Virus record (IMG/VR): IMGVR_UViG_3300022177_000081
Span: 1-48,127 of that record
Strand: one strand, 5' to 3'
DNA length: 48,127 nucleotides
Source: a virus
Lineage: Duplodnaviria; Caudoviricetes
Below are positions 1 to 48,127 of the stretch, piece by piece (the stretch's first letter is position 1; the number at the start of each line of letters is the position of its first letter). Below the pieces are notes generated by a model. It did not search any database and was not told the DNA's origin. It saw only the letters and a list, made by a program, of their open reading frames with translations. Position numbers and translations under genes: made by a program.

Positions 1-1206
1 TTGCCCCAACTGACCGAAGTGAAGCTGCGCGCGATCAAGGCCAGCGGCCGTATTGAGCGTTTCCACGACAGCGCAGGCCTGTACCTCGAATTGAGCGCGG
101 CGGGCGGAAAGCACTGGCGCTGGAAGTACAAATTCGACGGCAGGGAAAAGCGTTTGAGCTTTGGAGCCTGGCCCGAGGTGTCCCTGAAAGAGGCCCGGCA
201 GAAACGCGACGAGGCCAGGGCCATGGTGGCGAAGGGCGTCGACCCTGGCCAGGAAAAGAAGCGCGGCCGGGACGATGGGGTGGACGTCGTCACCTTCCGG
301 GCCCTGGCTGAGGAGTATGTCCGGAACCAGCGAAATGTCTGGGCGGAAAGCCATGCCGTCACCGTTGACGGTCGGTTGCGACTCGACGTTTATCCGCGCA
401 TCGGAGACAGGCCGATCACGGAGATCGAGCCGACGGACGTCCTGGCCATCCTGCGGGGGATTGAAGCGCGTCGGGCGTTCGAGACGGCCAGCCGCGTCCT
501 GGGCCTGTGCTCGCTGATCTTCCGCTATGGGGTGGCCATCGGCGTTGTGAAATCAGATCCCTGCCGGGATCTGCGCGGGGCGTTGGTACCGTTCCAGCAC
601 GGCCAGCACGCCGCCCTGACGAAACCCAGGGACGTCGGCGCGTTCCTGCTGGCAATTGACGACTACAAGGGCTCGGCCGTCGTGCGGGCCGCCCTGGCCT
701 TTTCCGCGCTCACGTTTTGCCGGCCGGGCGAGATCCGGCATGCCGAATGGAGCGAGGTCGACTTTGCAACCGAAGGATGGACTATTCCGGAAGTGAAGAT
801 GAAGACCCGGGTGGAACACCGCGTGCCCCTTTCGCGGCAGGCCGTCGAGGTTCTGAAGTGGATTCAGCCCCTGACGGGATCGGGCAGGTATGTGTTCCCA
901 GGGCCCAGGGGGAAGGATCGGCCGCTCTCGGAAAACGGCGTTAACGCGGCGATCCGGAGCATGGGATACGGGCGGGAGCAGATGACGGCGCACGGGTTCC
1001 GGGCCATGGCCTCCACCCTGCTGAACGAACGTGGCCACCGGCCGGACGTGATCGAGGCCCAGCTCTCCCACAAGGGGACGGACAAGATCCGGGCCATCTA
1101 CAACCGGGCGCAGTACCTGGACGAGCGGCGGCAGTTGATGCAGGCATGGGCGGATTACCTGGACGAACTGCGCGCATCGTCGCTGACCGGTTTGTGGGGC
1201 AGCTGA
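1..1206 (+). CDS. int: Tyrosine integrase, P4-like, with N-terminal arm-binding domain
   Basis: N-terminal GLYL..GGKHWRWKY..GREKRLSFGAWPEVSLKEAR arm-binding motif; catalytic R (CRPGE), HGFR, H (LSH) and Y (IYNRAQY). TTG start. Confidence 0.96.
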   Translation: MPQLTEVKLRAIKASGRIERFHDSAGLYLELSAAGGKHWRWKYKFDGREKRLSFGAWPEVSLKEARQKRDEARAMVAKGVDPGQEKKRGRDDGVDVVTFRALAEEYVRNQRNVWAESHAVTVDGRLRLDVYPRIGDRPITEIEPTDVLAILRGIEARRAFETASRVLGLCSLIFRYGVAIGVVKSDPCRDLRGALVPFQHGQHAALTKPRDVGAFLLAIDDYKGSAVVRAALAFSALTFCRPGEIRHAEWSEVDFATEGWTIPEVKMKTRVEHRVPLSRQAVEVLKWIQPLTGSGRYVFPGPRGKDRPLSENGVNAAIRSMGYGREQMTAHGFRAMASTLLNERGHRPDVIEAQLSHKGTDKIRAIYNRAQYLDERRQLMQAWADYLDELRASSLTGLWGS

Positions 1207-1388
1207 TCAAAAAGCCCTTGCAAATCCGCGAGCCTCCAGACGGGCGTCCCTGCCAAGTAGCGTTGCCGGGGGATGATGCCCCGCTGCACGTTCCGGTAAA
1301 ACGTCGACCGGGGCATGTTGCCCAGGTATGCCCGGGCCTCTTTTGCTCCCAGCAGCCGGTTCCCATCGTTCATCAGTTCGGGTGTCAT
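1155..1388 (-). CDS. Excisionase / AlpA-like winged-helix DNA-binding protein
   Basis: 77 aa with LLGAKEARAYLGNMPRSTFYRNVQRGIIP..VWR motif; GGAG RBS; last gene of the leftward operon, convergent on int. Confidence 0.85.
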   Translation of the reverse strand: MTPELMNDGNRLLGAKEARAYLGNMPRSTFYRNVQRGIIPRQRYLAGTPVWRLADLQGLFDQLPHKPVSDDARSSSR

Positions 1389-1431
1389 CTAGCAAGCTCC
1401 ATCAAGTCTTGGGCACTGCGTGCGTTTTCGG

Positions 1432-2181
1432 CTATGCCGCTACCAGGGCCTGGGCCGTGACGTCGCGATACGTAATCGCCCAGGTCATGGGGTTTTTGCC
1501 CGATCCGTAACCGCGTGCGGCGTTGATCCGGTCCCAGAGTTTGAGGTAGGCCGTGATCGGGTCTGCGCACCACTCCGACCACGGCCAGCCGTGATCGTCT
1601 GTCCCGGGCCAGCCGTTGCGATCCGGAAGTCCCCATTTCCAGGTGTTCCCGAAGACTTTGCGAACCCGCACCAACCCTTCGGCCGCCACGTCCTTGGGCG
1701 TGATGTCCTGGATGCGTTGCAGCCGCACCTCCACGATCTCGTAGGTGTTGCGGCTGGCCCAGCGGGGCATGTGGATTGCGGGACGCCAACGCAAGCCAGA
1801 GTTTTCATGGATGGCGTCGGCGCGGTAATATGGGCCATATGATATGCCCCCTGCCAAAGCATCCTCCAGACGTTTACGGCACGCCTCCAGGCTCGGCGCG
1901 TCATGTGCCCACGTCTCCCGCACCCACAGCCGGTCCCCGGGCTGGCCGTATGGGCAGCGGGACAACACATCGGCATGACGCAAATCGTTCCAGAGCATCC
2001 TGCGATCTCTCATTATCCAGTCATATCCCGGTGTGTCCGACGGCTGGAAACTGGAGACAGGCCCGATCCCCGTAATCCTGTTGACCACCCGCCGGGTCTG
2101 GGTTTTGCGCCCGGCGCGGTTGGCCAGGACCATAGGGCCGGCAAAGAGGATGGGGCGGACGGAAAAGGAGTGGGCGCTCAT
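1432..2181 (-). CDS. Conserved phage protein, ASCH/PUA-like family
   Basis: RPILF..PMV....GRKTQTRR, CPYGQPGDRLWVRETW and WRPAIHMPRWASR motifs; ATG at 2181 overlaps the upstream stop (ATGA). Confidence 0.75.
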   Translation of the reverse strand: MSAHSFSVRPILFAGPMVLANRAGRKTQTRRVVNRITGIGPVSSFQPSDTPGYDWIMRDRRMLWNDLRHADVLSRCPYGQPGDRLWVRETWAHDAPSLEACRKRLEDALAGGISYGPYYRADAIHENSGLRWRPAIHMPRWASRNTYEIVEVRLQRIQDITPKDVAAEGLVRVRKVFGNTWKWGLPDRNGWPGTDDHGWPWSEWCADPITAYLKLWDRINAARGYGSGKNPMTWAITYRDVTAQALVAA

Positions 2182-2699
2182 GCCGAGGCCTCTGTTTGGT
2201 CTCCGGGCTGCTGGCCGCCGTAGTCCAGGCCAGCCCGCTGCAGACGGTCGATCTCGGCGGCGATGAGCGCACCGGCCACGGCCAGTTGCCGTACCCGGGA
2301 TTTGTTGTCCCGCTTGGCCCATTGCGTATCAAATCCGGTTTCGTCGAAGATGTCCGAGGGCGTGACCAAGCCACAACCGGAGACATGCAGCGGGCACGGC
2401 ATGGCATAGTAGCAGGCGGCCCAGGCCAGTTCGCTGTCCAGGCGCGTGTCGTCGTACTCGGCAGAAAAGCCCTCGGCTGCGATCTGCCGCCGCCGTTCGG
2501 CCGCGATCAAGGCGACGCCGGTCTGTTGCACCGTCTGGTCGGTATTCCCAGGTTGGCTGTCGGTACCTTGCTGTTTCATGTTGTGAATTGTTTCCTTTAG
2601 CTCGACATTCTCATGTTCTAAATCATCGTACATGCTGATGGTTTCGTGGAGTTCGGCATTCTCTTTTTCAAGCTGTGCGATTCTTTCTTCTGTGGTCAT
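2178..2699 (-). CDS. Conserved phage hypothetical protein with N-terminal coiled coil and all-alpha C-terminal domain
   Basis: IAAERRRQ..EG....DD...ELA.AA.YY...RQLAVAGALIAAEIDRL motif seen in phage proteins; coupled into the operon. Confidence 0.7.
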   Translation of the reverse strand: MTTEERIAQLEKENAELHETISMYDDLEHENVELKETIHNMKQQGTDSQPGNTDQTVQQTGVALIAAERRRQIAAEGFSAEYDDTRLDSELAWAACYYAMPCPLHVSGCGLVTPSDIFDETGFDTQWAKRDNKSRVRQLAVAGALIAAEIDRLQRAGLDYGGQQPGDQTEASA

Positions 2700-2720
2700 G
2701 ATACCTTGCTCTCCAGGTGA

Positions 2721-3851
2721 TTAGAGGTTGGGGAGTCCGTTCCAGGTCTGCCCGTCGAGCAGGCGGCCGGCGCGTTTCTTGCCGACGCGGGTGGTGATGA
2801 CCATCGGGAATGTCTTGCCGTCACGGCCGCCATGCGTCGGCATATGGCCGTCCGGGCAAATCAGCTTATCGCCCTTGACCATCCTGGTGGGGGCCTTGTC
2901 GCAATAGTTTTCAAAGTCGGAGAAATAGCTCCAGACAGGCTCACCCGTGCCCATTTTGATCCGGGTGGTGCCCCATTCCCCCCATTGTTTGAGCAGGAAG
3001 GGCGACCCCGCCTCCACGCATTGGTCCCGCACCGCGCGAATCCAATCCGGATGCATGGGCCGCGCGCCCGGGCCAGTCTCGCCGCCGGCGACGATCCAAG
3101 AGAGCACTTGGCCAGTCTTTGTGACCACAACGTCGATGGGGCCATCCCCTGTCCAACCGCAGTAGTCATCGTCGGTCGGACGACGCGTGAATCCAAGGTC
3201 CACCGGCCCCAAAAGCGGCTCCAGACTCATCCACGTGCGCCAGCCCAGCCTGGCCAGGGCCATGATGTCCGGCGCGCGCTCCTCGAGGCGCTGTTGATCC
3301 TCGGCCGTGGCACCGAGGAGGACATTGGGCAGGGGCCAGGGGGTTCCGTCTTCGACTTCCGTCGTTCTCCCCTTTAAGTATTCAGGGAGGGACAGTTCAT
3401 GTTTTGCCAGCATAACAGAGCTTCTCCGCTCATTGCTGGTCACGTATTCTCTCATCCCCTCCGACCTTTTGGTGAGCACCAGAAAGACGTGCTGCGGGCA
3501 CATGGCCATGCGGGCGAAGACCTGGTCCCGGAAGTCGTCCGGCACGTCCTCGTGGAAGAGATCGGTCCACAGGGCGAACACCGTGGGCTTCTTTCTGCCG
3601 AGAGGGATATCAAGGGCGGCGTGGTTGGGCCTGACGACGCCGGACCATGTGTCGCCCTGGGTCAGGCCAGTATAACGGCTGGAAATGATCGTATTCGGAT
3701 GCGCGGCGAAGCGTTTCGCCTCCCGGGCGGACCAGCAGTGCGCACACCCCGGGGAAACCGGCGTGCAGCCGAGGATGATGTTCCAGCTGCGCTGCCAGTA
3801 GATGCCGCGCGACAGGCGGTCGGGGGAGAGGTTGTCGAAAGCCGTGGTCAT
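2721..3851 (-). CDS. Phage Gp37/Gp68 (DUF5131) radical-SAM-like protein
   Basis: WN...GCTPVSPGCAHCW three-Cys motif, DLFHEDVP, LTKR, SLEPLLGP, GGETG..ARPMHPDW, KQWGEW; ATGA-coupled start at 3851. Confidence 0.9.
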   Translation of the reverse strand: MTTAFDNLSPDRLSRGIYWQRSWNIILGCTPVSPGCAHCWSAREAKRFAAHPNTIISSRYTGLTQGDTWSGVVRPNHAALDIPLGRKKPTVFALWTDLFHEDVPDDFRDQVFARMAMCPQHVFLVLTKRSEGMREYVTSNERRSSVMLAKHELSLPEYLKGRTTEVEDGTPWPLPNVLLGATAEDQQRLEERAPDIMALARLGWRTWMSLEPLLGPVDLGFTRRPTDDDYCGWTGDGPIDVVVTKTGQVLSWIVAGGETGPGARPMHPDWIRAVRDQCVEAGSPFLLKQWGEWGTTRIKMGTGEPVWSYFSDFENYCDKAPTRMVKGDKLICPDGHMPTHGGRDGKTFPMVITTRVGKKRAGRLLDGQTWNGLPNL

Positions 3852-4315
3852 GATTTGCTCCTCTTCTCCACAAATTTTCGGATAGTCCCCGCGTGCGGCT
3901 CGTCGCGGATCACGGCCCGGTCCTCGCCTTGCCAGGCGCTGGTTGTGTAGCAAAGCGGCCGCACCGTTTCGGGCGGCAGGCCCAGATCGGCGGCAGTCCA
4001 GGCCAGGATGGCCGCGTGGCACGGCGAAAATGCGTTCTGCAGCCAATTGTCGCCTGCCTCCCAGCGGCAATTGAGCACCGGACATTCCAGGGCCACCGTC
4101 CGCTGGGTGCGACGGTCATGGTCGTAGACCACCAGAATGCGCAGGGCGTCCCGGGGGGAGCCGCCAGGGTCCATGACGCAAAACAGGCTTTTCATGGGCT
4201 GACGCTCGCCCTCGGGCAGGGTGAATTGCCCGTCGCGGTAGAAGCGGCCGGACGGGACGGCGGGGGCGACAGGAGCCGCCGGGGGCGGTGCGAAGAGGGT
4301 AAGTTGGGTGGTCAT
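3848..4315 (-). CDS. Hypothetical phage protein
   Basis: 155 aa ORF with ATGA overlaps on both sides. Confidence 0.7.
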   Translation of the reverse strand: MTTQLTLFAPPPAAPVAPAVPSGRFYRDGQFTLPEGERQPMKSLFCVMDPGGSPRDALRILVVYDHDRRTQRTVALECPVLNCRWEAGDNWLQNAFSPCHAAILAWTAADLGLPPETVRPLCYTTSAWQGEDRAVIRDEPHAGTIRKFVEKRSKS

Positions 4316-5424
4316 GCTTCAACCTCCATCAGCCTGACCTGCCGCATTCCCCGCCGGGGCTCCCACACAAACCGCTGGGCCAACCGTGGCGGCGCGGCGT
4401 CTCGGCAGTAGGCCAGAACCTGGCGCAAGCCGAGCTTGTCCATGCAATAGCGGTAGAGCTTCGGGTGGGTGTGGGCGAGACGTTGAAAACGGTTTTCCGG
4501 TCCGTCCAGGTGATCCATGTGCAGGCCGAAGCAGCAAAACACGCAGCCAGTCCGTCGCACGCCCGTCGTCACCAGCCGTCCATCCATTTCGACGATCCGG
4601 CCGTAGACGGACGGGATCAAGATGTCGTTTTCCAGGATACAGCGCAGCACGTCCTGCTCGGTCCAAAACGACAACGGGGCCGAACGCGGGTGCTGCATGT
4701 CGTAGGCGTTGCAGCCAGTCTGCAAGTAGGTCCGCTGCCGGGCCTTCGAGTCGGCGGCCAACGTCCCGAGGAATGGCCGCCGCCCGGTCACTTTTTCGTA
4801 CCGGGCAGCCGGGCTTTTCTTCATGACCTGACAGCAGTGATCCGAAATTTTGAACGGGGCATCGACCAAAAAACGCCATTGATCCGGCACCTTGAACCCG
4901 TGGACCGGCTTACCACGTCGATTGATGCCCTGGTCGTAGAGCCGCCAGACGTTTTTGTTCCGCTCGGTGGGGTTGCGCAGGATGTTCACGCCCCGGGCGA
5001 TTTTTTTGGACGCGACGGGCCAGCCGTAGTCCCTGATGACCTGCCAAAACGGGATTTTCGGATGCAGGATGGCGTGATTAGGAGTCGCCTTCACAATGCG
5101 TAGGATTTCCGGATACTCCAGGCCGGTGTGACAAAACACGGCCGGAACATCCGGAAATGCCTGCCGGACCAGCCACAACAGCACCGACGAGTCCTTGCCC
5201 CCGGAAAACGACACGCTCACATTCCCGTCCCATGCACTGTGCCAGTCCTTGATCCGGTCCAGGCTCATGACCATCTTGTCGGCCAGGGGCAAAGCCTGCC
5301 TGCGCTGCAATTCCTGGTAGGCGGCCAAGACCTTTCCGGTGTCCACGGACTCGGCCCAGCGGCTTTCGTAGGCGGTCAAGGGTGCGGCCTCGCGGCCGTT
5401 GGCGTCGAGAGTGGGCGTGGTCAT
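4312..5424 (-). CDS. PAPS-reductase-family (PP-loop) protein
   Basis: SFSGGKDS PP-loop, TGLEYPE, CC (HCCQVMKK) and RTGCVFC Fe-S-type cysteines. Confidence 0.9.
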   Translation of the reverse strand: MTTPTLDANGREAAPLTAYESRWAESVDTGKVLAAYQELQRRQALPLADKMVMSLDRIKDWHSAWDGNVSVSFSGGKDSSVLLWLVRQAFPDVPAVFCHTGLEYPEILRIVKATPNHAILHPKIPFWQVIRDYGWPVASKKIARGVNILRNPTERNKNVWRLYDQGINRRGKPVHGFKVPDQWRFLVDAPFKISDHCCQVMKKSPAARYEKVTGRRPFLGTLAADSKARQRTYLQTGCNAYDMQHPRSAPLSFWTEQDVLRCILENDILIPSVYGRIVEMDGRLVTTGVRRTGCVFCCFGLHMDHLDGPENRFQRLAHTHPKLYRYCMDKLGLRQVLAYCRDAAPPRLAQRFVWEPRRGMRQVRLMEVEA

Positions 5425-7415
5425 CCCGCCGTCCCCCCGGCCTGTTCCATGGCCACTAAGAGCGGCGGCAAAGCATGCCGCACATCATCCGTTTCCTCGA
5501 CCCAGTTCGCCCGGGTCAGGGCCTCGGACATGACCGGAGGCACGGAGTTGCCGCAGGCCTTTGTCTGGTATTTCTTGGCCAGGGGCTTGCCGTTCACCAG
5601 GGGGTCGATTTTGTAGGTGTCGTGGAAGCTCTGGGCCCGGAACAGTTCACGCGGCTCGAACATGCGCAGCCCGACGTCCACGATCCGGCACACCACGCCG
5701 TCAAGCACCACCTCACCGGCCCAGGCGTCGCCGCACAGCCCGTCCCAATCATCCAGGATGAACCCGGCGGGACGCGGCCGGAAACGGATGAGCAGATCCC
5801 GGACGGCGGCGGCATGGTCACGCACGGCCTGAAACCGCACGTCGGCCAGGCTGAACCTGTCGGTGGCCGTGGCCGTGCCCAGGGGCTCGTTGACGGAATG
5901 CGCCACGCCCTGGCCGTAGTATTTGTCCACCAGCCCGCAACGGACCTCGCCCAGGTGGTTGCCCCCGGCTGTGGCCGTGGGCATGGGCTGACGGCTGTCC
6001 GCCCCGTGTTGGCACGTGCCGTAGAGCTTCACCAGATGCGAGGTGACGACGCCGGTTTTGCCGCCTCCGCCGGGCATCACCGTTCCCACGGGCGTATCCG
6101 CCGGAGCGCCGACGCTATGCCCGAACTGCCGCAAAATATGCGCGGTGCACACGGAATGATGATCTACACCGGTCACCGTCCCAAGCGGGACGTCGGGCCG
6201 GTGGCCGGTGACGCCGCCGTAATGTTTGAGGACACAGGCGGCCACGGCGAAATCCTGGCTGGCCGTCACCGTGCGCAGCGGTTCGCCTGGGGACCAGACG
6301 TGTTGGCTGCGGCCGGTGGATTTGCTGTGCGCCGGGCTGACCAGGACCGGCGCCATCACGGCATATTGTCCGCCCTTGGTGGACGCGGTGATGGTCCGCA
6401 TGGGGGCGTCGGCAGGCTGGGCGCGCTCCCGGCCGTCATAGTGTTCGATGGGGACAATCGCCGGAGCCACCACGGCATGCCGGTTTTCCGTGGTGACCGT
6501 GGCCAGCGGAGCGTCCGCGTGTTGCCCACGGACCTCGGTTTCCGATTTCGGGCCGTAGTAGGTGGAGACGAACGGCATGGCCAGGGCCTTGTCCGCCTTG
6601 GCGGTCATGGTGCGCATGGGCCGGTCCACTCCGGCAGGCGGGCTCTGGCCTTCGCGGCCGCCGACGCCCACGATGAACGGCCGGGGAGAGTTGACCACAA
6701 ACCGATCGATCCCCCGGGCGATGCGTTTCAGGGTGTTTTCGGCCAGCGGCCTGACCCGCTCGAAGATCGACGGGCAGGGGATGGACCAGTCGATGCACTC
6801 GGCGGCGGTCCGGTAGGGATGGGCCCGGCCGGGGCCGTGTGTCGGTACGGGCCAGACGATGGGCAAATCGTCCCGCCGGGCGATCAGAAACATCCGTTTG
6901 CGGATCGTCGGGGCCCCGTAGTCGCAGGCGCGAAGCTCACGGTGTTGGACGCGGTATCCCAGTTTTTGCAGCTGCCGCCGCCAGGCCCGGAACGTGGTCC
7001 CTTTCAGGTTTTCGATAGGGCGTTTGTCCGGGCCCAGTGGCCCCCATTCGGTGAATTCCTCGACGTTCTCGAGCATGATGAGCGTCGGCCGCACCTGCTT
7101 GGCCCACTTGATGACCACCCAGGCCAGATCCCGGATGTTCTGGCACTTGGGCTTGCCGCCCTTGGCCTTCGAGAAGTGTTTGCAGTCCGGGCTGGCCCAC
7201 AGGATGGACACGGGGCGGCCGCCCGTGACGTGGATTGGTTCCACCGCCCAGACGGACTGGCAGTAATGGACGGTGTTGGGGTGGTTGGCCTGATGCATCG
7301 CGATGGCCACCGGATCGTGGTTGATGGCGATGTCCGGCTCCCGGCCCAGAGCCCAGGACATTCCGAGGGATGCGCCGCCGCCGCCCGCGAACAGATCGAT
7401 GACGAGCCCGCTCAT
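5421..7415 (-). CDS. DNA (cytosine-5) methyltransferase with long repetitive variable region
   Basis: DLFAGGGG (motif I), SPDC (catalytic), ENV, YGAPTIRKR and GNSV (motif X). Confidence 0.95.
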   Translation of the reverse strand: MSGLVIDLFAGGGGASLGMSWALGREPDIAINHDPVAIAMHQANHPNTVHYCQSVWAVEPIHVTGGRPVSILWASPDCKHFSKAKGGKPKCQNIRDLAWVVIKWAKQVRPTLIMLENVEEFTEWGPLGPDKRPIENLKGTTFRAWRRQLQKLGYRVQHRELRACDYGAPTIRKRMFLIARRDDLPIVWPVPTHGPGRAHPYRTAAECIDWSIPCPSIFERVRPLAENTLKRIARGIDRFVVNSPRPFIVGVGGREGQSPPAGVDRPMRTMTAKADKALAMPFVSTYYGPKSETEVRGQHADAPLATVTTENRHAVVAPAIVPIEHYDGRERAQPADAPMRTITASTKGGQYAVMAPVLVSPAHSKSTGRSQHVWSPGEPLRTVTASQDFAVAACVLKHYGGVTGHRPDVPLGTVTGVDHHSVCTAHILRQFGHSVGAPADTPVGTVMPGGGGKTGVVTSHLVKLYGTCQHGADSRQPMPTATAGGNHLGEVRCGLVDKYYGQGVAHSVNEPLGTATATDRFSLADVRFQAVRDHAAAVRDLLIRFRPRPAGFILDDWDGLCGDAWAGEVVLDGVVCRIVDVGLRMFEPRELFRAQSFHDTYKIDPLVNGKPLAKKYQTKACGNSVPPVMSEALTRANWVEETDDVRHALPPLLVAMEQAGGTAG

Positions 7416-7984
7416 GCCGCCGCCTTTTTGGGCTTGTAGCTGCGGACGAACGCCCGCACGTGGTCGTTTATGGGGAGCGCCCGGGAATTGTTCGGAAGAA
7501 TCATGCGCGGCAGGCCAGCCGCACGGATAACCGAGCGCAGTTGCATTTCGTCCTTGATCGGCATGGCCCGAGGGATGAGCTGATAGTGCCGCAGCAGTGC
7601 CAGCAGGCCGATACGTTCGGCCTGGGGACGTTTCTCCATGGCATGGGATATCGCCAGGGCCAGGGCCTTATATCGCGAGATAGGGCCGTGTGGCCTTGCC
7701 AGCCCGGTTGTGTTCACAGCGGCAGGTATCGGCCGGGGACGCCCCTCTTGCCGCTTCTCCGGCGGCGTTTCCATGGAGGACGCGACCGGCGTCCCCTGCA
7801 ACAGGGGCTTGAGCCTGTCGGCCAGGGCGGCGTTGAAGGCGTCGGAGCGGCTCGAAGCCGCGAGGTAGATGGGACCGGGGCACGTGGCGCACCCGGCCCG
7901 CCGTTGGCGATAGCCTTCGCAGCAGGCGGAAAAATCGGTCTCGCCGTGGCCATGGGGGCAGGTGATTGTGGGTTCGGTTGCCAT
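7412..7984 (-). CDS. Hypothetical protein with N-terminal Cys cluster
   Basis: CPHG..CC...CATC pattern; ATG at 7984 immediately follows the upstream stop. Confidence 0.65.
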   Translation of the reverse strand: MATEPTITCPHGHGETDFSACCEGYRQRRAGCATCPGPIYLAASSRSDAFNAALADRLKPLLQGTPVASSMETPPEKRQEGRPRPIPAAVNTTGLARPHGPISRYKALALAISHAMEKRPQAERIGLLALLRHYQLIPRAMPIKDEMQLRSVIRAAGLPRMILPNNSRALPINDHVRAFVRSYKPKKAAA

Positions 7985-7985
7985 A

Positions 7986-8120
7986 CTATGACCTTGGTTC
8001 ATGGCGCGGCGAAATCCGGATCCGGGATCCGATCACGGGCCGGGGGCGGGAGCCGCGCCAGACGGCGACGACCAACACCGCCAGCCCCATGCCGATGAGC
8101 GTCAGGGCGTCGTGGATCAT
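7986..8120 (-). CDS. Small single-TM membrane peptide (44 aa; not in the ORF track)
   Basis: MIHDALTLIGMGLAVLVVAVWRGSRPRP...; ATG overlaps the stop of the RdgC-like gene and the ORF fills the gap exactly. Confidence 0.6.
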   Translation of the reverse strand: MIHDALTLIGMGLAVLVVAVWRGSRPRPVIGSRIRISPRHEPRS

Positions 8121-9589
8121 GCCGATTCCTTCGGGGTTTCGATGCTGACGGTCACGTCGGGGTGCCGGGCCGAGCTCGTGGCGACACCACCCTTTTTCCG
8201 GCTGGACAGGGTGACGGTATTGCCGTCGGCGTAGTGCATGACCACGCTGTCGCCGTCGGGCCCCTTTTCAACGCTGCGGACGCCGCCGGCCCGCAGGGCC
8301 AGGGCGAGGGACACGGTATTTTCGGCGGCGGTGACGCCCAGGCGGCGGCCGCCTGCCTTGCGGACGCATCCGTCCGCAAACACGTTGTCGCGCTCCATCT
8401 GTTCGATGAACCGGGCGGCCTTGTTGAAGCCGATGCGGAACTGGCGTTGCAGGCCGGATATGGAGGCTGTGCCCTGGGCCCGGACGAATTCCAGGGCCTG
8501 GGCATAGGTTTGGTCCGTGGAGGTGTCGTTGGCGGCGGCTTCGGGCAGGGTCCGCCGGGAGGGCTTGGCCTTCCTGGGGGCCTTGTCCTTCGGCAGCAGG
8601 CCCTTGTCCCGCAACCAGGTCAGGTACAGCGTGTCCCACGTCGAAAACAGGCGCTCGAGGCTCAAATGCTTGTCCGCGAACGACCCGTCGGGATCCTCGC
8701 GGTCATGGGTCCAGAACGTGGTGTCCACGCGCATGGCGAACGTCTCGCCCCGCACACTGATCAGGTATTCGTCGCCGCTGATGGCCATGAGAAGAATGGC
8801 CTCGACGACACGGTGGTTGTTCGCCAATGCCGCCTTGACTGCGTCGGTTTCGCCCACGGCGGTCAAGGTGAGCTTTTTGTCCGGATCGGCGACGACGACG
8901 CGCTCGAAAAACACCTCCACGTCCTTTCCGGCCACGTCCAGGGTGTCGCCGTCGTGGGAATGCAGCCACGTCAGGAAGTCCTGACCGACGGTCAAAGGGC
9001 AGTTTTCGCCGGGAGAAAAAGGGGTGAACGGCACGACGGGATTGACGACGCAGGCGAACGTGTTTGCGAACAGCAAACGGAACAGCTCGAGGTGCCGGAC
9101 AGTCGTCGAGCAGAGCCATATCTCGCCGGTTCCGGGCGTGGTCCAGATCACGTCGGCCAAAGACGGCACCGGCGCGGCCTGGGACAGCAACGCCAAGCGC
9201 ACGCGCTCGCGCACCTCGGCCTTTTCGTCCTTGCTCACAAACGGGATGAGGATTTTTTTCATGACCTCTTCCCGCTTACGCTCCAGGAATTTCTTGATTT
9301 CCTGCCGGGTCCGGACCTCCAGGAGCTTTCCCGGCACGCTGCGTTTGTCCAGTCGGAACGTCCAGGCCAGATGCGCCAGCCGTTCGGGCGCGGACGCCGT
9401 CCACTGGTTGTCTGTGGGATCGTCGATGTTCACCCACCCGTGGGATTCCTCGTCGGGCAGAGTGTCGATGGGGCGGAAACCGTGCCGGGCCAGATGCTCC
9501 GTGGCCTGCTGCAGGGTGGCGCGGTCGATGCCGCTGTCGCCGGCGAGGCGGAACCGGGTGATGGGGCAGGACCGTGCAAGGAAGGGCAT
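8117..9589 (-). CDS. RdgC-like recombination-associated protein fused to an FtsK gamma domain
   Basis: N-terminal F..ID....EESHGWV...FRLDKRSVP (RdgC-like); C-terminal YAQALEFVRAQGTASISGLQRQFRIGFNKAARFIEQME (FtsK gamma winged helix). Confidence 0.8.
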   Translation of the reverse strand: MPFLARSCPITRFRLAGDSGIDRATLQQATEHLARHGFRPIDTLPDEESHGWVNIDDPTDNQWTASAPERLAHLAWTFRLDKRSVPGKLLEVRTRQEIKKFLERKREEVMKKILIPFVSKDEKAEVRERVRLALLSQAAPVPSLADVIWTTPGTGEIWLCSTTVRHLELFRLLFANTFACVVNPVVPFTPFSPGENCPLTVGQDFLTWLHSHDGDTLDVAGKDVEVFFERVVVADPDKKLTLTAVGETDAVKAALANNHRVVEAILLMAISGDEYLISVRGETFAMRVDTTFWTHDREDPDGSFADKHLSLERLFSTWDTLYLTWLRDKGLLPKDKAPRKAKPSRRTLPEAAANDTSTDQTYAQALEFVRAQGTASISGLQRQFRIGFNKAARFIEQMERDNVFADGCVRKAGGRRLGVTAAENTVSLALALRAGGVRSVEKGPDGDSVVMHYADGNTVTLSSRKKGGVATSSARHPDVTVSIETPKESA

Positions 9590-9795
9590 CAGGCGCTCCT
9601 TTCCGGCACGATGGTGAACACGTCCCGGCCGCCGTGGCCGTCGATGACCAGCAGGCGGTTTTTGAGCTCGCCCAGGCTGCAGCCGGAAATCGTGTAGAGG
9701 GTGCCGCGCGTCAGGCATCGGGCAGTCAGCCGGTGCCGCTGGCGGTCATAGGCGTAGTAGGCCATTCGGGAGCCGATGATCAGTTTCCGCGACAT
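9589..9795 (-). CDS. Hypothetical protein
   Basis: 68 aa; GGAGG RBS; stop abuts the next start. Confidence 0.6.
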   Translation of the reverse strand: MSRKLIIGSRMAYYAYDRQRHRLTARCLTRGTLYTISGCSLGELKNRLLVIDGHGGRDVFTIVPERSA

Positions 9796-10001
9796 GTTTC
9801 CTCCCTGTCTCCGGTCGGCGTGGCCAGCATGCGGCCATCCGCCGTGTGTTTGCGTTGCAGGTAGGCGTAGGGGGCGAGAGTGCCCAGGATCGCCCGGCGG
9901 TCCCCGTAGGAGAGCCCGGCCCGGTTGGCCAGGGCCTGGATGCGCGTCACCACGTCATCGATGGCGTCGGGCAGGGGCATGTCGCCGGGCGCGGGGGTCA
10001 T
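9780..10001 (-). CDS. Hypothetical protein
   Basis: 73 aa; ATGA coupling. Confidence 0.55.
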   Translation of the reverse strand: MTPAPGDMPLPDAIDDVVTRIQALANRAGLSYGDRRAILGTLAPYAYLQRKHTADGRMLATPTGDREETCRGN

Positions 10002-10225
10002 GCCGGTTTTTCCGCCGCCAGGGCCGGGCGGGCGACGTCGTAGCAGCCGCCGGAGCCGAGGCCGTCCACATAGGCCTGCATCTCCAGGCAGCGGTCCATG
10101 GTCCTGGGGTCTTCGGTGGCCGCCTGCCTGATGTTCAGGCGCAGGGCCAGGAGGTTCATCCGGCCGGGCAGGCAGATCACGGGCATGATGGGCATGGCGG
10201 GCCTCGCTTGCGTGTGGGTGCTCAC
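9998..10225 (-). CDS. Hypothetical protein
   Basis: GTG start overlaps the upstream TGA (GTGA); fills the operon gap. Confidence 0.5.
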   Translation of the reverse strand: MSTHTQARPAMPIMPVICLPGRMNLLALRLNIRQAATEDPRTMDRCLEMQAYVDGLGSGGCYDVARPALAAEKPA

Positions 10226-10611
10226 GGCTTTGACGGTTCGGCGTCCAGGAAGCTGAGCACGACGTCGAGGAGTTCCGGAGTCAGGGGGTCGTATGCGTCT
10301 TCGTTGCTTTGCCATTTGATGTTCACGCGCAACGGCGTCGCGTCGATGGATTTTTGGTATTTCCGCCGGATGGTTATGGCCAGATGTCCCGGATGTTCGA
10401 GCGAGTAATTCAGGTTGGCTACGTGCCTGATGTTTCCCTCTTCCTGCTTGAGTTCGCCAAGTTTGCCGTACTCCAAGCTCTGCCATGGGGCATATCCATG
10501 CCGGATGAGCACCGCGTGATACGGCGCGATGTCGATGTCTTGGCCGGCAAAAAACTTGAGAGCTTCGGGATCGATCGGAACGTCGGGCGTGTCGCCGGGT
10601 TGTGTGGACAT
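10222..10611 (-). CDS. Hypothetical protein, first gene of the leftward early operon
   Basis: GAGGAG RBS before ATG 10611; 129 aa. Confidence 0.7.
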   Translation of the reverse strand: MSTQPGDTPDVPIDPEALKFFAGQDIDIAPYHAVLIRHGYAPWQSLEYGKLGELKQEEGNIRHVANLNYSLEHPGHLAITIRRKYQKSIDATPLRVNIKWQSNEDAYDPLTPELLDVVLSFLDAEPSKP

Positions 10612-10834
10612 GGCTCCTCGCTTTGTTTTGGGGCCTGCCTTTGTGGGACAGGCCCCATGTTGCACCGGGCGGACGGCCGATTCCGGCTACACACGCCCAA
10701 CCGTGGAAGGTTCGCTGTCGGTCTCCCGCATCGTGCCCCCTACTGATCCGGCCGCCTGGCTGTGCCCCCTTGGGGGGCCTGGACCGGCCCGCTATGCGGT
10801 GGCCGTCGTTCGGAGTGTCTCACGGGATGGCCCG

Positions 10835-10862
10835 AAAATATCGAATTAGAAATTCTAGTCAA
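10835..10862 (-). promoter_or_regulatory. PL-like sigma70 promoter with overlapping operator
   Basis: Minus strand TTGACT-N16-TATTTT in an AT-rich island; near-identical to the rightward promoter. Confidence 0.65.
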
Positions 10863-10892
10863 CAAAAAATAATCTATTTAGCGAGTCAAATG

Positions 10893-10920
10893 CAAAAAAA
10901 ATGCCCCTAATGGGGCATTT
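10893..10920 (-). terminator. Intrinsic terminator downstream of the repressor gene
   Basis: AAATGCCCC-TAAT-GGGGCATTT hairpin followed by a U-tract on the minus strand. Confidence 0.8.
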
Positions 10921-10946
10921 CACTGGTCAAACCAAGGGAGAAGCGG

Positions 10947-11702
10947 CTAGCGGCGGGTCATGTCGGCCCACAGGCCGACGACGCGGCCGATGATGGGCTT
11001 GCTGTAGTCCCCCAGGAAGTCATCCTGGAGAAAGTAGGTATCTGGCGGAAATTCGTGGGAATTGAGGGAGTAGAAGGTGATCATTTCGCGGCCGCGTCGT
11101 TGGTGCAGCTGTACCTTTTTGACGGCCTCGCCGCCGTCGGGGTCGCGAATCAGAAAAATGTCGCTGCCGCGGCGCGGATCGGTGTCGTGGCGATCCACGA
11201 ACACCATGTCGCCGGCCTGGATCAGCGGGATCATGGACCGCTGGCCCTGGGCCACACGGATCGCCAGCAGGCCGGTGCGGCCGCGTACCAGCGGGTCCGT
11301 GACGTCGATGGCGACCCACGACTGGATCCGCTCATCGGGGATCAGCCCGGGCCCGGCCGCCACTTCGGTGGTGACCACGGGCACCGCACGGAATCTGTCG
11401 GTGGGGATCTGGGGGGGGATTTCGTCCGGGTTGGTCAGGTGCAGGACTTTAACGTCCCGCATCCCGGCGCCCTCATCGTCGGGAAAAACGATACGGGCGC
11501 CAAGCCGCTCCAGCCAGCCGACGTAGTCCTCGGCATTCGTCTGCTTCCCTTTGAGGACTTTGCTGAATGTGGAGTAGTGCGCCCTGGCCTGCGCGGCCAC
11601 GCGCGTTTTGCCGCCCGGCCCCGTTGACAACCGCTCGAGCCAGGCCAGGCTTTTGTCGTACATGGAGGGCATCGTGCGATTGTCTATCGGGCGTGGGGAC
11701 AT
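10947..11702 (-). CDS. CI-like repressor (HTH plus S24 autopeptidase)
   Basis: N-terminal HTH-like segment, Ala-Gly cleavage site (VAAGPG), catalytic Ser (RSMIP) and Lys (VKKV); divergent from a cro-like gene. Exact start uncertain. Confidence 0.88.
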   Translation of the reverse strand: MSPRPIDNRTMPSMYDKSLAWLERLSTGPGGKTRVAAQARAHYSTFSKVLKGKQTNAEDYVGWLERLGARIVFPDDEGAGMRDVKVLHLTNPDEIPPQIPTDRFRAVPVVTTEVAAGPGLIPDERIQSWVAIDVTDPLVRGRTGLLAIRVAQGQRSMIPLIQAGDMVFVDRHDTDPRRGSDIFLIRDPDGGEAVKKVQLHQRRGREMITFYSLNSHEFPPDTYFLQDDFLGDYSKPIIGRVVGLWADMTRR

Positions 11703-11731
11703 TTCGCAAATTTCATATTAGATGTTTTTGG

Positions 11732-11759
11732 TTGACGTAAATTGCTAATTAGATATTTT
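11732..11759 (+). promoter_or_regulatory. PR-like sigma70 promoter with overlapping operator
   Basis: TTGACG-N16-TATTTT directly upstream of the cro-like ATG. Confidence 0.65.
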
Positions 11760-11767
11760 TCGTCCCC

Positions 11768-11998
11768 ATGAACCGACGCAAATCACTGACCGAGGCCATG
11801 GCCCGGCTGGGCATGACCGTTCCGCAGTATGCCGCGAAATGCGGGGTGTCCCAGTCCGCGATCTACAAATTCCTGAATGGGCGGGATCTCTGGCTGTCCA
11901 CGTGGGACAAGATCGACCCGAGCCGGATCCCCATGGTCCCCCCCACCCAAGACTCCACACTACCGGCCCAGCCGCAAAGCGCGAGGATAATTTCGTGA
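11768..11998 (+). CDS. Cro-like HTH regulator
   Basis: GMTVPQYAAKCGVSQSAIYKFLNG HTH; divergent from CI. Confidence 0.85.
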   Translation: MNRRKSLTEAMARLGMTVPQYAAKCGVSQSAIYKFLNGRDLWLSTWDKIDPSRIPMVPPTQDSTLPAQPQSARIIS

Positions 11999-12480
11999 TC
12001 AAAGTGGACGCAGACGTGCCCCTGACCACGTGGGGATTTTTCCAGTTGTCCATCGAAGTCCTCGACATCTCGGGCCTGGCCCGCATCCACCGCAAGAGCC
12101 ACGACACAATCTACAAGTACGCGCGCAATCCGGAACGATTCCCCGAGGGAGAGGTCCGTCAGGATCCGCTGCGGCGCATGTTGCTTCAGTGCGCGGATGT
12201 GGCTGCCTTGGGAGGATCGCGAGGGCAGGCGGCAGTGCGTGTGGTGGCCGCCATGTTCGCGGCGCTGGTGGAGTGCGAGGTCATGCCGCGCGAGGCCGTC
12301 CGGCCGGATCGTGCGGACGTGCCGGGCGAGTGCCTCGACGATTACCCGGCCATGGTCAGGTTGCACGAGATGATCCGCGAGGGGGCGCCCCAGGAGGCGG
12401 TGGAGGATCAGTTCCGCTTGGTGGTACGCGAGCTACGGGAGACACTCGCGGCCTACGCGGCGGCGGGGGGCGGTCAATGA
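11995..12480 (+). CDS. CII-like phage regulatory protein
   Basis: GTGA overlap with the cro stop; HTH-like LARIHRKSHDTIYKYARNP; position after cro. Confidence 0.6.
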   Translation: MIKVDADVPLTTWGFFQLSIEVLDISGLARIHRKSHDTIYKYARNPERFPEGEVRQDPLRRMLLQCADVAALGGSRGQAAVRVVAAMFAALVECEVMPREAVRPDRADVPGECLDDYPAMVRLHEMIREGAPQEAVEDQFRLVVRELRETLAAYAAAGGGQ

Positions 12481-12688
12481 TTCCGGATGGTTGGCCTTGT
12501 GGCGCGCCCCCCTGCCCCCCAGGAGCAGGCGCGGCAATGGTCCCATGCTCCATGGGCGTTTATGGGTCCTTCCTGGCCCTTGCTTTATGCGGAGCGGCAG
12601 AGCCTCAAGAAATCGCAAAATTCGGATGCACAGAATTTATTGCACTTTTGCATAGGCCGTAGCTGTGTCAATGTTATGACATGGGGTC

Positions 12689-14302
12689 GTGATGCCAAGA
12701 GAACGGGTTGATGAGTTGGAGCGGATACAGATCCAGATGCGCAGTCGGGCTGAAGCCGAAGAAGCGATGTATGCCAAAAAAGACGCAGAGGGAGATATAG
12801 TCTCGTCTGACTTCCTCGCACGTTGCGCAGAGGATGGAGAGCGGGGAGCGGCAGAAATTTTCCGTAGATTGTACATGACATGGAATGGATCAACGGCACC
12901 GGAAGCATATAAAAAAAAGTTACTCTTTTGCCCTGATCCAGATCTTGGCTGGCACTGGTGGGATGGTCATCACTGGAATCAGGACAGATCTAGGCGAGTG
13001 CTGGAAGCCTTGGACGGTGTCGTCGATATCCTGCGCAAGGAATCGACGAGGCAGTGGGAGTGTTTCCGGAAGGCAAAAAAGGATGGGGATGATGAGGAAA
13101 AGAAGCTCGCGGATCGTCGAGCTCGAGCGCTATGGAAGATGTCGAACGAATTGAACGGCACTCGTAAGCGGGGCAGTGTCCTGACCATGGCCATGGCCGG
13201 CCGCGACGCCCCGCCATGGGATCGATCCCCCTGGTTGTTTCCGGCAAAAAACGGGGCGGTCGACCTCAAAACCGGACGTCTCATGCCAGGACATCCGTCC
13301 GATTACCTACGGGGTGGAGCTCCTACACCATACAAAGAAGATGCGACGTGCCCGCAATGGGAGCATTTCCTCTCACAGGTTATGGGGGGGGATGGGGAAA
13401 TGGTCACGTTTTTAAAGCGTGTTCTTGGATATGCAATTACAGGTTTGTCCATCCACCATAAATTTTTCGTGTTTTGGGGTCGGTCTCGGAATGGGAAGGG
13501 GACTCTGATTGAAACGATTCGGAAGGTCTTGGGCCCGGCATTGGCTGGGCCGATTATGGCCGAAATGCTGCTGGATCAAGGGCGATCTCGATCATCCGCC
13601 GCCGCCAGTCCGGACATTATTGATTTGATGGGCAAGCGTATCATCTGGGCCTCCGAGACAGACGAGGGCCGCCGGTTTTCGAGCGCAGCTGTGAAGCTGA
13701 TGACCGGCGGGGATACTCTGAAAGGCCGCCCACTCCAGGGGATGATGGTCGAAATCCAACCGAATCACACCCTGTTCCTGCTGACAAATGAGCGGCCGGA
13801 CGCGCCTGCCTCGGATCAGGGTTTCTGGTCCAGATGTCTGCTGATCAAATTCAATGAGCGATTTGTCGAAACCCCGCGCCTACCGAACGAGCATCCCATA
13901 GATGTTCATCTGCCGGAAAAGCTGGAATCGGAATTGCCGGGCATCCTGCGCTGGCTCGTGGAAGGTTGCCTGGAATGGCAACGTGACGGGCTGCGGCCGC
14001 CTACCCGTGTCGTCGCTGACACGGATGAATACCGTGGTGACGTGGATATATTTGGTCGATTCCTGGCCGAGGACTGCGTCAGAATCCCAGGGGCGAAGAT
14101 CCAGTGCGCCGAGCTTTACGGCCAATATGAAAAATGGGCGAAGGCCAACGGATTCAAGAAGCCCTGGAGCAGCATCAAAATTTCCAAAGAGCTCAAGGCC
14201 AGGGGCCTCAAGCAGTTTAAATCCAGTTATGTTTACTGGTTGGACGTGGAAATTAAGACGGAATTTAACGCCCACCAGTGCGTTGGTTGGGAGAGTTTAT
14301 AG
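12689..14302 (+). CDS. P4/D5-family primase-associated SF3 helicase
   Basis: D5_N-like W.WWDG.HW and NGAVDLKTG; Walker A GRSRNGKGT; ASE; VKLMTGGD; C-terminal winged-helix-like region. Confidence 0.92.
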   Translation: MMPRERVDELERIQIQMRSRAEAEEAMYAKKDAEGDIVSSDFLARCAEDGERGAAEIFRRLYMTWNGSTAPEAYKKKLLFCPDPDLGWHWWDGHHWNQDRSRRVLEALDGVVDILRKESTRQWECFRKAKKDGDDEEKKLADRRARALWKMSNELNGTRKRGSVLTMAMAGRDAPPWDRSPWLFPAKNGAVDLKTGRLMPGHPSDYLRGGAPTPYKEDATCPQWEHFLSQVMGGDGEMVTFLKRVLGYAITGLSIHHKFFVFWGRSRNGKGTLIETIRKVLGPALAGPIMAEMLLDQGRSRSSAAASPDIIDLMGKRIIWASETDEGRRFSSAAVKLMTGGDTLKGRPLQGMMVEIQPNHTLFLLTNERPDAPASDQGFWSRCLLIKFNERFVETPRLPNEHPIDVHLPEKLESELPGILRWLVEGCLEWQRDGLRPPTRVVADTDEYRGDVDIFGRFLAEDCVRIPGAKIQCAELYGQYEKWAKANGFKKPWSSIKISKELKARGLKQFKSSYVYWLDVEIKTEFNAHQCVGWESL

Positions 14303-14540
14303 ATGTTCCCGGAAACTCTAAGGAAAACTCCCATGGATGAACGTCTTTTATTTTGCATGGTTATATTGGTGTATTGCCGCCTTTGGGAGTATTTAGACTT
14401 TTTTATACATACACACACGGAAGAAATAATAAATAAAGACAATAGCGGTGATGCGCCTATCGCGCCAAAAAACTCTAAAAACTCCCGACCTATTGCGGTT
14501 GGCCGAAATCCGGCCGTCGGACACTCCCAAAAAGCTCCTA
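14289..14540. repeat. Candidate replication origin: inverted AAAAAACTCTAAAAACTCCC-like repeats around an AT-rich core
   Basis: 14385-14404 and 14467-14486 are an 18/20 inverted pair; related copies at 14289-14305, 14312-14332 and about 14523-14539; lies between helicase and primase. Confidence 0.6.
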
Positions 14541-14600
14541 TTTTCCGGGCCGAATCTCCCATGCGTGGTGCCGCGTATGGCAATATCCGGGGGGGATCGT

Positions 14601-16106
14601 ATGGGAATCGCTGAACAAAAGCTCTCGCCGACCGAGCGCCGGGATATCGCCTTGACGCTCCTTCCCGGCGCCAAGGACGCGGCAAAGGGCCGCCTGCAGG
14701 CCAAATGCCCGTTCCATGGCGACACGAATCCCAGCTTCTACTATTCGTGGCAGGAGGATTGGTACCGCTGCTATGGCTGCGACGAGCGCGGCGATCTGTG
14801 CCGCCTGTACGGCAGGCTCCATAACCTGGACGATAAGGACGGATTCCGGGAGTTTGCCCGGCGCTATCTGGGGGGAATCGAGGCGAAGGGGCGGCGGGGG
14901 TACGAGACGCCGCCACCGCCAAAGCCTGCCGTGGCCCCTGACCGCTTCAAGCCTGGTGATCCTCCCCATGCCCCTGATGTCTGGGCTGACCGCGCCCTGA
15001 AATTTGCGGACTATGCCCATGATCAGATTTTTGATCCAGCCAACGCCATGGCCTTGGACTACCTGTGCGGCCGTGGCCTGACCGAGGAAACCGTCCGCCG
15101 GTTCCGGCTGGGGTGGAATCCCAAGGATTATTTCCGGCCTCGGCAGGCGTGGGGGCTGTCGGCCGAAAAAAAACCGAACGGTCGATGGAAACATATTCGG
15201 TTGGCCATGGGCTGGGTCATCCCGACCATCGTCGACGGCCAAGTCTGGCGGCTCAAGATACGGCAGACGCCGGAGGCGTTGCTCGATCCGGAAGCAGCTA
15301 AATATCTCCAGGTTCCCGGGGGCAGCCAGCGTACATGGGTCATCGGCTGTGACCGCCAGGTGTTCGTGCTGGTCGAAACGGAATTTGACGCACTGCTGGT
15401 GCTGCAGGCCGCCGGGGATCTGGTGGGGGCGGTTCCATTCGGATCGGCGTCCGCGAAACCTGACCGTGCCGCATTTCCTCTGCTGCATAACGCCTCGCTG
15501 TTGATCAATGCCCTGGACTTCGACAAGGCGGGCGGCGTGAACACCGGATGGTGGGCCCAGCACTTTGGTCACAACCACGAGCGGTGCCCGCCGCCGGAGG
15601 GGAAGGATTTGGGGGACTATGTCCAGGCAGGCGGCGACCTACGGGCCTGGATTCTGGCCTGTCTGCCGTCCCCGTTGCGTCGTGTCATGCTGGACGCTGC
15701 TAACGATAAAACGACTCACGCATTGAACGAAACGCCGGTTTCGTTGAACGATCCGGTCCCGTCGATTGCGAAGCCAGTACCCAGAACGGAGAATTCTGCA
15801 CTGCCGTTGTCTGACGTGGACGTTCGCATGGGTCGGGAGATCAAGGATCCAGCCCTGCGGAAAAACACGCTGGAACTGTCACTTCTGTTGCGGGTTACGC
15901 CGGAAATCACCGCTGTCGCATATCCCGGGGGCGGAATGGGATTGCGCTGGCCGTCCGGCTGGGATCGGGATCCCCGCAACGACGCCCGTTTGTGCCGTGT
16001 GAGCAGATTGCTAATGAGTGAGGCAGGGGATGCGTATAGCCGATATGTCCGGCTGCAGGTTGTGAGTCCGGACACAATGCCCGGGCCGGTTCGAGGTGGA
16101 ACATGA
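14601..16106 (+). CDS. DnaG-like primase (CHC2 zinc finger plus TOPRIM)
   Basis: CPFHGD..PSF...YRCYGC zinc finger, YLCGRGL, LVETEFDAL and LDFDKAG TOPRIM motifs. Confidence 0.88.
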   Translation: MGIAEQKLSPTERRDIALTLLPGAKDAAKGRLQAKCPFHGDTNPSFYYSWQEDWYRCYGCDERGDLCRLYGRLHNLDDKDGFREFARRYLGGIEAKGRRGYETPPPPKPAVAPDRFKPGDPPHAPDVWADRALKFADYAHDQIFDPANAMALDYLCGRGLTEETVRRFRLGWNPKDYFRPRQAWGLSAEKKPNGRWKHIRLAMGWVIPTIVDGQVWRLKIRQTPEALLDPEAAKYLQVPGGSQRTWVIGCDRQVFVLVETEFDALLVLQAAGDLVGAVPFGSASAKPDRAAFPLLHNASLLINALDFDKAGGVNTGWWAQHFGHNHERCPPPEGKDLGDYVQAGGDLRAWILACLPSPLRRVMLDAANDKTTHALNETPVSLNDPVPSIAKPVPRTENSALPLSDVDVRMGREIKDPALRKNTLELSLLLRVTPEITAVAYPGGGMGLRWPSGWDRDPRNDARLCRVSRLLMSEAGDAYSRYVRLQVVSPDTMPGPVRGGT

Positions 16107-16288
16107 TGGAGAAATGTCCTCGGTGTGAGGGAATGCACAAGGCGCTGTTGTCTGCGGAGACGCGTAATATGGACCGTGAACGCTATGTCGGCGATCTAGA
16201 GCGGATTGTTCGCGAGGTTCTGACCATGCGCGACATTCCATCGGAACTGGTGGAGCGGATCAAGCTGGTCTGCGGGGGGAGCCTGTGA
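16103..16288 (+). CDS. Hypothetical protein
   Basis: 61 aa with CxxC; ATGA/GTGA coupling on both sides. Confidence 0.6.
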   Translation: MMEKCPRCEGMHKALLSAETRNMDRERYVGDLERIVREVLTMRDIPSELVERIKLVCGGSL

Positions 16289-16866
16289 GTCGCACGAAGT
16301 TCAGTTCCCCGGCGGAGGTGGCGGTCTATCTGCAGGAAACCGGCGTCTACAAGGTTTCGCGGCGGACCGTCTACAACCACATCAAAGCCGGACTTCTGAA
16401 GCCGGACGCCGACGGGCTTTATCCGTTCGGCGATGTGCGGAAGTATGCGGAAGCGCATCTGCAGAAAATGGCGGAACCTGCGGGTGAGACGGGGGACATG
16501 AACCGGGATCTGATTGCGGCGAAAACCGCCCGGGAGCGGGCGCAGGCCCAGCGGTCGGAATTCCTCCTGCAGAAGGACCGCCGGAAATATCTGCACGTCG
16601 CTGATCACACGCTGGCCCTGGCCGGTCGGTGGCAGATGCTGCGCGATGATCTGGAGTCCCTGGCGACGTCTGCAGCTGGCGACGTGGTGGAGATGCTGGG
16701 GGGGGATCAGACCAGGATCGGCGAGGTGCAGGCCTACCTGCAGGGTGAATTCCGCTCGTTCCTGGCGGGATTCGCCAAAGCCCGTGACTTCGAGGTGCGC
16801 ATGACCGACGAGGACGTGACCGATTTCCTGGTGGCGTTCAAGGGGCAGACGGATGCGGCCGATTAA
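16285..16866 (+). CDS. Terminase small subunit (Nu1-like HTH plus coiled coil)
   Basis: N-terminal HTH (VSRRTVYNHIKAG), helical C-terminus, immediately upstream of TerL. Confidence 0.75.
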   Translation: MSRTKFSSPAEVAVYLQETGVYKVSRRTVYNHIKAGLLKPDADGLYPFGDVRKYAEAHLQKMAEPAGETGDMNRDLIAAKTARERAQAQRSEFLLQKDRRKYLHVADHTLALAGRWQMLRDDLESLATSAAGDVVEMLGGDQTRIGEVQAYLQGEFRSFLAGFAKARDFEVRMTDEDVTDFLVAFKGQTDAAD

Positions 16867-18760
16867 CGTTTCGTTGCGGGCCGCAGAGCGCCGGGTATGC
16901 GAGCCGCCGTCGGCGGCCGATCCGGCGGAATGGGCGGAGAAGTATCGTACCGTTTTCGCCGGAGAGCGGCGCGGACGGCCCTGGGACAATGATTTCGCGC
17001 CATATCTGCGGTTTCCCATGCAGGCCCTGGCCTTGCCCTCCGTCCGACGTGTGGCACTGGCATTTGTGCCCCAATCAGGAAAGACCCAGATTGCGCTGAA
17101 TTTTTTGGGGTGGGTTGCCGACAACCACCCCAGCCCCACAATGTTTGTCATGCCGGACGAAGATGCCTCGAAGCGGTCGTTTGAAAAACGGCTGCAACCA
17201 CTCTTCACGAAAACGGATCGGCTGCGGACGCTGGCCACGGGACGGGCTCGGGACATCGGATACGCCGGGGTCAAATTGGCGAACGGATTTGATCTGACCC
17301 TGGCCAGTGCCAAGGCGGTATCCTCGATTGCATCAGATTCTATCCGGTATGTGATTATGGATGAGACTGACAAATACGGAGATTTCGCCGGAAAGGAAGC
17401 CTCTCCCATATCACTGATTGAAGATCGCACTCGCTCATACAGTAATACCTGCCTGATCCTCAAAATGTGCACTGTCACCACGTCCAACGGATATATCTGG
17501 CAGGCGATAGAGAATGAATCGGACGTTGTCTATGATTACTACGTCCGCTGTCCGGTCCCGTTGTGTGGGACGGATCAGCTCATGAAATTTGAACAAATCC
17601 ATTTTCATGGGGTGGACGATCCTCGTGAAATGGTGCGGACCAGGGCCGCCAGATATGTTTGTGAGGTGTGCGGAAGCGAGTGGGATGACCGGTTGCGCAA
17701 CCAGGCGGTAGCCTCCGGGGAATGGCGTCCACGCATTGAGGTGGCCGCGCCCACGTCCGTCGGGTTGCATCTGCCGGCCTGGGTCAGCCGGTTCGTCAGC
17801 CTGTCCGAATGTGCGGCCGCAAGTCTCCTCGCAAAAACCAACATTCTGAAAAAGCAATATTTCGTCACCCAGATTTGTTGCCAGCCATGGGAAGACGTGG
17901 TGCGTGACCCCGGGGAGGAACGTCTCGCCGAGCTCGTCGATGCGGACCTAGTTCCCCGAACGGTCCCCACCGGGACCGTGGCCCTGACCCTGGCCGTGGA
18001 CATGCAGCAACGGTATTTTCTGTATTCGGTCATGGCGCACGCGGTGCGGCCGGTCCGTCGCTCGTGGGTAATCGATTACGGCGACGTCGGAACCTGGGAG
18101 GAACTCCAGGTGATTTTTGACACCACATGGCCCATGGCCGACGGCTCCCGTATGGGCATCTGGCGGGGAGGCCTCGACACTGGCGGCACCAAGGAAAAGG
18201 GCGAGGTTTGGTCACGCACCGAGGAGGCCTATCTGTGGCTGCAGGATAAGACCCGTCGCGGCCGGATGTTCGGCCTCAAGGGTGCCTCCGGAGCCCAGCA
18301 GAAAGCGGTGCGGCGCAGTGAGGTGGACGTGTTGCCGAAGAGCAAGCGGAAATTGGGGCACGTTATTGAACTGCGGACCATCGATACCGCCTATTTCAAG
18401 GACATCGTGGATGAGCGTTTGAATGAACCGGATACCGGGCGGCCAATCCATTTCCATGCGGAGACGGATGCCGAATATCTGCGGCAACTGACGGCGGAAC
18501 GCAAGGTGCGAGACGCAAAGGGCCGCGTGTCTTGGGAGCAACGGGGATCACGGGCGAACCATCAGTGGGATGTCCTTGTGTACCATGAGGCGCTGTGCTC
18601 GGTGCTCTGGAAGCCATGCCTGGATTTGTTGCCCAGGCCGCAGCGCGTGCAGAATCAGGATCAACCGGTGAAACAAACCCGGCCTGTGTCCTCGCCACCG
18701 TCCGTCCTGGATTTGCGGGGCGGGTTGTCTGGGCGCGGGTCGTGGGGGAGCGGGAGGTAG
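16853..18760 (+). CDS. Terminase large subunit, lambda GpA family
   Basis: AEWAEKYR, Walker A QSGKT, Walker B VIMDETD, Cys clusters, AVDMQ and NHQWD nuclease motifs. Confidence 0.95.
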   Translation: MRPINVSLRAAERRVCEPPSAADPAEWAEKYRTVFAGERRGRPWDNDFAPYLRFPMQALALPSVRRVALAFVPQSGKTQIALNFLGWVADNHPSPTMFVMPDEDASKRSFEKRLQPLFTKTDRLRTLATGRARDIGYAGVKLANGFDLTLASAKAVSSIASDSIRYVIMDETDKYGDFAGKEASPISLIEDRTRSYSNTCLILKMCTVTTSNGYIWQAIENESDVVYDYYVRCPVPLCGTDQLMKFEQIHFHGVDDPREMVRTRAARYVCEVCGSEWDDRLRNQAVASGEWRPRIEVAAPTSVGLHLPAWVSRFVSLSECAAASLLAKTNILKKQYFVTQICCQPWEDVVRDPGEERLAELVDADLVPRTVPTGTVALTLAVDMQQRYFLYSVMAHAVRPVRRSWVIDYGDVGTWEELQVIFDTTWPMADGSRMGIWRGGLDTGGTKEKGEVWSRTEEAYLWLQDKTRRGRMFGLKGASGAQQKAVRRSEVDVLPKSKRKLGHVIELRTIDTAYFKDIVDERLNEPDTGRPIHFHAETDAEYLRQLTAERKVRDAKGRVSWEQRGSRANHQWDVLVYHEALCSVLWKPCLDLLPRPQRVQNQDQPVKQTRPVSSPPSVLDLRGGLSGRGSWGSGR

Positions 18761-18761
18761 C

Positions 18762-18944
18762 ATGTCGCACGCCGTTTTTGATCGTGGCCTCAATCGCACC
18801 GAGGTCATGGCTATCCTGGGGATCAGCCAGGCGTCGTTTTATCGGCTGATAGCGGCCGGGAAGCTCAAGGCCTATCGCATTAACGTCGCCTACCGGGTGC
18901 GGGCCTCGGAGGTCGAGCGATTTCGTCAGGAGCACGAAGCGTGA
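18762..18944 (+). CDS. Excisionase-like (HTH_17) small DNA-binding protein
   Basis: EVMAILGISQASFYRLIAAGKLKAYRI...YRV. Confidence 0.85.
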   Translation: MSHAVFDRGLNRTEVMAILGISQASFYRLIAAGKLKAYRINVAYRVRASEVERFRQEHEA

Positions 18945-19028
18945 TTTTGCGCGTATTGCCCCCATTCGTATCGGATGCTTGTCAGGCTGAAGTGCATACG
19001 ATATCGGTCATCGAAAAATGGAGGGCAT

Positions 19029-19538
19029 ATGCGCAGAGTCGCCGCTCGCACGGCGGCTGCGGTTTCTCTGGCGGTGTTGCTTGCCGTCGGCGTGGCTGCG
19101 GCCCAGGGATGGTATGGAATCTGTTATGCGGCTCAAGTCCAAGGTGGTATCAATCCGCTTACTGGACAACAGCTTCAATATGAGACGATTGAAGGCTGGA
19201 AAAAGGATAACAAGACAGAGAACAACGTGTCTCAGGATGAAAGCGAGTCAGACCGTGAGAAGAGATATTTTAACGAGTATTCCGAAAAGGCTATACAGGG
19301 CGACTATCAGGCCCAAAGAAATTTAGCATGGTTATACAGCACATCAAAGAATCCATTCATTGCTAATCTTATGCTTGGGTGTGCGTGGTATAAGTTGATT
19401 TTGCTATCAGGAAGTCCAAAAATTAATGATGGCGACATCGGAAATGTCAAGGTCTATTGCGGGAAACTCTCTCCCGAACAGCAGGCAGTGACCGAACAGC
19501 AGGCGCTGCATCTGTATCAGGAGATATACCAGAAATGA
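19029..19538 (+). CDS. Exported Sel1-like-repeat protein (moron, lower GC)
   Basis: Signal peptide ending AAA-Q; KAIQGDYQAQRNLAWLY..GCAWY Sel1-like motif; GGAGG RBS; AT-rich codons. Confidence 0.75.
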   Translation: MRRVAARTAAAVSLAVLLAVGVAAAQGWYGICYAAQVQGGINPLTGQQLQYETIEGWKKDNKTENNVSQDESESDREKRYFNEYSEKAIQGDYQAQRNLAWLYSTSKNPFIANLMLGCAWYKLILLSGSPKINDGDIGNVKVYCGKLSPEQQAVTEQQALHLYQEIYQK

Positions 19539-19697
19539 CGCTTGTGTGTCCATTTTTGAGACGTTATTATCCTCGCTTCAGAGATGGATGCCGGGCATGT
19601 TGAATAATTTTGTGCGTGGCGCAGATTCTTTCTAAATCACTATCAACCGTTATCAAACGCACGCGCATGAATTGTCGATATCCGGTATCTGGTCGGC

Positions 19698-19991
19698 ATG
19701 AACACCGACACCGGAACCCTGCTTCGTGATGCCGCCATTCTCGCGGATGTGCATACCGTCGACGAGCTCCGGGATCGTCTGGAACTTTGGAAGGCAGCGG
19801 AAGCCGCAGTCGCCACCAGCCAGTCCTATCAACTCGCCGGCAGGGCATTGACCCGGGCCGACGCAGCCGAAATCCGCCACAATCTTCTCCTGTATTCCCG
19901 GGCCGTGAAGCTCTCTTCCCAGGGCACCCTGGGAGGCGGCCCGCGCCTAGTTCCCGCCCGCATCGCCGGAGGGCTGGCCGATCATGGGTAG
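19698..19991 (+). CDS. gpW-like head completion protein
   Basis: AEAAVATSQSYQLAGRALTRAD motif; sits between TerL and portal. Confidence 0.75.
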   Translation: MNTDTGTLLRDAAILADVHTVDELRDRLELWKAAEAAVATSQSYQLAGRALTRADAAEIRHNLLLYSRAVKLSSQGTLGGGPRLVPARIAGGLADHG

Positions 19992-21549
19992 CCGTCCACC
20001 CCGTCGCATGGCCGCCACGGCCGCCGCTGTCCGCCCGTTTCGCTCCAGGCCCGTCCGCCGCGTAGCATCCGGCCATGCCGGGACCATGGCCGGCTGGCAT
20101 CCCGTCAGGATCGGCAGTCCGCAGTCCTCCATGGATCGTCAAACCCTCGTCGATCGGGCGGAGGATCTGGCGGCGAACGACGGGCACGCCGCCAGCCTGA
20201 TCGACACCAAAACCCTGAACATTTCAGGCTGGGGACTGGCTCCGCAAAGCCGTGTTCGAGCCTCGGATCTGGACCTGTCGCATGATGAGGTCCGGGGGAT
20301 TCGACGTGACCAGGAACGGGCGTTCCGTCTTTGGTGTCTGGAGGCCCATGCCGCTGGTCGACTGCATTTTTTCGACATGCAGGGGCTGGCTATCCGGGAT
20401 GCCCTGCGTTGCGGCGAGTTCCTCTTCCTGTCCAGGATGCTCGACAATCCCGGTCGCCGATTCTCGTTCGCTCTGCAGGACGTGGATCCCTCCAGGCTTT
20501 GTTCCCCGTTCGCCAGCCTGGACGATCCGAATCTGCGGGACGGTATCGAGATCGACCCTGCCACCGGCGCACCCATCCGGTATCACATCAAAAACCCGTC
20601 AGCCGGAGCGTACGAGATTGAGGGGTGGCAGGCTGTCGATGCCCGGCGCGGGCACAGGCGACTCGTGTTCCACGGCTATCGGTACAGCCGGGCCGAGCAA
20701 TGGCGCGGGGAACCGGCCCTGGCCCCGGTCGTGAAGTTGTTCAAGGACAAATACGATTTTCTGGACTACGAGGTCGTGGCCCAGATTCTGACATCTTCGC
20801 TCCCCATGGCGATCAAGACCGCCCTGGGAGGCATGGGCTTGGGCGGCGAAGGGGACGAATCGCCTCAGCGTGTCTATCATCAGCGCATCAACCCAGCCCA
20901 GATTTTGTATCTGAACGAGGGCGAAGAAGCCCAGATGCTGCAAAGCAATCGTCCAGGCAACAATTTCGAGGGTTTTTTCCGTCTGATCCTGCGGACCATC
21001 GGTGCCGCCGCAGGCGTCCCCTACGAGCAGCTGCTCAAGGACTATTCGCAGACCAATTACAGCTCGGCCCGGGCCGCACTCCTTGAATTCTGGCGGGTCT
21101 GTACGGAATACCGGGCATGGTTTTTCCGGCATTTCTGCGACCCCATCTGGTCTTACGTCCAGGAGGAAGCCCTGCTGCGCGGGTACTGGAGCATCCCTGG
21201 TGGCGACATCAACCGGTTTTACGCCGACATGGATCTCTGGACCGCCGTCTGGTGGGCCCCCCCGCCGCGTGGCTACGTCGATCCGCTGAAAGAAATTCAA
21301 GCCGCCGAAAAATCTGTCGCCATGGGATTTTTATCTCATTCGGATGTCATCGGCGAGCAGGGGCGCGACGCCGAGGAGGTGTTCGACCAGATCGCCGAGG
21401 ATCGCAGGGCCCTGGCGGAGCGAGGAATTATCATCACGCCAGCCGGGGCGGCCCTCCGCAAAGACGAACCCGTGGAAGACGATTCCGCTGACCGGTTCGC
21501 CGTCCCCCATGGTGCGGCCGACGCTGAAGGAGCACAGGCATGCCGTTGA
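19984..21549 (+). CDS. Portal protein, lambda family
   Basis: RAEDLAANDG, DGIEID, RGEP.LAPV, DYSQTNYSSARAAL and VDPLKE motifs. Confidence 0.95.
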   Translation: MGSRPPRRMAATAAAVRPFRSRPVRRVASGHAGTMAGWHPVRIGSPQSSMDRQTLVDRAEDLAANDGHAASLIDTKTLNISGWGLAPQSRVRASDLDLSHDEVRGIRRDQERAFRLWCLEAHAAGRLHFFDMQGLAIRDALRCGEFLFLSRMLDNPGRRFSFALQDVDPSRLCSPFASLDDPNLRDGIEIDPATGAPIRYHIKNPSAGAYEIEGWQAVDARRGHRRLVFHGYRYSRAEQWRGEPALAPVVKLFKDKYDFLDYEVVAQILTSSLPMAIKTALGGMGLGGEGDESPQRVYHQRINPAQILYLNEGEEAQMLQSNRPGNNFEGFFRLILRTIGAAAGVPYEQLLKDYSQTNYSSARAALLEFWRVCTEYRAWFFRHFCDPIWSYVQEEALLRGYWSIPGGDINRFYADMDLWTAVWWAPPPRGYVDPLKEIQAAEKSVAMGFLSHSDVIGEQGRDAEEVFDQIAEDRRALAERGIIITPAGAALRKDEPVEDDSADRFAVPHGAADAEGAQACR

Positions 21550-22745
21550 TTCCCACACAATGGCTCATGGAGCCGGACGCCCTGACTTGGTGGTTGCGTC
21601 AGTCCTCGGATCGCCTACGGCTGGGCACGTCGTTGTTTCTGGACTTCGACCCTGCCCGGGCCAGGCCGTACGAACTGCTGGACGGCGGCATCGCCGTTAT
21701 TCCCATTACCGGGCCCCTCTCGAAGGCGGATCGCTGGTGGTCCATGGGGGGCAGCTATCTCGTGATCGGCAATCAGGTGCGTCAGGCGCTGACCGATTCC
21801 GCCGTCAAGGCCATCCTGCTGGATGTCGACAGCCCCGGCGGCGAATGTTCGGGCGTGCAGGAGTTGGCGACGATCATCGACTCGGCCGACGCGGTCAAGC
21901 CCGTCTATGCCTGGGCTGACGGGACGTGCTGTTCGGCTGCGTATTGGCTGGCGTCGCGGGCGCGGATACTGGCCGTCAACCCGATCACGAACGTCGGTTC
22001 CATCGGAGTCGTCGGGGTGCACCTGGAAATTTCCAAGGCGGCCGAAGCGGCCGGATATACGTTCACGGTCATCTCGGCGGGCAAGGAAAAGGCGTTCGGC
22101 AACAACTACGAGCCGCTGTCGCCCGAGGCGTTGGCGTCGATCCAGGGCAGGATGGACGGCATCTATACGCTGTTCGTCAGGGAGGTCGCAGCTGCACGTG
22201 ACCTGGACGAGGCGTCGGCCCGCGAATGGGCCGACGGCCGCGTATTTCTGGCACAGGAGGGCCTCAAGGCCGGTCTGGTCGACCGGGTACAGAACAGGGA
22301 TGAGCTGTTGGCATCCATACGGGAGGAAATCATGGACAAATCGATGCAGGCCCTGGCTGGTCAAACCGCCCAGGGTGCCGGACCGTCGGCGGCCGCCGCG
22401 GCATCTCCGGACGTTTCGGCCATCACCGCCCAGGCCGCACAGTCCGGACGCGACGAAGTGCTGGCCCTGGTGGGCGTGGTGGCCGGGGAGGAAGTGAAAA
22501 AGCGCCTGGAGACCGCTCTGTCCGCAGGTCTCACCGGCGAGTCGCTGGCGGCTGCCGCCCTGATCGTGGGGGCGTCCGGTCCCGCAGGGGAAAAACAGGC
22601 AGCCGCGAAGCCCGAGGCCATGCTTGACGCCCTGCGGCGTCTGGACGCCGACGGTGTCAAGCCGGGTGCCAAGACGCCGGGCGCGCCCACAAACGCGAAT
22701 TACCTGGTGGATTACATGGCCAAGCAATTCGGAGGTGCGAAATGA
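21540..22745 (+). CDS. S49 prohead protease with C-terminal scaffold region (gpC/Nu3-like)
   Basis: LDVDSPGG, CSAAYWLAS, VGSIGV; Ala-rich C-terminus with a possible internal start (GGAGG..ATG, MDKS). Confidence 0.92.
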   Translation: MPLIPTQWLMEPDALTWWLRQSSDRLRLGTSLFLDFDPARARPYELLDGGIAVIPITGPLSKADRWWSMGGSYLVIGNQVRQALTDSAVKAILLDVDSPGGECSGVQELATIIDSADAVKPVYAWADGTCCSAAYWLASRARILAVNPITNVGSIGVVGVHLEISKAAEAAGYTFTVISAGKEKAFGNNYEPLSPEALASIQGRMDGIYTLFVREVAAARDLDEASAREWADGRVFLAQEGLKAGLVDRVQNRDELLASIREEIMDKSMQALAGQTAQGAGPSAAAAASPDVSAITAQAAQSGRDEVLALVGVVAGEEVKKRLETALSAGLTGESLAAAALIVGASGPAGEKQAAAKPEAMLDALRRLDADGVKPGAKTPGAPTNANYLVDYMAKQFGGAK

Positions 22746-23389
22746 CCATCCTGACCGAAAAAAACAGCCTCTCGGACATCGTGCGCCGGGAACTGCGGGA
22801 CTTTTCCCGCGCCCAGGCCGTTTTTACCGGGGGATTGATCCCGTTGTGCGGCGTCGTCGGGCGGGTGTCCCTGGGCGCGCCGGTAGCCGCCGCCGTCCAG
22901 GGCAATACCGGGAACGGCGAGATCTCCGATCTGGCCCTCGGGGTCATGGCCGAGGAGGGGATTTACCGGCTCGCGTGCGCCGAGGCCGTGGCCGGGTCGG
23001 GCGTCTTTCATGTGATCAGCCCGCGTGGCCTGCGACTTGAGGACGCCGTCGTCGGTGCGCCCTATGCCTCGCCGCATCTGTCGTTCACCCTGTCAGGCGG
23101 GGCTGCCGATTTCGTCGCCGGGGATGAAATCACGATCACGGTGCCGCCCGGGTCCGGAAAGTACAAGATCCTCGATCCGGATGCCGTGGACGGTACCCAG
23201 GTGGCCGCCGGCCTGACCATCGACGTCTACGACGCTCGGCTGTCGGACGTGCGCGGCGTCGTGATCAACGGCCACGCGGTGGTGATCGGCGACATGTTGT
23301 CCTGGCCGGCCGGCCTGACCGCCGCCCAGAAAAACCAGGCCCTGGCCGAACTGGCCGCTCTGGGCGTCAAATCCAGCGTGGGGGTCTAA
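22742..23389 (+). CDS. Head decoration protein (gpD-like)
   Basis: Position between protease and MCP; DPDAVDGTQVAAG and L.WPAG....QK..ALAELAALG motifs. Confidence 0.85.
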   Translation: MTILTEKNSLSDIVRRELRDFSRAQAVFTGGLIPLCGVVGRVSLGAPVAAAVQGNTGNGEISDLALGVMAEEGIYRLACAEAVAGSGVFHVISPRGLRLEDAVVGAPYASPHLSFTLSGGAADFVAGDEITITVPPGSGKYKILDPDAVDGTQVAAGLTIDVYDARLSDVRGVVINGHAVVIGDMLSWPAGLTAAQKNQALAELAALGVKSSVGV

Positions 23390-23392
23390 GTC

Positions 23393-24424
23393 ATGCCCAT
23401 GATCAATCCGTTCGCCCAGGATGCCTTCAGTTTGGTCAGCCTGACCACGTCCATCAACCTCGTGCCCAATACCTACGGCCGTCTGTTGACCGGGAAAATC
23501 TTCGTCCATAAACCGATCACCACCACGTCCGTGCTGATCGAGCGCAAAGGCAATATCCTGACCCTGCTGCCGTCCCAGCCGCGCGGAGGCCCCGGTTCGC
23601 AGTCTCGTCACGGCGGCCGGAACATGATCTCGTTGACCGTGCCGCACATCCCCATGGATGACGTGATCTTGCCCCAGGCCTTCCAGGGCGTGAGGGAATT
23701 CGGCACCGAAAACTCGCTGAAAACCCTCTCGTCCGTCATGGGGGGCTGTCTGATCGACAACCACCGCAAATTCGAGATCACCTGGGAGTTCCTCATGTGG
23801 GGAGCCATCAAGGGTTTGATCTTGGACGGCGACGGCGAGACCGTCCTCGAAAATCTGTACGAGCGGTTCGGCATGCAGCAGAAGGTCATCTACTTCGATC
23901 TGGACAACGACGCCACGGACGTGGGCAGCACTTGCCGCGATCTGTGCCGCTACATCGAGGAAAACCTGTTCGGCGACGTGTCAACGGGCGTGCGTGCCTT
24001 CGTGTCCAAAGAATTTTTCGACAAGCTGATCACCCATCCCAGCGTCGAGAAATTCTACCTCAACCAAGTGGCCGCCGCCGAACTGACCAGCAAGGATATC
24101 CGCAAGGGATTTACCTTCAGCGGCGTGATTTTCGAGGAATTCGGCGGCCAGGCCCCCAGTTCCCAGGGAGCGGTCATCCGATTCATCGCCGAGGGTGAGG
24201 GACACGCGATCCCCGAGGGGACCATGTCCACGTTCCAGTTCGCCACAGCCCCCGGCAACTTCATTGACACCGTGAACACCCCTGGGGAAATGCTCTATGC
24301 CCGCCAGGAGCTCAAGGATTTCAACCGGGGCGTGGATCTGTGGTTCGAGTCGAACCCGCTGCCGTACTGCACCCGGCCCAACGTCCTGGTGAAATGCGTC
24401 GCGAGCGCGGACCCCGAGGCCTAA
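23393..24424 (+). CDS. Major capsid protein, lambda E family
   Basis: FSLVSLTTSIN, TWEFLMWGAIKG.ILD and ESNPLPYCTRP motifs. Confidence 0.93.
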   Translation: MPMINPFAQDAFSLVSLTTSINLVPNTYGRLLTGKIFVHKPITTTSVLIERKGNILTLLPSQPRGGPGSQSRHGGRNMISLTVPHIPMDDVILPQAFQGVREFGTENSLKTLSSVMGGCLIDNHRKFEITWEFLMWGAIKGLILDGDGETVLENLYERFGMQQKVIYFDLDNDATDVGSTCRDLCRYIEENLFGDVSTGVRAFVSKEFFDKLITHPSVEKFYLNQVAAAELTSKDIRKGFTFSGVIFEEFGGQAPSSQGAVIRFIAEGEGHAIPEGTMSTFQFATAPGNFIDTVNTPGEMLYARQELKDFNRGVDLWFESNPLPYCTRPNVLVKCVASADPEA

Positions 24425-24425
24425 G

Positions 24426-25325
24426 ATGTTTCCGTCCGGCGTCAAACACTTCAAGGCCCGCGAGTGGCGGCATGATCCGGACCGGGTGTCGCCCGATCTG
24501 GTGCTGTCCATGGACGGTGTCCGGGAAAAGGCCGGCGTCCCGATTCGCATCAATCAGGCCAGGGATTCGGCCGGGCATGTCCCGGGTTCTGGGCATTACG
24601 ACGATCCGGCCACGGCCGTGGATTTTGCATTCCTTGGCCTGACGTACCGCCGTCAACTGGATCTGCTGGATCAGGCCGGATTCTCCGGCATCGGATTCTA
24701 TCCGGACTGGAACACACCCGGCTGGCATGCCGACCAGAAGCAGCGCTCCGCGCGGGCGTTTTGGGTCTGCCGCAAAGGGCAGTACGCTTATTACCGATCG
24801 GCGGAGGAATTGGCGCAGGCCATGGGCTGGCACGAGGCCGCCCCGGCAGCGTCCCATGTGGACCTGATCCGCGCTGTGTCCACCCGTCACGGTCATCCGT
24901 GGGAACTGGTTCTGGCCATGGTCCGGAAGGAATCCGGCGGCAACCAGCACGCTATGCGCTTCGAGCCGGATTTTTTCCGGAAATACGTCGAGGGGCGCGA
25001 GCTTGGTTTTCGGCCGGAGCATTGCTCGAAGGCCACAGAGGCCTACGGCCGGGCGTTTTCCTGGGGACTGCTTCAGATCATGGGGGAGACGGCCAGGGAA
25101 CTGGGGTTTTCAGGGTGGTTCCCGGAATTGTGCGATCCGGAAACCGGCCTCGAATGGGGCTGCCGCTATCTGGCTGATCTGCGCCGCCGTTTTGGCGGCG
25201 AGGGGTGGCCTGTCGTGGTCCGGGCCTACAACGCCGGGTCCGGCGGCCGGAACAATCAGAGCAACAACTATCCGGGCGAGGTGTTGGAAAATCTCGGCGG
25301 GAGGTGGCCGGATGAGGCTGCGTAA
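24426..25325 (+). CDS. Two-domain endolysin: M15-like Zn peptidase plus SLT lytic transglycosylase
   Basis: SGH...ATAVD and GIGFY...WHAD (M15-like); KESGG, WGLLQIMG and AYNAG (SLT). Confidence 0.85.
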   Translation: MFPSGVKHFKAREWRHDPDRVSPDLVLSMDGVREKAGVPIRINQARDSAGHVPGSGHYDDPATAVDFAFLGLTYRRQLDLLDQAGFSGIGFYPDWNTPGWHADQKQRSARAFWVCRKGQYAYYRSAEELAQAMGWHEAAPAASHVDLIRAVSTRHGHPWELVLAMVRKESGGNQHAMRFEPDFFRKYVEGRELGFRPEHCSKATEAYGRAFSWGLLQIMGETARELGFSGWFPELCDPETGLEWGCRYLADLRRRFGGEGWPVVVRAYNAGSGGRNNQSNNYPGEVLENLGGRWPDEAA

Positions 25326-25830
25326 ACTCTTTTGTCATCTCGCGAATCCCCTGCACATCTACTGCAGATTGTGTGACATGGGGATCTCCAGGCTGCGTTC
25401 CAGACATTGGGCGGCGGTATGGGAGCGATGCGTCGCCAGACCGTTGGGCATCGTTTCCCTGACCGTGTTGCTGATCGTGGCGATAACCGTCCCTGCGGCC
25501 TCTGCCCGGCATCTGCATCTGGAGCGTGAGTATCAGCGGGTCTGGTGCGACAGGCAACAGGGAGCCATGGAGGTCCGCCTGCCCGGCGGCCTGCGTATCG
25601 ACTGCGAGACGGCGACTCATGCCGTCGAGGTCGATTTTGCTCCCAAGTGGGCCGAGGCCGTGGGGCAATCGTTGGCCTATGCCGCTGTCACCGGGAAGCG
25701 GGCCGGGATCCTGCTGATCCTGGAAAAACCGTCCGATGAACGGCACCTGGCGAAATTGCAGTCGGTCATCACCACCTACTCGTTGCCGGTGGACATCTGG
25801 CTGATCGAACCGGGCGAGGTCGGGCAATGA
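25312..25830 (+). CDS. Membrane-anchored or exported protein with a PD-(D/E)XK-like nuclease-fold domain
   Basis: Hydrophobic segment ending ASA, then E...RIDC....AVEVD...WAEAVGQSLAY motif. Confidence 0.6.
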   Translation: MRLRKLFCHLANPLHIYCRLCDMGISRLRSRHWAAVWERCVARPLGIVSLTVLLIVAITVPAASARHLHLEREYQRVWCDRQQGAMEVRLPGGLRIDCETATHAVEVDFAPKWAEAVGQSLAYAAVTGKRAGILLILEKPSDERHLAKLQSVITTYSLPVDIWLIEPGEVGQ

Positions 25831-26252
25831 ACAGGATGCAATCCGCCTGGCGTCTGGCGCGGGGCCTGTTCTCTTCGCGGACCGGACGCGCGACCGGCTG
25901 TCTGTACCTGCTGTTGTCCACCGTCCAGGTGCTCGTGTCCCTGGGGTGGGTGGATCCGAGCGGGCATGTGGACATGCGCCTGTGGATCAACGGCTACATT
26001 TTGGACTTGCCGCAATTCAATCTGTGGTGGGTCGTGTCGGCCGTCGGCGGTGTGGCTGCCAGCTGGGGCCTGTACGGCCGGGCCGTGGCCTCCGGGCCGC
26101 TGGTTTCCCGTGCAGTTCCCGGGACTGCTGCGGACGCTGTGGTGCCGGAGACACCGCCAACGGGATCGACACCGGAGGACAGGCCTCCCCCGGTGGTGCT
26201 CGGCGTCCCGGCCGGTGCCGGTCTGGGGCAAACATTTTCACGGGAGGGATGA
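25827..26252 (+). CDS. Membrane protein in the lysis cassette
   Basis: Two hydrophobic segments and a Pro-rich tail; ATGA coupling. Confidence 0.65.
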   Translation: MNRMQSAWRLARGLFSSRTGRATGCLYLLLSTVQVLVSLGWVDPSGHVDMRLWINGYILDLPQFNLWWVVSAVGGVAASWGLYGRAVASGPLVSRAVPGTAADAVVPETPPTGSTPEDRPPPVVLGVPAGAGLGQTFSREG

Positions 26253-26255
26253 GCC

Positions 26256-26627
26256 ATGGCGAGGCTGCTGCTTGTGCTGTTCCTCATGCTGTGCTCCGGG
26301 TGCGTCGGCATCCTACCCACACGTACCACCGATCCGTCCGCAACCGTGCAGGCCGGAGCCGACTGGCTGCGGCTGTCCCTGGATCGTCTGCGCCAGGGCA
26401 TCGACGCCATAGAACCGCACGCCCCTGTCGAGGCGGCCAGTCTGGACAACGAGTATGCGGCCGCGGCCGCCGAATGCGAAGCCGCCGAACAGGCCGCTGC
26501 AGCCGGTGCTCCCGAGGCGCAATCCATCTGGCAGCGGGCCCGGGAGTCCATCGGAAGGCTGGCCAGGGCCTGTCTGCCGGTCGCACTCAAATACGGTCTG
26601 ACTCGCTTCTTCGTCGAGGCTGGCTGA
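26256..26627 (+). CDS. Lipoprotein (possible spanin component)
   Basis: MARLLLVLFLMLCSG-C lipobox; helical Ala-rich mature region. Confidence 0.75.
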   Translation: MARLLLVLFLMLCSGCVGILPTRTTDPSATVQAGADWLRLSLDRLRQGIDAIEPHAPVEAASLDNEYAAAAAECEAAEQAAAAGAPEAQSIWQRARESIGRLARACLPVALKYGLTRFFVEAG

Positions 26628-26629
26628 CC

Positions 26630-27550
26630 ATGCGCATCCTCTCTCTCTCCGGCGGCGGTATCCGCGGCTACCTCCAGGCCCTGGTCGTGGCGGCAATCGA
26701 ATCCGCCACATGCCGCGACGCTTGCCAGCTGTTCGATCTGATCGTCGGCACCAGCACGGGCGGCATTCTCGGGGCCGGTCTTGCCCTGGGCATCCCGGCC
26801 GGGGACATGGCGGCGTTTTACCGTGACCACGGTCGCACCATCTTTCGCAAGTCGCTCGCCAAAAAACTGCGGTCTGTCTGCGGACTTGCCGACGAAAGTT
26901 ACGACGCGGCGGGTCTGGAATCGGGACTTGCCGCCGTGTTCGGCGACGTAGCGCTCTCGCAGACCCGCACCGATCTGTGCCTGACGGCCTACGATATCGA
27001 GGGCCGCCGGCTGGTGGTGTTCAAATCATGGAAAGCGGCGGCCGATCCGGCCCAGGATCACCTGTTGACCGTAGCTTGCCGGGCCACGGCCGCCGCACCG
27101 ACCTATTTCGAGCCGGGCATGGTTAAAACCGACACGGGCCTCATGCGGGCTTGTGTCGACGGCGGCGTGTGGGCCAACCATCCCGGTATGGTCGGCCTGG
27201 TGGAGGCCATCAAGCGGGGTGTGTCGCCCGAGGCCGTCCAGATGCTGTCCATCGGCACCGGCTCCGAGGATCGGCCGTACCTACGGTCCGAGGCGTCGGG
27301 CTGGGGATTGGCCGGGTGGGCCAGGCCGTTGCTCGACATCCTGTTCTCCGGCCAGGCCGCCGCCGTCGATTACCAATGCCTGCAACTCCTGGGCGACAAT
27401 TACGTTTCCCTGCAGCCTACCCTGGCCGAGCCTGTCCCCATGGACGCGGTGACGCCCCGGGCGTTCACCATGATGGAATTCCACGCAGGCAGGCTCATTG
27501 ACGGCGGCGACTACCGGCGAGCCCTGCATCTGCTGGAAGGAGGGGCGTAA
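26630..27550 (+). CDS. Patatin-like phospholipase
   Basis: LSGGGIRG oxyanion motif, GTSTG nucleophile elbow, AAPTYF, DGG. Confidence 0.95.
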   Translation: MRILSLSGGGIRGYLQALVVAAIESATCRDACQLFDLIVGTSTGGILGAGLALGIPAGDMAAFYRDHGRTIFRKSLAKKLRSVCGLADESYDAAGLESGLAAVFGDVALSQTRTDLCLTAYDIEGRRLVVFKSWKAAADPAQDHLLTVACRATAAAPTYFEPGMVKTDTGLMRACVDGGVWANHPGMVGLVEAIKRGVSPEAVQMLSIGTGSEDRPYLRSEASGWGLAGWARPLLDILFSGQAAAVDYQCLQLLGDNYVSLQPTLAEPVPMDAVTPRAFTMMEFHAGRLIDGGDYRRALHLLEGGA

Positions 27551-28026
27551 TGCTCAAGGCGGCTGGCGAATACCTCCTGGAGTCCGTGCAGGATCTGCTG
27601 GTTTGCTACGGTCTGAAGGTCGGAGGATCCACAGTGATCGGACTGGCCTGCCTGTGGATCGGCGGCCAGGACAAGCTGATCGAAGGCCTGTTCGGTCTGA
27701 TCTGCCTGGATTTCGCCCTTGGAATCGGCCATGGCTGGAAGCTCGGCCGTCTGTCCAAATCCAAATTCCTGGGTGGCCTCGCGAAATTCGTCCTGTACTA
27801 CGCCACGCTGTTGTGCGCCTCGCTCCTCGATTCCGTCCTGAATGCCAAGACCGAGGCCATCTGGCATGCCCAGTTCAGGGATTTCCTGATCATCTATTTC
27901 TGCCTGCATGAATCACTTTCCATTCTGCAGCACCTGCATTTTTTCGGCGTCCCGCTGCCGGCCGCGCTCATGAAGCGCCTGACGGACTATCGGGACTGCA
28001 AGCTGTGGAAGGGGAGGGCGGCGTGA
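27550..28026 (+). CDS. Holin (phage holin 4 / toxin-secretion-like family)
   Basis: Multiple TMs; LDFALG...LSKSKFLGGLAKF...ESLSILQHL..GVPLP motif. Confidence 0.85.
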   Translation: MLKAAGEYLLESVQDLLVCYGLKVGGSTVIGLACLWIGGQDKLIEGLFGLICLDFALGIGHGWKLGRLSKSKFLGGLAKFVLYYATLLCASLLDSVLNAKTEAIWHAQFRDFLIIYFCLHESLSILQHLHFFGVPLPAALMKRLTDYRDCKLWKGRAA

Positions 28027-28346
28027 ATCTCCAGGATCAACTGGCGGCCGATCTCGCCGTGTTCCTTGATGCCACGGGGTTTTCGCGGCCCACCATCCTG
28101 CAGGGACAGGAAACTCTGGCCGACCACGTCTCGGATTCGGCCCAGGCCCTGGACGAATGGCGCAAGCGGACCCAGGAGCCTCCCGGCGTCGGCGTGCGTC
28201 TGTTGACCCTGTTGGTCCGGGAGGCGGACCTGAAGCGGCCGTTGGCCGAGGACGTTCTGAACGTGGATGCGGTGGAGTGGACCGTGTTGTCCACATCGGT
28301 CGAATGCGGCCTGCTGACCCTGCACCTCTACCGGCACGAGTCGTAA
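28023..28346 (+). CDS. Head-tail joining protein
   Basis: LQDQLAADLAVFLD..GF N-terminus; GTGA coupling; position. Confidence 0.65.
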   Translation: MNLQDQLAADLAVFLDATGFSRPTILQGQETLADHVSDSAQALDEWRKRTQEPPGVGVRLLTLLVREADLKRPLAEDVLNVDAVEWTVLSTSVECGLLTLHLYRHES

Positions 28347-28347
28347 G

Positions 28348-28923
28348 ATGCTGCTCAATTTTTATTACGACATCCCCTCGTACGAACGAGAACTCGCACC
28401 GCTGGTGCATATTCCGGACAAAATGCCTCTGGCTCTGCAGCGTTCGCTGGGCAAGCTCCTGACGAAGCTCAAGGGAGAATTCACCCGGGGCGTTTCCCGG
28501 GAGTCTGTGCTCATGCAGAAGTTTGTCCGTCCCGGTGTGTATCAGTCCCGGGTGATGTGGACCGGGGATGAGGCTCATGGGTACCTGGGCGGGACTCAGG
28601 GGCGGCAGTTGCTGCTGCGCTACAAGGTCAAGCCATCCGGCCCATCCGTGAGGCGGCCTCCGGTAGGGGCGTCGGCCCAGGTTCTGCGTTCCTCCGGCCT
28701 GGGAGTCATCCCCGGGGCGTTCCTGGCCCAGATGCCGTCGGGTCACCTCGGGGTGTTTCGCCGCAAGGACGGATCGCGCCGGATCAAAGAACTTACCGGA
28801 CCGTCCGTGCAATTTTGGTTTCATCGGGACAGCATCAGGATCCCGATCGAAAAACAGACGGATGAACTCTTCGCGAAATATCTGGGGCACGAGGTGGCAT
28901 TCCTGCTCCAGCAGGCTGGATAG
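28348..28923 (+). CDS. Minor tail protein Z-like
   Basis: AFLAQMPSGHLGVFRR...IKELTGPSV motif. Confidence 0.75.
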   Translation: MLLNFYYDIPSYERELAPLVHIPDKMPLALQRSLGKLLTKLKGEFTRGVSRESVLMQKFVRPGVYQSRVMWTGDEAHGYLGGTQGRQLLLRYKVKPSGPSVRRPPVGASAQVLRSSGLGVIPGAFLAQMPSGHLGVFRRKDGSRRIKELTGPSVQFWFHRDSIRIPIEKQTDELFAKYLGHEVAFLLQQAG

Positions 28924-28931
28924 GAGGGGTC

Positions 28932-29423
28932 ATGTTCTTTCTGCTGTTGTCGGACCTACGGGATTACCTGGAGAAGGCATTGGAGACGCTGCCGCTTTTG
29001 TCCCCGGAAAGTCGGGGCAATCCTGCCGCGCTCCGGGCACCCCGGGTCATGATCGGCGAACTGCCGCCGAGAAACCAGGGAGAGAAGGAGGAGACGGCCT
29101 ATCCCTTTGTCCTGCTTCGTGCCTCGTCCGGAGAGGATTACGAGGACGGTTCCCTGTGCGAGATCGCGATCATATGCGCCGTGAGCGCCGTCGAGCGAGG
29201 CGAGGCCATGGAACACGAGATCCAGAACCTGCTGTCGTTCGTGCGCACGGCGTTGCTCAAGCGGCGGCAGGTGTCCGGCCGCGGCGAACTGGTCCCGGAC
29301 AAACAGGGCCGTCTGCTGTCCTGGAAGGTCTACGAGGAGTTTTCGTTCCCCTACATGGGCGCCCAGATCAACGGGCTCTGGCGTGTGCCCGGCATACAAC
29401 TCACGGAGGAATCCTATGGATGA
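28932..29423 (+). CDS. Tail completion / terminator-like protein
   Basis: Position before the sheath; YPFVLLR motif; GGAGG RBS. Confidence 0.6.
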   Translation: MFFLLLSDLRDYLEKALETLPLLSPESRGNPAALRAPRVMIGELPPRNQGEKEETAYPFVLLRASSGEDYEDGSLCEIAIICAVSAVERGEAMEHEIQNLLSFVRTALLKRRQVSGRGELVPDKQGRLLSWKVYEEFSFPYMGAQINGLWRVPGIQLTEESYG

Positions 29424-29757
29424 GATCCAAATCGACCAGGGCCTGAATCCGGTTCCGGATGAAGCGCCGTCGCCCGGGGTGGCGACTCCGGCCACCCCGG
29501 AGGCTCCCGCCCATGTGATCTATGTCGGCCCGCGTTTGGTACGGCCGTTCCCGGTAGCGGCCTTGGCCGTCTTTCGGGGCCCCATGCCGCCGCCGCTGGC
29601 CCAGGCCGTCGCCGGTGATCCGGATCTGGCCGCGTGTTTCGTTCCCGTGGCCGAGGCCGGGACCGCACTCCGTGCCGTTTCCCGTCCGGGCACGGCGCTC
29701 GCGCGGGCCGTGACCGCCGTCCGGGACAAGTACCTGCCGCAAAAGAAGGAGGGATAG
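29416..29757 (+). CDS. Hypothetical tail-region protein
   Basis: GGAGG RBS; IYVGP motif typical of the small gene preceding sheath genes. Confidence 0.65.
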   Translation: MDEIQIDQGLNPVPDEAPSPGVATPATPEAPAHVIYVGPRLVRPFPVAALAVFRGPMPPPLAQAVAGDPDLAACFVPVAEAGTALRAVSRPGTALARAVTAVRDKYLPQKKEG

Positions 29758-29760
29758 CCC

Positions 29761-31200
29761 ATGGCCACCGGCTACCGCCACGGCGTTTACGCCAAACGTC
29801 TGCCCACCTCGATCGTGCCGCCGCGCCGCACCACGGTGTCTGTCCCGTTTGTGGTCGGGGTGGCCCCTGTTCACAAGCTGGCGGCCGACAAGCGCCCCGT
29901 GAACGAGATCAAGATGATCTCCACCTACGAGGAATTCGCCACCACCCTCGGCTGGGACGACGACGTGGCCAGTTACAACCTGTGCGAGTTCGCCAAGGTC
30001 TTTTTCTCGCTCTACACCGTGACTCCCATGTTCGTGGTCAACGTCTTCGATCCGGCCGTGCACAAGACGGCGCACGAGGACGTGGCGGGCACCTTCGACG
30101 CCGACGGTCTGCTGCATGTGGGGCATTACGGCCTGACCGGCATGGTGGTGAAATCCACCGACGGCCTGACCACCTACGTCGCCGGGACCGACTACGACCT
30201 GGACGGCCCCGGGGGCACTCTGACCCGCAAGACGGCCGGGGCCATCCCGGCCGGCGGCACCGTCAAGATGAGTTACACCGCCGGCGATCCCTCCATGGTC
30301 GACACGGCCGACATCATCGGCGGCGTGGACGGCGGCAAAAAGACCGGCCTCGAGCTGCTCGACATGGTCTTTCCCCGCTTCCGCGAACTGCCGGGTCTGA
30401 TCGTGTCCCCTGGCTATTCGGCCGATCCGGCCGTGGCCATCCTCATGGCCGCCAAGGGCACGAATGTGAACGGTCATTTCCGGGCCAAGGCCATCGTGGA
30501 TCTGCCCGAGTCCCTCACGCTCTATTCCGACTGCCCGGGCTGGAAAAACGACCACAACCTGACCGACGAGAACATGGTCGTGTGCTGGCCGCGGCTCAAG
30601 TACGGCACGGAAACCCACTGGATGAGCACGCACCTGGCCGCGCTCTATGCCCAGGTGGACGGAAACAACGAGGACGTGCCCTACGAAACCCCGTCCAACA
30701 AGCGCTATCTGGCCGAGGGCACCACCATTGCCGGGTCCGACGTCTGGCTGACCCCGGAGGAGGCGAACTACTTAAACGGCCAGGGCATCGTGACCGCCCT
30801 CAATTTCATCGGCGGCTGGCGCTGCTGGGGCGGCCGCACGGCCACCTATCCCGACAACACCGACGTCATCGACGCCTTCGACTGCATCAACCGGATGTTC
30901 GACTGGATCCAGAACACGGTCATCCTGACGTTCTGGGCCAAGGTGGACAAGCCGCTGACCCGGCGTCTGGTCGAAACCATCGTGGACAGCTGCAACATCT
31001 GGCTGAACGGGCTGGCGGCGCGCGAATATCTCCTGGGCGGCCGCCTGGAATTCGTCGCGGACGAGAACCCGATCACGGACCTGATGGACGGTGTCGCGCG
31101 TTTCCACCTGTACGCCACGCCGCCCAGCCCGGCCCGGGAGATCATGTTCCTGCTCGAATACGATCCCAACTACCTGAACAACCTGTTCGGCCAGTCCTAA
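29761..31200 (+). CDS. Tail sheath protein (P2 FI-like)
   Basis: YRHGVY, KKTGLEL, PSNK, ANYLNGQGIVTALN and WGGRT motifs. Confidence 0.95.
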   Translation: MATGYRHGVYAKRLPTSIVPPRRTTVSVPFVVGVAPVHKLAADKRPVNEIKMISTYEEFATTLGWDDDVASYNLCEFAKVFFSLYTVTPMFVVNVFDPAVHKTAHEDVAGTFDADGLLHVGHYGLTGMVVKSTDGLTTYVAGTDYDLDGPGGTLTRKTAGAIPAGGTVKMSYTAGDPSMVDTADIIGGVDGGKKTGLELLDMVFPRFRELPGLIVSPGYSADPAVAILMAAKGTNVNGHFRAKAIVDLPESLTLYSDCPGWKNDHNLTDENMVVCWPRLKYGTETHWMSTHLAALYAQVDGNNEDVPYETPSNKRYLAEGTTIAGSDVWLTPEEANYLNGQGIVTALNFIGGWRCWGGRTATYPDNTDVIDAFDCINRMFDWIQNTVILTFWAKVDKPLTRRLVETIVDSCNIWLNGLAAREYLLGGRLEFVADENPITDLMDGVARFHLYATPPSPAREIMFLLEYDPNYLNNLFGQS

Positions 31201-31210
31201 GGAGGCCAGC

Positions 31211-31744
31211 ATGTCCATCATCAACAGGGTTCCGGAAAAACTCATCAACTACAAGGTCTACCAGGACGGCGCGGACCTGGTCGGCCTGGCCGACATTGAC
31301 CTGCCCGACGTGGACCACATGGCGGAGACGCTGTCCGGGTCCGGCCTGGGCGGAGAGTTCGAGTCGCCGACCATGGGCCACACCAAGGGCATGACCCTGA
31401 AGCTCAAGTTCCGGACGCTCTACCGGCCGCTCATGCTGCTTTTGACGCCCACGCCCAAGATGTTCGACCTGCGCCTGTCCATCCAGGCCTTGGACGCTGG
31501 AAACAGCGAATACACCTCCTATCCCTCGCGGATCGTGGTGCGCGGCGTGCCCAAGAAAAAGGGTCTGGGCAAGCTCGACGTGGGCAAGAAGATGGACAAC
31601 GAGATGGAGCTTTCGGTCACCTATCTGAAGGTCTTCGTGGACGGCAAGGAAGCCATGGAGATCGACCAGCTGAACTTCATCTACAAGATCGACGGCGTGG
31701 ACGCCCTGGCCCAGGTGCGCGAACATCTCGGCCTGACCAACTAG
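31211..31744 (+). CDS. Tail tube protein (P2 FII-like)
   Basis: PEKLINYKVY..G, LPDV..., EIDQLNFIYKIDGVD motifs. Confidence 0.93.
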   Translation: MSIINRVPEKLINYKVYQDGADLVGLADIDLPDVDHMAETLSGSGLGGEFESPTMGHTKGMTLKLKFRTLYRPLMLLLTPTPKMFDLRLSIQALDAGNSEYTSYPSRIVVRGVPKKKGLGKLDVGKKMDNEMELSVTYLKVFVDGKEAMEIDQLNFIYKIDGVDALAQVREHLGLTN

Positions 31745-31770
31745 CTACGGCTACACGCGGCTGCGGCCGC

Positions 31771-31783
31771 TGATCTTTGACAA
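31771..31783 (+). promoter_or_regulatory. boxA-like antitermination motif
   Basis: TGATCTTTGACAA resembles rrn/lambdoid boxA (TGCTCTTTAACA); preceded by a GCGGC-TGCG-GCCGC hairpin. Confidence 0.5.
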
Positions 31784-31805
31784 CCGAGTATGTGCTGTTC
31801 GCGAA

Positions 31806-31832
31806 CGGGGCTCCCGACAGCCGGGAGCCCCG
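31806..31832. repeat. Perfect 11-bp GC hairpin without a U-tract
   Basis: CGGGGCTCCCG-ACAGC-CGGGAGCCCCG. Confidence 0.8.
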
Positions 31833-31939
31833 GAGATACATGGATGTGCAGACGTAAAACCAGTTATTTGGTGAGCGTCTTCAAGCAGAATTCTCGGGCT
31901 GCTTGAAAAGGGACAGTCAGCCAGATTACGAAGCGCCGG

Positions 31940-32176
31940 TTAGGATTTTTCCCTCTTGAAAAAGAACTCGTAGAGGTATTGGCATTGTACGCCATTAACA
32001 ACGTCTGACGTCATGTACCGATGGCTTGTTATCATTTCCCATCCTTCAGACCCAAGAACATCCAACGGCGCGGATATTGATGGGTAATTCAGTATGGGGT
32101 TGTCCCCGTGTTGCATGAAGTAACTCCCGTTGTTGTCCAACAGGATCTGTTGAAGCAAGTACTCGAAGGTCTTCAT
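31940..32176 (-). CDS. Antisense moron, DUF4177-like small protein
   Basis: AGGAGG RBS; FEY...LDVLGSEGWEMI...FFFKR pattern; lower GC. Confidence 0.75.
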   Translation of the reverse strand: MKTFEYLLQQILLDNNGSYFMQHGDNPILNYPSISAPLDVLGSEGWEMITSHRYMTSDVVNGVQCQYLYEFFFKREKS

Positions 32177-32361
32177 CCGAAAATCCTCCTGTTCAGGTTG
32201 GGGCCTGCCCGGCCTGTGCCGATTGGCCGATAAAAATAGGCAATCCAGTATCAGCCCAGTCTGCAAAAGTACAGCGAACAGCACATCCCGGTTGCCCGGC
32301 GACACGTCCGGCGTGGTCCGCCACGCCCCGACATAACCAAAACCAGGAAAGGAGCATCCCC

Positions 32362-32727
32362 ATGTCCGATCTCGAAAAGAAACCCGAAGGCACCGTCCCG
32401 CCCGTCCAGGGCGCTCCCGTCACCCCGCAGTCCGCCGCCCCGGCCGCCTCCATGGGGCAGCCGTCCGCCCCGGTGGCTCCGGACGAATTGACCGCGTCCC
32501 TCAGGCGCCCGTTCAAGACCGGAGATCGCACCGTCACCTCCCTGGTCTTCTCGCGTCGCCCGGTCGCACGTGATCTGGTCCGGCAGTTTCCGGGCGCGAT
32601 CACGGCCGAGGAGCGCGAGTTGCACGGCATCGCGGCTCTGCTCGGCGTCAACCCCGAGGATCTCGAACAGATGGACGGGGCCGACTATCTCGCCGTGCAG
32701 AGGAAGTGGGCCGGTTTTTTGGCCTGA
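32362..32727 (+). CDS. Tail assembly chaperone (P2 gpE-like)
   Basis: RRPVARDL...IAALLGV.PEDLEQMDGADY; AAGGAG RBS; precedes the tape measure gene. Confidence 0.88.
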   Translation: MSDLEKKPEGTVPPVQGAPVTPQSAAPAASMGQPSAPVAPDELTASLRRPFKTGDRTVTSLVFSRRPVARDLVRQFPGAITAEERELHGIAALLGVNPEDLEQMDGADYLAVQRKWAGFLA

Positions 32728-32915
32728 TCGGGGCACGCCTGGGCGACACGGTCACGCGCGTCGCCCAGGTGATGCCCCGGCCCGAGGACGTCCGGATGAT
32801 GATTGTGGCCCTGGCCTCGCGCACCGGATGGAGCCTGGGCGAATTGCTGGATCTGACGCTGACGGAATTGGTTGCCTGGATGGAGGCGGCCCGGGATGTG
32901 GAACCCAGGCTATGA
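32715..32915 (+). CDS. -1 frameshift extension of the chaperone (E+E'-like)
   Basis: TTTTTTG at 32715-32721 just before the gpE stop; the -1 frame encodes TGWSLGELLDLTLTELVAW. Confidence 0.8.
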   Translation, partial: FFGLIGARLGDTVTRVAQVMPRPEDVRMMIVALASRTGWSLGELLDLTLTELVAWMEAARDVEPRL

Positions 32916-33080
32916 GCGGGGGAAGAGGGAGCGGATGAAATACGAAACGAAATCGACCCCGAGGACTATGAGGCCGGCCAGAAAACCGTGCCCGAACGCA
33001 GCCGGAATATCCTGGATCCCGAACAGGGCCCGGATGGCGACTTCGCCGAGGAATACCAACAAGAAGATGGTGTAGGTCAT
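32910..33080 (-). CDS. Small antisense two-TM membrane protein (56 aa)
   Basis: MTYTIFLLVFLGEVAIRALFG...GFLAGLIVLGVDFVSYFI; fills the gap between E' and tape measure. Confidence 0.55.
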   Translation of the reverse strand: MTYTIFLLVFLGEVAIRALFGIQDIPAAFGHGFLAGLIVLGVDFVSYFIRSLFPRS

Positions 33081-35496
33081 GAGCAAGGCCATCACGTTAG
33101 GGTTGGTGGTGGGCGCAACGCTCGCGCCTGGATTCACCACTGTATTTAAGACAGCTCGCGAACAGGCGCAAGGGTTAAAGACAGCGCTGTCCAGTTCGCG
33201 ACTGGGCGCGTCGGCCGCCGCCGACGTGGCCCGGCTCGGCGCCCGGCTTGATCGGCTGAAAGCCTCCCAGGGCGCGTTGGGCACGGACAACGTGAAGCTG
33301 GCCAATCGAATCGCACAGACACAAAAAGAACTGGGAAAAGCCCAGGCCACGGCGAGCAAGTACGGCGTCACACTGGACAACGCTTCGGCCAAGCACAAGG
33401 CGTTTGCTGCCTCCGCCGACAAGGCCAACCAATCCTTGAATCGGTTACAGGCTTCCCAGCGGCGGAAAGAGGTTCGGGACGAAGCCAGGGGTGATCTGCT
33501 CGGGGTCGCAGGGGCGACGGCTGCCTTTGTTGCCCCTGTGAAGGTGGCCATGGGTGAGGAGCATCGCCTGCGAGCCATCGGCAACATCGCTGACCTCTCC
33601 GCCCAACAAGTGGAGGAATTGGGGCAGTCCATGCGCCGTGTCGGGGGAGACGTCAACCAGACCACAGACGCCATGCTGGATGCCTACAACGTGCTGCTGG
33701 GCAAAGGCCTGGATCCCGGCCGGGCCACGGCGGTGTTGGCCCCCATCGGCAAAACGGCCACGGCCGCCCAGGCTTCGGTCGAAGACCTGTCCGTGACCAC
33801 CTACGCCCTGCTCGACAACCTCAAGCTGGCGGAAAACCAAGTTCCCAAAGCCATGGACATGCTGGCCCAGGCCGGAAAGGAAGGCAGTTTTGAGCTCAAG
33901 GACATGGCCAGGTTTTTCCCATTATTGACGGCCCAGGCCGCCACCCTGGGCATGCAGGGCACGGAGGCCGTGGCCACTCTGGGAAGTGCCCTGCAGGTGG
34001 CCATGAAGGGCGCGGGATCGCCTGAAGAGGCCGCAAACAACCTCAAGAATTTCCTGCAGAAAATGACCGCGCCGGATACGGTCAAGCGCTTCAAGGAAGA
34101 ATTCGGAGTCAACCTTGAGACGAGCATGAAGGCGGCCATGGCCAGGGGGGAGAACCCTGTCGAATACATGATCGGCCTGATCAGCCAACTCACCAAGGGG
34201 GACAAGTTTCGTATCGGTGAACTGTTCGGCGACATGCAGGTTGGCAATTTCCTGGCCCCCATGCTCCAGAACATGGAGGAATACCGGCAGATCAAGGAAC
34301 GGACTCTGGGCGCATCCGGGGTGGTGGACCAGGATTTCGCCAACATGATGACCACCGGGACCGAACGCATCAAATCCGCCACGATCTCCCTGACCCGGCT
34401 TGGATCGACGTTGGGATCTGTGCTGCTGCCCACCGTGGGGGCCGCCGCCGAGAGTCTGGGGTCGATGGTCAGTGTGGTTGCCGATCTGGCCCAGCGATAT
34501 CCGAACCTGACGACAGTGATCGCCTTTGCGGCTGCAGGACTGGTGGGATTCAAGGTGGCCGTGTTGGCTGCGCGCATCGGCGGAACGTTGCTGATGGACG
34601 GCGTCAGCCTGGTCACCGGGGCCTTCCGGCTGTTGCGGCCGTCGGTTATCGCGGCCAACGCCAGCATGTTGTGGAGCCGAACCGTCGCCCTGGCCTCGGC
34701 CGCCGCACATGGAGTCTGGCAAGGGGCGATCCTGGTAGGCCGGGGAGTTATGCTCGGTTGGGCGGCCGTGACCGCTGCCGTGACCGCGGCCCAGTGGCTC
34801 TGGAACGCCGCACTGACCGCCAACCCAATTGGTGTGGTCATCATGGCCGTGGCCGCCCTGGCCGGGGCCGCCTACCTCATTTACGAGAACTGGGAGCCGA
34901 TCAAGGCCTGGTTCGCCGACCTGTGGGACTCCATCACCGGGTTTTGCGGCAAGGCCATGAACGAAATCACCAGCCTGATCACGTCGCCTCTTGGTTTTTT
35001 GGAAGATAAACTGGGAACCGTCATGGGCTGGCTCGGAATTGGCGGCAAGGATGCTGCCGAGGATGTGGCCAAGGTTGCCGCCGATTTGGGCCAGACCGTT
35101 CCCGAGCCAGCCAGTCCGGCCCCGGCCGCGTCGCCCGCCGCCGGTGTCAAGCCCGCCACCCTGGCCGGGATGACGTCCGAAAAGGCCCAGGCCCTGGCCT
35201 CCGATCCTGCATGGCAGTCGCCCAAGCATCAGGAGATCCTGCAGCGGGCCATGGGCGGGCAGGGCGGGCAGGGTGGTCAGGCTGCCCCCGCGTCCCTCCC
35301 GTCCGGGCCGCCCGCCTCGGGGAAGGGTGGACCAGCCGGGTCGGGGCTGGTCGTGAACAACAACGTCACGGTGACCGGCGTCGGCCTGGAGCATGTGCAT
35401 CAGATCGTGAAGGCGGCCATGGACACCTTCTCCCGAGACCTGGAATCGCGCCTTGAGGCCATGCGTTCGCAGCAGATGAGGCGGTCCTATGGCTGA
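33079..35496 (+). CDS. Tail tape measure protein (TP901-family core)
   Basis: 805 aa, Ala-rich; AGKEGSFELKDMA, EAANNLKNFL and ANPIGVVI..VAAL..IYENWEPIKAWF motifs. Confidence 0.95.
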   Translation: MSKAITLGLVVGATLAPGFTTVFKTAREQAQGLKTALSSSRLGASAAADVARLGARLDRLKASQGALGTDNVKLANRIAQTQKELGKAQATASKYGVTLDNASAKHKAFAASADKANQSLNRLQASQRRKEVRDEARGDLLGVAGATAAFVAPVKVAMGEEHRLRAIGNIADLSAQQVEELGQSMRRVGGDVNQTTDAMLDAYNVLLGKGLDPGRATAVLAPIGKTATAAQASVEDLSVTTYALLDNLKLAENQVPKAMDMLAQAGKEGSFELKDMARFFPLLTAQAATLGMQGTEAVATLGSALQVAMKGAGSPEEAANNLKNFLQKMTAPDTVKRFKEEFGVNLETSMKAAMARGENPVEYMIGLISQLTKGDKFRIGELFGDMQVGNFLAPMLQNMEEYRQIKERTLGASGVVDQDFANMMTTGTERIKSATISLTRLGSTLGSVLLPTVGAAAESLGSMVSVVADLAQRYPNLTTVIAFAAAGLVGFKVAVLAARIGGTLLMDGVSLVTGAFRLLRPSVIAANASMLWSRTVALASAAAHGVWQGAILVGRGVMLGWAAVTAAVTAAQWLWNAALTANPIGVVIMAVAALAGAAYLIYENWEPIKAWFADLWDSITGFCGKAMNEITSLITSPLGFLEDKLGTVMGWLGIGGKDAAEDVAKVAADLGQTVPEPASPAPAASPAAGVKPATLAGMTSEKAQALASDPAWQSPKHQEILQRAMGGQGGQGGQAAPASLPSGPPASGKGGPAGSGLVVNNNVTVTGVGLEHVHQIVKAAMDTFSRDLESRLEAMRSQQMRRSYG

Positions 35497-35695
35497 TAGC
35501 TACGGCACCATCCAGGGCGACATGTGGGACACCATCGCCTACCGGATTTGGGGCAACGAGAAGCTGATGCACAAGCTCATGGAGGCCAACCCGCAGCATC
35601 GCCACGTTGTGGTGTTCGCGTCCGGGGTGCGGCTGGCCGTCCCGGAACTTGAGGCCGAACTAACCCGGCAGGCCATGGACCCGCCATGGAAATGA
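35489..35695 (+). CDS. Tail protein X (LysM-like)
   Basis: TIQGDMWDTIAYRIWG...LMEANP...PPWK. Confidence 0.9.
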   Translation: MADSYGTIQGDMWDTIAYRIWGNEKLMHKLMEANPQHRHVVVFASGVRLAVPELEAELTRQAMDPPWK

Positions 35696-36723
35696 GCGGC
35701 GTCAGCATCCCGACCCGGCAGGCGGTCTTGTCCCTGCTTTACGAGGGCAAGGACATCTCGGCCAACATCGCCCCGTTCGTCCTGTCGTTCTCATACACGG
35801 ACGAGGCGCACGGCAAGGCCGACGATCTCCAGGTGACCCTGGAGGACCGGGAACACCTCTGGAAAGGCGACTGGTATCCGGACAAGGGGGCCAAGCTGGT
35901 GGCCTCCATCCGCTGCCTCGACTGGGACAAGCCGGGCAGTTCCCCCCTCGTCATGCGTTGCGGCACGTTTACCGTCGACGAGGTCGAGCTCTCCGGGGCC
36001 CCGGACACCGTGTCCATCAAGGCCGTGAGCGCGGCGGTCACCACCTCCCTGCGCCAGACGAAGAAAACCAAGGCCTGGGAGAACGCCTCGCTCAAGCAGG
36101 TGGCCCAGGACATGGCGGATCAAAACGGCCTGACGTTGCGGTACGACGGCCCGGATTTTCCATTTCAGCGCATGGATCAGCGCGAGACGTCCGACCTGGG
36201 GTTCATCAAGCGCATGGCCGAGCAGCGGGGCATGAACCTCAAGGTGGCCGAGGACAGCATCATTCTCATGAGCGGCAAGGCCGGGGACGCCCGGTCACCG
36301 GCCAAGACCCTGACCCGGGGCGAGAGCGCCATCAAGTCCTTCCGTTTCAAGGAAAAAACTGAGGGCGTGTACGGCGGGGGCGGGCAGGTGAATTTCGCCA
36401 ACCCCGTGACCAAGGACACGAGCTCGTACGTCAAGGGCGGCTCCGGCCGGGGAGGGGACACGCACCGTGTGAATCGGCGTCTGGATCCTCTTGACGACGG
36501 GGTGGTCCTCGCCGAGGCCGAGGCACGCGGAAAAAACAAGCAGGAATTTGAGGGCAGCCTGACGCTGCTCGGCGATCCCGACCTGCGGGCGGCCATGAAC
36601 GTCGGGGTGGCCGGGTTCGGCCGCTTCGACGGGACGTATGCCATCGAGACGGCCACCCACGCCTATGACCGGAGCTCCGGCTACACGACGGACCTCAAGC
36701 TCCGCAAGACCCTGGGGTACTGA
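35692..36723 (+). CDS. Baseplate hub / late control protein D family
   Basis: SFSYTD...ADDL, GTFTVDE, QRETSDLGFIKR, GFGRFDGTY; ATGA-coupled start at 35692. Confidence 0.9.
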   Translation: MSGVSIPTRQAVLSLLYEGKDISANIAPFVLSFSYTDEAHGKADDLQVTLEDREHLWKGDWYPDKGAKLVASIRCLDWDKPGSSPLVMRCGTFTVDEVELSGAPDTVSIKAVSAAVTTSLRQTKKTKAWENASLKQVAQDMADQNGLTLRYDGPDFPFQRMDQRETSDLGFIKRMAEQRGMNLKVAEDSIILMSGKAGDARSPAKTLTRGESAIKSFRFKEKTEGVYGGGGQVNFANPVTKDTSSYVKGGSGRGGDTHRVNRRLDPLDDGVVLAEAEARGKNKQEFEGSLTLLGDPDLRAAMNVGVAGFGRFDGTYAIETATHAYDRSSGYTTDLKLRKTLGY

Positions 36724-37400
36724 TGTTCTCGAATATCGAAGCCCGGCTGAACCGCCTCGAGGAGATGGTCCGCCACGTCGTTCGCGTTGGGATCGTGGTC
36801 TCCACGGACCCCGCCGCCGGAACGGTTCGGGTCCAGATCGGCGATGCCGACGGTCTGGTCACCCACAACCTGCCCGTGCTGCATCGGCAGACGTTGCGCA
36901 ACAAAGACTACGCCATGCCCGACCCGGGCGAGCAGGTTTTGTGCGTGTTCCTACCGCTTGGAATCGAGCAGGGGTTCTGCCTCGGCTCGTTTTATTCCCG
37001 GGTAGACGGCACACCGGTCCAGGACCAGGACAAGCGCCACGTCACGTTCGCGGACAAGACCCTGCTCGAATACGACCGTAAAAACCATGAACTGCGGGCC
37101 AACGTACGCGGCGGCATTGAGACCTCGGCGCTCAAAAAGCTGGAGCGACACCGGGCCAACGAGAGCAACATCCTTTTCAAGGTCAAGCCGGACAAAATGA
37201 TTCCGGACGAACCGCCCGGCATCCCGACTGCGGAGGATTGGCTGAAGGTCAAGGGGCAGGGCTATTTCGGCGTGGATGCCGAGCGCATGGTGTTCTTGAA
37301 CGCGAAGTACATCGTGCTTCTCGGGCAACTCATACAAGGCCCGTGGGTGCCGGATCTGATCGACGACAAGGTGTTCAGCGATGAGGCCAGGGAGGAATAG
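36723..37400 (+). CDS. Baseplate spike protein V
   Basis: VRVGIV...VRV, MPDPGEQVLC and F.D.T.LEYDR OB-fold motifs. Confidence 0.88.
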   Translation: MFSNIEARLNRLEEMVRHVVRVGIVVSTDPAAGTVRVQIGDADGLVTHNLPVLHRQTLRNKDYAMPDPGEQVLCVFLPLGIEQGFCLGSFYSRVDGTPVQDQDKRHVTFADKTLLEYDRKNHELRANVRGGIETSALKKLERHRANESNILFKVKPDKMIPDEPPGIPTAEDWLKVKGQGYFGVDAERMVFLNAKYIVLLGQLIQGPWVPDLIDDKVFSDEAREE

Positions 37401-37402
37401 CG

Positions 37403-37789
37403 ATGGCGCTGGTGGGCAGCTTGGGCGACGTGGCGTTCGAGGTCGGCGATGACCGCATCATGACCTGGAACGACTGTGTCCGGGACACCACGATGAACTT
37501 CGCCCAGCATGACGTGATCGAGGGCAAGGCCAGGCTGCAGAAGCTGGGCATGGGCCTGGCAGAATTCTCCCTGGCCATCATCCTGGATGCCGGGTTCTGC
37601 ACCCCGGAAATCGAGATGAAAAAGTTAGACGCAATGCAGCAAAGCGGAAAGGCTTTCCGGCTCATCCTTGGCGGCCGCATTTTTGGAAAATACGTGGTCG
37701 AGAAAAAGACCGAAAACCGGGCCAGGACAGACCCCAGGGGGCGACCCATGGTGGCATACGTGCAGTTGCAACTGAAGGAATACAACTGA
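37403..37789 (+). CDS. Tail protein, P2 gpU family
   Basis: GSLGDVAFEV, HDVIEGK, LILGGRIFGKYV, LKEY. Confidence 0.85.
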   Translation: MALVGSLGDVAFEVGDDRIMTWNDCVRDTTMNFAQHDVIEGKARLQKLGMGLAEFSLAIILDAGFCTPEIEMKKLDAMQQSGKAFRLILGGRIFGKYVVEKKTENRARTDPRGRPMVAYVQLQLKEYN

Positions 37790-38121
37790 TGTACGAGGTT
37801 ACCGCAGCGACGCAGCCGCCTATCGTCATCGGCGCCACGGGCATCGGCGAGATCCTGCAGAACGTGCGCACGATCCTGGCCACCATGTCGTGGTCCGTGC
37901 CGCTCGACCGGGCGTTCGCCGGGGGCGGGGATTTTTTGGACTCGCCGTCGCCGTTCGAGGCTCAGCGGCGCATGGCCGGGATCGTCGAGCAGGTCGAATC
38001 CTACGAGCCGCGGGTCAAGGTTACGGGGATCCGCTTCGAGAAGTTCACCGCGGCCGATCACATGGACGGCCTGCTGGCCCCGGTGCTCGAGTTCACGCTG
38101 CGGGAGGGTGTCACGCCATGA
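37789..38121 (+). CDS. Baseplate wedge protein W / gp25-like
   Basis: ILQNVRTILAT..SVPLDRAF, YEPRVKV. Confidence 0.88.
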   Translation: MYEVTAATQPPIVIGATGIGEILQNVRTILATMSWSVPLDRAFAGGGDFLDSPSPFEAQRRMAGIVEQVESYEPRVKVTGIRFEKFTAADHMDGLLAPVLEFTLREGVTP

Positions 38122-39227
38122 CCTTGCCGGACATCATGTTTTGCCCCATTGACCCTGCCCAGGCCCAGTCCGACGTCATTGCGTCCTACGAGCGCATTAC
38201 CGGGCTGACCCTGGCCCCGGGCGCGCCGGAACGGCTGTTCCTTGAGGCCGTGGCCGTGGTCCTGACCCAGCAGCGCTACCTGATCGACTGGACGGGCAAG
38301 CAAAACCTGCTCGCCTATGCGACAGGCGATTACCTCGACCACCTCGGGGCGTTCTATGCCTGCCCCCGGCTGGCCGCCACGGCCGCCACGGTCACCATGC
38401 GTTTCGCAACCGACGCCGTGAAGGATTTTGCGGTGCTTGTGCCTCAGGGGACACGGGTTACCCCGGACGGGAATCTGATTTTTGCGACCGGGGTGACCGC
38501 GATCATCCCGGTCGGATCGCTCTATGTGGACGTCCTGGCCACCTGCCAAACTCCCGGCCCGGACGGCTCGGGCTACGTGTCCGGGCAGATCGATCGCATG
38601 ATCGACGTATTGGCCGGAGTCACGGATGCTGTCAACGTCTCGACCTCGTTCGGCGGGGCGGATGAAGAGGATGACGCCAGATACCGGGAGCGCATCCGGC
38701 TGGCCATTGAGGCTTTTTCGACCTGCGGCCCGGAAGGGGCCTACCTGTTTCACACGCTGACGGCATCGCCCACGATCATCGATGCTGCGGCCGTGTCCCA
38801 CGAGCCCGGGCAGGTCACCGTCTATCCTCTGTGCTCCGGGGGGATGCTGCCGCCATCCGAGATCGTCGCGGCCGTGCATGGGGCCCTGGCCGGCCGGTCC
38901 GTCCGGCCCCTGACCGACATCGTCCAGGTGCGGCCGCCGGAGGAAGTGCCTTACATAGTGGCCGGGACATGGTTCCTGGACGAAGCGTCGTCATCCCGGG
39001 CTGCGTCCATCGCCTCGGCCGTCACCGCCGCCGTCACCGGCTATCTGGCCTGGCAGCGGGGGCGTCTGGGGCGGGACATCGACCCGTCCGAGCTCACGGC
39101 CAGGATCAAGGCCGCCGGGGTCAAGCGGGTGGAAATATCGGCGCCGGTCTATACGCGCCTGTCGGCCTGGCAGGTGGCCACGCCGGGCGATGTCGCCGTT
39201 GTCTTCGGAGGCATGGAAAGCGCATGA
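38118..39227 (+). CDS. Baseplate J protein
   Basis: NLLAYATGDYLDHLG, GGADEEDDARYRERI, GPEGAY, VRPLTD. Confidence 0.93.
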   Translation: MTLPDIMFCPIDPAQAQSDVIASYERITGLTLAPGAPERLFLEAVAVVLTQQRYLIDWTGKQNLLAYATGDYLDHLGAFYACPRLAATAATVTMRFATDAVKDFAVLVPQGTRVTPDGNLIFATGVTAIIPVGSLYVDVLATCQTPGPDGSGYVSGQIDRMIDVLAGVTDAVNVSTSFGGADEEDDARYRERIRLAIEAFSTCGPEGAYLFHTLTASPTIIDAAAVSHEPGQVTVYPLCSGGMLPPSEIVAAVHGALAGRSVRPLTDIVQVRPPEEVPYIVAGTWFLDEASSSRAASIASAVTAAVTGYLAWQRGRLGRDIDPSELTARIKAAGVKRVEISAPVYTRLSAWQVATPGDVAVVFGGMESA

Positions 39228-40543
39228 GCGGCGTTTCCCTGCAGACCCTGGCCCTGACGGACATCCTGCCGCCGTCCATTTCCTGGGATGCGACGATCCG
39301 GGCCCTGGCCGACAGCCTGGACCCTGTGCACCAGGACGTGACCGCCACGATCCCGGTCGAGATCATCTATGCCGCCCTGGCCGCGCTGCCCGAAGATATC
39401 CTCGACGTGGTGGCCTGGGGTTGCCACCTGGAGGGATACGACCTGCTGCGGACGCGCGAGGAGCGGCTGCACGTCATCAGCCGGTTTTACGACTACCACC
39501 GCTACAAGGGCACCACCTACGGCCTGTCGCTCTACCTGCGCACGTTCCTTTCCCGCGATCTCCTGGCCTGCTCGCCGCCGACGAAATCGTATTGCGGGGC
39601 CTCCCTGACCGCCGCCGAGCGGGTTGCCTGGGAGGCCCCGCATCCCGAGGTGCGCATCTATCCCTATCGCCACGCCGGGACGCGGCAGGGGGCGTTCGTC
39701 GGTGATTTCGCCGGGGACTGCTGGCCCGGCGTCTCGGACGCCATCCTGCGCATCGGCGAACGCGTGACCCTCTACGATCCGTTGACCGGCGAGGACACGT
39801 GGCTGGATTCGTTGGCCACTTGGCGCGACACCCAGGACAGGCTCGGCCTCGAGCGTGTGACCGTGCGCCTGCCCGGGCAGGCGGGCCGGTCACTTTTCGT
39901 GGGGCAATGCCTGTTCGGGGTCACGGCGGACACCGGGGCGGCAACGCGTATGTACGTGCTGGACCTGACCGTGGGCTACGCCGACGAAATCGAACGCCGT
40001 AGGCCGTTGTCCGTGCGCCCGTCGCTTACGCCCATGCGGATCGGGTGCGACCAGATCGCGGCCCCGGGCTCGGACGGCTACGGCATTTTCCTGGGGCACC
40101 GCTGGCCGGACGCCTACGACGCCCCGGCGCATCTGTTCATGTCCGGCCGGTTTCCGATGCGGTCTACCGCCGGGGATCGCCTCTACCGCCGCACCAAATT
40201 GTTCGACCCGGCCCGGGTGGTTTTCAACCGGCGCGAGACATCCACCTTTCTGGGCGCGGTCAAACTGGGGGCGCTGCGGCCGCACTACGCCGAGGCCGCC
40301 GTGGATATGCTGCGTCCGGCCCCGGCCAGGGCCCTGTTTTGCGGCCGCCACCTGGGCATGCGGCACACCTGCGACCTGGACGCCGGGGGCTGGATCGGCC
40401 GCATGCGCCGGATTGGCCGAATGTCTGTCAGACTCTCCGATCGCATCCTCGTTTCAACGGCAAATAGGCAACAGATCCAGGCCAGCGAGTCGCTGACCTG
40501 CGGCGCCGTCATCTGCGGCGAATATCGACCGGAAACCTTCTAG
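39224..40543 (+). CDS. Tail protein I (P2 I-like N-terminus with long C-terminal extension)
   Basis: ILPPSI, LDVVAW, HRYKGT; follows J. Confidence 0.8.
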   Translation: MSGVSLQTLALTDILPPSISWDATIRALADSLDPVHQDVTATIPVEIIYAALAALPEDILDVVAWGCHLEGYDLLRTREERLHVISRFYDYHRYKGTTYGLSLYLRTFLSRDLLACSPPTKSYCGASLTAAERVAWEAPHPEVRIYPYRHAGTRQGAFVGDFAGDCWPGVSDAILRIGERVTLYDPLTGEDTWLDSLATWRDTQDRLGLERVTVRLPGQAGRSLFVGQCLFGVTADTGAATRMYVLDLTVGYADEIERRRPLSVRPSLTPMRIGCDQIAAPGSDGYGIFLGHRWPDAYDAPAHLFMSGRFPMRSTAGDRLYRRTKLFDPARVVFNRRETSTFLGAVKLGALRPHYAEAAVDMLRPAPARALFCGRHLGMRHTCDLDAGGWIGRMRRIGRMSVRLSDRILVSTANRQQIQASESLTCGAVICGEYRPETF

Positions 40544-40551
40544 GGGGAAAC

Positions 40552-42825
40552 ATGGAAACGCTCGTCATCTTTCGGGACCGGCAGGAACTGCAGGCCGTCG
40601 ACCTCAACAGCATCGGGGGGTTCGCCGACACGGCCCTGGCGCATATCGTGTCCGACGCCATCACGGCCGAGAGGCTTTTTGTAGGACTGGGCGTCACGCA
40701 GCATTCGGCCACGGAGATCGACGTCGCTGCCGGGCGCCTCTGGGACGGGGTGACCGGCAAACGGTTCGCCAAAAACGAGGCGGAGACCATCAGCCTGTTT
40801 TCGTATCTGCCCCTGGTTGACCAGAAATATCTGGTCGTGTCGGTCATCGGTCAGGACGTGGACACGACCCAGGAGCCGCGTGATTTCCTGGTTGACCTGT
40901 CGTCCGGCCAGACCGAGCCCCGTGCCGTGCTCATGCACACGGCCCGCCAGGTGGCCATCCTGATCACGGCCGGACTGGAATCGACCACGCCCCAGCGGCC
41001 CGACGCCCCGACCGGATACACGCCCATCGCCCATGTGCTCCTGGACGCATCCGGCATCCAGGCCATCGAACTGGCCGAAAACCGGCAGCTCATGCGGTTG
41101 TGGGACGTCTGGCAGCAAACCCTGGCGAATCTGGCCTGGATCAACGAGGCCACGCCCAAGCTGGCCAGCATCATGTCCGACCTGGCCAGCCTCGCGGTCC
41201 TGGCCAGGAGCAGCCAAACCACGGGGCTGGTGACGCAATTGGCGGCTGAGGTGGCCGTTTTGCGCGACAAATTGCAGCTTCCGGCCACCTACACCGAGTA
41301 TGAGGCGGACCTGTTTTTCGACGCGTCCGAATCCGACGCCGCCAACCCGGACTATCACGCCCTGTGCCGTCTGGGCCTGCGGTTCCCGTGGGCGGGCGAG
41401 ACCGAACAGCAACTGGCCCTGGCCAATCCCCTGGCCACCACCGTCAAGAACTGCAACGGATTGATCCTGCCCGCCTACACCGAAGTCGCCCGGCTCACGA
41501 CATCGGGATACGCCGGGGAGCTGCTCTTGTCACAGTATCAGTACCAAAACGTGACGACGCGGCAATGCACCCGGACCAAGCAACGCATCGAATACAGCCC
41601 GACCCGGCAGTATTGGACGTCCGGGCTGTACGGGGGGGTTGTGGACAATGGTTCGGTCGTTGAAACCGTCTTTGAAGGGGAGCTGCCCGCCGGGGTGACC
41701 CTGGGCGACAGTTCCTACACCGAGAGCTGGACGGCTGGGAGCGCCTTGTTTTGGAATCTGATCCGTGAGCGAGACGTCACCATCCACACCTGGCAGGAAA
41801 CCTATACCGTGGTGGACAGCCAGACCGAAAGCGTCAACGGCGCGATCACGGCCCAGACGTTCTTGAATTCTCAGGGGGGGTGGCTGAGCAAGATCGGCTT
41901 GACGTTCACCAAAAAGGCGGCCGACGGGGCGGTCACCATGTACCTGATGGACACCGTCAACGGCCTGCCGAACCATAACCGGGTGCTGGGAAAGGCCACG
42001 GTTGCCGCCGCCGCCATAAAAATCAAGCCTTCGGAAACGTTTTTCTCGTTCACGGAGCCCGTGTTCCTGGCAGCGGGGAGGCGGTACGCCATCGTGCTCG
42101 TGACCGCCGGAGCTCATGGCGTGGCTGTCGTCGAGGGATCAACATACGGCGCGGGCACCCTGTTTTACAGCACGGACGGGGAGTATTTCCAGGGAGATTT
42201 CCAAAAAGACCTCATGATGTCTCTGTATTACGCCAAATTCGCGAACCCCCGGACGGTCGTCGACCTGTCCCCCATCGACCTGTCCGGCGGCATCGCCGCG
42301 CTTTCCGTGTTGGCCGAATGCGTCCAGCCCGACGCCACGTCCCTGACCTACGAGTATAAACCTTCCGGGGCGAGCGCATGGACTCCGCTGACGGCCGGGA
42401 CCGCCGACAACCTACTGGGGCTCCCCGCCCTGGTCTATCTGCGGGCCGTGTTTAACGGCTCGCAGGATCTGATGCCGGGGCTGGGTCTGTCCGGCAGCAA
42501 ACTGAGGGCCCAGCGTCCCGCAACCTCGTTTCGACATATTTCGAGCCTGCGGACCCTGGCGACTGCCAAGAGCGAGATCCACGTCATCCTGCGCCTGGAA
42601 TCCTGGGATGCCACGCGGCATACCTGCGACGTGGCGCTGCTCTCCGGCGGCAACGCCTACACCGGCGCGGTTACGGACGAGCACCTGGATGCCGAGACGA
42701 TCCGTAGGACCGTGGTGTTCTCTCTTGACCCGGGCATTGCCGAATACAAAATCCGGATCGACGGCACGACCACCACGTCCATGCGTTGCTACAGTGTCGC
42801 GCAACGCATGGACGTGGCCATTTAA
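40552..42825 (+). CDS. Large baseplate / fibre-attachment structural protein
   Basis: 757 aa, beta-rich, directly after I; AQTF and GRRYAIVL motifs. Confidence 0.7.
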   Translation: METLVIFRDRQELQAVDLNSIGGFADTALAHIVSDAITAERLFVGLGVTQHSATEIDVAAGRLWDGVTGKRFAKNEAETISLFSYLPLVDQKYLVVSVIGQDVDTTQEPRDFLVDLSSGQTEPRAVLMHTARQVAILITAGLESTTPQRPDAPTGYTPIAHVLLDASGIQAIELAENRQLMRLWDVWQQTLANLAWINEATPKLASIMSDLASLAVLARSSQTTGLVTQLAAEVAVLRDKLQLPATYTEYEADLFFDASESDAANPDYHALCRLGLRFPWAGETEQQLALANPLATTVKNCNGLILPAYTEVARLTTSGYAGELLLSQYQYQNVTTRQCTRTKQRIEYSPTRQYWTSGLYGGVVDNGSVVETVFEGELPAGVTLGDSSYTESWTAGSALFWNLIRERDVTIHTWQETYTVVDSQTESVNGAITAQTFLNSQGGWLSKIGLTFTKKAADGAVTMYLMDTVNGLPNHNRVLGKATVAAAAIKIKPSETFFSFTEPVFLAAGRRYAIVLVTAGAHGVAVVEGSTYGAGTLFYSTDGEYFQGDFQKDLMMSLYYAKFANPRTVVDLSPIDLSGGIAALSVLAECVQPDATSLTYEYKPSGASAWTPLTAGTADNLLGLPALVYLRAVFNGSQDLMPGLGLSGSKLRAQRPATSFRHISSLRTLATAKSEIHVILRLESWDATRHTCDVALLSGGNAYTGAVTDEHLDAETIRRTVVFSLDPGIAEYKIRIDGTTTTSMRCYSVAQRMDVAI

Positions 42826-42835
42826 GAGGCCCGTC

Positions 42836-44251
42836 ATGCTAGACCTGGAAAAATATACGTGGGTGGATGGCAAGACACCACTTTCGGCGGCCGAGCTGAA
42901 TGCACGCTTCTTGGCTCTCGTCCGCCGTCTGCATGAGCTTGAGACCTTGTCCACCAGTTGGCAGGAGGACATGGCGGCAGAGCGACAGCAGAGGGCAGCC
43001 CTGATGGATGACGCACTCATGACGGCCGCTGAGAACGCTGCCATGGCATCCTCCGCCGCGACCGCCGCGACCACGAAAGCGTCCACCGCTACCACGAAGG
43101 CCACGGAAGCCGCCGCAAGCGCTGCCATGGCATCCTCCGCCGCCTCCACCGCTACCACGAAGGCGGCCACCGCTACCACGAAGGCCACGGAAGCCGCCGC
43201 GAGCGCGACCACGGCGGCCACAGCACACACGGCCGCCCAGACGGCCGCCGCAAGTGCCGCAGCATCAGCTGTGGCTGTGGCAGATTTTATCGGTGCCATC
43301 AACGATTTGGAATTGCCAACGATCCCGCCAGTGTTGTCTTTCCCGTTCGATCTGCTGGTGCGGCGGCTGCCCAGCTCTATCATGTTTTCTCGGGCCTCCA
43401 GTGCCTGGAGTTTGTCTGCGGCGGGGGCGCTTGTCGAGGCCGCCGCAGGTGTGCCGCGTTTTGATTACGATGCCAACGACGGCTCGCTCCGGGGGATACT
43501 GACCGAGCGGACGACGGTCCGCCTCAATACCGTCGCCGCCGCGCCCACGGCGGCCCAAAACGTCACGGTCACGGCCCAGGCTTATACGGTGTCGTTTTTC
43601 GGGACCGGCTCCATAGTGCTGTCCGGGGCCCACGCTGCGACGGTGGGCGGCGTGGGGCCCCTTCCGGCCCGGGCGAGCTACACATTCACGCCCACAGTTG
43701 GGACGTTGACCCTGACGCCATCCGGCGACGTGCGGCACCTGCAGGTGGAGGCCGGGGCATTCGCCACGTCCCCGATCTTGGGCGAGGGGTCCCAGGTGGC
43801 CCGGGCGGCGGATGTGTGCAACGTGCCTGTCTCCGCTATTGATTTCAATGTTGGCGAGGGGACGGTTTTTGTTGAGGCCATTACCGGTGGCGGTCCCCAT
43901 ACGAGCTACGAATACCTTGTCCGCATCGACGATGGTGGAAACAGTAATCAAATCAGGATAATGAGATATTTGGGAGCATTATCAGCCAGGGTCGAATACA
44001 ATGGTACAAATCAGTGCATCCTAAACCTAGGCAACGTTGATAACAACACGTTAATAAGAATAGCGTTTTCATGGCGGTTAAACAATTTCAAGGCGGTTTT
44101 GAACGGCGGAGAGCCTGTATTGTCAACAAATGGAAATATTCCATTGACAACAATGATGAAAATCGGTCTGAATTTTAATGGGGCGATACGACAAGTTAAT
44201 TATTTTGCGTGTGCCATAGCGGATAAACAACTGAAGGCCATGACCGTGTAA
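42836..44251 (+). CDS. Tail fibre with Ala/Thr/Ser repeat stalk and lectin-like C-terminal domain
   Basis: Stf-like repeats; FSRASSA, PRFDY, QVEAGAFATSPI and RAAD motifs; AT-rich 3' end. Confidence 0.8.
   Translation: MLDLEKYTWVDGKTPLSAAELNARFLALVRRLHELETLSTSWQEDMAAERQQRAALMDDALMTAAENAAMASSAATAATTKASTATTKATEAAASAAMASSAASTATTKAATATTKATEAAASATTAATAHTAAQTAAASAAASAVAVADFIGAINDLELPTIPPVLSFPFDLLVRRLPSSIMFSRASSAWSLSAAGALVEAAAGVPRFDYDANDGSLRGILTERTTVRLNTVAAAPTAAQNVTVTAQAYTVSFFGTGSIVLSGAHAATVGGVGPLPARASYTFTPTVGTLTLTPSGDVRHLQVEAGAFATSPILGEGSQVARAADVCNVPVSAIDFNVGEGTVFVEAITGGGPHTSYEYLVRIDDGGNSNQIRIMRYLGALSARVEYNGTNQCILNLGNVDNNTLIRIAFSWRLNNFKAVLNGGEPVLSTNGNIPLTTMMKIGLNFNGAIRQVNYFACAIADKQLKAMTV
43037..43204 (+). 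repeat. Two tandem 84-bp (28 aa) direct repeats with internal 21-bp subrepeats
   Basis: GCTGCCATGGCATCCTCCGCCGC.. starts at 43037 and 43121; CCACCGCTACCACGAAGGC recurs. Confidence 0.9.
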
Positions 44252-44260
44252 GGAGAGATC

Positions 44261-44518
44261 ATGATCGATCTGTATCTGCATGCGCCGACAAAAGAGGCCC
44301 TGTCGTCCGCCCTGGCACCGTTGGGCCTGGATGTGGACGGTGATCTGATGGTTAGCCATCGGCATTCGCTGGTGGTGATCAGTGAGAGCGACATCGATGG
44401 GATCGTCGTGGCGATCCGCTGTCTGGACAACTCCCTGGCTGCGGAAATTCGTGGTGTCGGCGTATCCGAGGTCGAGCGCCCGGCAGCATTTTTCTGGGCG
44501 GGGGGTGGGCATGCGTAA
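44261..44518 (+). CDS. Small fibre-associated protein
   Basis: AGGAG RBS; MIDLYL N-terminus; between the two RBPs. Confidence 0.7.
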   Translation: MIDLYLHAPTKEALSSALAPLGLDVDGDLMVSHRHSLVVISESDIDGIVVAIRCLDNSLAAEIRGVGVSEVERPAAFFWAGGGHA

Positions 44519-47033
44519 AGCGCGCGAGTGGTTCCGTCGTGAATTACGATTGGCGTGGCCAGGGATAGACCCTGGGTCAACATCTGACACAGTGCAAACA
44601 ACGTTTGTGCAGCTCGCTGACACGCATGTGCCTGTCAACGCGCAAACATTATACGTGACTGGATACGCCTCCCCAGGAGACGGCGGCGGGGCTCGGTGGC
44701 GCCGTGTCGGCCTCGAGCCGGACCACGAAGGCAAAGTGCAGTCTGCAGACGGCGCGTGGTGGTGCTATGACGAGCCAGTCGTCTATGTTGCGGCGTTTGG
44801 AGTGATGCACAATAACCGGGCCAATGCGGCCGCGAATACCCTTGCGCTCCAAAGAGCCGTCGACTACGGCGGTCAACAGAACGTTCCCGTTGATCTCGGT
44901 TCCAGGTCCATCTTCATCGACGCGACATTGCACATCAAGTACCCCGCCACCGTGTACGGACAGGGGAACGCCCTGTGGCGATGGTTGAACAACGGCGCAA
45001 ACGAGGTGGCCCCGACGCAGATTGTTTTGATCGGCACAGGCCCAAAGACGTGGCGTGTGGAGGGCGTTTCGTCTATGCGCGGGTCGGGCGCGGTCTGGCC
45101 AAACCCGAGCAGCTGTCCGGCGACGGTGAATGACGCCGAATACAGCATGCAGACCCTAACCGACAGCAACGGCGTAGCCATCAGCCTGTCTGTCGGGATC
45201 CTGGTGTCCGGCCTGAACGCCTCGTTCGCCAATTTGACCGGATTTCGTGTTTTGCCGGACGGCGGTGGAGACGACGGCCTAGGATTGTATAATGACTATG
45301 CCAACGCCGACGAAAGCACACCGTGGGCCGCAAATTGGGATTATGGTATCGTTGTCGGTGGAGGCGTAAACGTCTCTGTACAGGACGTGCAATGTGTAGG
45401 CCATTTTCGCCGCAGTGGTATGATGATATGCACTATCGATTCTCCAGTGTATAGCAGCTTTATTAACCCCTTTCACCTGCATATTGAAGGGTGCAAATTT
45501 GAAGGATGGCGGGCGTTGGCTATGCGCGGGGCTGACAGTTACCGCATAACCGAAACAGACGGCGCGTCATATGTAAAAATTCCATATTCGGCCGACAATC
45601 CATTCCGCAGCTTGCGATCTGTACGATTCCTGACATCTGCATTCAGTGGGCCGCAGGGGACGTTTTCAGATGCGAGCGTGACGAATAGCGGGACGATGCT
45701 CCGGTTGTCCGGGTTTGACGAGGGTATCCCCGCAGGGGTAGCCGTCGGAGGATATATAAAGCCACCAGCCAGTGGTGGAGGCAGCAGCCACGTTGTTATT
45801 CGAGACACAGAGTTGCATCCAATACGGCACACGTCTGGCAGGCTGTGCAACGATGTAATGTTAGGTGATAAGGCGTTTCCGTCTCCAGCAGCTCTATTTG
45901 AATGTAGTGGGCAAGCATTTGTCGAGATCATGCTTGAAAATGTAAAATTTTTTACTGCTGACGAAGTTTTTTTCCATTTACATGAAGTTAGGACAATCGC
46001 ATTCAATAAGTGCTGGTTCGAAGTAACAACATCAAAAACATGGCCCAGCGGCCATCAACTGGCCAGATGCATAGCCGCGCCAACGGTCAATACGAATCCT
46101 AATGTGCCAAATGGTTTTGCATCAGGATATACGAACAACGTTGTGATAGACACCATGAATTTCCAGTATCTGGGCACCATGGATATGCGCCCGTATTATC
46201 CACTGTTGTCAACTGCACCATTTGACAATGCATTAGATACTGGAATGTTCCGTCCGGGGTTTGGCAGTTGCAGGACGTACCACGCTGATCATAACGCCGT
46301 ATGGGGCGCAGTCCTGCGCGCGCCGGTAGGTGGCAGGGCGGCGATCTGCGGTGGGACAGGGCACGACCCAACGTCTGGGAATTACGCTGCAAAACTGTGG
46401 TACAACGATGGGCCGCTAGGGGACAACCTCCAGCACAGCGTTGATCTAGCGCCAAGTCTGCATAACTCAAAAAATCTTGGGTCGATCCTGGCACAATATG
46501 CCACCGTGCATGCCGGTGTCGTGAATTCAAATACGCTGAACAGGCTGTATTTAGCTGCCAACGGTATATCTCTGTGGCAGGCATATACCGGCAGTTTTTC
46601 ACCCACGGACGACGGGGTGAAGAGCGTCGGATCATCCAGCTTGAGGATATCCGCGTTGTACGCCGCATCAGGAACAATTATTACATCTGACGAAAAAGAA
46701 AAACAGGATATTTCGTCGTTGGATGAAACGGAACGGCTGGTCGCACAAGACATAAAAGCACTCATGAAAACGTTTAAATTTCGCGACGCTGTCAGCAAGA
46801 AGGGGGATGGTGCGCGTATACATGTTGGGGTGATTGCGCAAGATGTTGCGGCCGCGTTTATTGCTCGTGGGTTGGATCCTCGTCGGTATGCTCTGTTTTG
46901 TCACGACGAGTGGGAGTCGGATGATGCGGTAACTGATGAGCAGGGCAACGTTATCCAACCTGCGTGTCCGGCCGGAGCACGCTACGGCATCCGATATGAC
47001 GAGTTATTATCTTTTGTTGTTTCGGCGCTATAG
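44511..47033 (+). CDS. Tailspike / depolymerase-like RBP with C-terminal S74 intramolecular chaperone
   Basis: GYASPGDGGG, AFGV....NTLALQRAVD (beta-helix entry), TSDEKEKQDI, HVGVIAQ, YGIRYDEL. Confidence 0.85.
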   Translation: MRKAREWFRRELRLAWPGIDPGSTSDTVQTTFVQLADTHVPVNAQTLYVTGYASPGDGGGARWRRVGLEPDHEGKVQSADGAWWCYDEPVVYVAAFGVMHNNRANAAANTLALQRAVDYGGQQNVPVDLGSRSIFIDATLHIKYPATVYGQGNALWRWLNNGANEVAPTQIVLIGTGPKTWRVEGVSSMRGSGAVWPNPSSCPATVNDAEYSMQTLTDSNGVAISLSVGILVSGLNASFANLTGFRVLPDGGGDDGLGLYNDYANADESTPWAANWDYGIVVGGGVNVSVQDVQCVGHFRRSGMMICTIDSPVYSSFINPFHLHIEGCKFEGWRALAMRGADSYRITETDGASYVKIPYSADNPFRSLRSVRFLTSAFSGPQGTFSDASVTNSGTMLRLSGFDEGIPAGVAVGGYIKPPASGGGSSHVVIRDTELHPIRHTSGRLCNDVMLGDKAFPSPAALFECSGQAFVEIMLENVKFFTADEVFFHLHEVRTIAFNKCWFEVTTSKTWPSGHQLARCIAAPTVNTNPNVPNGFASGYTNNVVIDTMNFQYLGTMDMRPYYPLLSTAPFDNALDTGMFRPGFGSCRTYHADHNAVWGAVLRAPVGGRAAICGGTGHDPTSGNYAAKLWYNDGPLGDNLQHSVDLAPSLHNSKNLGSILAQYATVHAGVVNSNTLNRLYLAANGISLWQAYTGSFSPTDDGVKSVGSSSLRISALYAASGTIITSDEKEKQDISSLDETERLVAQDIKALMKTFKFRDAVSKKGDGARIHVGVIAQDVAAAFIARGLDPRRYALFCHDEWESDDAVTDEQGNVIQPACPAGARYGIRYDELLSFVVSAL

Positions 47034-47056
47034 GGTGTGGCGACGCGGTTTATAGC

Positions 47057-47163
47057 GGAGCAGGCGGGGCGGATTGCGGCCGCCCCACTGGCCCGGTGCT
47101 GGAACACCGGTCCACGGCCGTAGCCGCTGCTCCCTCCCCTGGTGGACCATGGGTGCGAGGGAG
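47057..47163 (+). ncRNA. Putative structured cis-regulatory leader upstream of com
   Basis: 7-bp closing stem enclosing three hairpins, plus a competing downstream stem; folded by eye. Confidence 0.45.
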
Positions 47164-47199
47164 GTAGCAGGCACAGGCGGAACTGTAAAGAAGCGGAGC

Positions 47200-47373
47200 A
47201 TGCAGGAGATCAGGTGCGGGAATTGTAATCGTTTGCTGGCAAAAGGGGAGGCCCTGAACCTCTCCATCAAATGTCCCAAATGCGGGACGCTGAATCACGT
47301 GAGGGCCGCGAGCCCCAAGCGAGAGGGCCGGAGAGCTCCAGGCAAGGAGCTCTCGCATGAAGACCATTTTTGA
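47200..47373 (+). CDS. com: Mu Com-family zinc-finger translational regulator
   Basis: MQEIRCGNCNRLLAK....IKCPKCGTLN; GGAG RBS; overlaps the MTase start. Confidence 0.9.
   Translation: MQEIRCGNCNRLLAKGEALNLSIKCPKCGTLNHVRAASPKREGRRAPGKELSHEDHF
47331..47354 (+). promoter_or_regulatory. Hairpin sequestering the MTase Shine-Dalgarno
   Basis: GAGAGCTCC-AGGCAA-GGAGCTCTC perfect 9-bp stem covering GGAG, ending 2 nt before ATG 47357. Confidence 0.75.
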
Positions 47374-48127
47374 TCACGGGGAATTGCACCACGGTGATTC
47401 ATTGACCGTGCTGCGAGGCCTGGCCGACGTATCATTCGACGCCATTCTGACCGATCCTCCTTATTCCAGCGGCGGCCTGCATGCCGGAGCGCGCCGAGCC
47501 GACCCTGCCAACAAGTATCAAAACACCGGGACGAAGAAGACATATCCGGCCATGCTGGGAGACCATAAAGACCAGCGGTCGTTTATTATGTGGGCCACAT
47601 TGTGGCTTTCGGAATGCTGGCGGCTGGTTCCTCCGGGCGCCCCCGTGCTGGTGTTCAGCGACTGGCGGCAACTGCCTGCCATGACCGATGCGATCCAGGC
47701 CGCCGGATTCGAATGGCGGGGGGTAGTGGTCTGGCACAAGCCGTCCGCCCGGCCGATGCTCGGATCCTTCCGGCGCGATGCCGAATTTGTCGTGTATGCC
47801 GCCAAGCCGCCGGCGAAAACATTTTCGCGCCGTTGCCTGCCCGGGGTGTTCACCCACCGTGTGGTCGCATCGGAAAAGGTGCACCTGACCAGCAAGCCGG
47901 TGGAGTTGCTGGTCGAGCTTCTCGGGGTGACGCCCGATGGAGGGTGCATCCTGGATCCGTTCATCGGGGGCGGGGCTGTCCCTCTGGCCTGCCTGGAAAC
48001 CGGCCGCCGGTTTTTCGGCGTGGAACTGTCGGCGGAGTATTATGCCCTGGCCGGGCAGCGGATCCGGGAACGGGAGCAGGCCAGGGGATTGCTGACGGTT
48101 CAGATGGCGATGGACAATCAGGAGTAA
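47357..48127 (+). CDS. DNA N6-adenine/N4-cytosine methyltransferase (beta class)
   Basis: TDPPYSSGG, H.TSKP and LDPFIGGG, in beta-class motif order. Confidence 0.93.
   Translation: MKTIFDHGELHHGDSLTVLRGLADVSFDAILTDPPYSSGGLHAGARRADPANKYQNTGTKKTYPAMLGDHKDQRSFIMWATLWLSECWRLVPPGAPVLVFSDWRQLPAMTDAIQAAGFEWRGVVVWHKPSARPMLGSFRRDAEFVVYAAKPPAKTFSRRCLPGVFTHRVVASEKVHLTSKPVELLVELLGVTPDGGCILDPFIGGGAVPLACLETGRRFFGVELSAEYYALAGQRIREREQARGLLTVQMAMDNQE

Follow-up and report, generated by a model that had tools for sequence, protein, structure and literature searches.

A patatin-like phospholipase as a putative accessory lysis enzyme in a phage cassette without a canonical spanin pair

The stretch of DNA analysed here (the window) comprises the 48,127 nucleotides of a Caudoviricetes record, IMGVR_UViG_3300022177_000081. 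At 24426..28026, on the plus strand, it carries six coupled late genes, the open reading frames of which were all confirmed:

24426..25325, + strand: g1, two-domain endolysin (Pfam SLT at residues 147–281, E 7.5e-15)
25312..25830, + strand: g2, 172 residues; cationic module, hydrophobic helix and predicted restriction-endonuclease-like domain
25312..25446, + strand: N-terminal cationic module of g2, approximately 45 residues, motif H..N..H..CRL...G
25827..26252, + strand: g3, membrane protein of 141 residues; two hydrophobic segments and a Pro-rich tail
26256..26627, + strand: g4, predicted lipoprotein of 123 residues; lipobox CSG-C16
26630..27550, + strand: g5, patatin-like phospholipase of 306 residues (Pfam Patatin, E 4.4e-24)
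27550..28026, + strand: g6, holin of 158 residues (Phage_holin_4_1, E 1.1e-21; TIGR01593, toxin secretion/phage lysis holin)

Overlaps of 14, 4 and 1 nt join g1 to g2, g2 to g3 and g5 to g6, and gaps of 3 and 2 nt separate g3 from g4 and g4 from g5, respectively; a capsid gene ends at 24424 and a head-tail gene starts at 28023. The tight coupling reported in the initial annotation is confirmed by this spacing, and its description of the codon usage as phage-like also holds, with GC3 values for the six genes (0.75–0.80) that fall within the range of four structural genes (0.72–0.89) and not near two low-GC genes of the window (0.51–0.57). No promoter-like site was found within the cassette. The phage, which encodes a tyrosine-type integrase (Phage_integrase), is likely a prophage of a free-living sulfate-reducing bacterium.

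The C-terminal domain of g1 is an SLT lytic transglycosylase. The N-terminal domain, for which no useful PDB sequence match was obtained, is presumably an M15-type zinc peptidase as judged by motif, with weak PHROG support; residues 17–160 match the endolysin family phrog_894 (E 0.0024). No export signal was seen in g1. No Pfam or PHROG family matched g2, g3 or g4. A signal-like hydrophobic helix (residues 47–65) lies within g2, the large domain of which is predicted to be exported. In the structural model of g2 (pLDDT 83.6) the N-terminal module forms three short helices, and the best VIA fold match of the domain is NucS (2vld; Z 8.9, rmsd 2.2, 89 aligned), followed by AF1548 (Z 8.3), PaqCI (Z 8.1) and many further nucleases of the same fold, which points to a restriction-endonuclease-like domain of PD-(D/E)XK type. 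Foldseek gave no match for g2 at E<=0.001, and the usual E-x-K position lacks the lysine, reading E106-V-D108. The full nuclease-fold domain occurs in 10 of 25 related cassettes (see below), and 69 of 80 loci with a g2 homolog lie outside such a cassette; it is likely an optional passenger that would degrade released DNA. The cationic module is found in 18 of the 25 records, in relatives either as a free small ORF or as an out-of-frame ORF within the endolysin gene. With 45–59 residues, a net charge of +4 to +12 and a helical model, which is a loose criterion for a disruptin, it is a disruptin-like candidate.

Against PF01734, g5 scores 86.2 bits (gathering cut-off 27.7). Its motifs GGGIRG, GTSTG (S42) and DGG (D177) are intact, giving the oxyanion loop and a Ser42/Asp177 dyad; both the dyad and the glycine loop are invariant in 49/49 near-clade patatins. 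No export signal was found in g5; a lipobox candidate at residue 28 overlaps the catalytic glycine loop region, fails a stricter lipobox scan and was rejected. The initial annotation drew a comparison with CapV, the patatin fold of which is able to disrupt bacterial membranes (PMC12480259). CapV (NF041079; 8ZR9, 9KH6) is, like g5, a single-domain patatin with a Ser-Asp dyad, and is described as disrupting membranes via lipid hydrolysis. The score of g5 against NF041079, 192.4 bits, is close to but under the cut-off of 200, which is exceeded by two of four relatives tested, and PADLOC phospholipase effector HMMs give scores of up to 234 bits; the plant patatin 1OXW scores about equal to the CapV structures.

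These scores could indicate a CapV-like defence effector, or a moron of benefit to the lysogen, which merely happens to be located in a late operon, but we consider this very improbable. No cyclase was found among the neighbours of g5 or the 29 window ORFs scanned, and the sole cyclase-linked patatin found (L148) is distant in the tree, on a long branch. Of the residues that contact cGAMP in AbCapV, K149 and E207 correspond to K132 and E192 of g5, whereas F147 is replaced by V130, D159 is ambiguous and R279 is unaligned; in the phage clade these contact residues are retained less often than in the outgroup (F, 14/49 versus 108/145; K, 26/49 versus 90/145; E, 32/49 versus 111/145). The absence of a promoter-like site within the cassette, the phage-like GC3 and the coupled stops and starts likewise argue against a defence gene or moron. 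On this evidence the link to CBASS amounts to a likeness within the patatin family.

The patatin cassette, with the patatin downstream of an endolysin, is found in 25 related records that represent three phage architectures, a recurrence that exceeds chance. The endolysin precedes the patatin by at most 2.6 kb, with both on one strand, in 25/25 cassettes (24 identified by HMMs and L125 by Pfam), and its class differs between them (SLT, lysozyme or Hydrolase_2). When the holin was used as a seed, the gene immediately before it was the patatin at 14 of 15 viral loci, the remaining one being cut by a contig end, and at 9/9 metagenome loci, two of which were new. An unrelated upstream gene, used as the seed instead, gave 12 loci, of which 11 lie on known patatin-cassette contigs and one on a contig that ends before the patatin. 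The holin, upstream-gene and endolysin seeds were taken from patatin-bearing phages, and these counts therefore favour close kin. For more distant phage patatins a wall hydrolase is present within two genes at 9 of 36 loci. A different layout is seen in 11 records of relatives, with the patatin placed after the tail genes and a long way from those for lysis, a position that fits a virion or a post-lysis role equally.

In the patatin tree each phage architecture forms one clade (SH-aLRT 99–100), the pattern expected of a core gene inherited vertically. A genome scan yielded distant patatins only. A separate sample of 401 genomes, drawn at the level of the phylum rather than of the likely host family, gave 15 matches, which score no higher than 321 bits and all fall outside the range of the phage clade. 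Gene order and phylogeny together support the patatin as a core member of the lysis cassette and not a moron, in agreement with the initial annotation, and the survey of homologous patatins that it proposed recovers the linkage to an endolysin across the 25 records.

An alignment of 11 homologs of g3 shows two hydrophobic segments, a short loop and a variable Pro-rich tail, without a coiled-coil body; it is too variable to seed a locus scan. Protein searches gave 14 homologs, none of fusion length, the named ones being from Solidesulfovibrio/Desulfovibrio U5L. No match of g3 to Rz PHROGs was found, whereas controls match PHROG 1403, and, by language-model features, every one of the named families closest to it is a holin family (0.84–0.86, a lead only). 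In relatives, g3-like units are fused to the C-termini of lysozymes and to lipoproteins, and the fused unit matches the holin PHROGs 34682 and 4712. Profile–profile matches of g3 and g4 to the fused proteins are weak (probability 50 and 42, over 22–23 columns). The fusions accordingly share module types with them, and homology is firm only for the L097/L098/L087-type cases and the c30 lipoprotein. On these sequence features g3 appears to be a holin-like or endolysin-partner protein and not i-spanin-shaped.

In the model of g4 (pLDDT 80.6) three helices form a bundle and the C-terminal tail is basic and amphipathic. With a KD19 value of 1.06 and four charges, this tail does not look like a transmembrane helix; several homologs have values of 1.6–1.9 with one or two charges. 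Of the features of an o-spanin, the lipoprotein signal is present but the short, Pro-rich, unstructured periplasmic part is absent, there being 2 prolines in the first 35 residues versus 11–14 in true o-spanins. Searches with Foldseek against the PDB and BFVD returned nothing at E<=0.001, VIA matches were generic helical bundles only (best Z 10.8) and the look-alikes in the Atlas (0.82–0.84) included no named ones. Our own lipobox scan, run over every frame of the 48-kb record, picked out no ORF other than g4 and hence no embedded o-spanin. A holin-like g3 next to a three-helix-bundle g4 argues against a canonical i-/o-spanin pair at 25827..26627, in line with the initial annotation, which saw no clear pair of this kind in the cassette.

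Least probable of all, in our assessment, is that g3 and g4 are an unrecognised, ordinary pair of separated i- and o-spanins and that the patatin is irrelevant to lysis. A membrane gene is indeed followed by a lipoprotein gene, sometimes with an overlap of approximately 28 nt, annotation often misses spanins (PMC6139136; LambdaSo), and for two relatives of g4 there are Rz-like PHROG matches, though very weak (E 0.02–0.1) and mostly in the signal region. Nevertheless, g3 lacks the single N-terminal anchor and periplasmic coiled coil of lambda Rz, is present without any lipoprotein in L093, L106 and L167 and is fused elsewhere to lysozymes, whilst g4 is folded and, unlike Rz1, neither Pro-rich nor unstructured. 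Nor does g4 appear to have the beta-rich fold and C-terminal transmembrane helix of the u-spanin T1 gp11. The likeness to these systems (PMC6139136) lies in the membrane and lipoprotein genes within a lysis cassette, in a slot that holds a spanin pair in two sister phages. Our spanin detector is a heuristic which failed to pick the i-spanin partner in one of these, G004, automatically.

The sister phages, G003 (a fragment) and G004 (complete), carry in this slot a holin, an endolysin and an overlapping i-/o-spanin pair (PHROG 1403, E 1e-13 and 2e-21), with no patatin match; this exchange of the patatin cassette for spanins may reflect a different host envelope. No Rz/Rz1-type pair was found in the 18 patatin-bearing records scanned whole, and in no record examined do a patatin and a canonical spanin pair occur together. 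Other relatives have neither, namely G001 (complete), G448 (93%), G472 (100%), G473 (96%) and G442 (82%); in G448 the tail fibre directly adjoins the methylase gene that elsewhere follows the patatin. Among endolysin-seeded records searched whole, a set which left out 11 loci that were copies of the window or known patatin cassettes, a patatin is present in 6/69, and in 1/14 of those at least 90% complete.

These distributions bear on the proposal that lysis is assisted by a phospholipase in place of spanins, which is supported by the sister phages with a spanin pair and no patatin in the same slot, but weakened in its strict form, in which the outer membrane could not be ruptured without the patatin as spanin substitute and g4 would activate or inhibit it. 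The mutual exclusion of patatin and canonical pair fits the strict form, as does the lipoprotein gene being the direct upstream neighbour of the patatin in most cassettes. We nonetheless regard it as improbable, given the near-complete relatives with neither and the behaviour of the lipoprotein, which is absent from 4/25 cassettes, is of three different types in the other 21 and is unlinked from the patatin in G006, G007 and G011. In three Mu-like records the distance between the two exceeds 20 kb, and the lipoprotein occurs in records without a patatin; gene linkage lends no support to the suggestion that it is a dedicated partner or inhibitor.

A possible, though rather unlikely, explanation is that the outer membrane is broken by g4, acting as an alpha-helical, u-spanin-like protein, and/or by the disruptin-like module of g2, with the patatin serving a late, non-lytic purpose, for instance the release of progeny from membrane debris or assistance with virion entry. 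In its favour, 24/25 cassettes have at least one of the lipoprotein and the module, the tail of many g4 relatives is hydrophobic and almost without charge (KD19 up to 1.9), several phages have fusions of g3-like and lipoprotein units, and tail-end patatins occur in the 11 records mentioned above and in the Wolbachia phage WO. The module moreover persists as an embedded out-of-frame ORF and is much like the phiKT disruptin gp28 (10.1101/515445), a small cationic helical peptide of a spanin-less phage, the likeness being one of size and charge only; gp28 differs from the g2 module, which has a conserved His/Asn/Cys motif and is fused in the window to a predicted exported nuclease-fold domain. 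Against this explanation, L089 has a patatin with neither lipoprotein nor module, in G010, G012 and G014 the patatin is at the tail end and the lysis region lacks a lipoprotein, the tail of g4 in the window is charged and packs as a bundle, and small cationic helices are common in phages (528 candidates in 91 spanin-less genomes). It also leaves unexplained why the patatin is kept welded to the holin in three lineages.

The reading we prefer, to which we would assign about an even chance, is that the patatin is an accessory lytic phospholipase in a spanin-independent lysis system. All six genes would be expressed late, with endolysin and patatin accumulating in the cytoplasm and g4 being lipidated and sent to the envelope. 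After triggering by the holin g6, perhaps tuned by the holin-like g3, the endolysin would cut the wall and the patatin would reach the damaged inner membrane and the inner phospholipid leaflet of the outer membrane. The resulting lysophospholipids and fatty acids, with g4 and/or the cationic module, would weaken the outer membrane, which turgor would then burst with no need for membrane fusion. In this scheme the patatin would make release more efficient without being indispensable. A point against this reading is that a lipase in the cytoplasm, if not controlled by the holin, would put burst size at risk; no brake was found.

We also raise, as a possible but doubtful extension, that phages of sulfate reducers of the Solidesulfovibrio type mix and match spanin-independent means of breaking the outer membrane, namely a holin-released patatin, a three-helix protein anchored by lipid and a cationic peptide, in some cases hidden out of frame in the endolysin gene. 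The system as a whole would be interchangeable with Rz/Rz1 in the same slot, and lipid hydrolysis by phage enzymes would be a route of Gram-negative lysis that is general but has so far gone unrecognised.

Lipolytic enzymes have other associations with release. The mycobacteriophage LysB, an esterase for the mycolate layer, is reportedly used to breach the outer layer, in an envelope different from that of the window phage's host. Colicin release combines a lysis protein with the phospholipase OMPLA (PMC4305986); OMPLA is a host outer-membrane enzyme, whereas g5 is phage-encoded and presumably soluble. A spanin could not be identified in approximately 13% (91/677) of surveyed phages of Gram-negative hosts (PMC6139136). 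For such phages the present cassette offers concrete candidates for outer-membrane breaking in one operon, and a natural control is provided by the sister phages, in which Rz/Rz1 occupies this slot.

Our search of the openly accessible literature for a patatin–endolysin cassette returned the phage WO papers as the only relevant ones. A patatin cassette has been put forward as a putative means of exit for WO (PMC9203015). The WO patatin-like phospholipase adjoins a holin-like gene with no recognised spanins; WO differs in lacking an endolysin and in having an ankyrin protein, a serine recombinase, a eukaryotic association module and an intracellular host, whereas the window cassette contains a true endolysin together with a Pfam holin and a lipoprotein, and no ankyrin. 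The linkage of patatin and holin thus does not require a eukaryotic host, and the idea of patatin lysis is moved from an uncultured endosymbiont to a host group with cultured members. The WO patatins are 34–36% identical to g5 and fall outside its clade.

The cassette (24426–28026, + strand) lies between the capsid gene on its 5′ side and a head–tail gene on its 3′ side, and its six genes are separated by gaps of 1–3 nt or overlap by 1–14 nt:

g1, SLT endolysin
g2, cationic module (first ~45 residues), then a modelled restriction-endonuclease-fold domain with predicted export
g3, membrane protein
g4, lipoprotein, modelled as a three-helix bundle
g5, patatin with intact GGGIRG, GTSTG and DGG motifs
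g6, Phage_holin_4_1 holin

The initial annotation described six tightly coupled lysis genes with phage-like codon usage, and both points hold: cassette GC3 is at the structural-gene level and differs from that of two low-GC genes in this genome. The codon model was trained on the window's own structural genes. A six-frame scan identified g4 as the sole lipoprotein ORF in the entire record.

The patatin had been taken as a core late gene rather than a moron, and the neighbourhoods of its homologues bear this out. Using a profile built from 21 close patatins, the best 80 of 216 viral relatives were kept, and genes were called (own gene caller) around the closest 33 loci among these, where four settings were seen:

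setting 1, lambda-type head phages, window-like
setting 2, cassette between the terminase gene and an SU10-type portal
setting 3, phages with a lambda-like late block
setting 4, patatin 3′ of the tail genes

Settings 1–3 comprise 25 cassette records (two pairs being >90% identical in the patatin), all 25 of which carry an endolysin ≤2.6 kb upstream of the patatin. A two-helix membrane unit and a lipoprotein are each present in 21/25, a g6-type holin directly downstream of the patatin in 14/25, and the full g2 domain in 10/25; the records without a g6-type holin have other small membrane genes downstream, one being a LydA holin. Seeding with the holin placed a patatin directly upstream in 14 of 15 viral loci (a contig end cuts the exception) and in 9/9 metagenome loci, and seeding with an upstream non-lysis gene gave 11/12 loci on cassette-bearing contigs, although both seeds favour close kin because they were drawn from patatin-bearing phages. 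Two records of the closest relative, L084 (5786–6684) and L446 (865–1764), differ in that one has a split endolysin gene and the other an unbroken one, probably an assembly difference.

In a 127-row patatin tree (quick method), each setting forms one clade (SH-aLRT 99–100), and all four nest in a 52-row clade (support 99) that also includes a few unrelated rows; the catalytic dyad is invariant in 49/49 near sequences. Among 36 loci of more distant viral patatins, with neighbours hand-picked for scanning, 9 have a same-strand wall hydrolase ≤2 genes away; one of these, L156, has its patatin flanked by holin and lysozyme, and L122 is present in a Chryseobacterium genome as well. On three ~30% GC viral contigs (L127, L129, L131; Pfam check for L127) the patatin gene has a PAS/GAF histidine kinase gene on one side and a response regulator gene on the other.

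Literature searches turned up no description of a patatin within a complete holin–endolysin cassette. For Wolbachia phage WO, a published account proposes a putative patatin–holin–ankyrin cassette lacking an endolysin (PMC9203015), whereas the window's has one, and ties the patatin to arthropod hosts (also PMC5062602, PMC4701759). The nearest characterised enzyme type to g5 is the CBASS effector CapV (PMC12480259), but some membership tests set g5 apart from CapV and none placed it with CapV. A true CBASS-type arrangement, with the patatin adjoining a SMODS/DncV-like cyclase, occurs on a viral contig (L148:7980–10099); this patatin and those of WO lie outside the 52-row clade. We consider a CapV-like defence effector or moron very improbable.

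The reported lack of a canonical spanin pair also stands. Homologues of g3 conserve two hydrophobic segments and short motifs, with variable tails; their nearest named look-alikes, a lead only, are holins. In relatives, g3-like units are fused at a lysozyme C-terminus or a lipoprotein N-terminus, and L097 encodes a lysozyme–g3-like–lipoprotein polyprotein. Our heuristic detector found no canonical pair in 18 patatin-bearing records scanned whole. Although g3 and g4 are a membrane protein and a lipoprotein, a cryptic ordinary pair seems most unlikely. Several polyproteins start from a holin-like two-helix unit that is joined to an internal lipobox and to a helical bundle: L097:470–1678 (lysozyme at the front), L345:5471–6166, L346, L359:5498–6097, L361 and L362:5718–6449 (with a cationic module).

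The key control is a spanin swap in the cassette slot. A capsid-seeded scan gave eight loci; two sister phages, G003 (fragment) and G004 (complete), have a 55% identical capsid and the same flanking gene order, and their slot holds a holin, an endolysin and an overlapping i-/o-spanin pair, while patatin searches of both gave no match. At four distant endolysin loci the gene of a Pro-rich lipoprotein overlaps that of a membrane protein, and these records likewise gave no patatin; three of them are partial.

Strict substitution of the patatin for spanins would fit this swap, but we regard it as improbable beside the remaining relatives. The patatin lies 3′ of the tail genes in 11 records; the six whose lysis genes were read are Mu-like by gene order (own reading), with endolysin and holin-like genes, a g4-type lipoprotein in 3/6 and no spanin pair. 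Complete G001 yielded no patatin, spanin pair or lipoprotein; its lysis slot (L261:8049–9656) contains an unassigned probable endolysin, a GTA_holin_3TM holin and two small genes. Of 69 endolysin-seeded records searched whole, mostly fragments or distant, six have a patatin. The close relatives G448, G472, G473 and G442 (82–100% complete) showed neither patatin nor canonical pair, and trimming does not explain this in G448 and G442, since both retain the methylase gene found next after the patatin in other records. Related phages therefore appear often to manage without canonical spanins, whether or not a patatin is present. A short gene for a membrane-anchored helical protein, perhaps an atypical i-spanin, is present in each of G448, G472 and G473; a PHROG search with two of these gave no useful match. 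Among Mu-like relatives in which no patatin was matched, short membrane-anchored helical genes that end in a Cys-Pro motif are possible atypical i-spanins (L350:5891–6112, L352:2359–2682, L377:5982–6278, L378:5993–6292), followed in L377 by a small lipoprotein.

Gene linkage does not support the suggestion that the lipoprotein is the patatin's partner or inhibitor, as neither gene is bound to the other: the lipoprotein is absent from 4/25 cassettes and of three types in the others, it is unlinked from the patatin in G006, G007 and G011, and G472, G473 and G442 have it without a patatin.

The cationic module is present in 18/25 cassettes, among them three of the four that lack a lipoprotein, and at three loci where no patatin was seen. 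It resembles the phiKT disruptin in size and charge, a loose criterion. An HMM of g2 N-termini alone found it as a free 59-residue ORF in L447 and out of frame within the Pro/Ala-rich endolysin linker of five loci (E 1e-11 to 1e-15; 46–55 residues), once preceded by a GGAGG ribosome-binding site:

L097, 936–1100
L098, 1262–1399
L086 and L091, ~7186–7329
L087, 1373–1516

The nuclease-fold domain of g2 is common outside patatin cassettes. Another predicted secreted nuclease, presumably staphylococcal-nuclease-like by its motif, is placed in parallel just 5′ of the lysis genes in Mu-like relatives (L286:5696–6100, − strand; L293:11349–11807; L288:1167–1625; L345:3972–4484).

Rupture of the outer membrane by g4 or the module, beside a non-lytic patatin, is a less likely though serious alternative. 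The most likely reading, at about even chances, is that the patatin acts as an accessory lytic phospholipase; its direct basis is the sequence features, the linkage and the spanin swap, from which we infer expression, activity, holin gating and target membrane. The enzyme would be made late, without an export signal; holin triggering would let it reach membrane lipids, and it may then contribute to outer-membrane weakening, with g4, the cationic module or both acting alongside it.

The window, a whole virus record of 48,127 bases, encodes a contractile tail and a tyrosine-type integrase besides its terminase, portal and capsid of lambda type. It is probably a prophage, because an identical stretch sits within a 238-kb metagenome contig. 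Its host is probably a Solidesulfovibrio-type sulfate reducer, since the closest named g5 homologues (Solidesulfovibrio, 64%; Desulfovibrio sp. U5L; Fundidesulfovibrio) and the named g3 homologues come from that group. Other features of the window are:

19029–19538 (+), small moron-like ORF in the late region, low GC3, N-terminal hydrophobic helix
31940–32176 (−) and 32910–33092 (−), small moron-like ORFs in the late region, on the opposite strand
44382–47033, low-GC (52–55%) ORF resembling a tail fibre and containing a Peptidase_S74 chaperone domain, probably a recent swap
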